Shown: positions 1-64,000 of the stretch, piece after piece
Position numbering within the stretch: position 1 is the first letter of the stretch
Layout of the letters: the number at the start of each line of letters is the position of its first letter
Source of the DNA: Gemmatimonas sp.
GTDB lineage: Bacteria; Gemmatimonadota; Gemmatimonadetes; Gemmatimonadales; Gemmatimonadaceae
Direction of reading: 5' to 3'
Assembly (NCBI RefSeq): GCF_027531815.1
Contig: NZ_JAPZSK010000011.1
Span: forward strand, 4,223 to 68,222
DNA: 64,000 nt
The notes under the pieces: model-generated
What the model was told of the DNA's origin: nothing
Databases searched by the model: none
The model's input: the letters and a program-made list of their open reading frames with translations, nothing else
Made by a program: the position numbers and the translations under genes

Positions 1-139
1 GCGAATGGAACGTCACGCTGCGATGCGTCTGCGAGCGATGCAGGAACAGCGTCACGCAGATGTTGGTGAGGTGGCCTGCCACCAGAACGAAGACGACCGG
101 CTTCCACCAGTCGCTCGCCCAGCTTCCGAACTCGGGCAT
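1..139 (-). CDS. Fatty acid (acyl-CoA) desaturase, N-terminal part only; gene runs off the left edge
   Basis: Manual translation from ATG at 139: MPEFGSWASDWWKPVVFVLVAGHLTNICVTLFLHRSQTHRSVTF. Hydrophobic segment followed by the first desaturase His box (HRSQTH). GGAG 6 nt upstream. Not in the ORF track because it is truncated. Confidence 0.8.
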   Translation of the reverse strand, partial: MPEFGSWASDWWKPVVFVLVAGHLTNICVTLFLHRSQTHRSVTFHS

Positions 140-254
140 GTACTGCTCCAGAACTATTGAACACACGACGCCGCCGCGTGGCGGCAACGGGGGAACTTAA
201 TGACGCGTGGCGTTCGCCGCTGCGGGGCTTCGTCACCACCCCTTCGGCTGTCTT

Positions 255-392
255 CGCGCTGGCCGCCACCGCATCACGGCCGAAGACACCGAAGAGTACG
301 TTGCCGAACGAGCGGTTCATCGCCGTCGACATCACGATGGACCACATGAACCCGCTGGCGCCGACGGCCGATCCCTGCACGGCCACGATCAC
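255..392 (-). pseudogene. Probable relic fragment of NAD(P) transhydrogenase beta subunit (pntB)
   Basis: Minus-strand translation VIVAVQGSAVGASGFMWSIVMSTAMNRSFGNVLFGVFG resembles the conserved PntB segment G.LVGxSG.ILxxIMCKAMNRSxxxVxxGGFG. No intact gene around it. Confidence 0.5.
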
Positions 393-507
393 GCCGCACC
401 GGCCAGTCGGAATGCAACGGAACCCCGGCCGCCGCTTGTCAGCGCAGGGGCCGGGGCGTTGGCCGTTGCGCAACCACAATCCCGATACGGTCGTTCCCTA
501 TCTCACC

Positions 508-1398
508 TCACGTGGCCGGTCCGGACCTGTGGCGCGCAAACCACTCCTGAACACGATCCGCCACCTCGTCGCGGTCGTAGTCGGCGGAGATGATGTGCCC
601 CGAGTTGGAGAGCCAATGCTGCGACTTCTCACGCGCGCCAATTGCCGCAAAGTGGCGCTGTGCTGCGTCTTCAGTGATCCGATTATCGTGCACTGACTGG
701 ATATAAAGCGTGGGGAGCGTGAGCGCCTCCAGGGCGCGTTCGGCGGCCAGCGCCACCGTACGCAGCGCCAGCAGCGCGCCAGCCGTGACAATGCCCGGAC
801 CGAGCGCCGCACGACGCGCCTCGGGGTCATGGATGGACCGTTCGGCGCCGGGTGAGCGGTGGTACTTGGCCGGACTGAGGCGGGCGAGGCGAAACTTCCA
901 CCCGAGCTGTGGCTCGAGCCCAATGAAGGGCGCCAGCAGCACGAGCGCCCGCACATCGGGCTGGCTGGTGGCCAGCGACACGGCCAGCGCACCGCCCATG
1001 CTCTGGCCGCACACGAACAGAGCGTCGTGCCCCTCGCGCAGCACCGCATACTCGGCCGCCACCGCCCGCTGCCAGGCGCCGGCCCGTGCATCGCGGGCCA
1101 GCTCCGGCAACGCACAGCCGTGGCCGGGAAGTCGCGGCACCTGTACGGTGTAGCCGGCGGCGTGCAGGCGCGCCGCCAGGTAGCGCATCGACTGCGGGGT
1201 GTCGTTGAAGCCGTGCAGCAGCAGCACCGCCGCCCCGTTCGTTCCGGCGAGTGCGAACGCCTCGCCACCAATCACCACTCCCTGCGCACTGCGCGGACGA
1301 CGGGCGGCATCGGCAGCCTCGAAGCGCTGCGCAACCTGTCGCCGCCAGAGCGCCACGCCGAGCGCCGCCGACAGCACTACCGATGCGGCGGCCAGCAT
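508..1398 (-). CDS. Alpha/beta-fold hydrolase (carboxylesterase/lipase) with N-terminal membrane anchor
   Basis: HGFNDTP oxyanion motif, GQSMGG nucleophile elbow, SGHII catalytic His region, hydrophobic N-terminus. Confidence 0.85.
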   Translation of the reverse strand: MLAAASVVLSAALGVALWRRQVAQRFEAADAARRPRSAQGVVIGGEAFALAGTNGAAVLLLHGFNDTPQSMRYLAARLHAAGYTVQVPRLPGHGCALPELARDARAGAWQRAVAAEYAVLREGHDALFVCGQSMGGALAVSLATSQPDVRALVLLAPFIGLEPQLGWKFRLARLSPAKYHRSPGAERSIHDPEARRAALGPGIVTAGALLALRTVALAAERALEALTLPTLYIQSVHDNRITEDAAQRHFAAIGAREKSQHWLSNSGHIISADYDRDEVADRVQEWFARHRSGPAT

Positions 1399-1413
1399 GA
1401 GGCAGGCGCCCCG

Positions 1414-1734
1414 TCAGTAGCGCGGAAGCGACGGATCCACATCGAGGCTCCACGCATCGATGCCACCGTCGATGTTGATGAGCGACGAGAAGCCGTGCTG
1501 GGCCAGCCAGTTGGCGGCCATTTCGCTGCGCATGCCATGGTGACAGAGCAGCGCGTACGTGCGCGACGTGTCGAGCGTGTGCACCTGCGCCGGCAGCGTG
1601 GAAAGCGGAATGCGCGTGCTGCCTGCGATGTGGGCGATGTCCCACTCCCACTGCTCACGCACGTCGATGATGTGTGGCGGGTTGTCGCCCTTCAGCAGCC
1701 CAGCGATGTCCTGAACGGATTTGTGTTCGACCAC
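1414..1734 (-). CDS. Rhodanese-like domain protein
   Basis: IIDVREQWEWDIAHIAGS and CHHGMRS active-site loop, IDGGIDAW. Confidence 0.9.
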   Translation of the reverse strand: MVEHKSVQDIAGLLKGDNPPHIIDVREQWEWDIAHIAGSTRIPLSTLPAQVHTLDTSRTYALLCHHGMRSEMAANWLAQHGFSSLINIDGGIDAWSLDVDPSLPRY

Positions 1735-1775
1735 GATCGACCCTTGTGAGTGAGTGTTGTTGAACTGCTCGCCGT

Positions 1776-3911
1776 TTACCGCTTCGCGGTCAGGGCCGCG
1801 CGCGCGGTATCGAGCGCCTTCGCCGCCGCCTCGAAGCGCGCGACGAGGTCAGCAACCTCGGCCTGCGTCTCCGCCTCGGTGCCGTAGCGAATGGCCTCGT
1901 TCACGCCGGGGAAGACCATGCTCGAATACCCGTTGTCCACATCCGACGCGTAAATGAGCGTGCGATACCACGGCCGGCTCTTGAGGCCACCGTCGCGGGC
2001 GAAGCTGCGCTCGACCGTGAGCAGTGCGGCGTTGGCCGCGGTGCGCTGCGCCTTGCTGACCGTGCCCGCCAGCGCCGTGTCCCGGGCCGCGGCAAAGGCC
2101 ACGGCGGCGCGTTCGAGGGTGGTGATGGCCGACGCGAGCGAACCCACCGGCGCGCTGCTCCACCCCTTTTGCGCGAGGCCGCGCTCGACCGGCGTCAGAT
2201 AGCGGCGCATCGTGCGCGCAAACTCCGCGTAATCGTACGGCAGCACCTCGGCGTTGGCGAGGCGCAGCGCGAACGCCGCGCCGATGCGCCCCGAGGCGGC
2301 ATGATAGAGGAACTCCGGATCGCCGAAGCGCTCCATCCACGCGAAGGTGTCGTACGCCGAATGATAGGTGCCGGCGGGACCGCCGAAGCCCCAGTCGGCG
2401 GTGGGGATGCCGAAATGATTGTAGAAGCCGGCGAAGTCGCTGCCGCCCCCCGGGTCTCCCATGTTGGGTTCGAGCGAATCCGCGCGCGTGCCGCTGGTCT
2501 GGCGCCACGCCTGATACACGGAGCCGCGCCCCTTGGGGTCGGGCACGCTCTTCACCACATCACGCAGGATGGCGCGCATGCTGGGGCTGCCGCCACCGCC
2601 GAACTGCGACCCCTGCGCCGACACATCCTGATTGAGATACGCCACCGCGCCGCGCTTGAGTCGCAGCGAGTCGTCTTCCACGTACTCGGTGCTCCCCATG
2701 AGTCCCCACTCCTCCGCGTCCCACGTGGCGAAGACGATGGTGCGCTTGGGGCGCTGCCCTTTCCTGGCGAGGTCGGTGAGCGCGTGCGCCGCCTCGAGCA
2801 CACTCACCGTACCGCTGACATTGTCGGCGGCCCCCGGCCCCCACGAGTCGCGATGCGCGCCAATGTACACGTACTGATCGGGAAACTCGGAGCCGCGCAG
2901 ATAGCCGAGGGTGTTGTGGATCTGCTTGGTACCGTTGGTGGCGGCATCGGTGGTGACCGACACGCGCAGCCGTACCGGCCCGGGCCCCACGTGGTAGCGC
3001 AGCGCCATGCCGCCCTGCCAGCTGCGCGGAATGTCGGTGCCGCGCACGGCGGCGAGAATCGTTTGCGCGTTGGCGGCGCTGATGGGCACGACGGGAATGC
3101 GCGGCAGCGTCGTCTGCTCGGGGGTGAGGCGCGGCGCCCCCGGCGTGCTGGCATAGCCCGGCGTAAGCGGATCGCCGGTGCCGTTGAACACACTCCCCCG
3201 CTGCACGCCGCGCAGCGGCCGCATGGGTCCCTCGGGATACACATCGCCGGTCACGAAGCCGTCGTCGAGCGGGTCCGTGTAGATGAGCAGCGCCACGGCG
3301 CCGCGCTTCTGCGCCTCACGCGCCTTGATGCCGCGGAAGCTGCGGCCGTAGCGCGCGAGCACCACCTTGCCCTGTACGCTCACGCCCAGTGAATCGAGTG
3401 TGGCGTAGTCCTCGATGAGCCCGAAGTTCACGAACACCACCTCCCCTTCACCCACCCCGGCACCGCTCGAGCCGTTCACGGTGAGGTACTGCGGCAGCTG
3501 CGTCGCGGCATCGCCCGCCACCGGTGGCTCGGTGAGATCGAGCGTGACCGGATCACTGCCGAGGATGGTGACCGACACGGCCGTGGCGTGCGGCAGCCAC
3601 ACGGCGTAGCTGCGCAGCTCCGTGTCGAGCCCCATCGCCTTCATCTGCGCCATGACGTAGTCGGCGGTGCGCTGCTGCGCCGGCGTGCCCGCCACGTGCG
3701 GTTCCTTCGACAGCGCCGCCGAGTGGGCGCGCGCCCGCGAGGCCACCGGGCCGGCAATGGCGGCCTGCTCGAGCTGTCGCTGCGCCGCCGCCGTTGCCGG
3801 TGCATAGCCGGGCATGGGTGGCAGCGGCTGTGCCTCGAGTCGGGCGAGTGCCGGCATGGCCAGCACCAGACCGGTCGTGATGAGGCGGGAACTCCTGGTG
3901 GCACGCGTCAT
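1776..3911 (-). CDS. M28 family peptidase, glutamate carboxypeptidase II / transferrin-receptor-like (PA domain plus dimerisation domain), secreted
   Basis: GAHRDSW, GAADNVSG, WDAEEWGL, YLNQD, GGSDF and YHSAYD zinc-ligand motifs; RYGRSFRG PA domain; signal peptide. Start moved to the ATG at 3911. Confidence 0.9.
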   Translation of the reverse strand: MTRATRSSRLITTGLVLAMPALARLEAQPLPPMPGYAPATAAAQRQLEQAAIAGPVASRARAHSAALSKEPHVAGTPAQQRTADYVMAQMKAMGLDTELRSYAVWLPHATAVSVTILGSDPVTLDLTEPPVAGDAATQLPQYLTVNGSSGAGVGEGEVVFVNFGLIEDYATLDSLGVSVQGKVVLARYGRSFRGIKAREAQKRGAVALLIYTDPLDDGFVTGDVYPEGPMRPLRGVQRGSVFNGTGDPLTPGYASTPGAPRLTPEQTTLPRIPVVPISAANAQTILAAVRGTDIPRSWQGGMALRYHVGPGPVRLRVSVTTDAATNGTKQIHNTLGYLRGSEFPDQYVYIGAHRDSWGPGAADNVSGTVSVLEAAHALTDLARKGQRPKRTIVFATWDAEEWGLMGSTEYVEDDSLRLKRGAVAYLNQDVSAQGSQFGGGGSPSMRAILRDVVKSVPDPKGRGSVYQAWRQTSGTRADSLEPNMGDPGGGSDFAGFYNHFGIPTADWGFGGPAGTYHSAYDTFAWMERFGDPEFLYHAASGRIGAAFALRLANAEVLPYDYAEFARTMRRYLTPVERGLAQKGWSSAPVGSLASAITTLERAAVAFAAARDTALAGTVSKAQRTAANAALLTVERSFARDGGLKSRPWYRTLIYASDVDNGYSSMVFPGVNEAIRYGTEAETQAEVADLVARFEAAAKALDTARAALTAKR

Positions 3912-3990
3912 GGTGGGCCGGAAAGGATGAAGGGGCGGGTGCATATCCCGTATCCTACGGCCTTCAGCGACATCTCGCTGTCCCGCGTCC

Positions 3991-4581
3991 TCAGCCCGCC
4001 TCGTACTCCTCGGCTGCACGCAGCAGCGCCTGCTGCAGCAGCGCCTCGCGATCGGCCCCCTCCGGCAGCGCCGCAGTGAGCGCGGCGAACTGGCGCAGCA
4101 TTTCGTCTTCCAGCTGCGCGCGCGTGGGGGAGTTTACCCCCAGCACGGCCAACGACAGCACGGCCACGTCACGCAGCTGCCGCACCGTCTCATCGTCGAG
4201 CCCGTGGAGACTGGAGGGACGCGGCGGTGGTGCCGGCTTCTCGCGGCGGCGCTTGGGCGTCTCGAAGAGTGCCGTAACCGGCGCAAACGTGACGACGAAA
4301 GACCCCGGCGTGTGCTCGGCGTAGCCCGCAATCACGTTGCGTCGGCGCAGGGAGGGGAGCAGCCGCACGATCGCTTCGCGTACCGGCGAGTACCCATCCA
4401 CACTGTTGTTGCCGCGCCCCGTGATCACGAGCGCTTCGTCGGCGCCGAGCACCTGCTGCTCGCGCAACCACTGTTCCGCGAGAGCGGTGGCCTGCAGCGC
4501 CGTCGGCTGCAGCGCCCGCAGGTTGAGGGTGCGCTGCCCGCCGAAACGCAGTTCGTCGAAGGCGCGGTCGAGGCTCGTCAT
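3991..4581 (-). CDS. Smr/MutS2-like domain protein
   Basis: LNLR...A...WL...ALVITGRGNNS...G...G Smr-like pattern with a helical C-terminal extension. Confidence 0.65.
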   Translation of the reverse strand: MTSLDRAFDELRFGGQRTLNLRALQPTALQATALAEQWLREQQVLGADEALVITGRGNNSVDGYSPVREAIVRLLPSLRRRNVIAGYAEHTPGSFVVTFAPVTALFETPKRRREKPAPPPRPSSLHGLDDETVRQLRDVAVLSLAVLGVNSPTRAQLEDEMLRQFAALTAALPEGADREALLQQALLRAAEEYEAG

Positions 4582-4648
4582 GCGAGGTGAACGCCGTGTG
4601 GACGCCGTTGGTGCGCAGGATGTGCGCGACGCGTGGGCAGCGGGGTGG

Positions 4649-6253
4649 TCAGCGTCGCGCCCTGGGGGTGCCGGGGCGCGTGGTGAGCACCGGGGTCAGC
4701 ACCACGCCGTCGATGCGCTCGATGGGCACCACCTGCGCCAGTTCGGCCAACGTGGGCGCCACGTCCACCGAACGGATGGGCATGGCGTAGCGCCCCGGCT
4801 TCACCCCCGGTCCCAGGAACAGCACGGGAATCTTGGCGTCGAGATCGTAGGGCATGCCGTGCGTGGCGTAGCGCGTGGTGAACACGTAGTAGCCAGGCTT
4901 GAAGGTGACGGTGAGGGCCACCTGCATGTCGGTGGGCAACGAGTTGCGCCAGCGGCGCGCGACCTTGTCACCCCGCGCCGCGGCGGGGGCGAGTTCCGCC
5001 ACCCGATACACGCTGGCCATCCCCGGCAGCGTGAGCAGCCCGCTGCGCACCACGGTAATCACCGAGTCGGCGTTGATCCCCTTGGCAGCAAATCGGCGGC
5101 GGTCCACCATGACCATCTTGTCCTGATAGACGAGCGCATCGGTTTCGAGTCCGCGGGCCACCAGCGCGCTGCGCACCGCATCGATGACCGGGCGCACATC
5201 CACCCGGCCGCGGTTGGGGTCGGTGCCCGCGAACGACGCTTCGGGGTACGGCGTCACACCGTGATCGGCGCCCAGCGCAAAGACGATGCGCGTGGAGTCG
5301 CGCATGGCGTAGAGCGAATCGATGAAGCGACCAAGCAGCCGATCGACGCGCAGCACCTGATCGTGCAGCTCCTTGGAGTCCGGACCCCAGGCGTGGCCGA
5401 TGGCGTCGGTGGTGGAGAGCGACACCGCCAGCACGTCGGTGGTGGGGCCCTTGCCGAGGTCCATGGCCACCACGCCCGCCAGCGCCATGTCCACCGTGTA
5501 GTCGTCCATCCAGGGGAAGGAGCTCAGCGAATCGAGGCCGCGCCGCCGGTCGGTGCCCAGGGTATGCGGGAAGGCGATGTCCTTGCCTTCATGCTCGTAG
5601 GCCACGCTGTCGCGCTCCGGGTACGCCGAGGCGGGGAGGAGCGGGTTCCACGTCTGGCCGAGGTACTTGGCGGCACCGTCGCGCGCATTGAACTGCTGCA
5701 CCCACGTGGGGAGTGTATCGGCGTAGTAGCGGCTCGTGGTGAAGCGCCCGTCGAGTCCGTACCAGTAGACCTGCTGCTTGGCCTTGCCGAGGGGCAGGAT
5801 GGCGCCGCGATCCTTGCGTGAGACGGAGAGCGCCCGCGAGAACTGGTCGCGCGCCCGAATCCAGTCGAAGAGTGCGCTGCCCCGGAAGCGCCACGGGGAT
5901 GCGCCGCCGCCGCGCCCGAGCAGCAGCGGCGTTTGCGCGTCGGCCACCCCGAGGTCGTTGATGACGATGCCGGTGTTGGCGGGGACGCGCCCCGACCAGA
6001 GCGTTGCGTGCCCTGGCGCGGTTTCGGTGGTGGCGTGATCGTGGAACGCCTGCGTGAAGAACGCGCCCTGCGTGAGGAACCGCTTGAAGCCGCCGGTGAA
6101 CTGCGGCGCCCACCGCTCGAGGTAGTCGGGGCGCAGCTGGTCGATCGTGATCTGCACGATCAGCGTGGGCTTGGCGGGGCGCGGCGTCGGCTGCGCGGCG
6201 ACGACCGTGGGCAGCGCGAGCGCGAGGGCGGCGGCGAGGGAGCGAGAGGACAT
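4649..6253 (-). CDS. Alkaline phosphatase / nucleotide pyrophosphatase superfamily protein (PafA-like), secreted
   Basis: ITIDQLRPDY, TETAPGHATL (Thr nucleophile), SRKDRGAI, TDAIGHAWGP, LGADHG, THG; signal peptide. Confidence 0.88.
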   Translation of the reverse strand: MSSRSLAAALALALPTVVAAQPTPRPAKPTLIVQITIDQLRPDYLERWAPQFTGGFKRFLTQGAFFTQAFHDHATTETAPGHATLWSGRVPANTGIVINDLGVADAQTPLLLGRGGGASPWRFRGSALFDWIRARDQFSRALSVSRKDRGAILPLGKAKQQVYWYGLDGRFTTSRYYADTLPTWVQQFNARDGAAKYLGQTWNPLLPASAYPERDSVAYEHEGKDIAFPHTLGTDRRRGLDSLSSFPWMDDYTVDMALAGVVAMDLGKGPTTDVLAVSLSTTDAIGHAWGPDSKELHDQVLRVDRLLGRFIDSLYAMRDSTRIVFALGADHGVTPYPEASFAGTDPNRGRVDVRPVIDAVRSALVARGLETDALVYQDKMVMVDRRRFAAKGINADSVITVVRSGLLTLPGMASVYRVAELAPAAARGDKVARRWRNSLPTDMQVALTVTFKPGYYVFTTRYATHGMPYDLDAKIPVLFLGPGVKPGRYAMPIRSVDVAPTLAELAQVVPIERIDGVVLTPVLTTRPGTPRARR

Positions 6254-6578
6254 GCGCGAAATCTAGCGCGGGGGCGCCGCTGCCCTGAAGCCGGTACACA
6301 ACTGGCACATCACCGGTGTCCCGTCCGGCCTCGTGCGCGTCGCCGGATCGGCGCGCCAGGACAGGGACTCCACCACCGATGAATCAGCCACGCAGGCTGG
6401 TGCACTTCGCGGTTGCATCACGCGAGTGCACCGCGTGGACGCCGCACCGATCACGGAGGCACGTGATGGCGCCGTGAATATTGTGCGGAAACGCAAAATG
6501 CAACAGAGGGTCGGCAAAGATTGCGACATCGTGGATATCGCACACGTCGGTGCGTGCCGGCACGTTCCGGCGCGCCGT

Positions 6579-7226
6579 TCAGCGCGCGGGCTTCCGTCGC
6601 GCCACTTCCGCCGCCGTCGCGCGCGCCGCATGGGTCGCGAGCTCGGACAGTCCGTGCACCACGCCAGCGATGTCGGCATCCGACCGGTTCTGACTCAGCT
6701 TGTACTTCCCCTCGAGCGCGTCGATGCGAACCGTGACGCCCACGATCCCGCGCATCTGTGCCTCGAGGTACTCGCGCGGGGCGTCGTGCATGGCCCAGGG
6801 ATGCGCCTGCGCCGCCTCATGCACATCGGTGAGTTGCGCCAGGTGCGTCTCCAGCCACGCGACATCCTCGTGCAGGGTGACAGTGCCTTGCACGTGCACC
6901 GCGATGTAGTTCCAGGTGGGCACGACCCGACCCGTCTCCTGCTTGCTCGCATACCAGGATGGTGTGACGTAGTGGTCCACGCCCGAGAACACCACGAGAC
7001 CGGGCATGGTGGTGCCCGGTGCCGGCAGCAGCCGCACATGCGGATTGGCCCGCGCCAGATGCCCACGCAACAGCCCCGCCTCACGGTCGAGGTGCAGCGG
7101 CACGTGCGTGGCGTACGGGGCATCGGCAGCCTCGACTGCCGTGACCAGCACCGCCAGCGGATGCGCCGCCATGAAGTCGTACAGCGTGGCGCGGTCGGAC
7201 TCGCGGAAGGGGGCGGGGATGTACAT
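6579..7226 (-). CDS. paiB: FMN-binding negative transcriptional regulator (PaiB family)
   Basis: MYIPAPF, ATHVPL, GHLARANPH, YVTPSWY, VPTWNYIAVH, GKYKLSQNR. Confidence 0.9.
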   Translation of the reverse strand: MYIPAPFRESDRATLYDFMAAHPLAVLVTAVEAADAPYATHVPLHLDREAGLLRGHLARANPHVRLLPAPGTTMPGLVVFSGVDHYVTPSWYASKQETGRVVPTWNYIAVHVQGTVTLHEDVAWLETHLAQLTDVHEAAQAHPWAMHDAPREYLEAQMRGIVGVTVRIDALEGKYKLSQNRSDADIAGVVHGLSELATHAARATAAEVARRKPAR

Positions 7227-7260
7227 GGGTGATGGACGAGTGGGGGGACTTCAGAAAGGC

Positions 7261-7291
7261 GGCAGGTGGCAGGTGGCAGGGGGCAGGAGGC
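7261..7291. repeat. Degenerate heptamer tandem (GGCAGGN)x4
   Basis: ggcaggt ggcaggt ggcaggg ggcagga between the argD stop and paiB start. Confidence 0.8.
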
Positions 7292-7340
7292 GCTGTTCCA
7301 CGACGCCAGCCAACCACACCACCGCCAGACGCCACATCGG

Positions 7341-8561
7341 TCACCCGGTGATCGACGCTTCCAGTATCTCCAGTCCCGCCGCCAGCTCCGCCTGCGTGAT
7401 CACCAGCGGCGGCAGGAAGCGCAACGTGTGCTCGCCGGCGCTCACCAGCAGCAGCCCGCGGTCGAAGGCCCGCGCAATGATGGCCGCGGCCGGCTCATGC
7501 ACATCCATGCCCCACATGAGCCCCTTGCCGCGAATGGCGCGCACGGCGCCGGTGCGGTCGGCGATGCCCTGCAGCTGCTCCCCGAACCACGCCCCGGTTT
7601 CGCGGACATGCTGCAGCAGCGCCGGGTCGGAAAGCCGCTGCACCACGTGGTGCGCCACGTTCGCCAGCAGCGGGCCACCGCCGAAGGTGGTCCCGTGGTC
7701 CCCCGGCTGCATCACGCGCGCCACCTTGTCGTTGACGAGAATCGCCCCAATGGGCAAGCCGTTCGCCAACGGCTTCGCGATGGTGAGCATGTCGGGCTCG
7801 ATACCCAGCTGCTCGTACGCGAAGAACGACCCGGTGCGGCCCAGTCCGCACTGAATCTCATCGAGGATGAGCAGCACGTTGCGCTCACGCGTGAGCTCGC
7901 GCAGCCCGCGCAGGAACGCCGGCTCCACCACCCGCACCCCGCCCTCGCCCTGAATGGGCTCCACGATCACCGCCGCCGCCGTCTCGGGGTCGAGCACGGC
8001 GCGCAACTCGTCCAGATCGCGCTCGACGATGCTCACGCCCCCCATGAGCGGGCGGAACGGCAAGCGGTACGCCGGCCGGTCGGTGGCCGCGAGCGTGCCC
8101 GGCATGCGGCCATGAAAGGAGCCGCGCACCGCGATGATTTCGTGCTTCGACGGATGCTCGGTGCTGCGCGCCCAGCGCCGCGCGAACTTGAACGCCCCTT
8201 CGTTGGCCTCGGCCCCGGAGTTGGCGAAGAAGATGCTGCTCGCGAACGAGTGGTCCACGAACCACTGCGCGAGCGCCTCGCCCGGCGCCGTGCGGTAGAG
8301 ATTGGAGGTATGGATGAGCCCCGCCGCGAGCGCCTCCTGCACGGCCGCGTTCACCCCCGGGTCGTTGTGCCCCAGTGAAGTGACGGCGATGCCGGCCACG
8401 AAATCGAGATAGCGCTTCCCGGTCTCGTCGATCATGTAGACGCCCTCGCCTCGCACGAAGAGCGGCGCCTGTCGCTTGTACGTGCCCAGAATGGCGGGCA
8501 GCGGAGCGGGGGCGGTCGGCGTGGAGGCCGAAGCCACGGGCGGGAGCATCGTCGAAGTCAT
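7341..8561 (-). CDS. argD: Acetylornithine aminotransferase
   Basis: YLDFVAGIAVTSLGH, NSGAEANEGA, SFHGR, EPIQGEGG, DEIQCGLGRTG, AKPLANGLPIG, HGTTFGG, LRFLPPL; next to argB and argC. Confidence 0.93.
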   Translation of the reverse strand: MTSTMLPPVASASTPTAPAPLPAILGTYKRQAPLFVRGEGVYMIDETGKRYLDFVAGIAVTSLGHNDPGVNAAVQEALAAGLIHTSNLYRTAPGEALAQWFVDHSFASSIFFANSGAEANEGAFKFARRWARSTEHPSKHEIIAVRGSFHGRMPGTLAATDRPAYRLPFRPLMGGVSIVERDLDELRAVLDPETAAAVIVEPIQGEGGVRVVEPAFLRGLRELTRERNVLLILDEIQCGLGRTGSFFAYEQLGIEPDMLTIAKPLANGLPIGAILVNDKVARVMQPGDHGTTFGGGPLLANVAHHVVQRLSDPALLQHVRETGAWFGEQLQGIADRTGAVRAIRGKGLMWGMDVHEPAAAIIARAFDRGLLLVSAGEHTLRFLPPLVITQAELAAGLEILEASITG

Positions 8562-8566
8562 GGCAG

Positions 8567-9343
8567 CTACCTGGAAGTATCCGTGGCGTCCACGCGCGCC
8601 ACGATCGCGGTCCCCGCTGCGGGAACGGAGAGTGCGGCGAGATCCCCAATCCGCACCCGGGTCACACCACCCGCCAGCGCCATCGCGCAGGCGTCGAGCT
8701 TGGCGGCCATGCCGCCACCAGCCACGCCGCTGGTCACCAGCGCACGGGCATCGTCGAGCGTGAGCGTGGCGATGCGCTGCTTGTCGCCATCGAGCACCCC
8801 CGGCACATCGGCCATCAGGAAGAGTTCGGTGGCACCCAGGGCCGCCGCGATGGCGGCCGCTGCATCGTCACCGTTCACGTTGTACGCACCAGCCTCGCCG
8901 GCGTGCGCACGCGCGGCCACCGGCGAGATGACCGGCAGGTACCCGGCGTGCAGCAGCGCGTGCACCACACCTGGGGTCACGAGCGCCGGCGTGCCGCTGT
9001 GGCCGAACTGCGCCGTGTCGATGGGGGTGGCGCGCAGCAGCGCCGCGTCTTCGCCACTGATCCCCACCGCCGGTGCTCCCGCCGCCACGAGCGCGCTCAC
9101 CATCTGCTTGTTGGCAAGACCGCTCAGCACCATGCGCACCAGCTCCAGCGCGGTGTCGGTGGTGACGCGGCGCCCGCCAATGAACACCGGCTCCTCCCCG
9201 CGCAGCCGCTGCAGCGCGCTGATCTGATCGCCACCACCATGCACGACCACCACCTTGCCGCCGGTTGCGCGCCAGAGCGCGACAATCGCCTGCGGGAGGA
9301 GCGGGTCGTTCTGGGTGCGGCCGCCGAGCTTGATGCAGATCAT
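8567..9343 (-). CDS. argB: Acetylglutamate kinase
   Basis: IKLGG, VVVHGGG, GRRVT, YNVNGDDAA, GGMAAKL. Confidence 0.92.
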   Translation of the reverse strand: MICIKLGGRTQNDPLLPQAIVALWRATGGKVVVVHGGGDQISALQRLRGEEPVFIGGRRVTTDTALELVRMVLSGLANKQMVSALVAAGAPAVGISGEDAALLRATPIDTAQFGHSGTPALVTPGVVHALLHAGYLPVISPVAARAHAGEAGAYNVNGDDAAAAIAAALGATELFLMADVPGVLDGDKQRIATLTLDDARALVTSGVAGGGMAAKLDACAMALAGGVTRVRIGDLAALSVPAAGTAIVARVDATDTSR

Positions 9344-9374
9344 GGACGAGTACGGGTGTGGAGGCTGAGTGTGG

Positions 9375-9647
9375 TGTGTGCGACTTCAAGCAGACGGCAG
9401 ACGGCAGGAACTACAGTGAGCAGAACGGGAGGAATGCGGAGGACCTTGGCGAAGCCGGCGCTGCGCGCGGCTTCGATTGCAGCACACGGCGGGTTGGGGT
9501 GACCGGTCAGGGCCGAGACCACAACCACGACCCCGACAGGCTATCGGGTGCGCCGCGAAGCGGCCGCGCCCGAATATGCTACCGATTTCCTGCCGTTCTG
9601 CGTGCTGTCGTTCCTGCCGTCTGCCGTCTGCAGTTTGTCGCTCACCC
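9375..9647. repeat. Intergenic element with about 65-bp imperfect inverted arms
   Basis: Left arm 9375-9440 (gcgacttcaagcagacggcagacggcaggaactacag...) is the imperfect reverse complement of 9579-9647 (...gttcctgccgtctgccgtctgcagtttgtcgc). A third related copy lies at 54655-54720. Confidence 0.85.
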
Positions 9648-10667
9648 CTACATCTGAAGCCCAGAGGCCTCGTCCAGCCCCAGCATGAGGTTCGCGTTCT
9701 GCACCGCCTGCCCCGCCGCGCCCTTCACCAGATTGTCGATGGCGCTGAACACCAGCAACGTGGGCTGTCGCATGCCGGTGGGCAGCACCGCCCCAATGCG
9801 CACCACGTTGCGATGCTGCACGTCGGCGAGGCTCGGCAAGGCGCTGGTGAGCTCCACGAACGGCTCGTTGGCGTAGGCGCGGCGATACGGCTCCAGCGCG
9901 TCGGCCAGCGGCCGCGACAGCGGCACGGTGATGGTGCTGAGGATGCCGCGATCCACCGGCAGCAGGTGCGGCGTGAACAGCAGGTCGCAGTCGGCGCCCA
10001 GGCGCTGCATGGTGGCGCGCATCTCGAAGAGGTGCCGATGCGCGTTCCCCACGCCGTAGGCACGGAAGTCTTCGGTCACCTCGGCGAAGAGCAGCTCCAG
10101 CTTGGGGCTGGCGCCGGCACCGCTCACGCCGCTCGCGGCGGCAATGCTCACCGTGCCGCCGGGGGCGATGAGCCCGGCCTTGGCCAGCGGCGCGAGCGCC
10201 ACGAGGATGCTCGTGGCGTAGCAGCCGGGGTTTGCCACCACGCGCGCGCCCTCTACATCGGCCCGGAACAGCTCCGGCATGCCATACGGGGCATCGTGCG
10301 GCACCCCCGCGGGCAGATCGTGACCGACGCCGCCGTGCCCCGGGCGCAGATCGCTCGACAGGTCCACCACCTTGGTGCCCGCCGCAATCACCCGGGCAAT
10401 CCACTCCGCACTCGCACCATGCGGCAGCGCCGCGAAGACGAGGTCCACACCCGCCAGATCGGCGGCCTCCGGGGCCACCAGCGGCACCTCGTGCACGCGG
10501 CCGTTGGCGCGCACGCGCAGCGTGGTACCGCGCTGGCTGTTGGCCGTGGCGAAGGCCAGTGCCAGCTGCGGATGCCCCAGCACAAGCGCGCACAGCTCAC
10601 GCCCGGAGTAGCCGGACGCGCCCAGCACACCCACGCGATAGGTCGGAAGAGCAGAAGACTCGGGCAC
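9648..10667 (-). CDS. argC: N-acetyl-gamma-glutamyl-phosphate reductase
   Basis: GVLGASGYSG, ALPHG, DLSSDLR, ANPGCYAT, SGVSGAG, HRH, FTPHL, IDNLVKGAAGQAVQNANL. Confidence 0.95.
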   Translation of the reverse strand: MPESSALPTYRVGVLGASGYSGRELCALVLGHPQLALAFATANSQRGTTLRVRANGRVHEVPLVAPEAADLAGVDLVFAALPHGASAEWIARVIAAGTKVVDLSSDLRPGHGGVGHDLPAGVPHDAPYGMPELFRADVEGARVVANPGCYATSILVALAPLAKAGLIAPGGTVSIAAASGVSGAGASPKLELLFAEVTEDFRAYGVGNAHRHLFEMRATMQRLGADCDLLFTPHLLPVDRGILSTITVPLSRPLADALEPYRRAYANEPFVELTSALPSLADVQHRNVVRIGAVLPTGMRQPTLLVFSAIDNLVKGAAGQAVQNANLMLGLDEASGLQM

Positions 10668-10697
10668 GAAAGCAGGAACGGAAGACGGTTGATTCGA

Positions 10698-10736
10698 TGC
10701 GACGATTTATGCAGAGTTAATGCATAATTTCTCACA
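10698..10736. promoter_or_regulatory. Tandem ARG boxes (ArgR operator) in the divergent argC/argR promoter region
   Basis: Two 18-bp boxes 3 bp apart: tgCGACGatttATGCAga-gtt-aaTGCATaattTCTCAca. Inner half-sites match the TGCAT-N4-ATGCA consensus. AT-rich patch in GC-rich DNA next to argR. Confidence 0.75.
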
Positions 10737-10840
10737 CCGGCACTGTCAATCGGCCGCCGGTGTCTCCGGTTACCGCTGGAGCAGCCCGGAGGCAGCCCCC
10801 GCGCCTCCCCTGCTCCGCGCCTCCCGAACGAGCATTTCGA

Positions 10841-11314
10841 GTGAGCGACAAACACGACCGCCACGCCGTCATCCGCGACATCGTCACCGCCCGGACCGTG
10901 GCCAGCCAGGAGGAATTGCGCCGCCAGCTCGCCACGCGCGGGTGGGATGTGACGCAGTCCACCCTGTCGCGCGACCTGCGCGAGCTGCGCCTCGCCCGCA
11001 TCCCCGACAGTCAGGGGCGTGCGCGTTACGCCTTCCCCGAGAGCGGCAACAGTAGTGGCGCCAAGGCCGAAGCACTCGCCCGGCTCGAACGCATGCTCCC
11101 CGAACTGCTCACCGGCGTGGAAGGGGTGCAGGTGCTGGTGGTGGCACGCACCATGAAAAGCGGCGCGCAGCCGGTGGCCGAAGTGCTCGACCAGCTCGAG
11201 TGGCCCGACGTGGCCGGCACCATTGCCGGCGACGACACGGTGCTGATCATCTGCCGCAGTGAGGAGGGGCGGGAGCGAGTGCTGCGCAAGCTCGGGGCGT
11301 ACATCCGGGGCTGA
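10841..11314 (+). CDS. argR: Arginine repressor
   Basis: SQEEL, VTQSTLSRDLREL, GTIAGDDTVLII. Start moved to the GTG at 10841. Confidence 0.95.
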   Translation: MSDKHDRHAVIRDIVTARTVASQEELRRQLATRGWDVTQSTLSRDLRELRLARIPDSQGRARYAFPESGNSSGAKAEALARLERMLPELLTGVEGVQVLVVARTMKSGAQPVAEVLDQLEWPDVAGTIAGDDTVLIICRSEEGRERVLRKLGAYIRG

Positions 11315-11350
11315 CGTCGCGGGTGGGCGAGAGGGCTGGCTTCGCGTGGG

Positions 11351-11450
11351 GGCAGGAAGTTTGTAGTTCGCAGTTGTAGTGGTCAGTGCTCAGTGTGCCC
11401 ACGCGTTGGCACTGACGACTGAAGCCTATCACTACGAACTGGGAACTCTC
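11351..11450. repeat. Degenerate heptamer inverted-repeat element
   Basis: agtttgt agttcgc agttgt agtggtc agtgctc agtg / tgcc-cacgcgtt-ggca / cactg acgactg...acgaact gggaact. Confidence 0.65.
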
Positions 11451-11569
11451 CGCCGTGCGCGAGAGGCCAGCCGTCCTGCCGCCCACGCGATCTCCCCTCC
11501 CCCGAACCTCCCTTGAACCCGCTCCCCAAAACTGCTCAGTTGTTCTGATCTCTCATCATCTCAATTCTG

Positions 11570-12967
11570 ATGTCCAACGACTCCGGTACGCATAAGCTCT
11601 GGGGCGGTCGCTTCGCCGGCGGCCCGTCGCCTCTGCTCGACGCCATCAATCGCTCCATCGGCACCGACTTCCGCCTCTGGCCGCACGATATCCGTCTCTC
11701 CAAGGCGTGGGCGTTGGCCCTGAGCCAAGCGGGCGTCTTCACGGCCCAGGAAGCCGAGCAGCTCCGGGCCGGTCTCGATCGTGTGGCCATGCGCATTGCC
11801 GACGGCGCGCCGCCCATCGCGACCGATGAGGACATCCACACCATGATCGACCGCCTGCTGCATGACGAGGCGGGTTCCGTGGCTTCCAAGCTGCACACCG
11901 GGCGCTCCCGCAATGACCAGGTGGCCACGGCATCGCGCCTCTGGACCATGGACGCCTGCCGCAAGCTCGACGCGGCGATTCGCGAGCTGCAGCAGGCGTT
12001 GCTCTCGCAGGCCGAGTCCATCGCCGACGCCATCCTGCCGGCGTATACCCACCTGCAGCGCGCCCAGCCGGTGAGTGGCGCGCACTGGCTGCTGTCGCAC
12101 TTCTGGCCTCTCGAGCGCGACCGCGTGCGTCTGGCCAACGCGCTGCGCAACGCCGCGGTGCTACCGCTCGGCTCCGGCGCCATTGCCGGCTCGGCCTTCC
12201 CGGTGCCGCGAAACGTGCTGCGCGACGAACTCGAGTTCGCGAGCATCTCCCCCAACAGTATCGATGCCACCGGGGACCGCGACTTCGTGGCGGAGACGCT
12301 CTTCGTGTGCACCCTCACGGCCGTGCACTGCTCGCGTATTGCCGAAGATCTCATCGTGTACGGGTCGAGCGAGTTCGGCTTCGTGAAGTTCGGCGATGGC
12401 TTCAGCACCGGCAGCAGCATGATGCCGCAGAAGCGCAATCCGGACGTCTTCGAGCTGGCGCGTGGCAGTGGCGCCCGCGTGCTGGGCGACCTTGTGTCGC
12501 TGCTGGGCACGATCAAGGGGCTGCCCAGCGGCTACAGCAAGGACCTCCAGGACGACAAGCGCGCACTGTTCAACGCCGTGGACCTGCTGCACCTGGTGCT
12601 GCCGGCCATGGCCGGGGCCATCAGCGAGCTGCGCTTCGATCGCGGCCGCATGCGCGCCGCCGTGAGCAGCGCCATGATGGCCACCGACCTGGCCGACTAT
12701 CTGGTCAAGAAGGGGGCGACCTTCCGTGAAGCGCACGGCGCGGTGGGGTCGCTCGTGCGCCAGGCGGAAGAAGCGGGCATCGAGATGACCGAACTGCCGG
12801 TCGACGCGTTCAGCAAGGCCCACGCGCTCTTCGGTGATGATGCACGCGATGCCCTCGGCGCCGAAGCGTCGCTGGCCGCGCGCAACATCGCCGGCGGCAC
12901 CGGGCCCGAGGCCGTGCGGGCGCAAATCGCCCAGGCGCACGCGGCGCTCGCGGCCCCGGCTTTGTGA
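11570..12967 (+). CDS. argH: Argininosuccinate lyase
   Basis: KLWGGRF, LHTGRSRNDQ, YTHLQRAQP, TGSSMMPQKRNPD signature, YSKDLQDDK. Confidence 0.96.
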   Translation: MSNDSGTHKLWGGRFAGGPSPLLDAINRSIGTDFRLWPHDIRLSKAWALALSQAGVFTAQEAEQLRAGLDRVAMRIADGAPPIATDEDIHTMIDRLLHDEAGSVASKLHTGRSRNDQVATASRLWTMDACRKLDAAIRELQQALLSQAESIADAILPAYTHLQRAQPVSGAHWLLSHFWPLERDRVRLANALRNAAVLPLGSGAIAGSAFPVPRNVLRDELEFASISPNSIDATGDRDFVAETLFVCTLTAVHCSRIAEDLIVYGSSEFGFVKFGDGFSTGSSMMPQKRNPDVFELARGSGARVLGDLVSLLGTIKGLPSGYSKDLQDDKRALFNAVDLLHLVLPAMAGAISELRFDRGRMRAAVSSAMMATDLADYLVKKGATFREAHGAVGSLVRQAEEAGIEMTELPVDAFSKAHALFGDDARDALGAEASLAARNIAGGTGPEAVRAQIAQAHAALAAPAL

Positions 12968-13653
12968 CGGGCGCCGGCGGCACCGCCCTGCGCTTTCGCG
13001 GACACCACTACGACGGCATCATCTTCGACTGCGATGGCGTGCTCGTGGACAGCGAGCGCATTACCAGCCGCGTGTGGGCCGGGCTACTCACGGGTATCGG
13101 CCTCCCCACCACCACCGAGCAGTCGCTCGCCACCTACCTGGGCAACAGCATGGGCCGCTGCCTGGAGATCGTGACCGAGCAGCTGGGGCACCGCCCGCCC
13201 GACACGTTGCTCGCGCGCTTCTACGACGAGGTGAAGGTGGCCCTGGCCCGCGAGGTCACCCCGGTCGAGGGCATCGTGGCGCTGCTCGATGCGCTCGATG
13301 CCGCGGGCATTGGGTACGGCGTGGCCAGCAATGGCGAACACGAGAAGATGCGCACCACGCTGGGCGCCACGGGGCTGCTGGCGCGCTTCGACGGCCGTCG
13401 CTTCAGCGCCGTGGATGTGGCACGTCCCAAGCCGGCGCCCGATCTCTTCCTGCACGCGGCCGAGGCGCTGGGATTCGAGCCGGTGCGGACGATCGTGGTG
13501 GAAGACAGCCCGCTGGGTGTGCAGGGCGCACACGCCGCCGGCATGACCGTCATTGGCTACGCCGAGTTGGTGGCCCCTGATCGCCTTCTCGCCGCGGGGG
13601 CAGTACATACGGTAGACCAGCTGCGCGAGCTGTTGCCGCTGATCGCGTCGTAA
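12964..13653 (+). CDS. HAD-superfamily hydrolase (subfamily IA), coupled to argH by a GTGA overlap
   Basis: FDCDGVLVDSE motif I, VASN, KPAPDLF, VVEDSPLG. Confidence 0.9.
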   Translation: MTGAGGTALRFRGHHYDGIIFDCDGVLVDSERITSRVWAGLLTGIGLPTTTEQSLATYLGNSMGRCLEIVTEQLGHRPPDTLLARFYDEVKVALAREVTPVEGIVALLDALDAAGIGYGVASNGEHEKMRTTLGATGLLARFDGRRFSAVDVARPKPAPDLFLHAAEALGFEPVRTIVVEDSPLGVQGAHAAGMTVIGYAELVAPDRLLAAGAVHTVDQLRELLPLIAS

Positions 13654-13697
13654 TGCCCCTGCAGCGGCGCGTGTTCCACGTCACCGCCCGCCAGCCG

Positions 13698-14261
13698 TCA
13701 GCGAAAGGCGTAGCCGATCGTCAGACGCAGTGTGGGCATGTAGTCGTTGAACTGGTCGAAGCCGGTCGGCGAGTCCTCGAGCAGGAAGTAGCGCCGCGCG
13801 CCGCCGCCCACAGTCACCGCCGTGTTGCGCTGCTTGCCGAGCAGCCACTGGTACTGCATCTCCACCGAGAAGGTGGGTGAGGTGGCGCTGCGGCGCCGAT
13901 AGGTGCACGGACTGAAGCCAACGCAGTCCACGAAGTTCACCGTGGATTGACGCCCCACGCCCACGCCGGCGGCAATGCCGAGCCCCTGCAGGGCCCGCTC
14001 CGACGGATAGAGGCGCAGCTTCACGTCGGCGTTGGCGAATCGATCATCGTCATTGTCGCCCGGCGCGAGATACGACGCCGCCACGGCCACGGACAGGTTC
14101 TCGCGCAGTCGCGATTCGAACTCGCCCTGGAAGGACCCGGCGAGCGGCAGGAACGGGTTGACCGAGATGATGCGCGTGGGCCCCTGCGCCGGCAGCACAT
14201 CGGCACGGAGCAGCAGCGCCGCCACGGCGCAGGTCACGGCTCGCGTGGCGGCCCGCCTCAC
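13698..14261 (-). CDS. Secreted small outer-membrane beta-barrel-like hypothetical protein, paralog B
   Basis: Signal peptide, alternating beta-strand pattern, ends TLRLTIGYAFR; clear similarity to the adjacent gene. Confidence 0.7.
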   Translation of the reverse strand: MRRAATRAVTCAVAALLLRADVLPAQGPTRIISVNPFLPLAGSFQGEFESRLRENLSVAVAASYLAPGDNDDDRFANADVKLRLYPSERALQGLGIAAGVGVGRQSTVNFVDCVGFSPCTYRRRSATSPTFSVEMQYQWLLGKQRNTAVTVGGGARRYFLLEDSPTGFDQFNDYMPTLRLTIGYAFR

Positions 14262-14872
14262 CGGAACGCCCAGCCAATGGTGAGCCGCCCCGTGGGAAGC
14301 ACGCGGCTGATGTCGCGTTCCCGCACGTCGGCCTCACTGAAGAAGTAGCGCTTGACGCCACCTCCCACCGTGACCGCCGTGGCGCGGGTGCGGCCAAGCA
14401 GCCACTGGTACTGTGCCTCCACGGAGAACGTGGGGGCGGTGACCTGCGCGCCGGCGAAGACTGGTGGCACGCAGTTGATCGGCGCACAGGCGCCAAAGGA
14501 GTCGGCCTGCTGGGTGCGCCCCAGCCCCACGCCGGCGGCGAGCCCCAACCCCTCGAGCGCGCGATCCTGCGGATAGAGCCGCAGCTTGATGTCGGCGTTC
14601 AGCACATTGCGGTTCCATGGCACATACGACGCGCCGATGGCCACGCTCGTGTTATCGCGCAGCTTGCGCTCGTACTCACCCTGGAAGAACCCGGCGAGCG
14701 GCATGAACGGGTTGATGGCGATGATCTGGCGCGGCGCACCACCGGGGAGATTGGCGGACTGCTCGCGCAGCGTGCCCTGCGCGACGAGAGAGGCCGGGGC
14801 GAGCAGCAAAGGCACCAGCAGGGCGGACAGGGTGCCCACCGTGGCGCGCACCGGGCGGAAGGCAGAACGCAT
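14258..14872 (-). CDS. Secreted small outer-membrane beta-barrel-like hypothetical protein, paralog A
   Basis: Start moved to the ATG at 14872. INPFMPLAGFFQGEYE, NADIKLRLYP, PTFSVEAQYQWLLG, ends TIGWAFR. Confidence 0.7.
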   Translation of the reverse strand: MRSAFRPVRATVGTLSALLVPLLLAPASLVAQGTLREQSANLPGGAPRQIIAINPFMPLAGFFQGEYERKLRDNTSVAIGASYVPWNRNVLNADIKLRLYPQDRALEGLGLAAGVGLGRTQQADSFGACAPINCVPPVFAGAQVTAPTFSVEAQYQWLLGRTRATAVTVGGGVKRYFFSEADVRERDISRVLPTGRLTIGWAFR

Positions 14873-14892
14873 GATTGATGAGGACTGGAGAA

Positions 14893-16191
14893 TCACGTGG
14901 CGTGCAGGATGGCCTTGGCGGCCATCTCGCCGCCCCGTGCGGCGCCTTCGAGTGAGCTGGAGTGCAGGGTTTCGCTGGCGCGCCAGAGCCCCTGGATACC
15001 ACACGCAATGCGGGGGCGTTGTTCCCGCCACCCGGGGGACTGCTCGTACTGCGCGTAGGGCACGCGCCACAGTGCCACCCGATCGAGCGCCAGGGCGTCG
15101 GGGGAGACGCCCCCCATGCGCGCCAGTTCGCGGCGCGCTGCCGCGTCGAGTGTCGCGTCGTCGAGATCGGCGGCCGCCCCTACCGCGGTAGCGGCGATGA
15201 GCGTGCGCCCCTGCGAGGCGTACTCGGGCGCGACGTCGGTGAGCGTCACCGCGTGCGAGAGCACGGCCTGCGGGTTGGCGTTGAGCCACAGCGCCTTGCC
15301 GGGAATGGGCGAAGTGCGGGCCGTGAAGTACAGCGTGGTGCAGCCGCGGGCGCCCGTAGGCTCGGGGAGCGACAGCCCCACCGTCTGCGCCAGCGTGGCG
15401 GCGGCCGGGGCGTCGGTGGCGAGCACCACCTGCGCGGCTTCGATCGTGGTGGCATCCTCCAGCTGGACGCCGCTCACTCGTCCGGCCGTTACCGTCAGCG
15501 CGCGCACCGCCGTGCGGGTACGCACGCTGCCGGGCGTGAGCCGCGCTGCCATCTGCTGCGTAAGCGCCCCGATGCCACCAGCCGGAATCACCGTGTCGCC
15601 GTCGGCCAGCATCTTGAAGGTGAAGAGCAGGATGCTGGCGCTGGTGGCGAGCGTGCGATCGAGCAGGATGCCACCGTAGAACGGCGCAAAGAAACCGTCG
15701 ATCACCGGCGTCCCGAACCCGCGCGCCGCGAGGAAATCACGTGTGCTGATGCCGGCGAAGCGCGGGCCGAAGCAGTCGTCGATGCTGAGCTGCTGGGCGA
15801 AGCGGCGCAGCGCGAGCAGGCGCAGCTTGTCCCCCACGCCAATGGCGCGCGCGAAGATGGTGTCGAGCAGCAGCCCCGGGTCGGCCAGCGCATCACCAAT
15901 GAGCGAGACGTGCCCGGCGCGCGCAATACGCGCCGCCGGGAGGAACTTCCGCAGCGCCAGCCGTTCGAAGTCCAGATACCGGCGCAGCGTGGGGTACGCC
16001 GTGAACAGCACCTGAAACCCGTGATCGATAATGAGCCCGTCGTGCCGGCTCGTGCGCACGCGTCCGCCCACCTCGGGGGCGGCATCGAGGACGAGCACCG
16101 CGCGCCCGGCGGCCTGCAGGTCGATGGCCGCGACCAGTCCGGCCACGCCGGCGCCGACGATGACGATGGGATTCCCGTTGGGAGCACGCAT
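14893..16191 (-). CDS. FAD-dependent oxidoreductase (flavin amine oxidase / protoporphyrinogen oxidase-like)
   Basis: IVGAGVAGLVAA dinucleotide fold, VGGRVRT, DHGFQV, SSLEGAARGG. Start moved to 16191. Confidence 0.85.
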   Translation of the reverse strand: MRAPNGNPIVIVGAGVAGLVAAIDLQAAGRAVLVLDAAPEVGGRVRTSRHDGLIIDHGFQVLFTAYPTLRRYLDFERLALRKFLPAARIARAGHVSLIGDALADPGLLLDTIFARAIGVGDKLRLLALRRFAQQLSIDDCFGPRFAGISTRDFLAARGFGTPVIDGFFAPFYGGILLDRTLATSASILLFTFKMLADGDTVIPAGGIGALTQQMAARLTPGSVRTRTAVRALTVTAGRVSGVQLEDATTIEAAQVVLATDAPAAATLAQTVGLSLPEPTGARGCTTLYFTARTSPIPGKALWLNANPQAVLSHAVTLTDVAPEYASQGRTLIAATAVGAAADLDDATLDAAARRELARMGGVSPDALALDRVALWRVPYAQYEQSPGWREQRPRIACGIQGLWRASETLHSSSLEGAARGGEMAAKAILHAT

Positions 16192-16324
16192 GCCTGCAAA
16201 GTGCACGACTGACTTCGCCGGACGCCACGGTCTCGTGGCGCCCGACAGGCGTTGGGCCAGCCGAACCGCCGACACAGCCCATCCACTACGGCGTCCGACG
16301 CGTTCCGGAACGGCCTTCCCTACA

Positions 16325-16888
16325 TCAGAACCGCACCCCGAACGTGATCGGCACGTACCGCGAACTGCCCCCGTCGCCAAACACGTTCACGAAGCGCGCT
16401 TCGGCAAAGGTGGAGAAGTCCGACAGCTGGAAGGTAAGGCCGCCACCCACCTGGAGACCAAGATTGCTGTCGACGGGGCCAACGGCCCCGCCGGAGCGCG
16501 TTATCGACGTCCTGACTCTGAAGAGACCCAGGCCGCCCAGCACATAGGGCCGGAGCATCGACGAGGACGCCTTGGGGAAGTCGTATACCACGTTCCCCAC
16601 GAAGCCGAGGGTCTGCTCAGCACCCGCGGAGCGCACGATATTCCGATAGTCCCACCGGTCGTAGCTCACATCGGCCCGGAGGCGCACCGACGGCAGCGCC
16701 GCCGGCTTGAAGAACAGGTGCCCGGTGAGGTTGTACCCGGAGTTCGCGACGTCGCCCAGATCCCCCATGGGCAGCGACAGGCCGCCACTCACGCCAACGC
16801 TCACCGAGCGCTCGGTCGATTGGGCAGGCAGGGTTGCCGGGCCCATGACGGCCGCGATCAATGCACAGGTCCGCAGTGCATGCTTCAT
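16325..16888 (-). CDS. Outer-membrane beta-barrel protein (OmpA/OmpW-like 8-strand)
   Basis: Signal peptide ending PAQ, RPYVLGGLG, GLQVGGGLTF, C-terminal YVPITFGVRF. Start at 16888. Confidence 0.8.
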   Translation of the reverse strand: MKHALRTCALIAAVMGPATLPAQSTERSVSVGVSGGLSLPMGDLGDVANSGYNLTGHLFFKPAALPSVRLRADVSYDRWDYRNIVRSAGAEQTLGFVGNVVYDFPKASSSMLRPYVLGGLGLFRVRTSITRSGGAVGPVDSNLGLQVGGGLTFQLSDFSTFAEARFVNVFGDGGSSRYVPITFGVRF

Positions 16889-16970
16889 GAAGATTCTCCA
16901 GTTCAGGTGGGGCGCACGTCGTGTCCCGCCAACGATGCGAATGCCGTACCACCGTGAACGGAGCGCGGCG

Positions 16971-17459
16971 CTATTCGGGCGACGGCTCCACGGCGGTGAC
17001 GAAATACTCCGTTTCGCCAAAGCACGAGGTGGGTACCCCGACATGCTGCTGGTAGGTCACCGTGACACGCTTACCGCTGAGCGCCGTGATGGCCGCAGCC
17101 ACGGAATCGCTGCGCACGGTGAAGGAGAAGCTGTCCGACCGGAAACCCTTGGCGATGTCCGTGTAGAGGGTCCCCTCCCAGGTTTTGCACAGCCACCCCT
17201 TCCTGGAAATCTTCTGCACGTAGCCCGCACGCGACCCTTCGGAGTAGCTCCACGAGAGTGCTGCCGCCGTCCAGATGCCGAGCCCCAGCGCCGGGAGCCC
17301 CAGCAGCACCAGTACCGTGACCGCCAGCCAGTGGCGGCGCACGAACGACGTGCGGGGTGCGGGCGGGGTGGCCTTGCCGCCCTGGGCATCCGGGGCGGCG
17401 GCCGCCGCCCCGGCACTCCCGGCGGGCGAGTCGTGTTCCTCTTGGGTTGGATCAACCAT
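16971..17459 (-). CDS. Conserved hypothetical single-pass membrane protein
   Basis: Transmembrane helix followed by [25 protein letters not shown] and CFGETEYFV; coding-like codon usage. Confidence 0.65.
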
Positions 17460-17542
17460 GGCCGGAACTTGGGCGACCCTACCGGCACGCGCTAGCTTTC
17501 GCCGTCGTCCATCCCGTCACTTTCACTTGCAGGGTGCGTATC

Positions 17543-18766
17543 GTGTCGTCCTCCGCCGCAGGGTTCGGTAGCCGTCGTCCCACCGTCACGGTCACGGTGC
17601 GCGGCGTGCCCGTGGGGTCTTCTGCCCCCGTGGTGGTGCAGTCGATGACCAACACCGATACGGCTGACGCCGCCGGTACGGCCGACCAGGTGGCCGCGCT
17701 GTTCGAGGCCGGCTCGCAGAAGGTGCGCATTACCGTCAACAACGACGAGGCGGCGCAGGCGGTCCCGGAGATTCGCCAGCGGCTGGACGACCGGGGACTC
17801 GACGTGCCGCTCATCGGCGACTTCCACTACAACGGGCACCTACTGCTCACCAAGTACCCGAAGGCCGCCGCCGCCCTCGACAAGTACCGCATCAACCCCG
17901 GCAATGTCGGCACGAAGCACCGCGATACGAACTTCACCACCATCGTGCAGGCGGCCATCGATCACGACAAGCCGGTGCGCATTGGCGTGAACTGGGGTTC
18001 GCTCGACCAGAACCTGCTCACCGACATGATGGACGCCAACGCCGCGTTGGCCGCGCCGCGCGATGCGAAGGACGTGTACATGGACGCGATGCTCGAAAGC
18101 GCGCTCCGCTCGGCGGCCCTCGCCGAAGAAGTGGGGCTCGCCCACGACAAGATCATCGTGAGCGCCAAGATCTCGGTGGTCCCCGATCTCGTGGAGTGCT
18201 ACCGCCGGCTGGCCAAGCGGTGCGACTACCCGCTGCACCTCGGGCTCACCGAAGCGGGGATGGGCAACAAGGGGGTCATCGCGTCGGCAGCGGCGCTCTC
18301 GATCCTGCTCAGCGAAGGGATCGGCGACACGATTCGCGTGTCGCTCACCCCCAAGCCCGGTGGCGACCGCCGTGAAGAAGTGTTCGTGGCGCAGCAGATC
18401 CTGCAGTCGCTGGGGCTGCGTTCGTTCGCACCGCAGGTGACGGCGTGCCCGGGGTGTGGCCGCACCACCAGCACTTTCTTCCAGCGCATGGCGGAAGACA
18501 TTCAGGGCTATCTGCGCGAGCAGATGCCGGTGTGGCGCGAGTCGAAGCCCGGCGTGGTGGAGATGAAGGTGGCCGTGATGGGGTGCGTGGTGAACGGCCC
18601 GGGTGAGAGCAAGCACGCCAACATCGGCATTTCCCTCCCGGGGACGTTCGAGGAGCCCAAGGCGCCCGTGTACGTGGACGGCAGGCTGTTCACGACGCTG
18701 AAGGGGGATATGATCGTGCCGGAGTTCCTCGGCATCCTCAACGACTACGTGGCGCGCACGTATTGA
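17543..18766 (+). CDS. ispG: 4-hydroxy-3-methylbut-2-en-1-yl diphosphate synthase
   Basis: [63 protein letters not shown]. Start moved to the GTG at 17543. Confidence 0.95.
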
Positions 18767-18793
18767 GGCGCGACGTCCCCCCCGCCTGCACGA

Positions 18794-18865
18794 CGGGCGC
18801 CCGGCTCATGGAGCCGGACGCCCGGGCGCTCAGCGGGACGACGCTCAGCGGGACGACGCTCAGCG
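18794..18865. terminator. GC-rich hairpin plus 15-bp tandem repeat between the convergent ispG and bor genes
   Basis: cgggcgcccggctc-atg-gagccggacgcccg hairpin; (cgctcagcgggacga)x2.6 at 18827-18865. No U-tract. Confidence 0.5.
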
Positions 18866-19180
18866 CGCGACCGGCCCACTCGCGCAGGTGACCGTGGGAT
18901 GGATCGGGGTGAAGATGTTGTAGGTGAGGTTGCCGACCAGCCCGTTGAGGAAGCTGTGCTTCGTCTCGAACTTGGCAATGCCCTGTGGGCAGGTCTGCTG
19001 GGACTTGATGGTGTCGGGGGGCACGAGCCCCAGCACCCACGACTTCTGCCACGGCAGGTCGATCTTCTGCGCCGCTTCCGGCGCCCCCGAAACGACAGTG
19101 TAGTGGTAGCAGCCCGCCAGCAGGCTGACGGCGGCCACCGTGGCGAGGGTGCAAACGGAACGAGACATCCGGCTCATCAT
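18860..19180 (-). CDS. Bor/Iss family lipoprotein
   Basis: Lipobox LLAGC, WVLGL, CPQG...ET..SFLNGLVGNLTYNIFTP...VTC. Confidence 0.8.
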   Translation of the reverse strand: MMSRMSRSVCTLATVAAVSLLAGCYHYTVVSGAPEAAQKIDLPWQKSWVLGLVPPDTIKSQQTCPQGIAKFETKHSFLNGLVGNLTYNIFTPIHPTVTCASGPVAR

Positions 19181-19197
19181 GGCAAGGTCTCCCGCGA

Positions 19198-19644
19198 TCA
19201 GCGCGAAGGGGCCGTTTCCGGCGCGAAGGTGACGACGATCGGGCGGCCGGACGCGGCCGACTCCCGGGCGATTTGCGACAGCGCCGTGTTGAACGCCTCC
19301 GTGTCGAGCGTTGCGGCCAATACGCGCGTGGCGGCGCCGGCGTCGGCGCGTCCACCGTTGGCGCAGGTGATCGACACTTCATGGGGCGTGAAGAGCCCCA
19401 GGGTGAGCATGCCGACCACCCCGTTGGCAAACGTCTGTCGGGTGCTGGCGACGGCGATGCCGCTTGGGCACTGCTGACGCACGTCGATTGGGGAGCCCGC
19501 GACCAAGCCGAAGAGGTAGGATGGGTGGAACGACTTGGTCACGGTCGTCGTCGAGCGCGGGAGCCCGGTATCGACGACCTGATGGAAACACCCGGTGAGG
19601 AGTGTTACTGCGCCGGCGGCGGCGGCAACGCGGAGGATTCGCAT
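19198..19644 (-). CDS. Bor/Iss family lipoprotein with C-terminal extension
   Basis: Start at ATG 19644. Lipobox LLTGC, YLFGL, CPSG...TFANGVVGMLTLGLFTP..VSITC. Confidence 0.75.
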   Translation of the reverse strand: MRILRVAAAAGAVTLLTGCFHQVVDTGLPRSTTTVTKSFHPSYLFGLVAGSPIDVRQQCPSGIAVASTRQTFANGVVGMLTLGLFTPHEVSITCANGGRADAGAATRVLAATLDTEAFNTALSQIARESAASGRPIVVTFAPETAPSR

Positions 19645-19781
19645 GCGGGGGCATTCCGTGGCAAGGGTGGTGAGCGAGTCATCCCGACTGAAACGGCGGT
19701 GCCCGGTACGCGTATCCGGCCACCGCCTCCAACCTTGCGCGGAATCCACCGATGTAGCAACCCCTGCCCGACGCCCCTCCG

Positions 19782-20966
19782 TCAGCGAAGCGGCAGGATA
19801 TCGATCCCCCCCGCCTGCTGCCCCACCTCCACCCGTGCCACCGTCTTGAGCGCCACGAGGTCGATGATCTCCACCGTCCCCGGCTCCGACCCCACCCCTT
19901 CTACCGTGACGAAGGCGTAGCGGTCGTCGGGGGTGATCACCACGCCGTGCACCACGCGCCGCTGCGTGGGCAGCGTGGCGAGCGTGGCGCCGGTCTTCGT
20001 GTCGATGATGCCCACGCTCTGCCCGCGCTTGTTGGTGGCCACGAGCTTCGTGCCGTCGCGGGTGGCGGCGAGATTGTACACGCCGTTCCCCGCAGGAATG
20101 CGGCGGCGCATCGTCCACGACGCCACGTCGATCTCCACGAGATCGCTCGTACCGTTGCACGCCACCCACACGGTGCGATCGTCGGCACTGGGCTGGGCCC
20201 AGGTCGGGGAGCAGGTGGTGCTCCCCGCCGCCGGCTGCGCGAGCCCGTGGCCGCTCATGTCGTGACCGGCGTGTGCCGCGTCGGCCGCCCCACGTACCGG
20301 CGGCGCGCCGTCCATGCCGCGCTCCATCCCCTTGGTGAGCAGGAAGTGCCGCGACACCTGCAGTCCGTCGAGATCGATCTCCACGAGCTGCTCGTCCATC
20401 ATGCACACACTGTAGTGCCGCGTACCACGGCTGTTCACGCGCGAGCCATGCGGCATGGCGCAGGTGGTGATGCGGGCAATCTCCTGCAGGCTGTCCGTGC
20501 GCACCACGCTCACGTCGCTCGCCACCATGTCGCCGTGCAGGTTGAAGTTCACCACCACGACCCGGCGGCCGTCGGGGGTCACCTGCGCCGTGGCGGGGAA
20601 GTTGCCCAGCATGACCTGGCCGGCGTACGCGTTGGTGCGCGCGTCGAACTTCCAGAGCACGCCATACGGCGTGCCGTGCGCCGTGCTCACGTAGTAGTGC
20701 GCCCCGTCAGGGGCCACGGCCAGTCCGTGCGGGCCGTCGGGATCGGCGAGCATCACCCCCACGTCATGCTGCCGTACGACCTTCGCCCCCTGCGGGCCGA
20801 ATTCGATGACGGCCACGCGGTCCACGCTCTCGCTCGCCACCAGCGCCGTGTACGTGCGCGACGGTGCGGGTGGGGCGAGCGGCGCCGCACCCTGCGCGGC
20901 GGCGCCGGACGCCGCCGTCAGGGAGGCGAGAAACGCGGCAACGAGGTGAGCGACGCGCGGCTTCAT
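19782..20966 (-). CDS. YncE/YVTN-type beta-propeller protein, secreted
   Basis: Signal peptide; repeated PHGLAV/PHG/VHGVVITPDDRYAFV blades; ends GQQAGGIDI. Confidence 0.8.
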   Translation of the reverse strand: MKPRVAHLVAAFLASLTAASGAAAQGAAPLAPPAPSRTYTALVASESVDRVAVIEFGPQGAKVVRQHDVGVMLADPDGPHGLAVAPDGAHYYVSTAHGTPYGVLWKFDARTNAYAGQVMLGNFPATAQVTPDGRRVVVVNFNLHGDMVASDVSVVRTDSLQEIARITTCAMPHGSRVNSRGTRHYSVCMMDEQLVEIDLDGLQVSRHFLLTKGMERGMDGAPPVRGAADAAHAGHDMSGHGLAQPAAGSTTCSPTWAQPSADDRTVWVACNGTSDLVEIDVASWTMRRRIPAGNGVYNLAATRDGTKLVATNKRGQSVGIIDTKTGATLATLPTQRRVVHGVVITPDDRYAFVTVEGVGSEPGTVEIIDLVALKTVARVEVGQQAGGIDILPLR

Positions 20967-22960
20967 GGCACGATGACGGTCTTCTTGGGTTCAGGCTTGG
21001 GGTCCATGCGCACGATCCAGAGTCCGTTGTACATGTCATTCACGTACGCGAGACCGTTGCGCACCACCACGCCCCAGGTCATGGCGGCGTTCTTCACGTA
21101 GCCATCCATGTCGGCGGTGTGCACGTGCACCATTTCGCGCTGCTGCGCGCGCAGGTCGCCGCGCAATTCACCGCTGATGTCGAAGGTGCGGAAGCCCGCG
21201 TTGTACGCGCCCATGTACAGCGTATCACCGGCCACCCACACGTTGTGCACGCCACCGAACTCGGGCTCGTAGAAGGCCACGCTCTTCGGCTTGGCGATGT
21301 TGCTCACGTCGATCACCTGCAGGCGGCCATACGCGCGTCCGGCGCTCGCATCCTTGGCACCCTTCACCGGCGCGGCGGGGAACACTTCGTCGGCAATGAA
21401 CACGTAGTTCTTGTGACGCCAGGCGGTGTGCGTGCCGCGAATGAAGCCCGGGCCACCCGACGCCTCCACCTGCCGGTACATGTCGTTGAGATCGTACTTG
21501 TACTGGCTCACCAGCTGCGGGTTACTGGGGCTGCCCCCCTTGATGCCGTTGCCGATGTCGAGGATGACGAGCCCGTCGTTCCAATAGCTCAGGTACGCCA
21601 GGCCATCCTGCACGTCGATGTCATGCAGCGAGCGGCCGGCGTCGGGACGCGGCGTCTTCCACACGGCGGCCGTCTTCGGCTGGCACGGGTCGTTCCAGTC
21701 GATGATGTGAATGGCCCCGGTGCCGTCGTTGGTGAGATAGATGTGCGTGCCGTACTTCTCCTGCCGGTACACGAAGGTGCTGTGCACGCCACCGGTGAGC
21801 CCCTCGGTGTAGTCGGCGCACTTCTTCGGATGCAGCGGATCGTCGAGCGCGGCAATGACGATCCCGTTCTTGCGGTCACTCGCGCCCTCGCGGGTGAACA
21901 CGAGATGCGTGCCGGCCGGGTTCGTCATGATGTCGTTGACGCGCCGCGTGTTCTCCACGATGGAGTCGGTCACCACCGGCTTGCTCTTGTCGGTGATGTC
22001 GATGGTGAACATGCGGTCGCCCCCCGAGCCGGTGCCGAGGTACGCGATTTCGCGCGTGGGGTGCAGCCACACCTCTTCCGTGGTGAACCCGGTGCGCGGC
22101 AACCTCCCCACCACCGTGGCCGGTCGGCGCACGTCGCGCGGCGTGAGCCGTACCACCGCCTGGGCACTCTGCGTGCCGAGCGTGGCTGTCACGACGTACG
22201 TGCCCCCTTCATAGCCGGTGAACGCTCCGTCGGCGTCAATCACCCCCTGCCCGGGTTTGAAGCTCCAGCTGGGGGTCAGTCCGGCCAGTGAACGGCCGGC
22301 GGCATCGCGCGCGGTCACCGCAAAGCGGATCACGTCGCCGGTGCGCGCCTCCTTCGCACTGGGGGTGATGGCGAGTGAGCCGATGCGCCCCGCCACCACC
22401 TGCACCGCGTGCGTGGCCGTGGCACGATCGACGCGCGCCGTGAGCACGGCGCGTCCCACGCCCTTCGCCTCCACGAGGCCGTCGGCGTTGACGGCGACCA
22501 CCGCGGGGTTGCTGCTGCTCCACTGCACCCGGTCGTCGCGCCGGTCGCCAGCGGCGCTGCGCACCGTGGGCACCAGCACGAGACGCTGTCCACCCACCAG
22601 ACGCGTCGGGGCGTCGTCGAGCGTGATCGTGGCGGCCGGTCCGGGCACCATGCGCACTTCGATGCGCTGCGTGATGGTGGGCTGCCCCACGATCTGCGCC
22701 ACGACGGTCACCGGCATGGTACCGGTGGAGCCGGAACGCACCAACCCGTCGGCATCGATCGCGCCTTCGAAGCGGCCGCCCGCTGCAATGAAGCGAATCG
22801 TGGACCCCGGCACGGGCTGGCCATTGGCATCCAGCACCCGGGCGCGCAAGCGCAGCGTGTCCTCGGCAATGACCACTGGGTTGGCCGGGGTGATTTCAAG
22901 CTTGGCCGCCGACGGCGGCTGCACGGCGGCGATCGAGGCGGAGACGAGGGCGATCAGCAT
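20963..22960 (-). CDS. Secreted protein with three Ig-like (Big_2-like) domains and an LVIVD-repeat beta-propeller
   Basis: VQWSSSNPAVVAVNADGLV Ig motif; LVILDIGN, LQVIDVSN, FRTFDISG repeats; AYLSYWNDG; stop overlaps the next ATG. Confidence 0.75.
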   Translation of the reverse strand: MLIALVSASIAAVQPPSAAKLEITPANPVVIAEDTLRLRARVLDANGQPVPGSTIRFIAAGGRFEGAIDADGLVRSGSTGTMPVTVVAQIVGQPTITQRIEVRMVPGPAATITLDDAPTRLVGGQRLVLVPTVRSAAGDRRDDRVQWSSSNPAVVAVNADGLVEAKGVGRAVLTARVDRATATHAVQVVAGRIGSLAITPSAKEARTGDVIRFAVTARDAAGRSLAGLTPSWSFKPGQGVIDADGAFTGYEGGTYVVTATLGTQSAQAVVRLTPRDVRRPATVVGRLPRTGFTTEEVWLHPTREIAYLGTGSGGDRMFTIDITDKSKPVVTDSIVENTRRVNDIMTNPAGTHLVFTREGASDRKNGIVIAALDDPLHPKKCADYTEGLTGGVHSTFVYRQEKYGTHIYLTNDGTGAIHIIDWNDPCQPKTAAVWKTPRPDAGRSLHDIDVQDGLAYLSYWNDGLVILDIGNGIKGGSPSNPQLVSQYKYDLNDMYRQVEASGGPGFIRGTHTAWRHKNYVFIADEVFPAAPVKGAKDASAGRAYGRLQVIDVSNIAKPKSVAFYEPEFGGVHNVWVAGDTLYMGAYNAGFRTFDISGELRGDLRAQQREMVHVHTADMDGYVKNAAMTWGVVVRNGLAYVNDMYNGLWIVRMDPKPEPKKTVIVP

Positions 22961-23010
22961 GGACGACAGGGCCGGAGTTGGTGATGGGGAAAAGGCGACA
23001 GCCGAGGCAG

Positions 23011-23616
23011 CTATACCTGCTCGAGCGCCGACGCCGCGGCTTCGAGTTCATCGACGATCGGCGCGTTGAACCCGACCTCGCGCAGCCGGTTGGCCACGCG
23101 GCGGTACCATCGCACCGTGCCTTCGCGACCCACGGAGAAGCGTCCCCAGACCGTTTCGGGGAAGGCGGTGCGCCGCAGATCGGAGAGAATACTGTTGGCG
23201 TTGTGTACCTTGTCGGCCGCGCACACCCACAGGGCGTCCTCGTTCGCCAGTGACAGGCGGGCGAGGTAATCCTCCTTCTTGTCTTCCGACGACAGCTCGA
23301 TGCCGTCGTCGTCCACCTTGCGGTGGGTCACCATGAGCACGGTGGCGAGGACACTGTGGCCGAACTTGTGGCCGATGCGCTCCTCGAGCATCTCGCGCGT
23401 CATGCTGTCGCGCACGCAGTCCTCCACCACGTCGTGCAGGATCCCCGCCACCACCGTGTCCTCGCTGCAGCCGTACCGGGTGAGAATCACCGCCACATTG
23501 GCCGGGTGCGTGAGGTAGGGCAGGCGAGTGCCCTTGCGCACCTGCTGGTCATGATGCTTCGCCGCGAAGGCGAAAGCATGGTTGATCCGATCGGAGTATC
23601 CAGTCATACCAGGCAT
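23011..23616 (-). CDS. HD-domain protein, small alarmone hydrolase (SpoT-HD/Mesh1-like)
   Basis: AFAFAAKHHDQQVRKG..PYLTHP, AGILHDVVED, ADKVHN. Confidence 0.85.
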   Translation of the reverse strand: MPGMTGYSDRINHAFAFAAKHHDQQVRKGTRLPYLTHPANVAVILTRYGCSEDTVVAGILHDVVEDCVRDSMTREMLEERIGHKFGHSVLATVLMVTHRKVDDDGIELSSEDKKEDYLARLSLANEDALWVCAADKVHNANSILSDLRRTAFPETVWGRFSVGREGTVRWYRRVANRLREVGFNAPIVDELEAAASALEQV

Positions 23617-23658
23617 GAACGGCGGGGCGACGGGCGATGGCCGATCTGACGGGGAGCG

Positions 23659-24168
23659 TCAGGCAGGGACGGGAACATACGTCGTACGGGTGAACCAAGC
23701 CACCAACCGTTCGAGGCCGGCCACGTCGTCATCGCCGAAGGCGTCGAGAACCGGCGAGTCGATGTCGAGCACGGCCAGGAGGGCACCCGTGGCGTCGTAC
23801 ACCGGCACCACGATTTCGCTCTGCGAGCGGGCGTCGCAGGCAATGTGCCCCGGAAACGCATGCACATCAGGCACCACCACGGTGCGCCGTTCCGCCGCCG
23901 CCGTGCCGCAGACGCCGCGACCGAACGCGATGTCCTGACAGCCGAGGGATCCCTGATACGGCCCTACCCGCAGCAACCGGTCCCGCTCCACGACCCGGTA
24001 GAACCCGGTCCACAGATGGCCGAAGGCGTGGTGCAGCATGGCGCTCAGTGTCGCCATGCCGGCAATGGCATCGGTGCTGTCGTGCAGGAGCAGCTCCTGC
24101 ATCTCCAGCAGGCGGGCGTACGCGTCGGCGCGAGGAGTGGCGCGCAGGTCGGGGATGACAGGTTCCAT
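23659..24168 (-). CDS. msrC: GAF-domain free methionine-(R)-sulfoxide reductase-like protein
   Basis: WTGFY, GPYQG..GC..I..GRGVCG, DVHAFPGHIACD..SQSEIVVPV, LDIDS. Start moved to 24168. Confidence 0.85.
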   Translation of the reverse strand: MEPVIPDLRATPRADAYARLLEMQELLLHDSTDAIAGMATLSAMLHHAFGHLWTGFYRVVERDRLLRVGPYQGSLGCQDIAFGRGVCGTAAAERRTVVVPDVHAFPGHIACDARSQSEIVVPVYDATGALLAVLDIDSPVLDAFGDDDVAGLERLVAWFTRTTYVPVPA

Positions 24169-24249
24169 GGGGACGTGGAAAACGAGACGAGACGTCGGTG
24201 ACGGGAACAGCGGCAACAGGCCGCACCAGCGCCGGCGTCAGCGCCGGCG

Positions 24250-24684
24250 TCAGCGCAATGGGCCAATGAGCACGATGAGGCGGTAGTCGAGCACGGCGAG
24301 CGCGAGTCCCTGCAGCACCACGCCGATGCCGGCCCCCACGGCGCCGAGCCGTCGCTCCCACCGCCAGCCGACGATGACCAGCGTGAGCCCCACAGCGGCG
24401 TAGCCGATATCGAGGCCGGTGTTGAGCCACAGGATGTTGAGCAGCTTCTGCGTGCCGGCGAAGTCGCGCATGGCCAGACCACGCCACGCCCAGAGGGCAA
24501 TGAGGGCGTTGACAGCCCCCCAGGCCAGCGTCTGAATGGCGAAGTGCCGGACCAGCGGTGCCGTCATGCGTCGCACGGCCAGCAGCGCCAGCAGTGCGGT
24601 GCCACCGAGCATGCTGAGCGCGGCCCACACGCCCAGGCGGAGGAGATGTCCCTGCTCGAGCGTCAACAGCGTATCTGCCCACAT
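24250..24684 (-). CDS. Four-TM hypothetical membrane protein
   Basis: Start at ATG 24684; four hydrophobic segments; LWLNTGLDIGY motif. Confidence 0.65.
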   Translation of the reverse strand: MWADTLLTLEQGHLLRLGVWAALSMLGGTALLALLAVRRMTAPLVRHFAIQTLAWGAVNALIALWAWRGLAMRDFAGTQKLLNILWLNTGLDIGYAAVGLTLVIVGWRWERRLGAVGAGIGVVLQGLALAVLDYRLIVLIGPLR

Positions 24685-24694
24685 GCAGCGGAGA

Positions 24695-26461
24695 CTAGCC
24701 GGAGGCGCGCGAACCGGCCAGCGGGACATCGGTTGCCCAGAGCACGACGGCGCGAATACGGCACCCCTGCTCCTCGGCCGCCCTGACGGTGCGGGCCACC
24801 CAGGCCAGCGGCGTTTCCCCGAGCCGCGCGCACAGCACCAGGTCGCAGGGAGTGGGGACAGCCGGCGCACGGGACAGGTCGCTCACGTACACCGTGAAGT
24901 CGAAGTGGCGGAGCAGCGGGTCGAGCAGCGAGGGGGGGTCGGCAGTGTCGGGGCGCCCGCGTCCCCCTGCGCGCACACTGGCGCTGGCGTCGTAGCGCGC
25001 CCGACGCGGCAGCACCAGCGTCACGCTCGCGTCACGCCCCAGCGGCAGGGCCCGCGACGCGTCCCAGGCTGTTTCCCAGGTCGGGTCCGCACCGGACGCC
25101 CCTGCGGGACCGCCGCCATGGGTCGACCGCTCGCCCTCGCTGCGCACCAGGGCGCTGGTGGGGAGCAGCGGCACCAGCGCGCCGGCGCGTTGCGCGGCGT
25201 CCACCAGCACCGTGGCACGCGACTCACGCGCCGCCACCGACGCCAGGTTGAGCCCGACGGCCCCTGCCACCACCGGACGGTCGGCAAGCACCTGCACCTC
25301 GCGCGCCATATCGCCCAGGTTCGAGAGGATGAGATGGAGCAGCGGCCACGTCTCAGCGGCCGGCGTGAGCACCGGCACGTGCGATTCCGGCGGCCGCGTG
25401 CGGCGCGCGAAGCGAGGGAGCAATCGAGCGCCCATGCGCCACGCGCTCCCCAACTCCCCGGGTACGGCATCGTCGCCCAGGTGCACGATCACCCGCGAGC
25501 GGGTGAGCAACTCCAACTCCTGCGCGTCCCCCACGGTGGGGTGTCGCATCTCTCGCCACACGGCCACGGCAAAGCCCACACTGATTCCCAACACCAGCGA
25601 GGCGAGCAGCATCGCGACCGGCGGCACCGCCAGCTGCATACGCGCCCGCAGCGCCGCCTTCTGCGCATCGAGGGCGGTATTGAATCGCTGCGCCGCCGCC
25701 AGCAGCGAGTCGAGCGCCGTCACGGAGTCCGTGGCGGTGTGCACGGTCACGTCGAGCAGCGAATCGGGGCGCCCCGTGTCCAGGGCGGCGGTAGAGGCCT
25801 GCTCGGGCAGCTGGGCGTACGCGCGCAGCGAGCGGTCGGCGAGTGCCACCAGCTGGTCACCCACCTCGGTGAGCCGCATGGTGAGCGCGGCGTACCGGGC
25901 GTCGGGGCCGCGCAACGCGGCCGAGGCTTCGCGCTCACGGTACAGCATCTCGAGCGAATCGCGCAGCCGGCCGGCAGCGGCGCGGCGCACGGAATCGCGC
26001 TGCATGACGGGGGATGCGCTGAGGGCCCGGTAGCTCTCCATGAGCGGCGCCTGCCGTGCGCGCGCCAGTTGCGCCGCGAAGGCGCGCAGCGCCGTGTCGC
26101 GCACGAGGGCGGGCAGCATGGCTGCGCTGATAAGCGAGTCGGCGGTGCCGGGGCTCCCGGGCAACGAGTCGGCCACGGCACGGCGGGCGGCGGTGCGCTG
26201 CGCCTCGGCCCGGGCCCGCGCGGCGTCGAGACGCATCCGCTGCGCGCGCAGCCGCACCGTGTCACGCGCCGGCGGCAGCGCGGCCATGGCGGTGGACAGC
26301 GCGCGGTCGGCCTGGCGTGGCAGCAGCACGAAGGTCAGCAGCGCCGCGATCATCACGAGAGCGCCGGTGCCGGCAATGACGAGGCCATGGCGCGCCGCGT
26401 TCCGTGTGCGTGCGGCAAGCCAACGGGCGCGGGAGGAAGTCATGGTTCGGTAAACGAACAC
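24695..26461 (-). CDS. Membrane protein with degenerate Wzc/CpsD-like (polysaccharide co-polymerase / BY-kinase) architecture
   Basis: TM, long helical region, second TM, then C-terminal alpha/beta domain with LNLASVAA..R.TVLVDA, FDFTVYV, DLVLCARLGET...AVVLW. Walker A is not intact. Confidence 0.55.
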   Translation of the reverse strand: MFVYRTMTSSRARWLAARTRNAARHGLVIAGTGALVMIAALLTFVLLPRQADRALSTAMAALPPARDTVRLRAQRMRLDAARARAEAQRTAARRAVADSLPGSPGTADSLISAAMLPALVRDTALRAFAAQLARARQAPLMESYRALSASPVMQRDSVRRAAAGRLRDSLEMLYREREASAALRGPDARYAALTMRLTEVGDQLVALADRSLRAYAQLPEQASTAALDTGRPDSLLDVTVHTATDSVTALDSLLAAAQRFNTALDAQKAALRARMQLAVPPVAMLLASLVLGISVGFAVAVWREMRHPTVGDAQELELLTRSRVIVHLGDDAVPGELGSAWRMGARLLPRFARRTRPPESHVPVLTPAAETWPLLHLILSNLGDMAREVQVLADRPVVAGAVGLNLASVAARESRATVLVDAAQRAGALVPLLPTSALVRSEGERSTHGGGPAGASGADPTWETAWDASRALPLGRDASVTLVLPRRARYDASASVRAGGRGRPDTADPPSLLDPLLRHFDFTVYVSDLSRAPAVPTPCDLVLCARLGETPLAWVARTVRAAEEQGCRIRAVVLWATDVPLAGSRASG

Positions 26462-26522
26462 GGGGGCCGGCGCATCGCGCCAGCCCCCGTGGTCCCGCCC
26501 ATCACATCGAGTGAGCCGAAGC

Positions 26523-27023
26523 TTACTTGATGGTGATCTTGCCCTTCATGTTCATCGCGAGGTGCGGCGTGCAGTGGTAGTCGTACGTACCAGCCGGAAC
26601 GCCGGCGAACGAGACCGTGTACTCTTCGTTCGCGTTCAGGAGCATCTTGCCCGAGAGCTCACCAGCCTGCTCCGGCATGTTCGCCGTGAGGGCCGTCTTC
26701 GCTTCCGGCGACAGCGTGGCGGGATCGAACGCCACGTTGTGCGGGCCGCCCGAGACCATGACGAACTTGATGCCGTCGCCCGCGGCGATCGTGATTTCGG
26801 CCGGCTCGAAGCGGTAGCCCTGACCGTCACCCACCATGTTCACCGTGTGCGTCGTGCCCGTGATCGGGGCCATCGCGCCAGCCGCCGGAGCCGCCGGAGC
26901 CGCTGCCGCCGCCGTGTCGGCCGCCGGAGCCGCCGCCGAATCCGTCGCCGCCTTGTCACCACCGCCGCACGCGCCGAGCAGGATCGCCGCGCCCGTCACC
27001 ACCGCAAAGCCGAGAAACCGCAT
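26523..27023 (-). CDS. Plastocyanin/auracyanin-like blue copper lipoprotein
   Basis: Lipobox LLGAC, Ala/Pro linker, PHNVAF, YHCTPHLAMNM (type-1 Cu ligands H, C, H, M). Confidence 0.92.
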   Translation of the reverse strand: MRFLGFAVVTGAAILLGACGGGDKAATDSAAAPAADTAAAAAPAAPAAGAMAPITGTTHTVNMVGDGQGYRFEPAEITIAAGDGIKFVMVSGGPHNVAFDPATLSPEAKTALTANMPEQAGELSGKMLLNANEEYTVSFAGVPAGTYDYHCTPHLAMNMKGKITIK

Positions 27024-27108
27024 GTGTGTAGGCCTCCAGAGCCTATAATTCGGAAATTTCCTTTTTTCAGGCCGCCAGACGGCCTGCGCCTGCAGGGCCC
27101 TGCAGACC

Positions 27109-27126
27109 TTGTGAACTTATTCACAA
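27109..27126. promoter_or_regulatory. Perfect palindromic operator TTGTGAA-N4-TTCACAA (Rex consensus; also contains CRP TGTGA-N6-TCACA)
   Basis: ttgtgaacttattcacaa, about 86 bp upstream of the cupredoxin start. Confidence 0.75.
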
Positions 27127-27166
27127 AGGCGACCAGCGCCAAGGGGCAGGTCAGTGGCAACCAGAC

Positions 27167-27195
27167 TTGACGCCATCCCCCAAGACCGCTACCGT
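27167..27195 (+). promoter_or_regulatory. Sigma70-type promoter of the his operon
   Basis: TTGACG, 17-bp spacer, TACCGT, 9 nt before the leader ATG. Confidence 0.65.
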
Positions 27196-27204
27196 GCCGA
27201 GTCT

Positions 27205-27288
27205 ATGCAATCGCTCCGTACCACCCACCATCATGCGCACCACAGCCACGGCCCGACGGGTCGGGGCGCTTCGTGCGTAATGGGGTAA
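27205..27288 (+). CDS. hisL: His operon leader peptide, 27 aa (MQSLRTTHHHAHHSHGPTGRGASCVMG)
   Basis: Six His codons within eight codons directly upstream of a terminator and hisG. Confidence 0.88.
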   Translation: MQSLRTTHHHAHHSHGPTGRGASCVMG

Positions 27289-27319
27289 GCACTCCGCTCC
27301 CCAGCGTACAGCGACCTGC

Positions 27320-27348
27320 GGCCCGTCCCCTCCGGACGGGCCTTTTTT
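27320..27348 (+). terminator. Attenuator (Rho-independent terminator) of the his leader
   Basis: GGCCCGTCC-cctcc-GGACGGGCC-TTTTTT. Its 5' arm can alternatively pair with GACGGGTCG at 27255-27263. Confidence 0.88.
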
Positions 27349-27397
27349 GTTGCCCACCGGGACATCCCGTTCCGTTTTCCCATCAATAGAAGGCCCG

Positions 27398-28276
27398 ATG
27401 CTACGTATCGCCCTCCCCAACAAGGGGCGCCTCTCCGAAGACACCCGCGAGCTCTTCAATGACGCCGGACTCGAAGTCCGCTCGTCCGGCGAACGCGCCC
27501 TCACCGCCTCCCTCGGCGGGGAGTTCGAAGCCATCTTCGTGCGCGCCCAGGACATTCCGGAGTTCGTGGCCGACGGCGCGGCCGATGTGGGCGTGACCGG
27601 CTGGGACCTCGTGAACGAATCGGGACGCCCGCTCACCTCCCACCTCGACCTCGGCTTCGGCCGGTGCCGCCTCGTCGTGGCCGCGCGGGAGGACTCGGGC
27701 ATTCGCTCGGTGGCCGACATCGGCAAGGATGGGGAGCGCATGCGTGTGGCGACCGTCTTTCCCAACATCACCCGCCGCTTCTTTGCACAGGCCGGCCGAC
27801 CGGTGGATGTGGTCCCGGTGTCGGGAGCCGCCGAGATCGCGCCGCACCTGGGCATCGCCGATGTGGTCGTGGATCTCACCTCCACCGGCAGTACCCTGCG
27901 CGTGAATGGCCTGCGCGAGATCGAAACCGTCCTGCGCTCGAGCGCGCACCTCATCACCGCCGAAGGCGGGCCGCGCAACGGTGACCCCGATCGCCGGCAG
28001 GAGCTCGATGATCTGGTCGTGGCCCTTGCCAGCGTGATTCGCGCGCGCAGCCAGCGCTACCTCATGGCGAACGTCCCACGCAAGGCACTCGCCCAGGTGC
28101 GCGACGTGCTGCCGGGGCTCAACGGCCCCACGGTCATCGAAATTGCCGAGTCGAGTCAGTACGTGGCGGTGCACGCCGTCGTGAGCGCCGCGACCATCTA
28201 TCGCACCATTTCGCAGCTGCGTGCGCTCGGTGGCGAGGGCATTCTCGTCACCCGCATCGAGAGGCTCGTGCCGTGA
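27398..28276 (+). CDS. hisG: ATP phosphoribosyltransferase, long form
   Basis: ALPNKGRL, RAQDIPEFVADGAADVGVTG, DLTSTGSTLRVNGL, C-terminal ACT-like domain. Start at ATG 27398. Confidence 0.96.
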   Translation: MLRIALPNKGRLSEDTRELFNDAGLEVRSSGERALTASLGGEFEAIFVRAQDIPEFVADGAADVGVTGWDLVNESGRPLTSHLDLGFGRCRLVVAAREDSGIRSVADIGKDGERMRVATVFPNITRRFFAQAGRPVDVVPVSGAAEIAPHLGIADVVVDLTSTGSTLRVNGLREIETVLRSSAHLITAEGGPRNGDPDRRQELDDLVVALASVIRARSQRYLMANVPRKALAQVRDVLPGLNGPTVIEIAESSQYVAVHAVVSAATIYRTISQLRALGGEGILVTRIERLVP

Positions 28277-29742
28277 CCGCGTCGGTGGAAGCCTCCGTGC
28301 AGTTACGGGCGTTCGGGGCGCTGGCGTCACTCGATGCACCCACGCGTCGTGCCATCGTGGACCGCTCGTCCACGACCGACGGCAGCGTGCGCGAACGCAC
28401 CGCCGCCCTCATCGCCCAGGTACGCGAGCGTGGTGACGACGCGCTGTTCCAGTTCGCCCGCGACTTCGACCGCGTGACGCTCACCTCCCTCGAGGTACCG
28501 CGCCGCGCGTGGGACGCCGCGCTCGAATCACTCGACCCCGCGTTGCGTGTGTCCCTCGAGCGTGCCGCACGGAACATCGCCGCCGTGCACGCGGCGTTTC
28601 GCCCCGTGGAGACCGTCTGCTCCCCCGAACCCGGCATCACGGTGGGGCGCCGGCCGGACCCGCTGCAGCGCGTGGGGATCTACGCGCCCGGCGGACGCGC
28701 CGCCTACCCCAGTTCGCTGCTCATGGGCGCCGTTCCCGCGCGCGTGGCCGGCGTACAAGAGGTGATCGTCTGCTCGCCGCCGGGCCCCGATGGCATGCCA
28801 TCACCGGTCGTACTCGCCGCGGCCGCGCTGGCCAATGTGGACCGGGTGTTCGCGCTCGGCGGCGCCGGCGCCGTCGCCGCCATGGCGCTCGGCACCACGA
28901 GCGTGCCGCGCGTGGATCGCATCATGGGTCCGGGCAACGCGTACGTGGCCGAGGCCAAGCTGCAACTCGTGAACAGCGTGGCCATCGACTCGCCAGCCGG
29001 GCCGAGTGAGCTGCTCGTGCTGGCCGATGCGTCGGCCAACGCCGAGGCCATGGCGCGCGAGATGCTGGCGCAGGCGGAACACGATCCCGACGCGGCCGTG
29101 ATTGCGGTGCTGGCGGGCGATGACGTGGACAACCTGGCGTCGCGCGTGCGCGACGCGCTGGCAGCGCAGATCGCGGTGGCGCCCCGCGCCGAGGTGGTGA
29201 TGCAGTCGCTACGTGAGCGGGGCGCAATCGTCACGGTGTCATCGCTCGACGAGGCCATCGTGTTCACCAACGAATGGGCCGCGGAGCACCTGCTGCTGGT
29301 GGTGCGCGACGCGGTGCGCGACCGCACGCTCGCGGCGCTGCGCAGCGCCGGCACCATCTTTGTGGGCGCGTCGAGCAGCGTGGCCTACGGCGACTACATG
29401 ACAGGGGCCAACCACGTACTGCCCACCGCCGGTGCGGGGCGCAGCTACTCGGGGCTCAGCACCCTCGACTTCGTGCGCTGGACCACGTGGCAGCAGGTCA
29501 CGCCGGCCGCCGCGGCATCACTGAGCGAAGACGTGGGGCGCTTTGCCGACGCCGAGGGACTGCCGGCACACGCCGCCGCCGCCCGCGCCTGGGCCCCCCC
29601 AACCTTCCCGGCCTTCCCGGGGTCAGAGCTGGGGTCAGAGTTGGGGTCAGAGCTGGGGTCAGAGCTGGGGTCAGAGCTGGGGTCAGAGCTGGGGTCAGAG
29701 CTGGGGTCAGAGCTGGGGTCAGAGCTGGGGTCAGAGCCATGA
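28273..29742 (+). CDS. hisD: Histidinol dehydrogenase with repetitive (GSEL)n C-terminal tail
   Basis: [59 protein letters not shown]. Confidence 0.95.
29619..29738 (+). repeat. 12-bp tandem repeat GGGGTCAGAGCT x10 (VNTR) inside the hisD 3' end
   Basis: Ten units; unit 2 ends in TT and unit 10 ends in CC; followed immediately by ATGA (hisC start / hisD stop). Confidence 0.95.
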
Positions 29743-30809
29743 CCGACCGCCTCGCCTTCGCCCGCGCGTTGTACGACGCCGTGCCGCTCTACGACCCCAA
29801 GCGCACGCCGGTGGATCTCGATCTCACCGACAATACGAACCTGTGGGGGCTTCCGCCCACGGCCGAGCGTACGCTGCGCGAGCTCGCGGTATCGCGGGTA
29901 ACGCGCTATCCGTCGCTCTACGCGGCGGAGCTCAAGGAGGAACTCGCGAGGTTCGTGGGGGCCACACCGGAATGCATCGTGACCGGCTGCGGCTCCGACG
30001 ACATTCTCGACAGCGCCATGCGGGCCTTCGGCGAACCCGGGAGCGTGGTGGCCAGCAGCGAGCCGAGCTTCGCCATGATTCCCATCTTCGCGCAGATGAA
30101 CGGGCTGCAGTATGTGGGCGTGACGGAACGCGCCGATCATCAGCCCGACCTCGACGCCTTGCTCGCGGCCAAGCCGCGCATTCTGTATCTGTGCTCGCCC
30201 AACAACCCCACTGGCGCGCTGCTGCAGCGCGAGACCCTCGAGCGTGCCGTGCGGGAGGCGCCGGGCGTGGTGTTCGTCGATGAGGCGTACGCGGAGTTCA
30301 GTGGCGTGTCGGCAGTCGAGCTGGCCAGGCGCGTGGACAACCTGCTGGTGATTCGGACCATGTCGAAGGCGTTCGGCCTGGCCGGCCTGCGGCTGGGATA
30401 CGGCATCGGCGCCGCGCCGCTGGTGCGTGATGTGGAGAAGAGCCGCGGCCCCTACAAGCTCAACAGCGTGGCGGAGCAGATGGCGCTGGCCGCCCTGCGC
30501 CACGATATGCACTGGGTGCAGGAACACGTCGCGTTGGCGGTGCAGAATCGCGAACGTCTCGCCACGGCGCTGCGCGATCGCGGGTATGCGCCACTCGAAT
30601 CTCACGCGAATTACGTCTGCGTACCGGTGGCGCGCGCAGTGGACGTGGGCCAGGCCCTGCGGGCGCGTGGGGTGGCGGCCCGTCCGTTCCCGGCGCTGCC
30701 GCATGTAGGCGATACGCTGCGCGTCAGTGTGGGACCGTGGGATCTGGTACAACGTTTTCTGGAGGCGTTCGATGACGCCACCGCCGACATCTACGGGCAT
30801 GCATCATGA
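29739..30809 (+). CDS. hisC: Histidinol-phosphate aminotransferase
   Basis: DLTDNTN, GCGSDDIL, CSPNNPTG, DEAYAEF, RTMSKAFGLAGLRLGY, LRVSVG. Start at 29739. Confidence 0.95.
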   Translation: MTDRLAFARALYDAVPLYDPKRTPVDLDLTDNTNLWGLPPTAERTLRELAVSRVTRYPSLYAAELKEELARFVGATPECIVTGCGSDDILDSAMRAFGEPGSVVASSEPSFAMIPIFAQMNGLQYVGVTERADHQPDLDALLAAKPRILYLCSPNNPTGALLQRETLERAVREAPGVVFVDEAYAEFSGVSAVELARRVDNLLVIRTMSKAFGLAGLRLGYGIGAAPLVRDVEKSRGPYKLNSVAEQMALAALRHDMHWVQEHVALAVQNRERLATALRDRGYAPLESHANYVCVPVARAVDVGQALRARGVAARPFPALPHVGDTLRVSVGPWDLVQRFLEAFDDATADIYGHAS

Positions 30810-31438
30810 CTGATGTACTGCGCGTCACCGTCTTCGATTACGGAGCCGGCAACCTGCACTCACTGATCAAGGCCATCGAAGCCGGTGGTGCAACCGTGCG
30901 TGTCGAGACCGACCCGGCAGCGGCCGTGCGCGATACCGATGCGTTGGTGCTGCCCGGTGTGGGGGCGTTCGCGCCGGCGGCCGAGCGCCTGGCACCAGGC
31001 CGCGCGGCCATGCGTGAGGCATTGCTCGGCGGATTGCCGGCACTTGGCATCTGTCTCGGCATGCAGCTGCTGTTCGACGCCAGCGACGAGGGCCCGGGCG
31101 AGGGATTGTGCCTCGTTCCCGGTCGCGTGGCAAAACTCACCGCCGAACGGGTGCCGCAGATCGGCTGGAATCGGCTCCACGAGGTCCGCGATCCGTTGCT
31201 GCAGGCGTCCGGGCTCGACGTAGCCTACTATGCCAATTCCTATGTTGGTCGCCCCACGGCCGAGGGCGAGGCGTTCGTGACGGCGTGGAGCGAGCATGAA
31301 GGGGATCGGTTTCCCGCAGCGGTGCGCCGCGCCAACGTGATCGGCACGCAGTTCCATCCCGAGAAGTCGAGTGCACGGGGCGTGGCCTTCGTGCGCGCGT
31401 TCCTCGACTTCGCGTCTTCCGTGAGGACTCCCGTATGA
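30806..31438 (+). CDS. hisH: Imidazole glycerol phosphate synthase, glutaminase subunit
   Basis: DYGAGNL, LPGVGAF, GICLGMQ, PQIGWN, QFHPEKS. Confidence 0.95.
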   Translation: MTDVLRVTVFDYGAGNLHSLIKAIEAGGATVRVETDPAAAVRDTDALVLPGVGAFAPAAERLAPGRAAMREALLGGLPALGICLGMQLLFDASDEGPGEGLCLVPGRVAKLTAERVPQIGWNRLHEVRDPLLQASGLDVAYYANSYVGRPTAEGEAFVTAWSEHEGDRFPAAVRRANVIGTQFHPEKSSARGVAFVRAFLDFASSVRTPV

Positions 31439-32148
31439 TCGCTGTACCCGCCGTGGACCTGCGAGGCGGCAAGTGCGTGCAACTCGTGGGTGGCGACTAC
31501 GACGCGGAGAAGGTGCGACTCGACGATCCCGTGGCCGTGGCGCGTGATTGGGTGCGCGAGGGGTTCAACCGGTTGCACGTGGTGGATCTCGACGCGGCGA
31601 CCGGGCGCGGACGCAACGACGAGGTAATTCGCGAGATCCTGCGCACCGCGGGCGTGCCGGTGCAGGTGGGGGGCGGCGTGCGCGACGAAGCCTGCATCGA
31701 GCGCCTCCTGGACGATGGGGCCCAGTGGGTGGTGGTGGGGACGCGGGCCGTGGAGGACGAAGACTGGCGCACCGAGATGGCAGGTCGCTTCCCCGGGCGG
31801 CTCATCGTGGCGGCCGATGTGCGCGAACGGTACGTGGTCACCAAGGGATGGGCGGAGACGTCGCGCGTCAACGTCCTGGACTTCGTGGAGGAGCTGTCGG
31901 GGCTCCCGCTGGCCGGCGTGCTCGTCACCGCGGTGCACCTGGAAGGCAAGATGCAGGGCACGGACCTCCCGCTCATGGAAGACGTGACGGAGGCGTGCGC
32001 GTGGCCGGTGTTCGCCTCGGGCGGCGTGACCAGCCTGGAAGACATGCGGGCGCTCGAGCACCGCGGCCTGGCCGGCGCGGTGCTGGGCATGGCACTGTAC
32101 ACAGGCGCGATCGACTCGCGCCGTCTCGCTGAGGAGTTTGGCGCATGA
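31435..32148 (+). CDS. hisA: ProFAR isomerase
   Basis: PAVDLRGGKCVQL, LHVVDLD, QVGGGVR, VGTRAV, ASGGV, GMALYTG. Confidence 0.95.
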   Translation: MIAVPAVDLRGGKCVQLVGGDYDAEKVRLDDPVAVARDWVREGFNRLHVVDLDAATGRGRNDEVIREILRTAGVPVQVGGGVRDEACIERLLDDGAQWVVVGTRAVEDEDWRTEMAGRFPGRLIVAADVRERYVVTKGWAETSRVNVLDFVEELSGLPLAGVLVTAVHLEGKMQGTDLPLMEDVTEACAWPVFASGGVTSLEDMRALEHRGLAGAVLGMALYTGAIDSRRLAEEFGA

Positions 32149-32693
32149 CCGTCGTGGTACGGGAATCGAAGGAAACGCAGATCCGCATTGCCCTCAACGA
32201 GCCGTCGGTGACGCTGCCGACGATCGAAACGACCGAGCCGTTCCTCGACCACATGCTGGTGGCGCTGTCGAAGTATGCGGGGGTGTCGTTCGACATCCGC
32301 GCCAAGGGCGACCTGCGGCATCATCTCATCGAGGATGTGGCGATTGCTCTCGGCGCCGCGTTCGCCGCGCACACCCCGGCCAACTGTGCGCGCTACGGCG
32401 AGCGCACCGTGCCCATGGACGACGCCCTGGTGCAGGTGGTGATCGACATGGGTGGTCGCCCGTACTACCGCGGCCCGCTCCCCAGCGGCATCTACGACCA
32501 CTTCATGCGCTCCTTCGCCGACAACGCGAAGGCCACGCTGCACGTGCGCGTACTGCGCGGCACCGACAAGCACCACATCGTGGAAGCGGCGTTCAAGGCG
32601 CTGGGCTTCGCGCTGCGCGAGGCGCTCGTGGAGACCGGCGCGGTGTTCAGCACCAAGGGCTCCGTGAAGCTCGAGATCACCGGACAGGCTTGA
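32145..32693 (+). CDS. hisB: Imidazoleglycerol-phosphate dehydratase (monofunctional, compact)
   Basis: RESKETQI, FLDHML, HHLIED, PMDDAL, HHIVEAAFKALG, STKG. Confidence 0.93.
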   Translation: MTVVVRESKETQIRIALNEPSVTLPTIETTEPFLDHMLVALSKYAGVSFDIRAKGDLRHHLIEDVAIALGAAFAAHTPANCARYGERTVPMDDALVQVVIDMGGRPYYRGPLPSGIYDHFMRSFADNAKATLHVRVLRGTDKHHIVEAAFKALGFALREALVETGAVFSTKGSVKLEITGQA

Positions 32694-32694
32694 G

Positions 32695-33468
32695 ATGCTC
32701 ACCCGTCGTGTGATCGTCTGCCTGGACGTGAAGGGCGGACGTGTGGTGAAGGGGGTGAACTTCGTGGGGCTGCGTGACGTGGGCGATCCGGTGGCGCTGT
32801 CGGGGCGGTACGAGCTCGAAGGCGCCGACGAGATCACCTTCCTCGACATCTCGGCCAGTGCCGAGGAGCGCGCGACCCTGCTGGATGTGGCGCGTCGTAC
32901 CGCGGAGCGTCTGTTCATTCCACTCACCATTGGTGGTGGGGTGCGTACCGCGGACGATGTGGCGCGCGCCCTGCGCGCCGGCGCCGACAAGGTGTCGCTC
33001 AATTCGGCAGCGGTTTCGAACCCCGAGGTGCTGACGGCTGCCGCCGAGCGGTTCGGCGCGCAGTGCGTGGTGGCGAGCATTGACGCGAAGAAGAACGCCG
33101 ACGGGGTCTACAAGGTGTGGGTGAAGGGCGGACGCGAGGAAACGCCGCTCGAGGCCGTGGCATGGGCGCAGGAATGTGTCGCGCGTGGCGCAGGAGAGAT
33201 CCTCCTCACGAGCATCGACCGTGATGGGGCCCGCACGGGGTACGATCTCGAAATTACCCGCGCCGTGGCCGACGCGGTGCATGTGCCCGTCATTGCCTCG
33301 GGCGGTGCCGGCACGGCGGCGCACCTGGTGGATGCCGTGCAGCTGGCAGGCGCCGACGCCGTGCTCGTGGCGGGCATCCTGCACGACGGCCTCACCACCG
33401 TGCACGCGCTCAAGGCGGTCATGCGCGACGCCGGACTGGTGGTGCGTGACGCCATGGTGACGCCATGA
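32695..33468 (+). CDS. hisF: Imidazole glycerol phosphate synthase, cyclase subunit
   Basis: [41 protein letters not shown]. Confidence 0.96.
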
Positions 33469-34247
33469 GCGAGCGCTCGCAGTCCCTGCTGCAGGCGGCC
33501 ACCGAAGTGGCCGAGTATGCCGCGCGCGTGGCCATGCGCTGGTATGGCGCCGGGGTGGCGGTGGAGACCAAGGCGGACGGCTCGCCGGTCACCATTGCCG
33601 ATCGTGAGGCCGAGCGCGAGGCACGCGCATGGATCGAGGCCCGCTTTCCGCACGATGGCCTGTTGGGCGAGGAATTCGACGACGTCCGCCCGCACGCCAC
33701 GCGGCGGTGGATCTTCGATCCGATCGACGGCACCAAGGCCTTCGTGCGCGGCGTGCCCCTGTGGGGGACACTGGTGGCCTGCTGCGAAGGGGAGACCGTG
33801 CTGGCGGGTGCGGCCTGCTATCCGGCCGTTGGCGAAACGGTATCGGCTGCCCCTGGTGAAGGGTGCTGGTGGAACGGGGCACGGGCGAGCGTCTCCACCA
33901 CCGGCACGTTGCGTACCGCCACGGCCCTGATCACCGACAGCCGCTTTCTCGAGCGGCCGCACCGCCGCGATCCCTGGAACGCGCTGGCGGCGGAGGTGGC
34001 CGTATGCCGTACGTGGGGCGATTGCTACGGCTACCTGCTCGTGGCCACCGGCCGCGCGGAGATCATGGTGGACGACATCATGAACCCGTGGGACTCGGCG
34101 GCGCTGCACCCCATCATCACCGAGGCGGGTGGCCGCTTCAGCGACTGGCGTGGGCAAGACACCGCGTTCGGTGGTGATGTCATTGCGACCAACGCGGCGC
34201 TGGCCAACGCGACGCGCCGTTTCCTGCTCGAAACCCCAAATCACTGA
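33465..34247 (+). CDS. hisN: Histidinol-phosphate phosphatase (inositol monophosphatase family)
   Basis: [36 protein letters not shown]; position within the his operon. Confidence 0.9.
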
Positions 34248-34870
34248 TGACCACGCGCACGCTCCTCGATCTCGATGCCCTCGACTTCACCAAGGGCCAG
34301 GGGCTCGTCACGGTCGTGACGCAAGACGCCGGCACCGGTGTGGTGCTCATGGTGGCCCACGCCGACCGCGAGGCGCTCGAAGAGACGCTGCGTACCGGCG
34401 AGATGCACTACCGCTCGCGCAGTCGCGGGTTGTGGCACAAGGGCGGCACCAGCGGCAACGTGCAGCAGGTCGTGTCGCTCACGGCCGACTGCGACCGTGA
34501 TGCGGTTCTGGCGCGTGTCGTACCGGCCGGGCCTGCCTGTCACGATGGAACCACCTCCTGCTTCCGCGAAACCGCACTCGCCAGCGATGCGCTGTCGACC
34601 CTCGACGTCATCATTGCCCAGCGCGCGGCCGCGCCGGCGGCGGACGGCGAGCAGCCCAGCTATACACAGAAACTGCTGGCCGACCGCAACCTGCGGCTCA
34701 AGAAGCTCGGGGAAGAAGCGGTGGAGCTGGCCACCGCGTGTGTCGATCTCGACCGCGCGCGCGCCGTCGAGGAGACGGCCGATCTCGTGTATCACGCTCT
34801 GGTGGCGCTGCGCGCCGTGGGCGGGACACTCGATGATGTGCGTGCCGTGCTCGCGTCGAGAGCGCGCTGA
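34247..34870 (+). CDS. hisIE: Bifunctional phosphoribosyl-AMP cyclohydrolase / phosphoribosyl-ATP diphosphatase
   Basis: [54 protein letters not shown]. Confidence 0.95.
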
Positions 34871-35039
34871 CGAGCACCGGGTGGCAGTGACGCCTCTGGG
34901 CACGATCGATGCACACCGCCGTGGTGCACGATGACCCGGAGGATCTGATGCGCACCAACCTGCCTCAGCAGGGCGAGGGACGGCCGGCGTTGCCAGGCGA
35001 GGCAGTGACCCACGGCGCCAGCCAGCGAGGGCCCGGGTA

Positions 35040-35687
35040 ATGGGACTCGAATCGCTGTACGACCTGTTGCTCGACGAACTCCGCGACCTGTACCACGCCG
35101 AACTGCAGATCGCCAAGACCTTGCCGCGGCTGGGCAAGGCGGCGCGAACGCCGGCGTTGCGCGACGCGCTGCGTCATCATCTCGAGGAAACCGAGCAGCA
35201 GATCGTGCGTCTCGAGGAGGTCTTCAACCTCCTCGGTGTGCGCGGCACGGGGCGGAAGTCGCGCGCGATGCTGGGCTTGCTCGATGAGGCCATCGACCTC
35301 ATCGCTGCCGAGGGATCCGATGTGGTGCGTGATGCGGCGCTCATCGCCGCGCTGCAGCGGGTGGCACACTACGAAATGGCCACCTACGGGACGGTCATCG
35401 CGCATGCCCGGATGCTGGGGCACTCGCCCATCGCGCGATTGCTCGAACAGTCGCGCGACGAGGAGCAGCGCACCAACGCCGTGCTCACGCGAATCGCGGA
35501 GCAGCACGTGAACCGCATGGCGGTGGACGTTGGCCGCTATGCCGAACGCAGCGAGCGTCTCGTCGCGCCCGACCCCCGGCCACGGCCGTTGGGGCATGAG
35601 GCGCGCCAAGGGGAGCAGGAGGTGCACCGGCCTCCGTCACGCGAGGTAGCGGAACCCACGATCGACCGCACCCACGGTTCAGCCTAG
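35040..35687 (+). CDS. Ferritin-like domain protein (DUF892/YciF family)
   Basis: LRDLYHAE.QI, HLEETEQQI.RLEEVF, DAALIAALQRVAHYEMATYG, EE..N. Confidence 0.85.
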   Translation: MGLESLYDLLLDELRDLYHAELQIAKTLPRLGKAARTPALRDALRHHLEETEQQIVRLEEVFNLLGVRGTGRKSRAMLGLLDEAIDLIAAEGSDVVRDAALIAALQRVAHYEMATYGTVIAHARMLGHSPIARLLEQSRDEEQRTNAVLTRIAEQHVNRMAVDVGRYAERSERLVAPDPRPRPLGHEARQGEQEVHRPPSREVAEPTIDRTHGSA

Positions 35688-37195
35688 AGTTCCCACCCCT
35701 TGCGGTAGGCGCGCGTGAGGAACGGATTGGCCTCGGGCGCATTGGTGAACTTCATGTTGGCGGCATCGTACAACACCTTGCGTCCCTGACCAGCGCGCAG
35801 CGCGGCAATGCCCAGCAGCATCGTTTCGGTCAGCGGGGCCGCCTGCGAGAAGGGCGAGCTGGTCTGTGCCTGTCCCTTGGCGGCCTGAATCCAGTTCTGC
35901 TCGTGCGACACCGTGATGCGCGGCATGGTCTTGGCCACCGCTTCGGCACGCTTGGCGGTGCCCTCGGGGTAGATGCGTGGACGGTTGCCGTAGGTTTCGT
36001 GGATGAGCAGGCCCTTGTCGCCCACGATCATCGCGCCGCCGCCGTCGCTGCCGGGGTTGGAGATGGGCGCATCATCGGGGAGCATGGCCGGACGCGGCGG
36101 CAGCAGTCCGCCATCGTACCAGTAGAGATCCACCGGTCCGCGCTTGCCCACCGCGGGATACTCGAACTGTGCCGTCATGGCCAGCGGGTAGGTGGCGGGG
36201 TTCTGCGCCCCGCCGCCCCACGGACTCGAGCTGGCGGTGATGCTGGTGGGATACGTGAGCTCGAGCGCCGTGTACGCCTGGTCGATGAGGTGGGCCCCCA
36301 TGTCGCCGATGGCGCCGACGCCGAAGTCGAGCCAGCCACGCCACGCGAACGGATGATAGGCCGGATGATACGGAATTTCCGGTGCCGGTCCGAGGAAGAG
36401 ATCCCAGTTGAATCCCTCCGGGGGCGAGTGATCATTGCTGGCCATGGCCGCGCGCACGGCGTTGTCCACCGTCCCCATGTTCCACTGCGGGCGCGGGTTG
36501 GTGTTGAGCACGGCGGCGCCCGCCACACGCGGACGCGGAATGCCCTGCGCCCAGTAGCGTACCGGGCGATCGGTCCACACGTGCACCTCGTGCACCTTGC
36601 CCAGCACACCGGAGCGCACGATCTCGGTCACGCGATGCGAGCCGTCCATGGAGTGCCCCTGGTTGCCCATCTGCGTGGCCAGCTTGGGGTTCTCCGCCGC
36701 CTTGCGCGCCAACAGTCGGCACTCGTGCACCGAATACGCGAGCGGCTTCTGCACGTACACGTGCTTCCCCAGCGACATCGCCGCCAGGGCAATGGTGGCA
36801 TGCAGATGATCGGGCGTGGCAATGAGCACCGCGTCGATGTCCTTCTGCTTCTCCAGCATCTGCCGGAAGTCGGTGTACTTGGCGGCCTTGGTGTACGCCT
36901 CCCCCAGCTGCACGTTCTGCGCGGTAGGCTGGCCTTCGCGGGGCTTGAGGCGCCCCTGCAGCGAGCGCTCCACGAACGGGAAGTCCACGTCGCACACGGC
37001 CACGATGTTCTCGGTGAGCATCTGCGACATGTTGCTCATGCCCATGCCACCGATGCCGACGCAGGCGATGTTGAGGGTATCGCTCGGTGCGCGGTACCCC
37101 TGGCCGCCCAGTACGTGGCGCGGCACGATCATGGCACCCATGGCCAGGGTGGCAGTCGTGCCGACGAAATCGCGACGGGAGAACGTCTCGGACAT
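35684..37195 (-). CDS. Gfo/Idh/MocA family oxidoreductase with Tat signal
   Basis: SRRDF twin-arginine motif, IACVGIGGMG, ATPDHLH, HVYVQKPL, QMGNQ, GDMGAH. Start moved to ATG 37195. Confidence 0.9.
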   Translation of the reverse strand: MSETFSRRDFVGTTATLAMGAMIVPRHVLGGQGYRAPSDTLNIACVGIGGMGMSNMSQMLTENIVAVCDVDFPFVERSLQGRLKPREGQPTAQNVQLGEAYTKAAKYTDFRQMLEKQKDIDAVLIATPDHLHATIALAAMSLGKHVYVQKPLAYSVHECRLLARKAAENPKLATQMGNQGHSMDGSHRVTEIVRSGVLGKVHEVHVWTDRPVRYWAQGIPRPRVAGAAVLNTNPRPQWNMGTVDNAVRAAMASNDHSPPEGFNWDLFLGPAPEIPYHPAYHPFAWRGWLDFGVGAIGDMGAHLIDQAYTALELTYPTSITASSSPWGGGAQNPATYPLAMTAQFEYPAVGKRGPVDLYWYDGGLLPPRPAMLPDDAPISNPGSDGGGAMIVGDKGLLIHETYGNRPRIYPEGTAKRAEAVAKTMPRITVSHEQNWIQAAKGQAQTSSPFSQAAPLTETMLLGIAALRAGQGRKVLYDAANMKFTNAPEANPFLTRAYRKGWEL

Positions 37196-37260
37196 TGTCA
37201 GATGGGGTGGGAAACAGGTGGCAGGAAGCAGGTGGCGGGGCGCGGACTTCGCCGGAGGCG

Positions 37261-38007
37261 TCAGTACCGCAGGCTCGGGATCATGATATAGCCTTCGCGC
37301 CAGCATCCGTCGAGGCGATGGGGCGGCAGTCCGGCGAGCGTGACGCGCTCGATGTCGCCCTGCGCCCACGCGAGCGGGGCAAGGCCGCCGACGACCGCCT
37401 GCAGCTGGTCGTGCGTGGGGGTACGATCCAGACGAATCGGCACGCGCGCCATGAGCCGGGCGGTGGCATCGCGCAGCGCGTCGGGCGTGGTCCGCCCCTT
37501 CCCCGGCACCGGCACGAGGCCCAGACTGCGCCACGCCGCCGTGGGAAAGGTTTCCGTGACGAAGCGCGCCGCCCGATCGCCGATTGCGCCCTGTTTCTCG
37601 GGCGCAGCGTGCCCGCTGCCCGGCAGCGCGTACCCGTACCGTGAGGTGAATCGCTCGAAGAGCGAAATGGAGAACTCGGTGAACGCGAGATAGCCGCGCG
37701 GCTTCACGCCGTCGGGCGGCAACCCTGTCTTCCCCGGCGCGCGCACCGCCTTCTCGCTCACTCGGCAATGCGGGGCATCGGTGCCGGGGGCCTTCCAGCC
37801 GAGTGGCCCGTCGATGGCGATGCCGGCCACGTGGTGCCGTGCGGCGAGCGCATGCAGCCAGTCGGCCAGCGTGTGCGCGTGCGGCGGGTCGGCGAGCGAT
37901 GCGTCAACGATGGTCGCGTCGATGCCGGCGTCGCTGGCGTCGAGCAGCACGACGCCGATGTCACGATGGCGCTTGTAGGCCAGATCGACGGAGAGAACGC
38001 GCGTCAC
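37261..38007 (-). CDS. DUF429-like protein (predicted RNase H-fold nuclease)
   Basis: VLSVDLA, IAIDGPLGW, ETFPTAAW, HDQLQA. Confidence 0.65.
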   Translation of the reverse strand: MTRVLSVDLAYKRHRDIGVVLLDASDAGIDATIVDASLADPPHAHTLADWLHALAARHHVAGIAIDGPLGWKAPGTDAPHCRVSEKAVRAPGKTGLPPDGVKPRGYLAFTEFSISLFERFTSRYGYALPGSGHAAPEKQGAIGDRAARFVTETFPTAAWRSLGLVPVPGKGRTTPDALRDATARLMARVPIRLDRTPTHDQLQAVVGGLAPLAWAQGDIERVTLAGLPPHRLDGCWREGYIMIPSLRY

Positions 38008-38032
38008 CTTCGGTCGGGGGCGGGGGGAAACG

Positions 38033-38230
38033 CGTGATCACGGTGAGCACCGAGGTGGTGGAGGGCACGGAGCACCGCGTTCATTCGGACAGCTCCATGA
38101 ATGGGGCGAGAGTGAGCCACGTCACATGGAGTTCGTCCGGTGAACGGAGCGCCTCACGTAAAGGCAGTCCCGCATTCGTTGTGGCAAGTCTCCTCTTTTC
38201 TCCACCACCTCGGTGATCTCCGTGATCACG
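38033..38230. mobile_element. MITE-like element with 31-bp terminal inverted repeats (29/31 identical)
   Basis: cgtgatcacggtgagcaccgaggtggtggag (38033-38063) versus ctccaccacctcggtgatctccgtgatcacg (38200-38230). No transposase, so mobility is unproven. Confidence 0.5.
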
Positions 38231-38240
38231 CAGTGCCCTC

Positions 38241-38270
38241 CGCACCACGCACCACGCACCACGCACCACG
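38241..38270. repeat. Heptamer tandem (CGCACCA)x4
   Basis: cgcacca repeated four times next to the inverted-repeat element. Confidence 0.85.
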
Positions 38271-38315
38271 AGCCAGCGGTCCATGCGCCGTGCCGCTCGC
38301 CCCAGGGCCTCTTGC

Positions 38316-39767
38316 TCAGAAGCGCAGCAGCCGCGCCGGCGTGACCTTGGCCGGGTCGCCCACGTAGGCCCAGCGCACCTTACGCATGTAGGTGCGCGCC
38401 GCACGCTGGATGTCCTCGGGCTTCACGGCGCGCAGCTCCTGCACGAAGCGATTCGCGCGCCGGAAGTCGCCCTGATACAGCTCGGCGCGCGCGAGCATGT
38501 TGGCCTGGTCGGCGTTCGTTTCGTTGTCGAGGAAGTAGGTGACGATGAACTGCTGCACCAGCTGCTCGAGCCCTTCCTGCGTGATGATGCCATCCTGCAG
38601 CGCCTTCACCTGCTGCAGCATGATGGTGAGTACTTCGTCTGGCTGCGTGGTAGTGACGTACAGCCCGCCGAGGGAGAAGGCCCGCTCCACGAACGGCGCG
38701 TTCACCGAATACGACAGGTTGCGACGCTGCCGCACTTCGCCGAAGAGACGCCCCGACAGCACCGCACAGGCAAGACGCAGGGCGGCGTAATCGTTGCTCG
38801 TGGCCTTGGGGCCGTGGAAGTAGCCCTGCAGATAGTTGGTGGGCAGCTGTCGCTTCTCCACCACGTAGCCGCCGGGGAGATCGGCCGGCGGGTCGGGGAG
38901 ACTCCACGCGTACGTGCCACGTGGGAGGCGCCCGATGGTTTCGCGTACGAGCCGCTCCACCTTGCTGCGCGACACGTTGCCCACCACCACCAGCATCATG
39001 CGCGACGTGACCATCTGCGTGACCTGATACTCACGAAGCTGCGCCGCGGTGATGTTCTTGAGCGAGGATTCGGTGCCCGTGGGCTCGAGCGCATACGGAT
39101 GGCCGGAGAACGCCATGCTGTCGGCCAGGAAGTCGAGCAGGGCGTCGGGGCTGTCCTTGCGCTGGCTCACGGCCGTCACGAACTGCTCGCGCACGAACTC
39201 CACGTCGGCCGCTTCGAGGCGCGGGGCCATGATGCGGTCGGCCATGATGGCCCACGTGCTGTCGAAACCCGTGGTGGTGGCACGCAGTCCCACACTCGTG
39301 AAGTCGGCGCCGGCGCCTACGCCGATCGCACTGCCCAGCGCCGCCATCTTGGAGCGCAGCAGATCACGCGGATACTTCTTCGTACCACGCTCGCTCGTTT
39401 CGAGCAGCATCAGTTCAATCCCCTGCGTGGCCGGCGTAAGCTGTCGCGCACCGCCGAGCAGGTAGAGGTTCGCCGCCACGACATTGTTGGCCATGACGCG
39501 CCGCAGGATCACCGGAATGCCGCTCACCTCGAACTTCATGGTGAGCGAATCGTCGCCCATGATGGCTGGCGACGAGGGCGGCTCCACCGGCTTGGCAGCG
39601 GCAGGCCGCGCCACCGGCCGTTTCGCCGGCGCGCGTGTCGCCTGCGCCTCCAGCGCGGTACTCGCCGCCAGCAGGAGGGGAATGCATCCACTCACGACTC
39701 TCGACACACGACCCTCAACCCCGAACGGGCGCCAGCGCCGAGCCGTTTGCGTAGTTGCAGTGCTCAC
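38316..39767 (-). CDS. M16 (pitrilysin/insulinase) family protein, probably the non-catalytic subunit
   Basis: M16 fold motifs (GHPY, SGRLFGEVRQRRNLSYSV); no HxxEH. Confidence 0.85.
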   Translation of the reverse strand: MSTATTQTARRWRPFGVEGRVSRVVSGCIPLLLAASTALEAQATRAPAKRPVARPAAAKPVEPPSSPAIMGDDSLTMKFEVSGIPVILRRVMANNVVAANLYLLGGARQLTPATQGIELMLLETSERGTKKYPRDLLRSKMAALGSAIGVGAGADFTSVGLRATTTGFDSTWAIMADRIMAPRLEAADVEFVREQFVTAVSQRKDSPDALLDFLADSMAFSGHPYALEPTGTESSLKNITAAQLREYQVTQMVTSRMMLVVVGNVSRSKVERLVRETIGRLPRGTYAWSLPDPPADLPGGYVVEKRQLPTNYLQGYFHGPKATSNDYAALRLACAVLSGRLFGEVRQRRNLSYSVNAPFVERAFSLGGLYVTTTQPDEVLTIMLQQVKALQDGIITQEGLEQLVQQFIVTYFLDNETNADQANMLARAELYQGDFRRANRFVQELRAVKPEDIQRAARTYMRKVRWAYVGDPAKVTPARLLRF

Positions 39768-41224
39768 GGCTTCACCCCCGACTTCGCAAACGGCTTCAGC
39801 AACTCCGCTTCGGTCAGTCCGATCGCGCGCCGGGCCTCACCCGACAGCAGCACGTTCGTCACGCGCGGCTTGCCCACGATATACGTGCCGGTGTACCGCA
39901 TGAGATCGGTGATGCGCTGCTGGGCCATGCGATCGGTGTAGCTCATGAAGTAGTCAAGACTGGCCACGCTCCACCAGAAGCCGATCGTGTGGGCGATTTC
40001 GCTGGCCTTCTCGATGCCGAAGGCGCTCGACACGGCCCGCTGCGCCTTCACCGCTTCCAGCTCACGCGACAAGACGTACGTGGGGTCGCTGAAGCGCGCG
40101 ATCTCGCGCTCCAGGGCGGCCATGGCCGCGCGGAACTTGTCGGGGGTGGTCTGCCCGCTGATCGAGATGGGCCCCACCTGGTTGAGCGTGTAGTAGTTCA
40201 CTCCCACCCCCAGCCAGAGTCCGGAGTCCACGAGATTCTTCTGGAAGGTGCTGCCTGGGGTGTTGAGCACATCGCTGAACACGTCGGCGGCGAAGGTGGC
40301 GCCGGGGTCCTTCCCCACACTTGGCCCCTGCCACTGCAGCAGGACGGCCACGGCGTTGATCGGCTCCTCGCTGATCTGGGCCTTGTTGCCGTCGAGCGGC
40401 GGAATGGGGGGAATGGGATCGGCGACGAACGGATCGGCACCACGCGGCCACGCGCCGAACACCTGCTCGGCCAGCGCGAAGATGCGCTCGGGGTCCACAT
40501 CACCGGTGACGATGAGGGCGCAGTTGTTCGGCACGTAGTACTTGCGCTGGATGGTGCGCATCTGCGCCGGCGTGACATTCGCGATGACCGTGCGGTCACC
40601 GATGGTGTTCTTGCGGCTTCCCTGCCCCGGATAGAGCAGCTCGTTGGCCTGCTGCTGGAATCGGAAGCCAGGCTGCGCTTCGTTGCGGTCGTACTCGCCG
40701 AGGACCACTTCCTTCTCCCGCGCCAGCTCATCCTCGCGGAACAGCGGATTGATGAGGGCACTCGCGAGGAAGCGGAGCCCGCCCGCCACCGAGTCGGCCG
40801 GCAGCGTGAGGTAGTAGTTCACCCGTTCTTCCTGCGTGGTGCCGTTGAACACCGCCCCCAGCTCGCCGGCGCGGTCGTTGAACGCCTGCGCGTCGGGCAG
40901 GTCCTTGTTGGCCTTGAAGAACATGTGCTCGTACATGTGCGCGAGCCCCGCATACTCCGGCGGCTGCGTGAAGGCGCCGTTGCGCACATTGATTTCGAGC
41001 GTGGCAATGGGCACCCCGTGATTCTCCACGACGATGACTTCCATGCCATTGGTCAGCACCTTGCGGCGCAGCACCTTCTCCAGCTCGGCCCGGGACTGGG
41101 CGTGCATGGTGGCCGGCGTAGCCGGCAGGGCAGCCCCCGTGGCAAGCGCCAGGGCGGCGCGCAACAACAGCGGACGGAGGCGACGAAGAGACCGAACGCG
41201 CATGGACAGGAGGGAGGAGAGCAC
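39764..41224 (-). CDS. M16 family zinc peptidase, catalytic subunit, secreted
   Basis: GLAHMYEHMFF (HxxEH), FNGTT, EKEVVLGE, RKYYVPNN; signal peptide. Confidence 0.9.
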   Translation of the reverse strand: MLSSLLSMRVRSLRRLRPLLLRAALALATGAALPATPATMHAQSRAELEKVLRRKVLTNGMEVIVVENHGVPIATLEINVRNGAFTQPPEYAGLAHMYEHMFFKANKDLPDAQAFNDRAGELGAVFNGTTQEERVNYYLTLPADSVAGGLRFLASALINPLFREDELAREKEVVLGEYDRNEAQPGFRFQQQANELLYPGQGSRKNTIGDRTVIANVTPAQMRTIQRKYYVPNNCALIVTGDVDPERIFALAEQVFGAWPRGADPFVADPIPPIPPLDGNKAQISEEPINAVAVLLQWQGPSVGKDPGATFAADVFSDVLNTPGSTFQKNLVDSGLWLGVGVNYYTLNQVGPISISGQTTPDKFRAAMAALEREIARFSDPTYVLSRELEAVKAQRAVSSAFGIEKASEIAHTIGFWWSVASLDYFMSYTDRMAQQRITDLMRYTGTYIVGKPRVTNVLLSGEARRAIGLTEAELLKPFAKSGVKP

Positions 41225-41392
41225 GAACCACGGGGCGGCCCCGCAGCGGGGTGGCGAGCACTACCCCACGGGAGATTAACGAGGTCCGCCGGCGGACGGT
41301 TGCTGGCGACAGGAGCCGGTGCCGCCTCGTGCACGTGTGGACACCGATGACTAACTTGGCGTCCGGCCGTCCTGCCGCCCCCCATCCGACCG

Positions 41393-42322
41393 ATGACCGT
41401 CCCTGCCGCCCTGTCGACCCTCGACGCGTCGCGCCTCTGGCCGAACGCGCCGCTTGCGCCGTACACCACCTTCCAGATCGGCGGCCCCGCCGATTGGCTC
41501 TACGACGCCACGTCGGCCGATGATCTCGCCGCCGCCATCACCGCGGCGCGCGAGGCCGACCTGCCCTGGTTCGTTCTGGGGCTGGGCGCCAACGTGCTCA
41601 TTGGCGACCGGGGCTTCCGTGGGTTCGTCATTCGCAATCGCGCCGTGGCGCACCGCATCGGCCCGGACGGGGTGCTGTGGAGCGAAAGCGGAGCCGTGGT
41701 ACAGGACCTCGTGCTCGAAACGGTTCGTGACGGCTGGTCGGGGCTCGAGCACTACATCGGCATTCCCAGCACCGTAGGGGGCGCGCTCTGGCAGAACCTG
41801 CACTTTCTGTCGCCCGCGCCGGAGCGTGAACGCACGATGTTCATCAGCGACGTGTTCCTGGACTGCGAGATCCTGTCGCAGGAAGGGGAGCGTCGGGTGG
41901 TGGACGCGAGCTACATCCAGTTCGGCTATGACGACACGGTGTTCCACCACCGCCGCGACGTGGTGCTGAGCGCCCGCCTGCAACTCACCGCCGGCGATCC
42001 GTTCCGTCTGCACCAGATCCTGCAGGAGAACCTGAGCTGGCGCGGGTCCCGCCATCCCTGGCTGGGCATCCATCCCAGTGCCGGCTCGATCTTCCAGAAG
42101 ATCGACGGCGTGGGTGCCGGTCGGCTCATCGACCAGTGCGGTCTCAAGGGATTCCGCGTGGGCGACGCCCAGATTTCGCACATTCACGCGAACATCATGG
42201 TGAATCTCGGCCACGCCACCGCGGCCGAGGTGCGAGCGCTCATTGCCCACGCACAGCGCGCGGTACAGGACAAGTTCGGGTACGAACTCAAGCCGGAAAT
42301 CGGTTTCATCGGCGAGTTCTGA
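41393..42322 (+). CDS. murB: UDP-N-acetylenolpyruvoylglucosamine reductase
   Basis: YTTFQIGGPA, LGLGANVL, GLEHYIGIPSTVGGAL, SAGSIF, HANIMVN, LKPEI. Confidence 0.93.
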   Translation: MTVPAALSTLDASRLWPNAPLAPYTTFQIGGPADWLYDATSADDLAAAITAAREADLPWFVLGLGANVLIGDRGFRGFVIRNRAVAHRIGPDGVLWSESGAVVQDLVLETVRDGWSGLEHYIGIPSTVGGALWQNLHFLSPAPERERTMFISDVFLDCEILSQEGERRVVDASYIQFGYDDTVFHHRRDVVLSARLQLTAGDPFRLHQILQENLSWRGSRHPWLGIHPSAGSIFQKIDGVGAGRLIDQCGLKGFRVGDAQISHIHANIMVNLGHATAAEVRALIAHAQRAVQDKFGYELKPEIGFIGEF

Positions 42323-42352
42323 CGTTCGTGCGCTGGCCGACGGCGCGGGTGA

Positions 42353-42701
42353 ACGACGCGCGAGGGGACGACGCGCGAGGGGACGACGCGCGAGGGGACG
42401 ACGCGCGAGGGGACGACGCGCGATCGACGACGCGTTGGCGGGGACGCGTTGGCAGGGACGCAGAGGAGCGCAGGCACCCACGCAGGCACCCACGCAGGCA
42501 CCCACGCGGGCGGGGGCGCATCGCAACCACGCCCCCGCGACGGCCGAAGGCTCGTCGCGCCCGTAGTTGCCCCGCGTCCCCACCCGCGTCCGTGCCAGCG
42601 TACGCGCCTGCGTTTCTCCCGCGTCCTCGCAGATGCGTTCCTGCCAACGCGTTGGTGCCAACACGTCCCCGCCAACGCGTCGTCGATCGCGCGTCGTCCC
42701 C
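42353..42701. repeat. Composite intergenic repeat: 15-mer x4.7, 12-mer x3 and a perfect 38-bp inverted repeat
   Basis: (acgacgcgcgagggg) at 42353-42423; (cgcaggcaccca)x3 at 42469-42504; 42409-42446 is the exact reverse complement of 42664-42701. Confidence 0.9.
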
Positions 42702-42814
42702 CCCGCGTCGTTCCACGGCGCCGGGGGCGGCAACCCAACCTTTCCCCCTCGTGTCGAAACGGTTGTCTGCCCTCGCCCGTAGCATGGACAGACCATACCC
42801 TCGACATTCCCGAC

Positions 42815-45800
42815 GTGCCCCATCGTTTCGCGTTCGTCACGTTGCTGCTTACCCTGTTCGCCCTGACGGCGCCGGTGGCGCGCGCCCAGCAGGTCGATGT
42901 CATTCGCGGCCGCATCACCGGCGAAACCAACGAACCGCTCGAGAACGTGTCCATTCTGGTCACCTCGCTCTCGGGCAACGTCAATCGCACCGCTCGCACC
43001 GATCGGACCGGCCGCTTCACCATCACCTTTCCCAATGGCGATGGCGACTACATGGTCACGGTCGCCGCGGTCGGGTACGCCCAGAAGCGTTTCGAGGTGA
43101 GGCGCGCGGCCGATGAAGACGTGCTGCTGGCCGATGCGAAACTCAGCAAGGTCGGCACGGTGCTCGATGCCATGAAAGTCACCGCCGACCGCCAGCGCGT
43201 GTCGCGCGGCGAGCTGTCCCAGGACGTGGGTGGCACGGAGCGGACCATCAGCAACCTCAACGCGCTGCCGCCCGACCAGATGACGGATCTCGCGGCGCTC
43301 GCGGCCACGCTCCCCGGCGTGCAGCTGGTACCCGGACAGGAGGGCGGGGCCAACGGTTTCTCGGTGCTGGGCCTCGGCGCCGACCAGAACAACACGACCC
43401 TCAACGGCATGATGTTCGGCGGTGCCGGACTACCGCGCGACGCCGGCGTGTTCAGCTCGCTCGCCACCTCGCCCTACGATGTGTCGCGCGGTGGCTTCAG
43501 CGGCGGACAGTTCCAGCTGCGCACCCGCAGCGGCACCAACTTCAGCAACCGCGGCCTCAGCTTCGTGGGTGACAACCCGGCGCTGCAATGGACCGACGCC
43601 GCGGCGCGCGCCACGGGGCAGCAGTTCACCAACGCCTCGCTGGGGGGCACCGTGTCGGGTCCGCTCGTCTTCGACAAGGCGTTCTACTCCCTGTCGTATC
43701 AGCTGGGGCGGCGCAGCAACGACCTGCAGACGCTGCTCAACACCTCCAGCGAAGGACTCAAGGCCAGCGGCGTGGCCGCCGACTCGGTGTCGCGGCTGCT
43801 GGGCATTCTCGGCAGAAACCAGGTGCCCATCACCAGCGGCGGCGTTCCCGGCAGTCGCCTCACCGACCAGGGTTCGGTCCTCGCCGCCATCGATGTGGCG
43901 CCCCCATCGAGCGCCAGCGGCGCGGCGTACAATCTCACGGTCAACGCCAACTGGAACCGCCAGAACCCCGCCTTCACCCCGCTGACCACCGCACTCCCCA
44001 ATACTGGCGCGGAACGCGTCAACTGGACCGGCGGGGTGCAGGCCCGGCACAGCGGGTACTTCACCCTGCGGTCAGTGGGGGTGCTCACCGAAACGAGTGC
44101 CGGCCTCAACGCCTCCAACGCCACCGGCGATCCGTATCTCGATCTCCCCGCCGGTCGCGTGCGGGTGAACTCCGCGTTCGCCGATGGCACGAGCGGCGTG
44201 CAGCTGCTCAGCTTTGGCGGCAATCAGTTCCTCAACACCACGCAGCGCACCACCTCGGCCATGGCCATGAACACGCTGTCGTGGTTCAGTGGCAACAACA
44301 AGCACCGGCTCAAGCTGGGCACGGAAGTGCGTCACGAAGGTTCCGCGCAGGACCAGACGATCAACCGGCTCGGTACGTTCACCTACAACTCGCTCGCCGA
44401 TCTGCAGGCGGGGCTGCCGCTGTCGTATACGCGCACGCTGTCGCCGCGGGAACGTGACGCGAGCGTGCTCATTGGCGCGCTGTCGCTGGGCGATTCGTAT
44501 CGTCATTCGCCCACGCTGCAGGTACAGTACGGTGTGCGTGTCGACGCCAATCGTTTTCTCGACACACCGGCGCGCAACCTGGTGCTCGAGGAGCGGCTGG
44601 GGGTGCGCAACGATCGCGTTCCCAATGGCGTGTTCGTGAGCCCGCGCATCGGCTTCTCCTGGCAATACGGCACCGGGCCGCAGATCGGGGCCTTCGAGGG
44701 CGCCTTCCGCGGGCCACGCGCCGTGGTGCGCGGGGGCATTGGCGTCTTTCAGAATTCGCCGCAGCCCACCCTCATCGGGAGCGCGATCGACAACACGGGG
44801 CTGCCGAGTGCCATTCAGCAGCTGGCGTGTGTGGGCGGGGCCGTGCCCACGCCCGACTGGACGGCGTACACCAGCGTCGGCCGTATCCCGAACCGCTGCG
44901 CCGATGGCAGCACGGGATCGGTGTTCGCGGTGGGCGCGCCCAACGTGACACTGTTCGGCGGTGGCTTTGCCCCCTCGCGCAGCGTGCGCTCGAATCTGTC
45001 GTGGAGCGGGCCGGTGTTGTGGAACCGACTCAACGCCAGCCTCGACGCCACCTGGTCGCTCAATACGCAGCAGCAGAGCTTCATCGACCGCAACTTCGCC
45101 GGCACCACGCGCTTCGCGCTCGACAACGAAGGCGGGCGCCCCGTGTTCGTGCAGGCGTCCAGCATTGTCCCGCTCACCGGGGGCATCGCCGCCGGCGACG
45201 GTCGGGTGGTGCCGCAGTATCAGCGTGTCACCGAACAGGTGAGCGACCTGCGGTCGCGTACGGGGCAGCTGAGCCTGCGTCTTTCGCCCATGACCTTCAG
45301 CACCAACTTCGGCTGGAGTGCCAGCTACACCTACGGCAACGTGCGAGAGCAGTTCCGCGGCTTCACCAGCACCGCTGGCGACCCGTTCGCGGTGGACTGG
45401 TCGCGGGCCGGGTTCGACTCGCGGCATCAGATTACCTATACGTTCAACTGGAACGCCTTCGACCTCGTGCGCATCGGCTGGTTCGGGCAGTTCCGGTCGG
45501 GGACGCCCCTCACACCCACCATTGGTGGCGACGTGAACGGCGACGGCTTCGCCAACGACCGCGCCTTCGTCTTCGACCCGGCCACGGCGGGCGATCCGCT
45601 GGTGGCGAGCGGCATGCGCGCGCTGCTGGAGAACGGATCGCGTGTGGCACGGCAGTGTCTCGCCCGGCAGCTCGGCACGCTGGCGGCACGCAACAGCTGC
45701 CAGGGGCCGTGGGTGAGCAGCGCGAATCTCAGCATCGGCTTCAATCCGCTCAAGCTGCGGCTACCGCAGCGCATGAATCTGACGCTCAACGTGGCCAACC

Positions 45801-46561
45801 CCATCGGCGCCGCCGACCTGCTGCTGCACGGGCAGAAGAATCTGCGCGGCTGGGGGCAGCAGCCGTTCCTCGATCAGTCGCTGCTGTACGTGCGCGGCTT
45901 CGATCCGGTCACACGGCGCTACCGGTACGAGGTGAACGAGCGCTTTGCCGCCACCAATCCGCAATTCCAGCAATTCCGCGCCCCCGTTACCGTGACCGCG
46001 CAGCTGCGCTACGACATTGGTCCCACCCGCGAGCGGCAGGTGCTCACGCAGGCGCTCGATCGCGGCCGGCGCACCGAGGGGGTCAAGGTCAACGCGGCCA
46101 CGATCAAGGCGCAGTTCGGCAACGGTGGCGTGCCCAACCCGCTGGCCACGATCCTGCGCGACCAGGATACCCTCAAGTTGAGTGCCGACCAGGCCGATGC
46201 CATCGCCACGATGAACCGCCGGTATCTGGTGCGGCTCGACTCCATCTGGTCGCCCATTGCGACGCAGTTCGCAGCGCTCCCCGACGGCTACGACAAGGAG
46301 CGCATCTATTATCAGTATGTGCGCGCGCGCGAGGCCAGTATCGATATCCTGCGCGGCTATGCGCCGCAGGTGAAGCGGTTGCTCACGCCAGCGCAGCGGC
46401 GCCAGCTGCCGCAATTCATCGCGCTGGCGCTCGACGATCGCTATCTCAAGACCATTCGCTCCGGCACCGCCGGTGGCGGCGGCGCCGGCCTCATGGGCGG
46501 CGGCATGATGATGGCCGGCGGCATGGGCGGCGGCGCGCAGACGATCATCATGCGGCAATAA
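42815..46561 (+). CDS. TonB-dependent-receptor-like / Oar-like outer-membrane protein with N-terminal carboxypeptidase-regulatory-like domain
   Basis: Signal peptide, IRGRITG...RTDRTGRFTI, plug-like LAATLPGV...YDVSRGGFSGG, SPRIGFSWQY barrel strand. Start moved to GTG 42815. Confidence 0.75.
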   Translation: MPHRFAFVTLLLTLFALTAPVARAQQVDVIRGRITGETNEPLENVSILVTSLSGNVNRTARTDRTGRFTITFPNGDGDYMVTVAAVGYAQKRFEVRRAADEDVLLADAKLSKVGTVLDAMKVTADRQRVSRGELSQDVGGTERTISNLNALPPDQMTDLAALAATLPGVQLVPGQEGGANGFSVLGLGADQNNTTLNGMMFGGAGLPRDAGVFSSLATSPYDVSRGGFSGGQFQLRTRSGTNFSNRGLSFVGDNPALQWTDAAARATGQQFTNASLGGTVSGPLVFDKAFYSLSYQLGRRSNDLQTLLNTSSEGLKASGVAADSVSRLLGILGRNQVPITSGGVPGSRLTDQGSVLAAIDVAPPSSASGAAYNLTVNANWNRQNPAFTPLTTALPNTGAERVNWTGGVQARHSGYFTLRSVGVLTETSAGLNASNATGDPYLDLPAGRVRVNSAFADGTSGVQLLSFGGNQFLNTTQRTTSAMAMNTLSWFSGNNKHRLKLGTEVRHEGSAQDQTINRLGTFTYNSLADLQAGLPLSYTRTLSPRERDASVLIGALSLGDSYRHSPTLQVQYGVRVDANRFLDTPARNLVLEERLGVRNDRVPNGVFVSPRIGFSWQYGTGPQIGAFEGAFRGPRAVVRGGIGVFQNSPQPTLIGSAIDNTGLPSAIQQLACVGGAVPTPDWTAYTSVGRIPNRCADGSTGSVFAVGAPNVTLFGGGFAPSRSVRSNLSWSGPVLWNRLNASLDATWSLNTQQQSFIDRNFAGTTRFALDNEGGRPVFVQASSIVPLTGGIAAGDGRVVPQYQRVTEQVSDLRSRTGQLSLRLSPMTFSTNFGWSASYTYGNVREQFRGFTSTAGDPFAVDWSRAGFDSRHQITYTFNWNAFDLVRIGWFGQFRSGTPLTPTIGGDVNGDGFANDRAFVFDPATAGDPLVASGMRALLENGSRVARQCLARQLGTLAARNSCQGPWVSSANLSIGFNPLKLRLPQRMNLTLNVANPIGAADLLLHGQKNLRGWGQQPFLDQSLLYVRGFDPVTRRYRYEVNERFAATNPQFQQFRAPVTVTAQLRYDIGPTRERQVLTQALDRGRRTEGVKVNAATIKAQFGNGGVPNPLATILRDQDTLKLSADQADAIATMNRRYLVRLDSIWSPIATQFAALPDGYDKERIYYQYVRAREASIDILRGYAPQVKRLLTPAQRRQLPQFIALALDDRYLKTIRSGTAGGGGAGLMGGGMMMAGGMGGGAQTIIMRQ

Positions 46562-46575
46562 CCCAACGGCAAAGA

Positions 46576-46666
46576 AGCAGGGGGCGGGTGGCAGGCGGCA
46601 GGCAGCAGGCTCCCGGCTCCCGGCTCCCTGCCCCCTGCTCCCTACCCCCTGCCTCCTGCTTCCTGA
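46576..46666. repeat. Thirteen in-register degenerate heptamers forming an inverted array
   Basis: agcaggg ggcgggt ggcaggc ggcaggc agcaggc tcccggc tcccggc tccctgc cccctgc tccctac cccctgc ctcctgc ttcctga. Confidence 0.85.
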
Positions 46667-46678
46667 ACCAACCCACCG

Positions 46679-48010
46679 ATGAAACGCCTCTTCGCCACGG
46701 CCACACTCGCGCTGACCAACGCGCTCACCACCGCTCACGCCCAGCCCGGCAGCTCGACCTCCCGCCCCCCCATCCGCCCGCTCGGCCCCGTCGCCGCCGC
46801 CACGAAGGACTCGCTCGGGACCATCACCAACGTACGCGCACTCCCGGGCGGGCGCCTGCTGGTGAACGACATCAGCGCACGGCGTGTGCTGCTCCTCGAC
46901 TCCACGCTCGCCATCGTGAAGGTCGTGGCCGACACCACCCCCGGCAATCCCAATGCGTACGGCGGTGGCATGGCCAGCCTCATTGCCTTTCGCGGCGACT
47001 CCACGTTGTTCGTGGATGCCCAGTCGCTGAGCATGCTGGTCATCGACGCCGACGGCATCGTGCAGCGTGTCATGTCGGTGCCCCGCGCGCAGGACGCCAT
47101 GATGCTGGCGGCGGGGGGCCTGGGCGCCGGCGCCTTCTACAGCACGGGCCATCTGGTGTATCGCGGCATGCCCAACATCCGCATGAACATCGTGAACGGC
47201 ACACCGCAGATGTCCGGTATCCCCGACACCATGGCCGTGACGCGCGTGAATCTGCAAACGCGCGTGGTGGATACGGTGGGCTTCGTCAAGACGCCCCGCT
47301 CGCTGCCCACCATCACCCGTACCGACGACGGCAAGATGAACGTGTCGATCGAGGTGAATCCGCTGCCGGTGGTGGATGAATGGGCGGTACTCCCCAACGG
47401 CGACGTGGCCTTCGTGCGCGGGCGCGACTATCACGTGGATTGGGTCGAGGCCAACGGTACGCGGCGTTCGTCGCCCAAGATGGCGTTCGATTGGAAGCGC
47501 CTCACCGATGAAGACAAGGCGAAGCTCGTGGATTCGGTAAAGACGCTCCTGGACCAGCAGGCGGCCGCGAATCCCGGGCAGGGTGCGGCCATGGCCACGG
47601 CGTTCGGCAGCATGATGGGCGGGGGGGCAGGCGGCGGGGCACCGCGCGTGCAGGTGATGATTCGCGCCGATGGCGGGCCAGCGGGTGCCGGTGGTCCCGT
47701 GCGCGCGCCGCAGGTCACCCCGCCCAAGATCAACGTCGTCTCACCGAGTGAATTGCCCGACTACCAGCCGCCCTTCTTCGCCACCAGTACCCGAGCCGAT
47801 GCCGACGGCAATCTGTGGGTCCTCACCATTCCCACCAAGCCGCAGCCGGCCGGCAGCGTGTACGACGTGATCAACGGCAAGGGGGAAGTCACCGAACGCG
47901 TGCTCGTCCCCGAGGGGCGCCAGGTACTGGGCTTCGGCCCCGGTGGCGTAGTTTATCTGGGCAAGCGGGACGGCACCTCCACCGTCATCGAGCGCGCCCG
48001 CGTGAAGTGA
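46679..48010 (+). CDS. Secreted hypothetical protein, probably a beta-propeller with a Gly/Met-rich insertion
   Basis: Signal peptide; blade-like motifs (LLVND, LFVD, DEWAV, DADGNLWV, YDVI, FGPGGVVY). Confidence 0.65.
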   Translation: MKRLFATATLALTNALTTAHAQPGSSTSRPPIRPLGPVAAATKDSLGTITNVRALPGGRLLVNDISARRVLLLDSTLAIVKVVADTTPGNPNAYGGGMASLIAFRGDSTLFVDAQSLSMLVIDADGIVQRVMSVPRAQDAMMLAAGGLGAGAFYSTGHLVYRGMPNIRMNIVNGTPQMSGIPDTMAVTRVNLQTRVVDTVGFVKTPRSLPTITRTDDGKMNVSIEVNPLPVVDEWAVLPNGDVAFVRGRDYHVDWVEANGTRRSSPKMAFDWKRLTDEDKAKLVDSVKTLLDQQAAANPGQGAAMATAFGSMMGGGAGGGAPRVQVMIRADGGPAGAGGPVRAPQVTPPKINVVSPSELPDYQPPFFATSTRADADGNLWVLTIPTKPQPAGSVYDVINGKGEVTERVLVPEGRQVLGFGPGGVVYLGKRDGTSTVIERARVK

Positions 48011-48193
48011 GCCGCCCTGGGGGGCCTTCATACATGGGGGCGGGCGTCGTGCGGTTGCCCGCATCCCCGCACGGTCGTCATCCATTACATCCGTTGATCC
48101 GTCGTTTTCCATTGCCTTCATGACCTTCTGGTCCTTGCCCCCCGCGACTGCGCAGCGCGATGTCGCGCACCGGTTCCTCCCGGGCGCCACGCC

Positions 48194-49216
48194 GTGCATG
48201 ATGTACCACAGCGGGGGCTGGTGATGGGCGTGTCGTCACTGTACCGAGCCGCGCTGCGGGCGGTATCGCGGATGGCAGGCAGCGGGGTCGGGGCAGCCGT
48301 GGCGAACACCGTGGGCCTCCAGCCCCGATCAATCTGGTGTCTGCACCGGTTCGTCCGCCCCGGTGATGCGTGGACGGGCGATTCGGTCGATACCGTTGGC
48401 CACATCATCCGGGTGTTGTCAGCACGGGGCGTACGCTTCGTGGCGCTCGACGATCTCCTGTCGGGCGCGCCGTTGGGCGGGCCGGCCGTGGCCGTGACGG
48501 TGGACGACGGCTATGCAGACTTCGCGACCCACGGGTGGCCAATGTTCAAGGCACTCCGCTGCCCCGTGACCCTGTTCCTGACCACCGGACCGGTCGTCGA
48601 ACAACAGTGGTTTTGGTGGGATTACCTGGACCATGCCCTGAGTCGATTGCCCCGCCCGCACGTAGATATCGATCTCGTGGGAATGCGCGTGGAGCTCACG
48701 GACCCCGAGCGCCGACGGCGCACCGGCCGATTGTTGCGTGGCGCCCTCAAGCTGGTACCCGACGACGAGCGTCGGGCGCTGCTGGCAGACCTCGCCCAGC
48801 AGGCAGGCGTCGATGCCACCGAGGCGCCCTCGGCGCCGTATCGCGCGTTGGAGCCCGCCCAGGTCGAGCAGTTGGCCGCGGAAGGGGTCCAATTCGGCGC
48901 GCACACCGTCACGCACCCCATACTCAGTCGCTGCAGTGCCGCCGTCGCCCGGTGGGAAATCACGGAATCCGTACGGACCGTGCAGGCACTGGTGGGGCGT
49001 CCGGTCACCACGTTTGCGTACCCCAATGGCGCGCCGCACGATTTCAGCGCGCGCGAGGTGGCGCTGCTGGGTGCCCTTGGTGTGCCCGTGGCCGTCACGA
49101 CGTCCCGGGGCCGCGTCGCGGTCCACGCCGATCCGTTGCGCCTGCCGCGCCTCGTCTTCCGTGCCGATCTCAGTGTCATGAGCCGACGCGTCATGGGGTA
49201 CCCCCTGTCGCTGTGA
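48194..49216 (+). CDS. Polysaccharide deacetylase (CE4/NodB family)
   Basis: CLHRF, TVDDGY, FGAHTVTHPILS, FAYPNG, LPRL. Start uncertain (48194 or 48224). Confidence 0.85.
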   Translation: MHDVPQRGLVMGVSSLYRAALRAVSRMAGSGVGAAVANTVGLQPRSIWCLHRFVRPGDAWTGDSVDTVGHIIRVLSARGVRFVALDDLLSGAPLGGPAVAVTVDDGYADFATHGWPMFKALRCPVTLFLTTGPVVEQQWFWWDYLDHALSRLPRPHVDIDLVGMRVELTDPERRRRTGRLLRGALKLVPDDERRALLADLAQQAGVDATEAPSAPYRALEPAQVEQLAAEGVQFGAHTVTHPILSRCSAAVARWEITESVRTVQALVGRPVTTFAYPNGAPHDFSAREVALLGALGVPVAVTTSRGRVAVHADPLRLPRLVFRADLSVMSRRVMGYPLSL

Positions 49217-49278
49217 TCGACACGGGTGGTAGGCACCGCGCGCGCCTGAAGTAGGCACTGCGGCGCGGCGCGGTGCGC

Positions 49279-49740
49279 CTACGGGGTGAAGCGCACCACG
49301 CGCCGCGCCGTCCGGCAGAGTTTCTCGCCCGATCGGCAGTAGCTGGTCACCAGCGTTCCCTCGAGCGGCAGGTCATCGGGGACCAGTGGCAACATCACCT
49401 CTCCCACGAAGTACGCGCTGTCGTTGGTCACGGCCGCCCCTCGAAACGCGAGGCGCCGGCCGTTGCTCGTAGTCAGCACCGGCGGCTGCAACGCATTGAT
49501 CTGATCGCCCGAATCGGGAAACATCACCACGCGCCCCCCCTGGGCCGTGCGGTCGAGACGCACCGGCGGACCGCTGTCGATTTCCACGGGCCCCACCTTG
49601 GGCAGCGTGGGAATGGCGGAGAGGCGTGGCGCCGCGCGCGCGACCGCGCTGTCGGCCGCGGGTGGTGCCGCGTCGCGCCCTCCGGAGCAGCCGGCGACCG
49701 ACAGGACGAGAGTCAGGAGCATCGTGTTCCGGTGCATCAT
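49279..49740 (-). CDS. Hypothetical lipoprotein
   Basis: Lipobox VAGC; start ATG overlaps the stop of the upstream gene (ATGA). Confidence 0.65.
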   Translation of the reverse strand: MMHRNTMLLTLVLSVAGCSGGRDAAPPAADSAVARAAPRLSAIPTLPKVGPVEIDSGPPVRLDRTAQGGRVVMFPDSGDQINALQPPVLTTSNGRRLAFRGAAVTNDSAYFVGEVMLPLVPDDLPLEGTLVTSYCRSGEKLCRTARRVVRFTP

Positions 49741-52388
49741 CGCCCGATCCATTTCGAATACTTGATGAGAAAGACGTGGCGCCCCGGGTCGGCGAAGGCA
49801 CGACCCACCTGATTGGCGACACCGAAGTTGGCCACGTCGAGATCGACCTCGCGCTGCTGCGACCAGACGAAGAAGAGCGACGAGCCTGGCTGGTACTCCC
49901 ACCGCAGCACCGCATTGCCACGCAGCGCCCGCACGGTGAAATCCTGCGTGGGCACGAAGAAGGCCGGGGATGGCCCCGTGCCGTCGGGGTCCACCCGTTG
50001 CCCGCCGCTCACCGTCGTGACCTGCCCCGCATCCACGCCGTACTCGGCAAACTGGAAGGCGCGCGGCGTGGTGAACTCCTTGAACCGGGAGAACTGTCCG
50101 GCCGAGGCGAACGGCTGCAGGAACAGCTGCAGCGACAGCCAGGGCGAAAAGGTCCAGTCGAGCCGCGTGTTGAGCCGCGCCTCACGCTGCTGCACGTTGG
50201 CGAAGACATACCGCGCGCCGAAGGTCGCGACCGCACGCGGATCGAGCGCACGTTGCACGTACTGATCGACGGCGCGCGCGGTCGAGTATTCGGGGCCGAG
50301 GCGCAGCCGCAGCTGCGGCAGCGGCCGCCAGTCGAGTTCCGTTTCCACACTCACCTGGCGACGCCCCGCCACATCGGTGCTGCGCCCGAGCTCCAGCGAC
50401 AGGATAATGGGCTTGCGCGAGTCGGTGGTGAGTTCGAGCCCCTGATCGAGCGAGCGCGGGCGCACCGCCAGTGGTCCGCCGCGCAGCAGGCGGTCGTTGA
50501 GGGTTTGCGGTGACACCGAATTGCGCACCGATAGCTCCCAGAAGTTGAGCAGCGTGACTTCGCCGAAGAGCGCGTATCGCTGTTCCACCTGATCGCCGCC
50601 GAAGTTGTCGGCAAAGGTGCTGAAGGTGCCGATCGACCAGGCACGCGACCAACGGTTGATGAACGGATTGCGATACTGCAGCGCCGTACTCACCGTGCGG
50701 AAGTCGGAGCGCACCTGGAACCCGAGGTCGTTCACTTCGAACCCCGGGCTCGTTTCCTCGTAGGTGACGCTGCCCAGCACGCGGTCACCGGCGGTCTTGG
50801 CGAGGGAGAGCGCCGCGTAGTGCCCACCCAGCGCCGTGCGCGAGGGGTCGAAGGTGAGATGCGTGGCATCGGGCCGCTGAAAGCTGCGGTAGTTGGCGCG
50901 CTGCAGGCGCTGCAGCACCGCCTCGTTGCCGCGCACCTGACTGTAGGACAGGACGCCGCTGATGGTATACGTGCGATTGCGCCACGCGTGCTCCCAGTCC
51001 ACACCGGCGACCGTGGCGCTCGAGGCCACACGCGCGGCGAGCAGCGAATCGTCCAGTACCCGCCGCGTATCGGAGAGGAAGGCTCCCACACCGGTATTGC
51101 CGCCGTTGAGCAACCGGCGGAGGCGCGACACATGATAGTTGGAAAGCGGCTCCACCCCTTCTCGCGTCACACGGCCGTTGCTGCGCAGAACCTCGGCGTG
51201 CTCATGCGGGGTGGTGGCGTTGAGCACCCCGATCTGCCACCCCGAGGGCGTGGTACCCGACAGCTTGAAGGCACCGGCGATGGGGGTTTGCGCATTGATC
51301 CCCACGGCCACGATGTCGTCGCCAGCCGGGCGTCGCTGCGGCGCGCGGCCAATGCGCCGGCTGTAGAAGAAGCTGGGCGGATCGTTGGAGTTGCTCGTGC
51401 GCGTTTCCCCGAAGGCAAAGCCGTCGGCGTTCTCGAGGAAAAAGGGACGCCGCTCCTGAAAGAAGACCTCGAACGCGGTAAGGTTGACCACCGCCGGATC
51501 GGCCTCCACCTGGCCGAAGTCGGGGTTGAGGGTGGCGGTGAGAGTGAGCGACTGCGGCAGCTTCACGCGCAGGTCGCCCCCCACCGCGCCGGCCAGCTCC
51601 TGCGCCGGCGCGAAGCGGTTGCGCCCCCCTGGTGGCTGCGTTTCCACCTGCGCGCGCACGTAGGGAATGAACTCCGTGCGCGACGGCGGCCGCAGCGAGT
51701 CGAGCCCGGTGAGCGTCCCGAAACGGGAGACGAATCCGGGGGCATTGGCCGGCGCCGGCGACCAGAGCGCCTCCTCGCCAAGGCGCGCGATCTCACGAGA
51801 GAAGTTCACCCCCCACGGGCGCACCGCCCCCACGGCCCCGTTCACGTCATAGCGCAGCTGCGACAGCGGAATGCGGAACTCGGCCGTCCACCCGGCGCTG
51901 TCGACGCGCGCGGCCACGTTCCACACGGCATCCCACGAGTCGTCGGCCTCGGTGTCGTTGAACAGGTAGACGTCGCGCAGGACGCCGCGCGGGTTGACCC
52001 CGAAGACGAAGGCGGTGCGCCGGTCGCCGTAGCTGTCGAGGCCCAGAAAGAACCAGTCGGAGTAGATGTCGTCGGCATCACGGCGTCCGAGCTGCTGCGC
52101 AATGCTGTCGGGCGCCGTGTCGAAGTTGCGCACGCCCACGTACAGGGCGTCGGCATCGTACGCCACCCACACGTCACTGCGCTGCGAGGCCTTCTCGCCA
52201 TTTGCTGGCACGCGCTGCACGAAGCCGGTGGCCGGCGCCGCGTTGCGCCACACGGGTTCGTCGAGCTTCCCGTCGAGGGTGATGGGCGCGGGCAGCCACT
52301 GCGCGCGCATGGTGGGCTGGGCCGACACGGCCGAGGCGGTCGCGGCGCACCACAGGGCCACCGCGAACGAAAAGCGGGACATGAACAT
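49737..52388 (-). CDS. DUF5916-type protein (N-terminal CBM9-like domain plus outer-membrane beta-barrel)
   Basis: ITLDGKLDEPVW, YDADALYV, GWTAEFRIPLSQLRY, TLNPDFGQVEADP, EVFFQERRPFFLE, FYSRRIGR; ends FLIKYSKW. Confidence 0.8.
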   Translation of the reverse strand: MFMSRFSFAVALWCAATASAVSAQPTMRAQWLPAPITLDGKLDEPVWRNAAPATGFVQRVPANGEKASQRSDVWVAYDADALYVGVRNFDTAPDSIAQQLGRRDADDIYSDWFFLGLDSYGDRRTAFVFGVNPRGVLRDVYLFNDTEADDSWDAVWNVAARVDSAGWTAEFRIPLSQLRYDVNGAVGAVRPWGVNFSREIARLGEEALWSPAPANAPGFVSRFGTLTGLDSLRPPSRTEFIPYVRAQVETQPPGGRNRFAPAQELAGAVGGDLRVKLPQSLTLTATLNPDFGQVEADPAVVNLTAFEVFFQERRPFFLENADGFAFGETRTSNSNDPPSFFYSRRIGRAPQRRPAGDDIVAVGINAQTPIAGAFKLSGTTPSGWQIGVLNATTPHEHAEVLRSNGRVTREGVEPLSNYHVSRLRRLLNGGNTGVGAFLSDTRRVLDDSLLAARVASSATVAGVDWEHAWRNRTYTISGVLSYSQVRGNEAVLQRLQRANYRSFQRPDATHLTFDPSRTALGGHYAALSLAKTAGDRVLGSVTYEETSPGFEVNDLGFQVRSDFRTVSTALQYRNPFINRWSRAWSIGTFSTFADNFGGDQVEQRYALFGEVTLLNFWELSVRNSVSPQTLNDRLLRGGPLAVRPRSLDQGLELTTDSRKPIILSLELGRSTDVAGRRQVSVETELDWRPLPQLRLRLGPEYSTARAVDQYVQRALDPRAVATFGARYVFANVQQREARLNTRLDWTFSPWLSLQLFLQPFASAGQFSRFKEFTTPRAFQFAEYGVDAGQVTTVSGGQRVDPDGTGPSPAFFVPTQDFTVRALRGNAVLRWEYQPGSSLFFVWSQQREVDLDVANFGVANQVGRAFADPGRHVFLIKYSKWIGR

Positions 52389-52482
52389 CCGGGAAGGATA
52401 ATCATGCCCCGCCGGTGATACGTGACGGCAACGGGAGGAGGACGTCGGGGGTACCGGGGAGGGAGGCTGGCGATCGCCTCGC

Positions 52483-53418
52483 TCAGTTCCCGCGCGTGCG
52501 CGGCGGCGCCGGCAGCGTACCCTTGTTGGCGATCGCCTTGTTGATGGCGTCCACCGTGACCTGCGCGCGGAACGCCACGACCTCCTTGGCCCAGGCGGTG
52601 ATCTTCTTGCGATCGGTGAGTGACACCCCGTTGATGTCGGCCTTGCCCGCCTTCACCCGCTCGTCGTACCGGATGCTCCGGGGGTCGTCGATGAACATGT
52701 TGAGCGAGATCTCCGGATCGTCGTGCAGGCCATCGGCCTTGGAGGGGTGCACCCCCTTGCTCTCCATGTGCTTGGCCACACTCGCGTAGTCGTAGTACTC
52801 CTGCACGTGGGCCACGATGGGCGCGCCCTTCCAGAGCATCGTGAGGGAGTCGGCCACGGCCCGCTGCCCCGCCTGATTGCCACCGCTGTCGCCAATGTAG
52901 ATGATGGTTTCGAAGCCGTGCGCCTTGAGACTGGCGGCGATGTCGGTGAGCAGCGCGCGGAAGGTGCCTTCGCGCGCCGTGATCGTGCCCGGGCTCGTCA
53001 TGTGCCCCGATGGCGGATCGTAGCTGCCCTCCGGCACGAACTTCACGATGGGCGCGCAGAGGGCGTTGCCCAGTTTGCGCGCAATGGCGTCACAGTTGGT
53101 GTGCAGCACGTAGTTGTGCTTGCCCGTCACGAGCCACGGGCCGTTGGGCTCCATGCCGCCGGTGGGCACGATCACCGTCTTCTTGCCGGCGGCGATGGCG
53201 TCGCGCACATCCATCCACGTCATTTCCTCGAGCCACACCGTGTTGGGGGCCGGCAGCGGGTTGGGCGTGTCCTTGCAGTTGTACGTGTTGTCGGCGCAGT
53301 TGCCACCGCCCATGCTGCGCGGGTCACGGGGACGCGGCTGCTGGGCGTCGGCTGCCGTGCTGACGAGGGTGAGGGCGCCAGCGGCCACGAGGGCGCGGCG
53401 CAGCAGCGTGCGGGACAT
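52483..53418 (-). CDS. Creatininase-family protein with signal peptide
   Basis: LEEMTWMDV, VPTGGME, GFETIIYIGDSGGN, GLHDDPE. Start uncertain (53418, 53433 or 53442). Confidence 0.75.
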   Translation of the reverse strand: MSRTLLRRALVAAGALTLVSTAADAQQPRPRDPRSMGGGNCADNTYNCKDTPNPLPAPNTVWLEEMTWMDVRDAIAAGKKTVIVPTGGMEPNGPWLVTGKHNYVLHTNCDAIARKLGNALCAPIVKFVPEGSYDPPSGHMTSPGTITAREGTFRALLTDIAASLKAHGFETIIYIGDSGGNQAGQRAVADSLTMLWKGAPIVAHVQEYYDYASVAKHMESKGVHPSKADGLHDDPEISLNMFIDDPRSIRYDERVKAGKADINGVSLTDRKKITAWAKEVVAFRAQVTVDAINKAIANKGTLPAPPRTRGN

Positions 53419-53614
53419 GGGGAACGTGAACATCGCGGGCATGCGGGGAGCTCCCGAAGACGAGGGTGAAATCCGGACGCACGACAATGCGCCCCGCGCG
53501 GCATCTTCGCCAGAGTCGATGGGGGACAACGGCCGGTTGGCGAACGGCGTATTGCTGCGGGACACATGGCCCACGACCCTTTGCGCCGGAGACGGCTTTG
53601 CGCGAGCATTCAGC

Positions 53615-54649
53615 ATGACCCGTACGCCCTCCCTCCCGTCGTACGCTGCCGCCGCGATGTTGGCCCTGATGCTTCCGGCCCTCGCCGCTGCGCAGTCCGC
53701 CACCGGCAGCGGCAGTGCTGCTGCTGCGCCCACCCGTCTCCCGTCGCTCGCCGAGGTGCGTCAGCTGGCCGAGATGCACCTCACGCTCAGCGCGGTGCAC
53801 GATTCCGCCGACGCCAAGGCCGCACAGGCCAAGAACAAGACGCCTGATGCGCAGCTCGAGCTCGCCAAGCTGAAGCGGGAGGCGGTGTCGCGCGTGATCA
53901 AGGAACGCGGGCTTACCGATGAGCAGTACCAGCGGCTGCGTTTTCTCGTGAGCAGCAACGCCGAGGTGCGGGCCCAGTTCGATTCCATCGTGGGCAAGCT
54001 CACCGGCGCGCCGGTGCCCGGGCGGGTGGTCGCGGCGGCGGCGTCTGGGTTCGTGCCCGCCGCACAGCTGCCGGCCGGCCTGGTGGGCACGCACATCGGG
54101 CACGTCACCACCAGCTACGTGGACACGCCTGAAAAGGCCGGGCTGCTGGTGGTGGCCTTTGCCGAAGCGGCGGTCGCGTCGCAGCACGCCACGCTGGCCA
54201 CCCGTACCCCCACCGATCTGGCGGCCATGAAGCTGCACGCGGGTCATGTGCTGCACGCACTCGACCCGTCGCTGCAGGCCACAGGACCGGGGAAGGGCTT
54301 CGGGCTGCGCAAGGCCGCCGGCGGCGTGGCGCAGCATATCGAGCTGGCTGCCAAGGAGAACGGCGCGTCGGGGAACGTGAAGATCCACGCCACGCACATT
54401 GCCGCGGCGGCGCGGGGTACGCTGTCGCGCGTGGATCAGGCGGTGGCGCTGATCAAGCAGATCCAGGAGGCCACCGAGGCGAAGGCGGCGGCTTCGCTCA
54501 TTGCGCAGCTCGCCTCACTGTGCAGCCAGCTGGCCAGCGGCGCCGACAGCAACGCCGATGGGCGGGTGGACTGGGGCAATGGTGAGGGTGGCCTGCAGCA
54601 GGCGGAGGAGCATGTGAAGCTGATGATGGCGGGAGAGCGCAGGCCCTGA
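53615..54649 (+). CDS. Secreted helical hypothetical protein (DUF4168-like N-terminus, His-rich C-terminal domain)
   Basis: Signal peptide ending AAAQ; IKERGLTDEQYQRL; HIGH, HAGHVLH and HATH motifs. Start at ATG 53615. Confidence 0.65.
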   Translation: MTRTPSLPSYAAAAMLALMLPALAAAQSATGSGSAAAAPTRLPSLAEVRQLAEMHLTLSAVHDSADAKAAQAKNKTPDAQLELAKLKREAVSRVIKERGLTDEQYQRLRFLVSSNAEVRAQFDSIVGKLTGAPVPGRVVAAAASGFVPAAQLPAGLVGTHIGHVTTSYVDTPEKAGLLVVAFAEAAVASQHATLATRTPTDLAAMKLHAGHVLHALDPSLQATGPGKGFGLRKAAGGVAQHIELAAKENGASGNVKIHATHIAAAARGTLSRVDQAVALIKQIQEATEAKAAASLIAQLASLCSQLASGADSNADGRVDWGNGEGGLQQAEEHVKLMMAGERRP

Positions 54650-54654
54650 GATTG

Positions 54655-54720
54655 CGTGGGCGACTTCCTGCAGACCGCAGACGGCAGGAACCACAGGACG
54701 CAGAGCGCAGGAATTCGGAG
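54655..54720 (+). repeat. Third copy of the argB/argC intergenic repeat arm
   Basis: gcgacttcctgcagaccgcagacggcaggaaccacaggacgcagagcgcaggaa matches 9379-9435. Confidence 0.8.
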
Positions 54721-54765
54721 AAAGAAAACGGGCGCCACCGCTTCGCGGGGCGCCCGATTTCCTTC
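54721..54765 (-). terminator. Intrinsic terminator of the DUF1592-DUF1552-ankyrin operon, possibly bidirectional
   Basis: AAAGAAAA-CGGGCGCC-a-CCGC-ttc-GCGG-GGCGCCCG-atttcc between convergent genes. Confidence 0.7.
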
Positions 54766-54802
54766 TGCCGTTGAGAAGCGGAGACAGCCGAACGCCCCGC
54801 CC

Positions 54803-56923
54803 TCAGCAGCCCACGCACCGGTGATTGTTCCGTGCCCCCAGCTTCTCGAGCAGCTGGATGGTTTCGGGGAACGGACGCAGGCGCTGCACGGGACCATTGG
54901 CGAGGTCCACGGTGGTGCGGAAGTCGCGCCCCACCGCCTTGGGGTCGGCGCCCTTGCTCACGAGATACAGGATCATCTCGTTGTCGCCGCGCGACGCGGC
55001 GTGGTGGAGCGGCGTGTAGCCGTTCAGGTCGCGCTTGTTCACGTCGTGCCCCAGCTCTTCCACCAGGTACTTCAGGGCGGGCATCCAGCCGTCGGGCGCA
55101 TGACGGTGTGCGTTACCGGCGAAGCCGTTGCCATACCCCACCCCCGCCGCAGCGTGAATGGGATACGTGCCGATCCCGGCCGGCACCGCCTTGGAGGCGC
55201 TGTCGAGCGAGGCGTCGGGCCGGAAGCCGCCACCCTCACCCTGCGTGGGCGGGCGACGACGTCCCAACTGCGGTGGCCGGTACGACGGCACCGTGTCGAT
55301 GGCGCCCGCCTTCTTGAGGATCTTCATGGCCTCGAGATCGACCGCATACGTGGCACGCCAGAACGGTGACGTGCCGTCGAGCAGCTCGAGACCGCAGTTG
55401 GCGTTGCCGCAGTTGCTGTAGCCGAAGAACCAGATGTTCTTCTTCATGCGCACGTTCACATCGGCCCCGGCCTTGATGAGCGCGTTCATGAGTTCGTAGT
55501 GCGTCGTCTTCTGCAGCTGCACCGCCTGCGGCTGCGGGTAGCGCGACCGCGGATGCCAGAACGTGTTGATGGACGCGTACAGCGGCGACAGCCCGTGCGT
55601 GCTGGTGAGCTTCACGTTGGCGCCACGCTTCACCAGCTCCATCGCCAGGTCATAGTGCCCGTTGATGGTGGCGTGCAGCAGCGGCGTGACACTGTCGGTG
55701 GCCGACACTTCGTTGATGTCCGCGCCACCGTCGAGCAGCGCGAGCGCGGCGGCCATGTTCCCCTGACGCACGGCGTGGTGCATCGCGGTGAGTCCGCCCA
55801 TGCTCCCCACGGTCGCCTCGTAGCCGGCCTGGAACCCGTTGGTGGTATCGCGCGGCACCACGGTCTCGGTAGTCTTGCCGAGATCCTTGCGCTCGTACAT
55901 GGCGCGGCCGGCGAGAATGGCCTCCTCGATCTGCTTGGGCGTGAGCGCATTCACCGGCGGCGCAATGAGCCCGATGCGCGGGGTCCGCACGCTGTCCGCG
56001 CGCGGGGCCGCCGCGGCACGCGCGGCCGGAGCGGCCGGAGCGGCCGGAGCGGCCGTCGCCGCCGCGGGCGCCGCCTTCTTGGCCGTGTCCGCACCCGGCA
56101 CCGGCTCCACGCCCAACCCGAACTGGCGGCGCAGCGCCGCCTGTTCGGCTTCCTGCTTCGCAATGGCCTTCATGGCCGAATCGCGCATCGCCGCCGGGAG
56201 GGCGGCGAAGAGCAGCTCGTTGCGCTTGCGGGCGGCTGCCTGCTGCCGCGCCAGCTCTTCCGTGAGATCGAGGGTGGTCGTCTTGAGCGACGGGTTGGCG
56301 CCGGCCTTGAGCAGCGCCGCCACGGCCCCCGGCCGGTCCGATGCGGCGGCGAACATGAGTGGCGTCTGCCCCCACGTCGTCTCGCGCGCATTGAGGTCGG
56401 CCTTCCTGGCCACCAGCGCGTTCACGCCGGCCACGTCCCCCGACTGTGCCGCCAGGTGCAGCGCCGTGACCCCGGTGGCGGTGAGCACCTTGTGGTCGGC
56501 GCCCCCCGCCAGCAGCGCCTGCACCACTGCGCCGTTGCCGGCCCGCGCCGCAATGTGCAGCGGCGTGTAGCCGCCATTGCGCGTCGTGGGCGTGACCTTG
56601 GCGCCGGCCTTGAGCAGCGCCGCCGTCATGGCGGCATCACCGCGCTCGGCGGCCCAGTGCAGCGCCGTCATGCCATCCCCCAGGGGGATGTTCACATCGT
56701 TGCGTTGCGCGACGAGCGCGCGCACCCGTTCGAGGTCACCCTGCCGGGCCGCCTCGGCCACCGCCGGCGACGCGTTGGTGGCGCGGGTGACACCGGCCGC
56801 CAGGCGCACCGGCCGTCGGCTGTCCCCCGCCGTGCCCTGCGCCAGCGCGGGCGCCGCGGCGAGCGCCAGGCTCGTCGCACCGACCATGCCGGTGCGCAGG
56901 TGATACCGCAACGATTTCGACAT
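54803..56923 (-). CDS. Secreted ankyrin-repeat protein
   Basis: Multiple GxTALHxAA...LLxAGA repeats; signal peptide; C-terminal NNHRCVGC. Confidence 0.9.
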   Translation of the reverse strand: MSKSLRYHLRTGMVGATSLALAAAPALAQGTAGDSRRPVRLAAGVTRATNASPAVAEAARQGDLERVRALVAQRNDVNIPLGDGMTALHWAAERGDAAMTAALLKAGAKVTPTTRNGGYTPLHIAARAGNGAVVQALLAGGADHKVLTATGVTALHLAAQSGDVAGVNALVARKADLNARETTWGQTPLMFAAASDRPGAVAALLKAGANPSLKTTTLDLTEELARQQAAARKRNELLFAALPAAMRDSAMKAIAKQEAEQAALRRQFGLGVEPVPGADTAKKAAPAAATAAPAAPAAPAARAAAAPRADSVRTPRIGLIAPPVNALTPKQIEEAILAGRAMYERKDLGKTTETVVPRDTTNGFQAGYEATVGSMGGLTAMHHAVRQGNMAAALALLDGGADINEVSATDSVTPLLHATINGHYDLAMELVKRGANVKLTSTHGLSPLYASINTFWHPRSRYPQPQAVQLQKTTHYELMNALIKAGADVNVRMKKNIWFFGYSNCGNANCGLELLDGTSPFWRATYAVDLEAMKILKKAGAIDTVPSYRPPQLGRRRPPTQGEGGGFRPDASLDSASKAVPAGIGTYPIHAAAGVGYGNGFAGNAHRHAPDGWMPALKYLVEELGHDVNKRDLNGYTPLHHAASRGDNEMILYLVSKGADPKAVGRDFRTTVDLANGPVQRLRPFPETIQLLEKLGARNNHRCVGC

Positions 56924-56938
56924 GCGGCGACTCCTCGG

Positions 56939-58336
56939 TCAGGCGTTGGTGTACAGCGCGAACGGCGTCACGCTGTCGCCGAAGCTCGGCGTGTCGATGT
57001 TGTACCGGTGCAGCAGCGAGAGGAACACATCGGCCATCGGGGTGCCGTCGGGCGCCTTGAGGTGCGTGTTGCCCGGGATCATGTTGCTGCCGCCCATCAG
57101 GATGAGCGGGCAGCGACGATGGTTGTGCACGTTGCCGTCGGCCATGGGCGAGCCGTACACGATGAGCGTGTTGTCCAACAGGTTGCTGTCCCCTTCCTGC
57201 GTCTCCTTGAGGCGCTTGAGGAAGTAGGGCATCATCGCCACGTGGTACTTGTTGATGAGGTTGAATTCCATGATGGCCGACTCGCGGCCGCCATGGTGCG
57301 ACGCCGGGTGGAAGCCCTTGTTCGTGCCGCTCTCGGGATACACGCGGCTCGACGCGTCACGACCGGTCTTGAACGAGAAGACGCGCGTCATGTCGCTCTG
57401 GAAGGCGAGCACCTGGATGTCGAACATGAGCTTCATGTGCTCTTCGAACGAGTCGGGCACGCCCACGGGCGCCTCGGGCAGGGCGCGCTCCTCACCGCTC
57501 GAGTTCTTCGCCTCCACCTTCTGGATGCGACGCTCGAGCTCGCGCACGTTCTCGAGGTACTGATCCACCCGGCGACGATCGGTGGGGCCAAGCTGGCGCT
57601 TGAGCGCGCCCATTTCGCCCACCACCCAGTCGAGGATGCTGCCGTTGTCGCGGCGGCGCGCCGAGCGGTCGGCGTTGTCGCTGCCGGCACCGAAGAGCAG
57701 GTCGAAGGCTGCGCGCGGGTTGCGGATCATGGGCAGCGGCTCGTGCGGCGACGCCCAGCTGATCGTGTCGGTATAGGCGCACGAATAGTTGTACGTGCAG
57801 CCGCCGGCCTGGTCGAGGTTCTCGATGCACAGCTGCATGCTGGGGATCGGCGTGTCCTGTCCGATCTTGCGCGCCACGATCTGGTCGAAGCTGGTGCCCA
57901 CGAACAGGTCACTCCCCTGCGTCTGCTTGGGGTGCGACTGCGTGAGGAACACGGCACTCGACCGGAAGTGGTCGCCCCCGATTTCCGGCGCCTCGAAGGC
58001 CTCGGCCATGCGACAGTCGGTGTTGCTGATGATCGAGAGGTGCTGCCGCCAGTCGGCGAGCGGTGAGAGCGCGCTGTCGTTGGACAACTCGAACTGCCGC
58101 CCCACCCCCTCGGGCGCCCACAGGTACTTGGACGCGCCCCACGTGTTGCTGCCGGCGGCGCCGTGCACCGACTCGATGCACACCAGGCGCTGGTGGCCGG
58201 CGGCCGCGGCGCGTCCCGAGCCGGCAAGGAATCGACCGGCCGGTTCCATGGCATCCAGGTATGGCAGCGCCACAGTGGCGCTCAATCCCTTCAGGAACGT
58301 GCGGCGTTCCAGTGTCTTCTGCGCGAGAAACTGCAT
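56939..58336 (-). CDS. DUF1552 (HxxSHH) domain protein with Tat-like N-terminus
   Basis: RRTFLKGLSATVALPYLDAM, GGDHFRS, SFDQ, FHPASHH, LDNTLIVYGS, GNVHNH. Confidence 0.85.
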   Translation of the reverse strand: MQFLAQKTLERRTFLKGLSATVALPYLDAMEPAGRFLAGSGRAAAAGHQRLVCIESVHGAAGSNTWGASKYLWAPEGVGRQFELSNDSALSPLADWRQHLSIISNTDCRMAEAFEAPEIGGDHFRSSAVFLTQSHPKQTQGSDLFVGTSFDQIVARKIGQDTPIPSMQLCIENLDQAGGCTYNYSCAYTDTISWASPHEPLPMIRNPRAAFDLLFGAGSDNADRSARRRDNGSILDWVVGEMGALKRQLGPTDRRRVDQYLENVRELERRIQKVEAKNSSGEERALPEAPVGVPDSFEEHMKLMFDIQVLAFQSDMTRVFSFKTGRDASSRVYPESGTNKGFHPASHHGGRESAIMEFNLINKYHVAMMPYFLKRLKETQEGDSNLLDNTLIVYGSPMADGNVHNHRRCPLILMGGSNMIPGNTHLKAPDGTPMADVFLSLLHRYNIDTPSFGDSVTPFALYTNA

Positions 58337-58356
58337 CGTCGGTGCTCCGGAAAGGG

Positions 58357-60873
58357 TCAGTTCTGGTTCGCGTCGGCCGCGACCGGCTCGGCACGCTTGC
58401 TCTGGAAGGCCTTGCTGTTCACCACACCGATCACGAAGGCCGACATACGGTAGTTCTGCTTGGCGGCGTCGCGCACGATCGCGCGCACCGTGGTCATGTC
58501 ATGGTCTTCCACGCGACGTCCGAGCGCGTAGGCCATGAGGTTCTCCGTGAAGTTCCGCATGAGCGGCAGGGGCCGCTTGAGCAGCGCCTTCGTGAGATCC
58601 GCCGTGGTGGTGATCGGCGTGCCGTCGTACAGGTTGCCCCGCGTGTCCAGCTGGGCGCCGTTCTCCCGGTAGCGGAGCTTGCCGGTCACGTCGAAGTTGT
58701 CGAGCGCGAGCCCAATGGGATCCATGAAGTTGTGGCACGACTTGCACGTGGGATTGTCGCGGTGCATCTCCATGCGCTCACGCGTGGTGAGCTGCTTGCC
58801 ATCCTTCGCCCCCGCGGTCTGCTCGAGGTCGGGCACATTGGGCGGCGGCGGTGGCGGCGGCGCGCCCAGCAGCACTTCCATGACCCACTTGCCACGCAGC
58901 ACCGGCGAGGTGCGGTTGCCCAGCGACGTTTGCACCAGCACGCTGCCGTGACCGAGCACGCCACGGCGCTGATCGTCGGCGTACGCCACCTTGCGGAAGT
59001 GCGTGCCACTGACACTGGGAATGCCGTAGTGCTTGGCCAGCCGCTCGTTCACGAACGTGGACTCGGCGGTGAAGGCGGTGAGCACGCTGCGGTCCCGGCG
59101 CACCATGTCCTCGAAGAACAGCTCCGTTTCCTTCTGCATCGCGTTGGCGAGCAGCTGGTCGAAGTCGGGGAAGAGGAACGCGTCGGGCTTCACCTTCTCG
59201 AGATCCTGCAGGCGCAACCATTGCGCGGCGAAGCGCGTGCTCAGCGCCTCGGCACGCGGGTCGGCGAGCATGCGCTTCACTTCGGCATTGAACACCACCG
59301 GCTGCGACAGGCGCTTCTGCCGGGCCAGGGTGAGCAGGCGCTCGTCGGGGATCGTGCTCCAGATGAAGAACGAGAGGCGCGTGGCCAACTCGAGATCGTC
59401 GATGCGGAAATCCTTCCCTTCGGCCACCCCGGCGGGCGTGCGCTCGAAGCGGAAGATGAAGTGCGGGCTGGCAAGCACGGCCTGCAGGCCGAGGCGCACA
59501 CCATCCTCGAAGCCCTCCACGCCGCCCGTCTTGGCGCCGGTGTCGTAGAACTTCATGAGCGCCGCGCGATCGGTCTCGGTGAGCGGGCGGCGGTAGGCGC
59601 GCGTGGCCACCCGCTCGAGGATGCTCTGCGCGCAGACACGCTGCGCCGCCGGCGCGGTGGGAGCGCAGGTCAGGAGCTTGCGGCGGCTGGGCGAACTCGA
59701 GAGCCCGAGGATCTTGGTGGGCCCCGTGATGAGCACGTCCATGAGATACGCCGGCTCGGTGGTGCCGGCGGACCCGTTGCCCTGTGAGGCCCGCGACCAC
59801 TCATGCGGCTTGATGAGATCCTCGTACGGACCGTCCACCTTCTTCACGAAGCTCACGCTCACCGTGCGCTGGCCGCCGGTGATGGTGAGCGGTTCGGTGA
59901 GCAGGTAGTCGGCACCGAGCGGCAGGTCGGCCGACTCGCTGTTGCGATTGACGCCGCGGTCGTAGCGCAGCAGCGCCACGCGCTCGCCATCGATGGAGAC
60001 GTCGACATCCTCGATGGGGCGCCCCACACCGCCGCCCACGTTCACCCGCAGTTGATAGATGCCGTCGGCCGGGAAGGTGTGCTTGATCACCATACCGCCG
60101 CGCGTGCCATAGGGCGTGCCTTCGACCTGGTCCCACGGGTGCTGCGAGGTGAAGGGCGAGGTCTTGTAGAGCACCTGCGCCAGCCCCGCCTTGCGATCGC
60201 CGATCGCCATGCGGCTCACCGCCGACGCCGCGTTGAGGTAGCCCTCGAGCAGCGTGGGGGAGAGCGCCTGCACGTCGGAGATGTTGTCGAAGTTGGCGCT
60301 CTTCTGGTCGAGCGGCAGCCAGTCACCGGCGGTCACGTCGAGCCCAAGCAGGTCGCGCACCACGCGCTCGTACTCGGCACGATTGAGTCGCTGGAAGGAG
60401 CGTGTCCCCGGGTTGATGGGACGCGCGTCCATGGTCTGCTCGAGCGTTTCCGCGAGGGCGAGGAGTGTATCGCCGCCGGGGCGCTTGGAACCCGGCGGGG
60501 GCATCATCTCCGCGCGCAGCTTGCGAATGATCTTTTCGGTGGCGTCGCTCTCGGTGGCTGTCGCGAGGCTGTAGCCGCGCAGGTTGAGATTGCCGCGGCG
60601 CATGGTGGGGTTGTGGCAGGAGCCACAGTACTTCTGCACCGTGCTGTCGAGCGCGGCGATCGCCACGCCGCGCGCACCGAATTTCGCCGGCGCGCGCGTG
60701 GGGGTTATGGAACGCGACAGCACCGGATGCGTCGCTGCCACGCCGCCAGCGGCGGGACGGGCGGGCGCGCGATCACGAACTGCGGGGACCGGATTGGGGG
60801 TGAGCAGTGACGAGACCATCGTCACCGTCGCCGTGATACCCGACCATGCCAAGAGAACCTTCATGCCAACCAC
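58357..60873 (-). CDS. DUF1592/1587/1595/1588/1585 (PSD/PSCyt) protein with two c-type heme motifs
   Basis: CGSCH, MMPPPG, RLNRAEYERVVRDLLG, ASPHFIFR, LATRLSFFIWSTIPD, TSPVLRGKWV, RERMEMHR..CKSCH..MDPIGLALDNFD. Confidence 0.88.
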   Translation of the reverse strand: MVGMKVLLAWSGITATVTMVSSLLTPNPVPAVRDRAPARPAAGGVAATHPVLSRSITPTRAPAKFGARGVAIAALDSTVQKYCGSCHNPTMRRGNLNLRGYSLATATESDATEKIIRKLRAEMMPPPGSKRPGGDTLLALAETLEQTMDARPINPGTRSFQRLNRAEYERVVRDLLGLDVTAGDWLPLDQKSANFDNISDVQALSPTLLEGYLNAASAVSRMAIGDRKAGLAQVLYKTSPFTSQHPWDQVEGTPYGTRGGMVIKHTFPADGIYQLRVNVGGGVGRPIEDVDVSIDGERVALLRYDRGVNRNSESADLPLGADYLLTEPLTITGGQRTVSVSFVKKVDGPYEDLIKPHEWSRASQGNGSAGTTEPAYLMDVLITGPTKILGLSSSPSRRKLLTCAPTAPAAQRVCAQSILERVATRAYRRPLTETDRAALMKFYDTGAKTGGVEGFEDGVRLGLQAVLASPHFIFRFERTPAGVAEGKDFRIDDLELATRLSFFIWSTIPDERLLTLARQKRLSQPVVFNAEVKRMLADPRAEALSTRFAAQWLRLQDLEKVKPDAFLFPDFDQLLANAMQKETELFFEDMVRRDRSVLTAFTAESTFVNERLAKHYGIPSVSGTHFRKVAYADDQRRGVLGHGSVLVQTSLGNRTSPVLRGKWVMEVLLGAPPPPPPPNVPDLEQTAGAKDGKQLTTRERMEMHRDNPTCKSCHNFMDPIGLALDNFDVTGKLRYRENGAQLDTRGNLYDGTPITTTADLTKALLKRPLPLMRNFTENLMAYALGRRVEDHDMTTVRAIVRDAAKQNYRMSAFVIGVVNSKAFQSKRAEPVAADANQN

Positions 60874-61156
60874 TCCACGGAGTGCGCATCCGCGTGGGTG
60901 TGCACCGGAGATGGTGGCACACGGCGAAACGGACGCGCGTCGTCTACCTGCGGGACCTGCTGCGGTGACACCGGTACCACGACCGGGAGGAAGGAGCCCG
61001 GTGTGGATGAAACACAGACACGTGGAACAGGCACCCCGTCACGACCGCATGGCCGCCGAGCATGTTCCACGACGAATTTACGCAGCAGGAGCCGAAGATG
61101 CTGCAACTGCCGTTGCGTACGCGTGTTACAGGAAACACGCGACGCCGCGGTGTGGT

Positions 61157-62092
61157 CTAGAGCGCGGCGATCACGCGCGGCCGCAGCAGGGCCGCGAGCA
61201 CATCGTGCACCGGCGTGGGCACACCGAACGAGCGGCCAAGACGCCCCACCGCCGCGGTCTGCGCCTCGAATTCGCTGGGGCGCCGCGCCAGCAGGTCGCG
61301 CGCCATGCTCGTGCGTTCGTCCGGCGGCAAACCATCGTAGCGCTGCCACACCGTGCGCTTGGCATCGGCTGGCCACGTCACACCCACGGCCTGCCCCACG
61401 GCGATGACTTCATCCAGCGCCCGGTCCACCAGCTCGCGCGTCTCCGGCACGGTTCGTACGGGGCCGAACGATTCTCCCGTCGCGGCGCACACCACGCCAA
61501 TGGGTTCGATGAAGAGGAATTTCTCCCAAAGCGCCACCGCCATGTCGGCCGGTATCAGCGCCTGGAGGCCGGCTCCTCGCACCGCCTCGGCGATGGCGGG
61601 AATGGCGGCCGCCACGGCCGGCGCCGGCGGGTGACCCGCCCGCGGACCGAACTCGAGCAGGGGGGTGACCGCCATATGGCGGACGTGACCGGGCGCCGCC
61701 TGCTCGGCGATGACCCGGCACAACCCCTCGAGGATGTGGTCATTTCCCAGCGCCGCCGCCAGCTGGACGCTGGCCTCCACCCCGTTCTGGAGGGGGATCA
61801 CCGCGGTGGCGGGCCCCAGCAGCGGCGCCAGCGTGGGCGCGATGGCCACCACCTGCGTGGCCTTCACGCCCACCAGCACCAGGTCCACGGGCCCGACGCT
61901 CGAGGGATCGTCGGTGGCCTGCACCGCCGGCAGCTGCACGTCGCCGTGTACACTGTCGAGCTGCATCCCGCGCGCACGCAGCACCGCCAGCGTGGCGCCG
62001 CGCGCGATGAACGTCACGTCGTGGCCGGCGGCGGCGAGCCGAGCGCCGAACACGCCCCCCACCGCGCCGGCGCCAACCACGGCGATACGCAT
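61157..62092 (-). CDS. panE: 2-dehydropantoate 2-reductase family protein
   Basis: IAVVGAGAVGG, VGVKA, LQNGV, WEKF, TSMARD, EFE. Start at ATG 62092. Confidence 0.85.
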   Translation of the reverse strand: MRIAVVGAGAVGGVFGARLAAAGHDVTFIARGATLAVLRARGMQLDSVHGDVQLPAVQATDDPSSVGPVDLVLVGVKATQVVAIAPTLAPLLGPATAVIPLQNGVEASVQLAAALGNDHILEGLCRVIAEQAAPGHVRHMAVTPLLEFGPRAGHPPAPAVAAAIPAIAEAVRGAGLQALIPADMAVALWEKFLFIEPIGVVCAATGESFGPVRTVPETRELVDRALDEVIAVGQAVGVTWPADAKRTVWQRYDGLPPDERTSMARDLLARRPSEFEAQTAAVGRLGRSFGVPTPVHDVLAALLRPRVIAAL

Positions 62093-62096
62093 CAGC

Positions 62097-62795
62097 TCAG
62101 GGCGTCTTGGTGACGGCGAATCCGGCAATGTGCGCGTCGGTGTTGTGCCCCATACGGAAGCCCACCACACCGTCGGTGCCCTTCAGCTTGCCCGCGCCCA
62201 CCACGTCGCTCTTGGGGTAGCTCGCCACTTCCTGCCCGTTGATGAGGCAGGAGACCTTGTCTCCCTTCACCTGCAGCGCGATCTCCTGCGTCACTGGCTT
62301 GCCCTTGGCTTCCGCCTTGTTCACCGCCGGGTGCGTGCCGCCGCGCGGGCCGTTGAGCTGGAAGGGCGCCGGGCCGAAGCCGCGCACGATGAAATTGCCG
62401 TTGCCGTAGGCGGCGCAGTACAGGTAGCTCGCGTTCTCGGTGCCCATGTCATTTCCGCCCATCACGATGCCGTACGGATGCGGGTGATTGTTGAGCCCCA
62501 TGTACTCGCGCTCGGAGAAGGTGGCCTTCACCGTGTAGTCGCCGGTGCCCTTCATGCCGGGGTTCCAGTAGGTGATGGCCGGACCGGTGGTGGCATGCAT
62601 GTCCTTGCCCATGCCCCAGAACTTGGCGCTGTCCACGGTAAGGCCCGCCTTGGCTTCCTTGGCGTCGACGACGCCCATCCAGCCCTTGAGCTGAATACCG
62701 CCCTTCACGGCAATCGACTTCTCGTTGTCTTGCGCGCTGGCGACAGACGAGGCGGCGGCAAGGGCCAGCAGGGCGGCGGGAATGATCCGCTTCAT
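62097..62795 (-). CDS. Secreted hypothetical protein, concanavalin-like / DUF1080-like beta-sandwich
   Basis: Signal peptide; GDYTVKATF, YGIVMGG, IALQVKGDKVSCLING, GVVGFR. Confidence 0.6.
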   Translation of the reverse strand: MKRIIPAALLALAAASSVASAQDNEKSIAVKGGIQLKGWMGVVDAKEAKAGLTVDSAKFWGMGKDMHATTGPAITYWNPGMKGTGDYTVKATFSEREYMGLNNHPHPYGIVMGGNDMGTENASYLYCAAYGNGNFIVRGFGPAPFQLNGPRGGTHPAVNKAEAKGKPVTQEIALQVKGDKVSCLINGQEVASYPKSDVVGAGKLKGTDGVVGFRMGHNTDAHIAGFAVTKTP

Positions 62796-63002
62796 GGCAA
62801 CTCCTGATTCGGTGGGAACAGCGGGAGGAGGAGGAGAGAAGGGGAATACACGTCGGCAATGGGAATTCGCGCAACTGGCGGAATTGACCCACGGCGTCCA
62901 GGCAGGCTCGGCTGCCGCGCCGTCAGCACCCCTCGCGCCGCCATCGTAGTCTCAGTGGCAGCGGCAGCCTCCCCACCTCCCCGACCTCCCACCGCCACGG
63001 CC

Positions 63003-63776
63003 ATGCCCAACATCGACGCGCCCGTCGTGAACCGCCCTTGCTGGTTCGATCTGTCCACCGCGGACCTCAGCGCTGCCAAGGCGCTGTATGGTGAGCTGTT
63101 CGGGTGGAGCTACATGGATGGTGGCCCCGAGCTGGGGCACTACACCATGGCCTTCAACGCCGCCGGCCGCGCGACCGCGGCCCTCGCCCCCAAGATGCCC
63201 GGGCAGGAACAGATGCCCACCGTGTGGACCGTGTACTGGGGCACCGCCGATATCACGGACGCGGCGGCGCGGATCGTGGCGCACGGCGGCTCGATGATGG
63301 TGCCGCCCATGCACATTCCCGGCAACGGGCACATGGCCGTTGCGATCGATCCCGACGGCGCCGTCTTCGGTCTCTGGCAGGCCGACCCGTTCGGCGGCGC
63401 ACAAGTGGAGGGCGAACACGGCGCCATGTGCTGGAGCGAAGTGAATTGCCGCGATGGCGCGGCGAACGCGGCGTTTTACGCCGCGGTGTTCGATCTCGAC
63501 GTGCACAAAATGGACATGCCCGGCGTGGTCTACCACACACTGTATCCCAAGTGCGGCGGCGAGGCGGTGTGCGGCGTACTGCAGATGGATGAACGCTGGG
63601 TGGGAATCCCGCCCAACTGGATGCCGTACTTCGCCGTGGCCGATCTCGAGCGCGCCAACACCGTGTGGACCCAGCACGGCGGGACGCTCGTCACCGGACC
63701 CATCCCGTCACCCTACGGCCGGATCATGGTGGTGCAGGATCCGCAGGGGGCGTACCTGTCGTACATGGCGTCGTGA
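63003..63776 (+). CDS. VOC/glyoxalase family protein, two domains (CFP32-like)
   Basis: PCWFDLST, FYGELFGW, WTVYW, DPDGAVFGLW, WSEV, WMPYFAV, DPQGA. Start at ATG 63003. Confidence 0.88.
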   Translation: MPNIDAPVVNRPCWFDLSTADLSAAKALYGELFGWSYMDGGPELGHYTMAFNAAGRATAALAPKMPGQEQMPTVWTVYWGTADITDAAARIVAHGGSMMVPPMHIPGNGHMAVAIDPDGAVFGLWQADPFGGAQVEGEHGAMCWSEVNCRDGAANAAFYAAVFDLDVHKMDMPGVVYHTLYPKCGGEAVCGVLQMDERWVGIPPNWMPYFAVADLERANTVWTQHGGTLVTGPIPSPYGRIMVVQDPQGAYLSYMAS

Positions 63777-63790
63777 ATTCGGAAGGTTTA

Positions 63791-63920
63791 TGACAAGGGA
63801 GGGGGCAGGAGGCAGGGGGCAGGAGGCGGGAAGCAGGGGGCAGGGGGCAGGGGGCAGGGGGCGACTACGCGTTGGTGCTCCCTGCGACCCGCTCCCTGCC
63901 TCCTGCCCCCTCTCTTGTCA
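63791..63920. repeat. Heptamer (GGCAGGR) array with about 29-bp inverted ends
   Basis: tgacaagggagggggcaggaggcaggggg ... ctccctgcctcctgccccctctcttgtca; eight heptamers at 63804-63859. Confidence 0.85.
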
Positions 63921-63923
63921 ACC

Positions 63924-63957
63924 AAAACGGGGCGATCTCCGCAGGAGACCGCCCCGT
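63924..63957 (-). terminator. Intrinsic terminator for a gene arriving from beyond the right edge
   Basis: AAAA-CGGGGCG-a-TCTCC-gca-GGAGA-c-CGCCCCGT. Confidence 0.6.
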
Positions 63958-64000
63958 CGTCCATCAATCCATCAATCCATCAATCCGCGCCCGCCGGCAG

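What the first reader, a model, noticed from the sequence alone, without database searches (positions are those of the whole stretch)
27205..27348. Classical ribosome-mediated his attenuator in a Gemmatimonas-like genome
Seen: a 27-aa leader with HHHAHHSH. GACGGGTCG (27255-27263) lies right after the His codons and can pair with CGGCCCGTC (27319-27327; 9 bp, one G-U). That segment is also the 5' arm of a 9-bp terminator with a U6 tail. A competing small hairpin CCCGA/TCGGG (27252-27265) could sequester the antiterminator. Known: this is the architecture of the enterobacterial hisL attenuator. I am not aware of a description in this lineage, but I cannot check the literature.
Basis: partly seen in the sequence, partly recalled or inferred. 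Interest (0 to 1): 0.65.

Follow-up and report, generated by a model that had tools for sequence, protein, structure and literature searches.

The report
Histidine leader-peptide attenuator before hisG
A 27-codon, histidine-rich mini-gene followed by a switchable transcription stop signal sits in front of the nine-gene histidine-synthesis operon of this Gemmatimonas genome; it is very probably the textbook "stalled ribosome" histidine sensor, here in an uncatalogued RNA family shared with Myxococcota and Eisenbacteria.

Summary
It comprises a leader ORF at 27205-27288 (MQSLRTTHHHAHHSHGPTGRGASCVMG), a 9-bp terminator with U6 at 27320-27348, and a 9-bp antiterminator pairing (27255-27263 with 27319-27327).

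It lies 50 nt upstream of hisG, the first gene of a hisG-D-C-H-A-B-F-N-IE operon.

It is not chance:
- The His run, the 1:2 hairpin and the terminator are kept in about 100 relatives.
- His codons change only synonymously (C/T at position 3).
- The codons that form the RNA helices are conserved at third positions too.
- The 1:2 hairpin shows compensatory changes.

Constrained folding shows that a ribosome at the His codons removes about 9 of the 10 kcal/mol that favour termination. A long antiterminator hairpin (-44 kcal/mol) can then form first.

A covariance model finds the element in 99/401 Gemmatimonadota, 83/301 Myxococcota and 15/81 Eisenbacteria genomes. The weakest hits include false positives.

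It matches no Rfam, Pfam or NCBIfam family, and I found no paper on it.

The start codon lies 5-10 nt after a conserved -10 box, so the leader ORF is probably leaderless.

The mechanism is textbook, so this is a new member of a known kind. No expression data could be obtained.

The parts
27167..27172 (+). -35 box TTGACG of the his leader promoter
   Evidence: TTGAC is invariant or nearly so in 25 upstream regions. The spacer to the -10 box is 17 nt in 68 of 86 relatives with a detectable promoter. The consensus scan did not score it because the -10 box is weak.
27190..27195 (+). -10 box TACCGT (TAnnnT)
   Evidence: T, A and the last T are invariant in alignment A1. The box ends 9 nt before the leader ATG. 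Across relatives this distance is 5-10 nt in 81 of 85, which leaves no room for a Shine-Dalgarno site. The transcription start itself is inferred, not measured.
27205..27288 (+). Leader ORF, 27 codons plus TAA: MQSLRTTHHHAHHSHGPTGRGASCVMG
   Evidence: Translation. An ORF of 25-31 codons in the same frame and position occurs in 25/25 close relatives and in most of about 100 loci. It matches no Pfam or NCBIfam family and is not a called gene in the 15-billion-protein collection.
27226..27249 (+). Regulatory His codons: CAC CAT CAT GCG CAC CAC AGC CAC (H H H A H H S H)
   Evidence: In 85 aligned sequences, positions 1-2 of these codons are C and A in 68-85 sequences. Position 3 toggles essentially only between C and T, which is synonymous.
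27234..27279 (+). Segment 1:2 structure (anti-antiterminator, possibly also a pause hairpin). Its helices are 27234-40/27273-79, 27245-47/27265-67 and 27249-54/27258-63.
   Evidence: Part of the MFE fold (-13.8 kcal/mol for the local hairpin, -28.1 for the extended form). The inner hairpin is 89.8% paired over 85 sequences, with changes on both sides in 4 of 9 pairs. RNAalifold predicts both the inner and the outer helix independently.
27255..27327 (+). Antiterminator: a long hairpin. The lower stem pairs 27255-27270 with 27310-27327, the upper stem pairs 27273-78 with 27304-09, and the apical hairpin spans 27281-27303 and holds the stop codon.
   Evidence: -44.1 kcal/mol. It forms in constrained folds with a ribosome at His codons 10-13 in the window and its relatives. 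The lower stem is 77.9% paired over 85 sequences and its first 8 pairs range from 47% (the outermost pair, G-C in 40 of 85) to 100%. It formed in 86/96 sequences against 26% of shuffled controls.
27320..27348 (+). Intrinsic terminator: GGCCCGTCC, loop CCTCC, GGACGGGCC, then T6
   Evidence: Found; -20.4 kcal/mol. It is 99.6% paired in 85 sequences, and the closing pair varies GC 66 / GU 12 / AU 7. The core GCCCGT...GACGGGC is nearly invariant across three phyla.
27398..34870 (+). Regulated operon: hisG (long form), hisD, hisC, hisH, hisA, hisB (IGPD), hisF, hisN (IMPase family), hisIE
   Evidence: Pfam assignments. The genes are contiguous or overlapping on the + strand, and the hisG ATG at 27398 lies 50 nt after the T-tract.

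Best explanation
This is a ribosome-mediated (leader-peptide) transcription attenuator that makes expression of the hisGDCHABFN-IE operon depend on the supply of charged tRNA-His.

Transcription starts at, or 2-3 nt before, the leader AUG (inferred), so a ribosome can load on the nascent 5' end without a Shine-Dalgarno site.

When His-tRNA is plentiful:
- The ribosome reads through the six His codons and along segment 2 (27255-27285) to the stop codon at 27286.
- It thereby occupies or melts the 5' strand and apex of the antiterminator.
- Behind it, the local hairpin CGGCCC/GGGUCG re-forms and sequesters segment 2.
- The terminator (27320-27342 plus U6) then forms and transcription stops before hisG.

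When His-tRNA is scarce:
- The ribosome stalls with a His codon in the A site, and its footprint covers segment 1 (up to about 27254).
- Segment 2 stays free and pairs with segment 3 as that segment emerges, building a 73-nt antiterminator hairpin that uses the terminator's 5' arm.
- RNA polymerase reads through into hisG.

Shown here: all sequence elements, their conservation, codon-level selection on His, and the mutual exclusivity and energetics of the structures. Inferred: the transcription start, ribosome positions, the kinetics, and the response to histidine itself.
For: 1. Anatomy is confirmed, directly upstream of a complete his operon.

2. The element is conserved. The leader ORF, His run, 1:2 hairpin and terminator occur in 25/25 close relatives and about 100 loci.

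3. Selection acts on codon identity. His codons vary only C/T at position 3, whereas codons 18-21, which form the helices, are conserved at third positions (G 85/85 at 27258). The N-terminal residues of the peptide vary freely.

4. Structure is supported.
- Terminator: 99.6% paired.
- 1:2 hairpin: 89.8% paired, with compensatory changes.
- RNAalifold independently returns the 1:2 inner and outer helices and the terminator.
- Antiterminator lower stem: 77.9% paired.

5. The switch behaves as the model requires.

| Ribosome position | Terminator state (kcal/mol) | Antiterminator state (kcal/mol) |
|---|---|---|
| none | -66.9 | -56.8 |
| His10 | -56.3 | -55.1 |
| His13 | -49.3 | -47.9 |
| stop codon | -45.4 | -35.4 |

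(All.) Before the 3' arm is made, the antiterminator forms in 86/96 natural sequences with a ribosome at a middle His codon, against 26% of shuffled controls.

6. A distant relative with a different terminator (L162, CCGCGGCUCG.../...CGAGCCGCGG) has a matching segment 2 (GGGUCGCGG).

7. The same promoter + near-leaderless sORF + terminator design recurs once more in this genome, with an aromatic-rich leader before a DAHP synthase gene. These two are 2 of only 4 genome-wide hits to the pattern.
Against: - No expression, transcription-start or termination data exist.
- Equilibrium folding does not by itself give the switch. With the full transcript and a ribosome on the His codons, the MFE still contains the terminator in 83-92 of 96 sequences. 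The decision must therefore be kinetic, as it is for trp.
- Before the terminator's 3' arm emerges, the MFE of untranslated RNA already holds the antiterminator in 68/96 sequences. The behaviour without translation (super-attenuation or read-through) is therefore unclear.
- With a ribosome at the stop codon, the lower 9 bp of the antiterminator are not covered by the footprint.
- The antiterminator core is nearly invariant, so it carries little covariation evidence.
- In Streptomyces, similar-looking ilvB and leuA leaders did not behave as classical attenuators when the regulatory codons were mutated (PMC1262725).
Confidence: 0.85

Rival explanations
1. The leader and terminator do regulate the his operon, but not by classical ribosome stalling. 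For example, the conserved RNA (GGCCCGACGGGUCGGGG plus the terminator) could bind a protein or ligand, or control could run through Rho or translation-coupled polarity. The His codons would then be secondary.
For: Nucleotide-level conservation of segments 1-4 is extreme across three phyla. That is more than base pairing alone needs and could reflect a binding site. Untranslated RNA already favours the antiterminator before the 3' arm emerges in 68/96 sequences. There is a precedent for leader-like elements that are not classical attenuators in Streptomyces (PMC1262725).
Against: Four near-identical, mutually complementary 9-mers that must each pair with two partners explain the slow evolution without any added factor. 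The His codons are under clear codon-identity selection, which a protein- or ligand-binding model does not predict. No riboswitch or T-box match was found.
Confidence: 0.08
2. The small ORF encodes a functional His-rich micro-protein, for example a metal-binding peptide, and the hairpin is simply its own terminator or a leaky operon-internal terminator. There would be no amino-acid sensing.
For: The HHHxHHxH motif resembles metal-binding tags, and the ORF is conserved.
Against: - The peptide's N-terminus, C-terminus and length vary freely.
- The conserved 'GPTGRG' part is conserved at synonymous sites, so it is under RNA-level selection.
- In about 100 genomes the element lies directly upstream of hisG. 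In one genome a second copy precedes a class I/II aminotransferase gene, probably hisC.
- A terminator with a cognate antiterminator is not needed for a stand-alone gene.
Confidence: 0.04
3. It is a chance co-occurrence of a His-rich ORF and a hairpin in a GC-rich intergenic region.
For: GC-rich genomes hold many spurious ORFs and stems.
Against: The element is conserved in three phyla with a one-per-genome distribution upstream of hisG. There are only 130 strict terminators in the genome. Only 4 genome-wide hits match the promoter + sORF pattern, and 2 of them carry cognate-amino-acid leaders.
Confidence: 0.01

Closest known systems
his operon attenuator of Escherichia coli and Salmonella (hisL; Rfam His_leader RF00514; Pfam PF08047)
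   Same: Both have a short leader ORF with a cluster of His codons directly upstream of hisG, an intrinsic terminator before the first structural gene, and alternative pairings in which a ribosome stalled at the His codons favours the antiterminator (mechanism as summarised in PMC3896937 and PMC9413887).
   Different: - No sequence or structure similarity: there was no RF00514 match even at E <= 10 and no PF08047 or NCBIfam match.
- The His run is interrupted (6 of 8 codons) rather than 7 in a row.
- 12 further codons follow the last His, so the stop codon sits in the apex of the antiterminator.
- The layout has four segments, like trp, rather than the six-segment A-F scheme.
- There is probably no 5' UTR or Shine-Dalgarno site.
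trp operon attenuator of E. coli (trpL; segments 1:2, 2:3, 3:4)
   Same: Both use four-segment logic: 1:2 and 3:4 give termination, 2:3 gives read-through. The regulatory codons lie in or next to segment 1. The 3:4 terminator is thermodynamically as good as or better than 2:3, so the outcome is decided kinetically (the trp comparison rests on established knowledge).
   Different: The amino acid sensed is different. The antiterminator here is a very long hairpin (-44 kcal/mol), more stable than 1:2 (-28). Segments 1 and 3, and segments 2 and 4, are near-copies of each other.
Leaderless poly-Cys short-ORF attenuators of mycobacteria (bioRxiv 10.1101/834739)
   Same: In both, a short regulatory ORF begins at the 5' end of a leaderless polycistronic mRNA, carries a run of the cognate codons, and controls downstream biosynthetic genes (title and abstract seen).
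   Different: The phylum and the amino acid are different. Here a canonical intrinsic terminator and antiterminator are present. Leaderless status here is inferred only from the spacing between the -10 box and the ATG.
Predicted His-leader attenuators in Firmicutes (hisZ/hisS of the B. cereus group, C. difficile, Erysipelotrichales; PMC9413887, PMC2965389)
   Same: Both are lineage-specific His-leader plus terminator/antiterminator elements found by comparative genomics. Both lie outside the Rfam His_leader family, and both replace other his regulators such as T-box or HisR.
   Different: The sequences are unrelated. Those have 3-5 consecutive His codons and Shine-Dalgarno-led ORFs. The present family spans at least three phyla and travels with one lineage of long-form hisG.

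Membership tests
Classical ribosome-mediated (leader-peptide) transcription attenuator | Short translatable ORF in the 5' leader with a cluster of codons for the amino acid made by the operon | tested here: met
   27-codon ORF with 6 His codons in 8, upstream of hisG. His codons are kept with synonymous-only variation in 85 sequences.
Classical ribosome-mediated (leader-peptide) transcription attenuator | Intrinsic (Rho-independent) terminator between the leader ORF and the first structural gene | tested here: met
   9-bp GC stem plus U6 at 27320-27348, 50 nt before the hisG ATG. It is 99.6% paired in 85 relatives.
Classical ribosome-mediated (leader-peptide) transcription attenuator | Antiterminator that is mutually exclusive with the terminator | tested here: met
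   27255-27270 pairs with 27310-27327, using the terminator's 5' arm. It formed in 86/96 natural sequences against 26% of shuffled ones when a ribosome masks the His codons.
Classical ribosome-mediated (leader-peptide) transcription attenuator | Anti-antiterminator (segment 1) that overlaps or abuts the regulatory codons, so that a stalled ribosome masks it | tested here: met
   The 5' strand at 27234-27254 includes His codons 10-15. The hairpin is 89.8% paired with compensatory changes and is predicted independently by RNAalifold.
Classical ribosome-mediated (leader-peptide) transcription attenuator | Read-through increases when charged cognate tRNA is scarce and depends on leader translation | not testable with these tools
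Rfam His_leader RF00514 / Pfam PF08047 (gamma-proteobacterial hisL) | Match to the family's covariance model | tested here: not met
   No RF00514 hit at E <= 10 in the window region, nor at E <= 1 in five related loci.
Rfam His_leader RF00514 / Pfam PF08047 (gamma-proteobacterial hisL) | Leader peptide matches the His_leader protein family | tested here: not met
   No Pfam or NCBIfam match at E <= 10 for three leader peptides.
Leaderless short-ORF attenuators (as in mycobacterial Cys-responsive sORFs) | The start codon of the regulatory ORF is at or within a few nt of the transcription start, with no Shine-Dalgarno site | tested here: inconclusive
   The conserved TTGAC-N17-TAnnnT promoter ends 5-10 nt before the start codon in 81/85 relatives, and 9 nt before it in the window. 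No 5'-end data exist.

The most novel reading that the evidence does not exclude
The element is one member of a single, uncatalogued His-leader RNA family. In this reading it is translated from a leaderless mRNA, and it has travelled together with one lineage of long-form hisG across at least three phyla (Gemmatimonadota, Myxococcota, Eisenbacteria; earlier scan notes claim about ten). It would also be built on four near-identical 9-mers, so that the 'default' co-transcriptional fold is the antiterminator and termination needs an actively translating ribosome. That is the reverse of the super-attenuation behaviour of trp and his in E. coli.
Probability: 0.4. Interest if true: 0.5.

Novelty: new member of a known kind. 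Interest (0 to 1): 0.35.

Why it matters
- It extends classical leader-peptide attenuation, usually taught as a proteobacterial device, to Gemmatimonadota. In doing so it defines a conserved, searchable RNA family (model R1) that is absent from Rfam, Pfam and NCBIfam and is also present in Myxococcota and Eisenbacteria.
- It gives annotators a rule for an unannotated regulatory gene upstream of hisG in hundreds of genomes.
- It offers a tractable test system. Myxococcus xanthus carries the same element, so one can ask whether leaderless 70S initiation can drive transcription-translation coupling in attenuation.
- Its co-occurrence with one hisG lineage is a marker for horizontal movement of a whole operon together with its regulator.
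- The mechanism itself would not surprise a specialist.

Tried and rejected
- **Rfam scans.** I scanned the window region and five related loci. The only hits were terminator look-alikes (anti-hemB, suhB) and one chance miRNA hit. There was no His_leader, T-box or riboswitch match.
- **Consensus promoter scan.** It found nothing because the -10 box is weak. The promoter was instead defined from conservation.
- **Equilibrium 'switch' test on full-length RNA with a masked ribosome.** It does not discriminate, because the terminator persists in the MFE of most sequences. I replaced it with a co-transcriptional test and explicit two-state energies.
- **Covariation in the variable middle of the antiterminator.** The MAFFT alignment is unreliable there, with only 38-47% of cells paired. 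I relied on per-sequence folds instead.
- **Genome-wide search for further leader-peptide attenuators.** This covered Trp, Leu, Ile/Val, Thr, Cys and others. Candidates with Trp pairs proved to be ends of coding genes. Only the His leader and an aromatic leader survive.
- **Weak R1 hits.** L154, L157 and L163 (E 1e-4 to 8e-4) are false positives that consist of a terminator only, so tallies near E = 1e-3 overcount.
- **Exact-sequence look-up of leader peptides.** They are not in the protein collection.
- **Direction of transfer between phyla.** The HisG tree is an unresolved polytomy at its base.

Full report

Yes. The + strand reads ATG at 27205 and TAA at 27286-27288, giving MQSLRTTHHHAHHSHGPTGRGASCVMG.
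- The His codons are CAC CAT CAT GCG CAC CAC AGC CAC at 27226-27249.
- GACGGGTCG is at 27255-27263 and CGGCCCGTC at 27319-27327.
- The terminator is GGCCCGTCC / CCTCC / GGACGGGCC followed by T6 (27320-27348). It is the only terminator-like site in 26500-28000.
- The 146-nt leader folds to -66.9 kcal/mol, z = -3.97 against dinucleotide shuffles.

One correction concerns the competing small hairpin. The thermodynamically preferred and phylogenetically supported register is CGGCCC (27249-54) / GGGUCG (27258-63), not CCCGA/TCGGG. It is extended by GCC/GGC and by UGCGCAC (27234-40) / GUGCGUA (27273-79), so the His codons themselves are part of segment 1.

**2. Context**

Downstream lie nine his genes: hisG (long form, HisG + HisG_C; ATG 27398), hisD, hisC, hisH, hisA, hisB (IGPD), hisF, an IMPase-family gene (hisN) and hisIE. 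They are contiguous or overlapping and run to 34870.

Upstream, on the opposite strand, is a cupredoxin gene. The terminator therefore cannot belong to an upstream gene.

Record titles of the closest genomes identify the organism as Gemmatimonas.

**3. Conservation**

HisG was located in 31 of 41 related genomes.
- In all 25 close relatives with long-form hisG, the upstream region holds an ORF of 25-31 codons in the same position with the pattern HHHxHHxH. It also holds the hairpin and the terminator.
- A scan of one genome per species returned 80 more loci. Nearly all have a His-rich leader and the same terminator core.

Codon analysis on an 85-sequence alignment (A2) separates two kinds of constraint.
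- The six His codons have C and A at positions 1-2 in 68-85 of 85 sequences. Position 3 toggles between C and T (for example 64/21, 62/23, 52/32).
- Codons 18-21 (ACG GGT CGG GGC) are conserved at their third positions (G 85/85 at 27258).
- The first pattern is selection for His codons. The second is selection on RNA.
- The N-terminal residues, the C-terminal residues and the ORF length vary freely, so the peptide as such is not the conserved product.

**4. Structures**

Pair counts on A2:

| Element | Cells paired | Variation |
|---|---|---|
| Terminator | 99.6% | closing pair GC 66 / GU 12 / AU 7 |
| Inner 1:2 hairpin | 89.8% | changes on both sides in 4 of 9 pairs (e.g. CG 58 / UG 12 / GU 10 / UA 2) |
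| Antiterminator lower stem | 77.9% | first eight pairs 47-100% (outermost pair weakest) but almost invariant, so little covariation |

RNAalifold, run without any input from me, predicts the inner 1:2 hairpin, an outer helix between the GCG-centred His-codon stretch and GUGCG, and the terminator.

Per-sequence constrained folds show that a ribosome with codons His10-His13 in the A site leaves a long hairpin. In it, the sequence just after the His run pairs with the terminator's 5' arm, in the window and in its relatives.

A distant relative with a different terminator (L162) has a correspondingly different segment 2.

**5. Energetics in the window**

Individual elements:
- Terminator: -20.4 kcal/mol.
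- 1:2 hairpin: -13.8 local, -28.1 extended.
- Antiterminator: -44.1.

Two-state comparison by ribosome position:

| Ribosome position | Terminator state | Antiterminator state |
|---|---|---|
| none | -66.9 | -56.8 |
| His10 | -56.3 | -55.1 |
| His13 | -49.3 | -47.9 |
| stop codon | -45.4 | -35.4 |

Stalling therefore removes about 9 of the 10 kcal/mol that favour termination. Because the antiterminator is completed before the terminator's 3' arm is made, it should win kinetically.

In a co-transcriptional test (3' arm absent), the antiterminator formed in 86/96 natural sequences with a ribosome at a middle His codon, against 26% of controls whose middle region was shuffled.

Three caveats apply.
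- At equilibrium on the full transcript, the terminator persists in most sequences even with the mask.
- Untranslated RNA already prefers the antiterminator before the 3' arm emerges in 68/96 sequences.
- The lower 9 bp are not covered by a ribosome at the stop codon.

The model is thus kinetically plausible, as trp is, but it is not proven by folding.

**6. Promoter and probable leaderless start**

TTGACG (27167-72), a 17-nt spacer and TACCGT (27190-95) are conserved: TTGAC, T, A and the last T are invariant or nearly so.
- The -10 box ends 9 nt before the ATG in the window.
- It ends 5-10 nt before the start codon in 81 of 85 relatives. The start is ATG in 74 and GTG in 10, the GTG cases being mostly Myxococcota.
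- No Shine-Dalgarno site can fit in that space.

Transcription at or within about 3 nt of the start codon is therefore inferred. It was not measured.

**7. Distribution**

A covariance model (R1) built from A2 matched the following at E <= 0.001:

| Group searched | Genomes with a match | Notes |
|---|---|---|
| Gemmatimonadota | 99 of 401 | 47 of 147 genera; essentially one copy per genome; confined to the class that holds Gemmatimonas once false positives are removed |
| Myxococcota | 83 of 301 | about 65 strong matches, including Myxococcus xanthus, Corallococcus, Pyxidicoccus and Hyalangium |
| Eisenbacteria | 15 of 81 | |

Distant hits that I inspected lie upstream of hisG and carry His-rich ORFs.

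HisG of Myxococcaceae is about 70% identical to the window's HisG, which is as close as other Gemmatimonadaceae genera are. Myxococcota HisG forms one clade (SH-aLRT 100) arising from an unresolved polytomy with Gemmatimonadota lineages. Operon and leader therefore appear to have moved together between phyla. The direction is unresolved.

**8. Comparison with what is known**

The element works like the hisL and trpL attenuators. It is not a member of Rfam His_leader or of Pfam/NCBIfam leader-peptide families, and the peptide is not a called gene anywhere in the protein collection.

Full-text searches found no paper linking Gemmatimonadota or Myxococcus to a his attenuator.
- Reviews place his attenuators in Proteobacteria, with predicted ones in Firmicutes (PMC9413887, PMC2965389).
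- None were seen in Actinobacteria in 2005 (PMC1262725).
- Subscription-journal surveys, such as Vitreschak 2004 and Lopatovskaya 2010 (recalled from memory), could not be read.

Earlier notes of this scan on other Gemmatimonas genomes reached the same reading. I re-derived their claims here, so they are not independent support. They do show that this is a recurrent family rather than a singular find.

**9. Verdict**

It is a new member of a known kind. Interest is moderate: the mechanism is textbook, while the family, its probable leaderless translation and its cross-phylum spread are new to the catalogues.

Noticed in passing
window 27109-27126: A perfect palindrome, TTGTGAA-CTTA-TTCACAA, lies in the divergent cupredoxin/his promoter region. 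It fits the Rex-type consensus TTGTGAA-N4-TTCACAA and also holds TGTGA-N6-TCACA. It is nearly invariant across the genus in alignment A1. An earlier first-reader note (e1-5248759) already flagged it.
   Followed up: partly
own genome contig C9, about 185060-185330 (+), outside the window: This is a second leader-peptide attenuator of the same design. It has TTGACA-N17-TAGTGT, then 7 nt, then the ATG of an aromatic-rich leader (MMRHFYASRFYYVPTRMGLGMFGVRS). The leader contains GGGCCTCGGC, which mimics the 3' arm of a long downstream hairpin (CGACCGAGAGGCCCGTGC-AACC-GCACGGGCCTCGGTCG followed by TTTC). It lies upstream of a DAHP synthase gene. It and the His leader are 2 of only 4 genome-wide hits to the promoter + sORF pattern.
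   Followed up: partly
L158 (G107:C44:1711-3500), leader at about 287-370: Another Gemmatimonadaceae genus has a Tyr-rich leader (MNRDPRSYAYYYRTARSTGRERRRMRG) plus a terminator, GGCCCGTGG-ATTTC-CACGGGCC followed by T7. They lie upstream of a DAHP synthase gene with a ferredoxin-like N-terminal domain.
   Followed up: partly
L155 and L156 (G334:C210, 9.5 kb apart): One Gemmatimonadetes-class genome carries two copies of the His leader. One precedes hisG. The other precedes a class I/II aminotransferase gene, probably hisC.
   Followed up: partly
window 28273-29742 (hisD) and 29274-30809 (hisC ORF): The hisD ORF is 489 aa, about 50 aa longer than the Histidinol_dh domain (Pfam match ends at residue 438). 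It overlaps the long hisC reading frame. An earlier first-reader note (e1-5248760) attributes the tail to an in-frame 12-bp tandem repeat at 29619-29742.
   Followed up: no
L022 and L071 (same-genus genomes): These leader variants have an insertion of about 40 nt between the His run and the terminator, and an earlier stop (MRPRALQTHHQHHRHHPAARAAGTER). The terminator is unchanged.
   Followed up: no
L026, L029 (other Gemmatimonadales families): In these genomes hisG is the short form, immediately preceded by a reading frame I read by eye as hisZ-like (not checked against any family library), and no His leader was detected. L027 and L030, with a divergent hisG (about 35% identity), do have His-rich sORFs (MRSGLRHHVHHHHPLTGRG; MTRTSSHRHHHGHSVHGG) with a different terminator.
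   Followed up: no
own genome, whole: Only 130 strict intrinsic terminators (perfect stem of at least 6 bp, GC-rich, T4 or longer) were found on both strands of the 4.3-Mb genome. Canonical terminators therefore seem rare in this organism.
   Followed up: no
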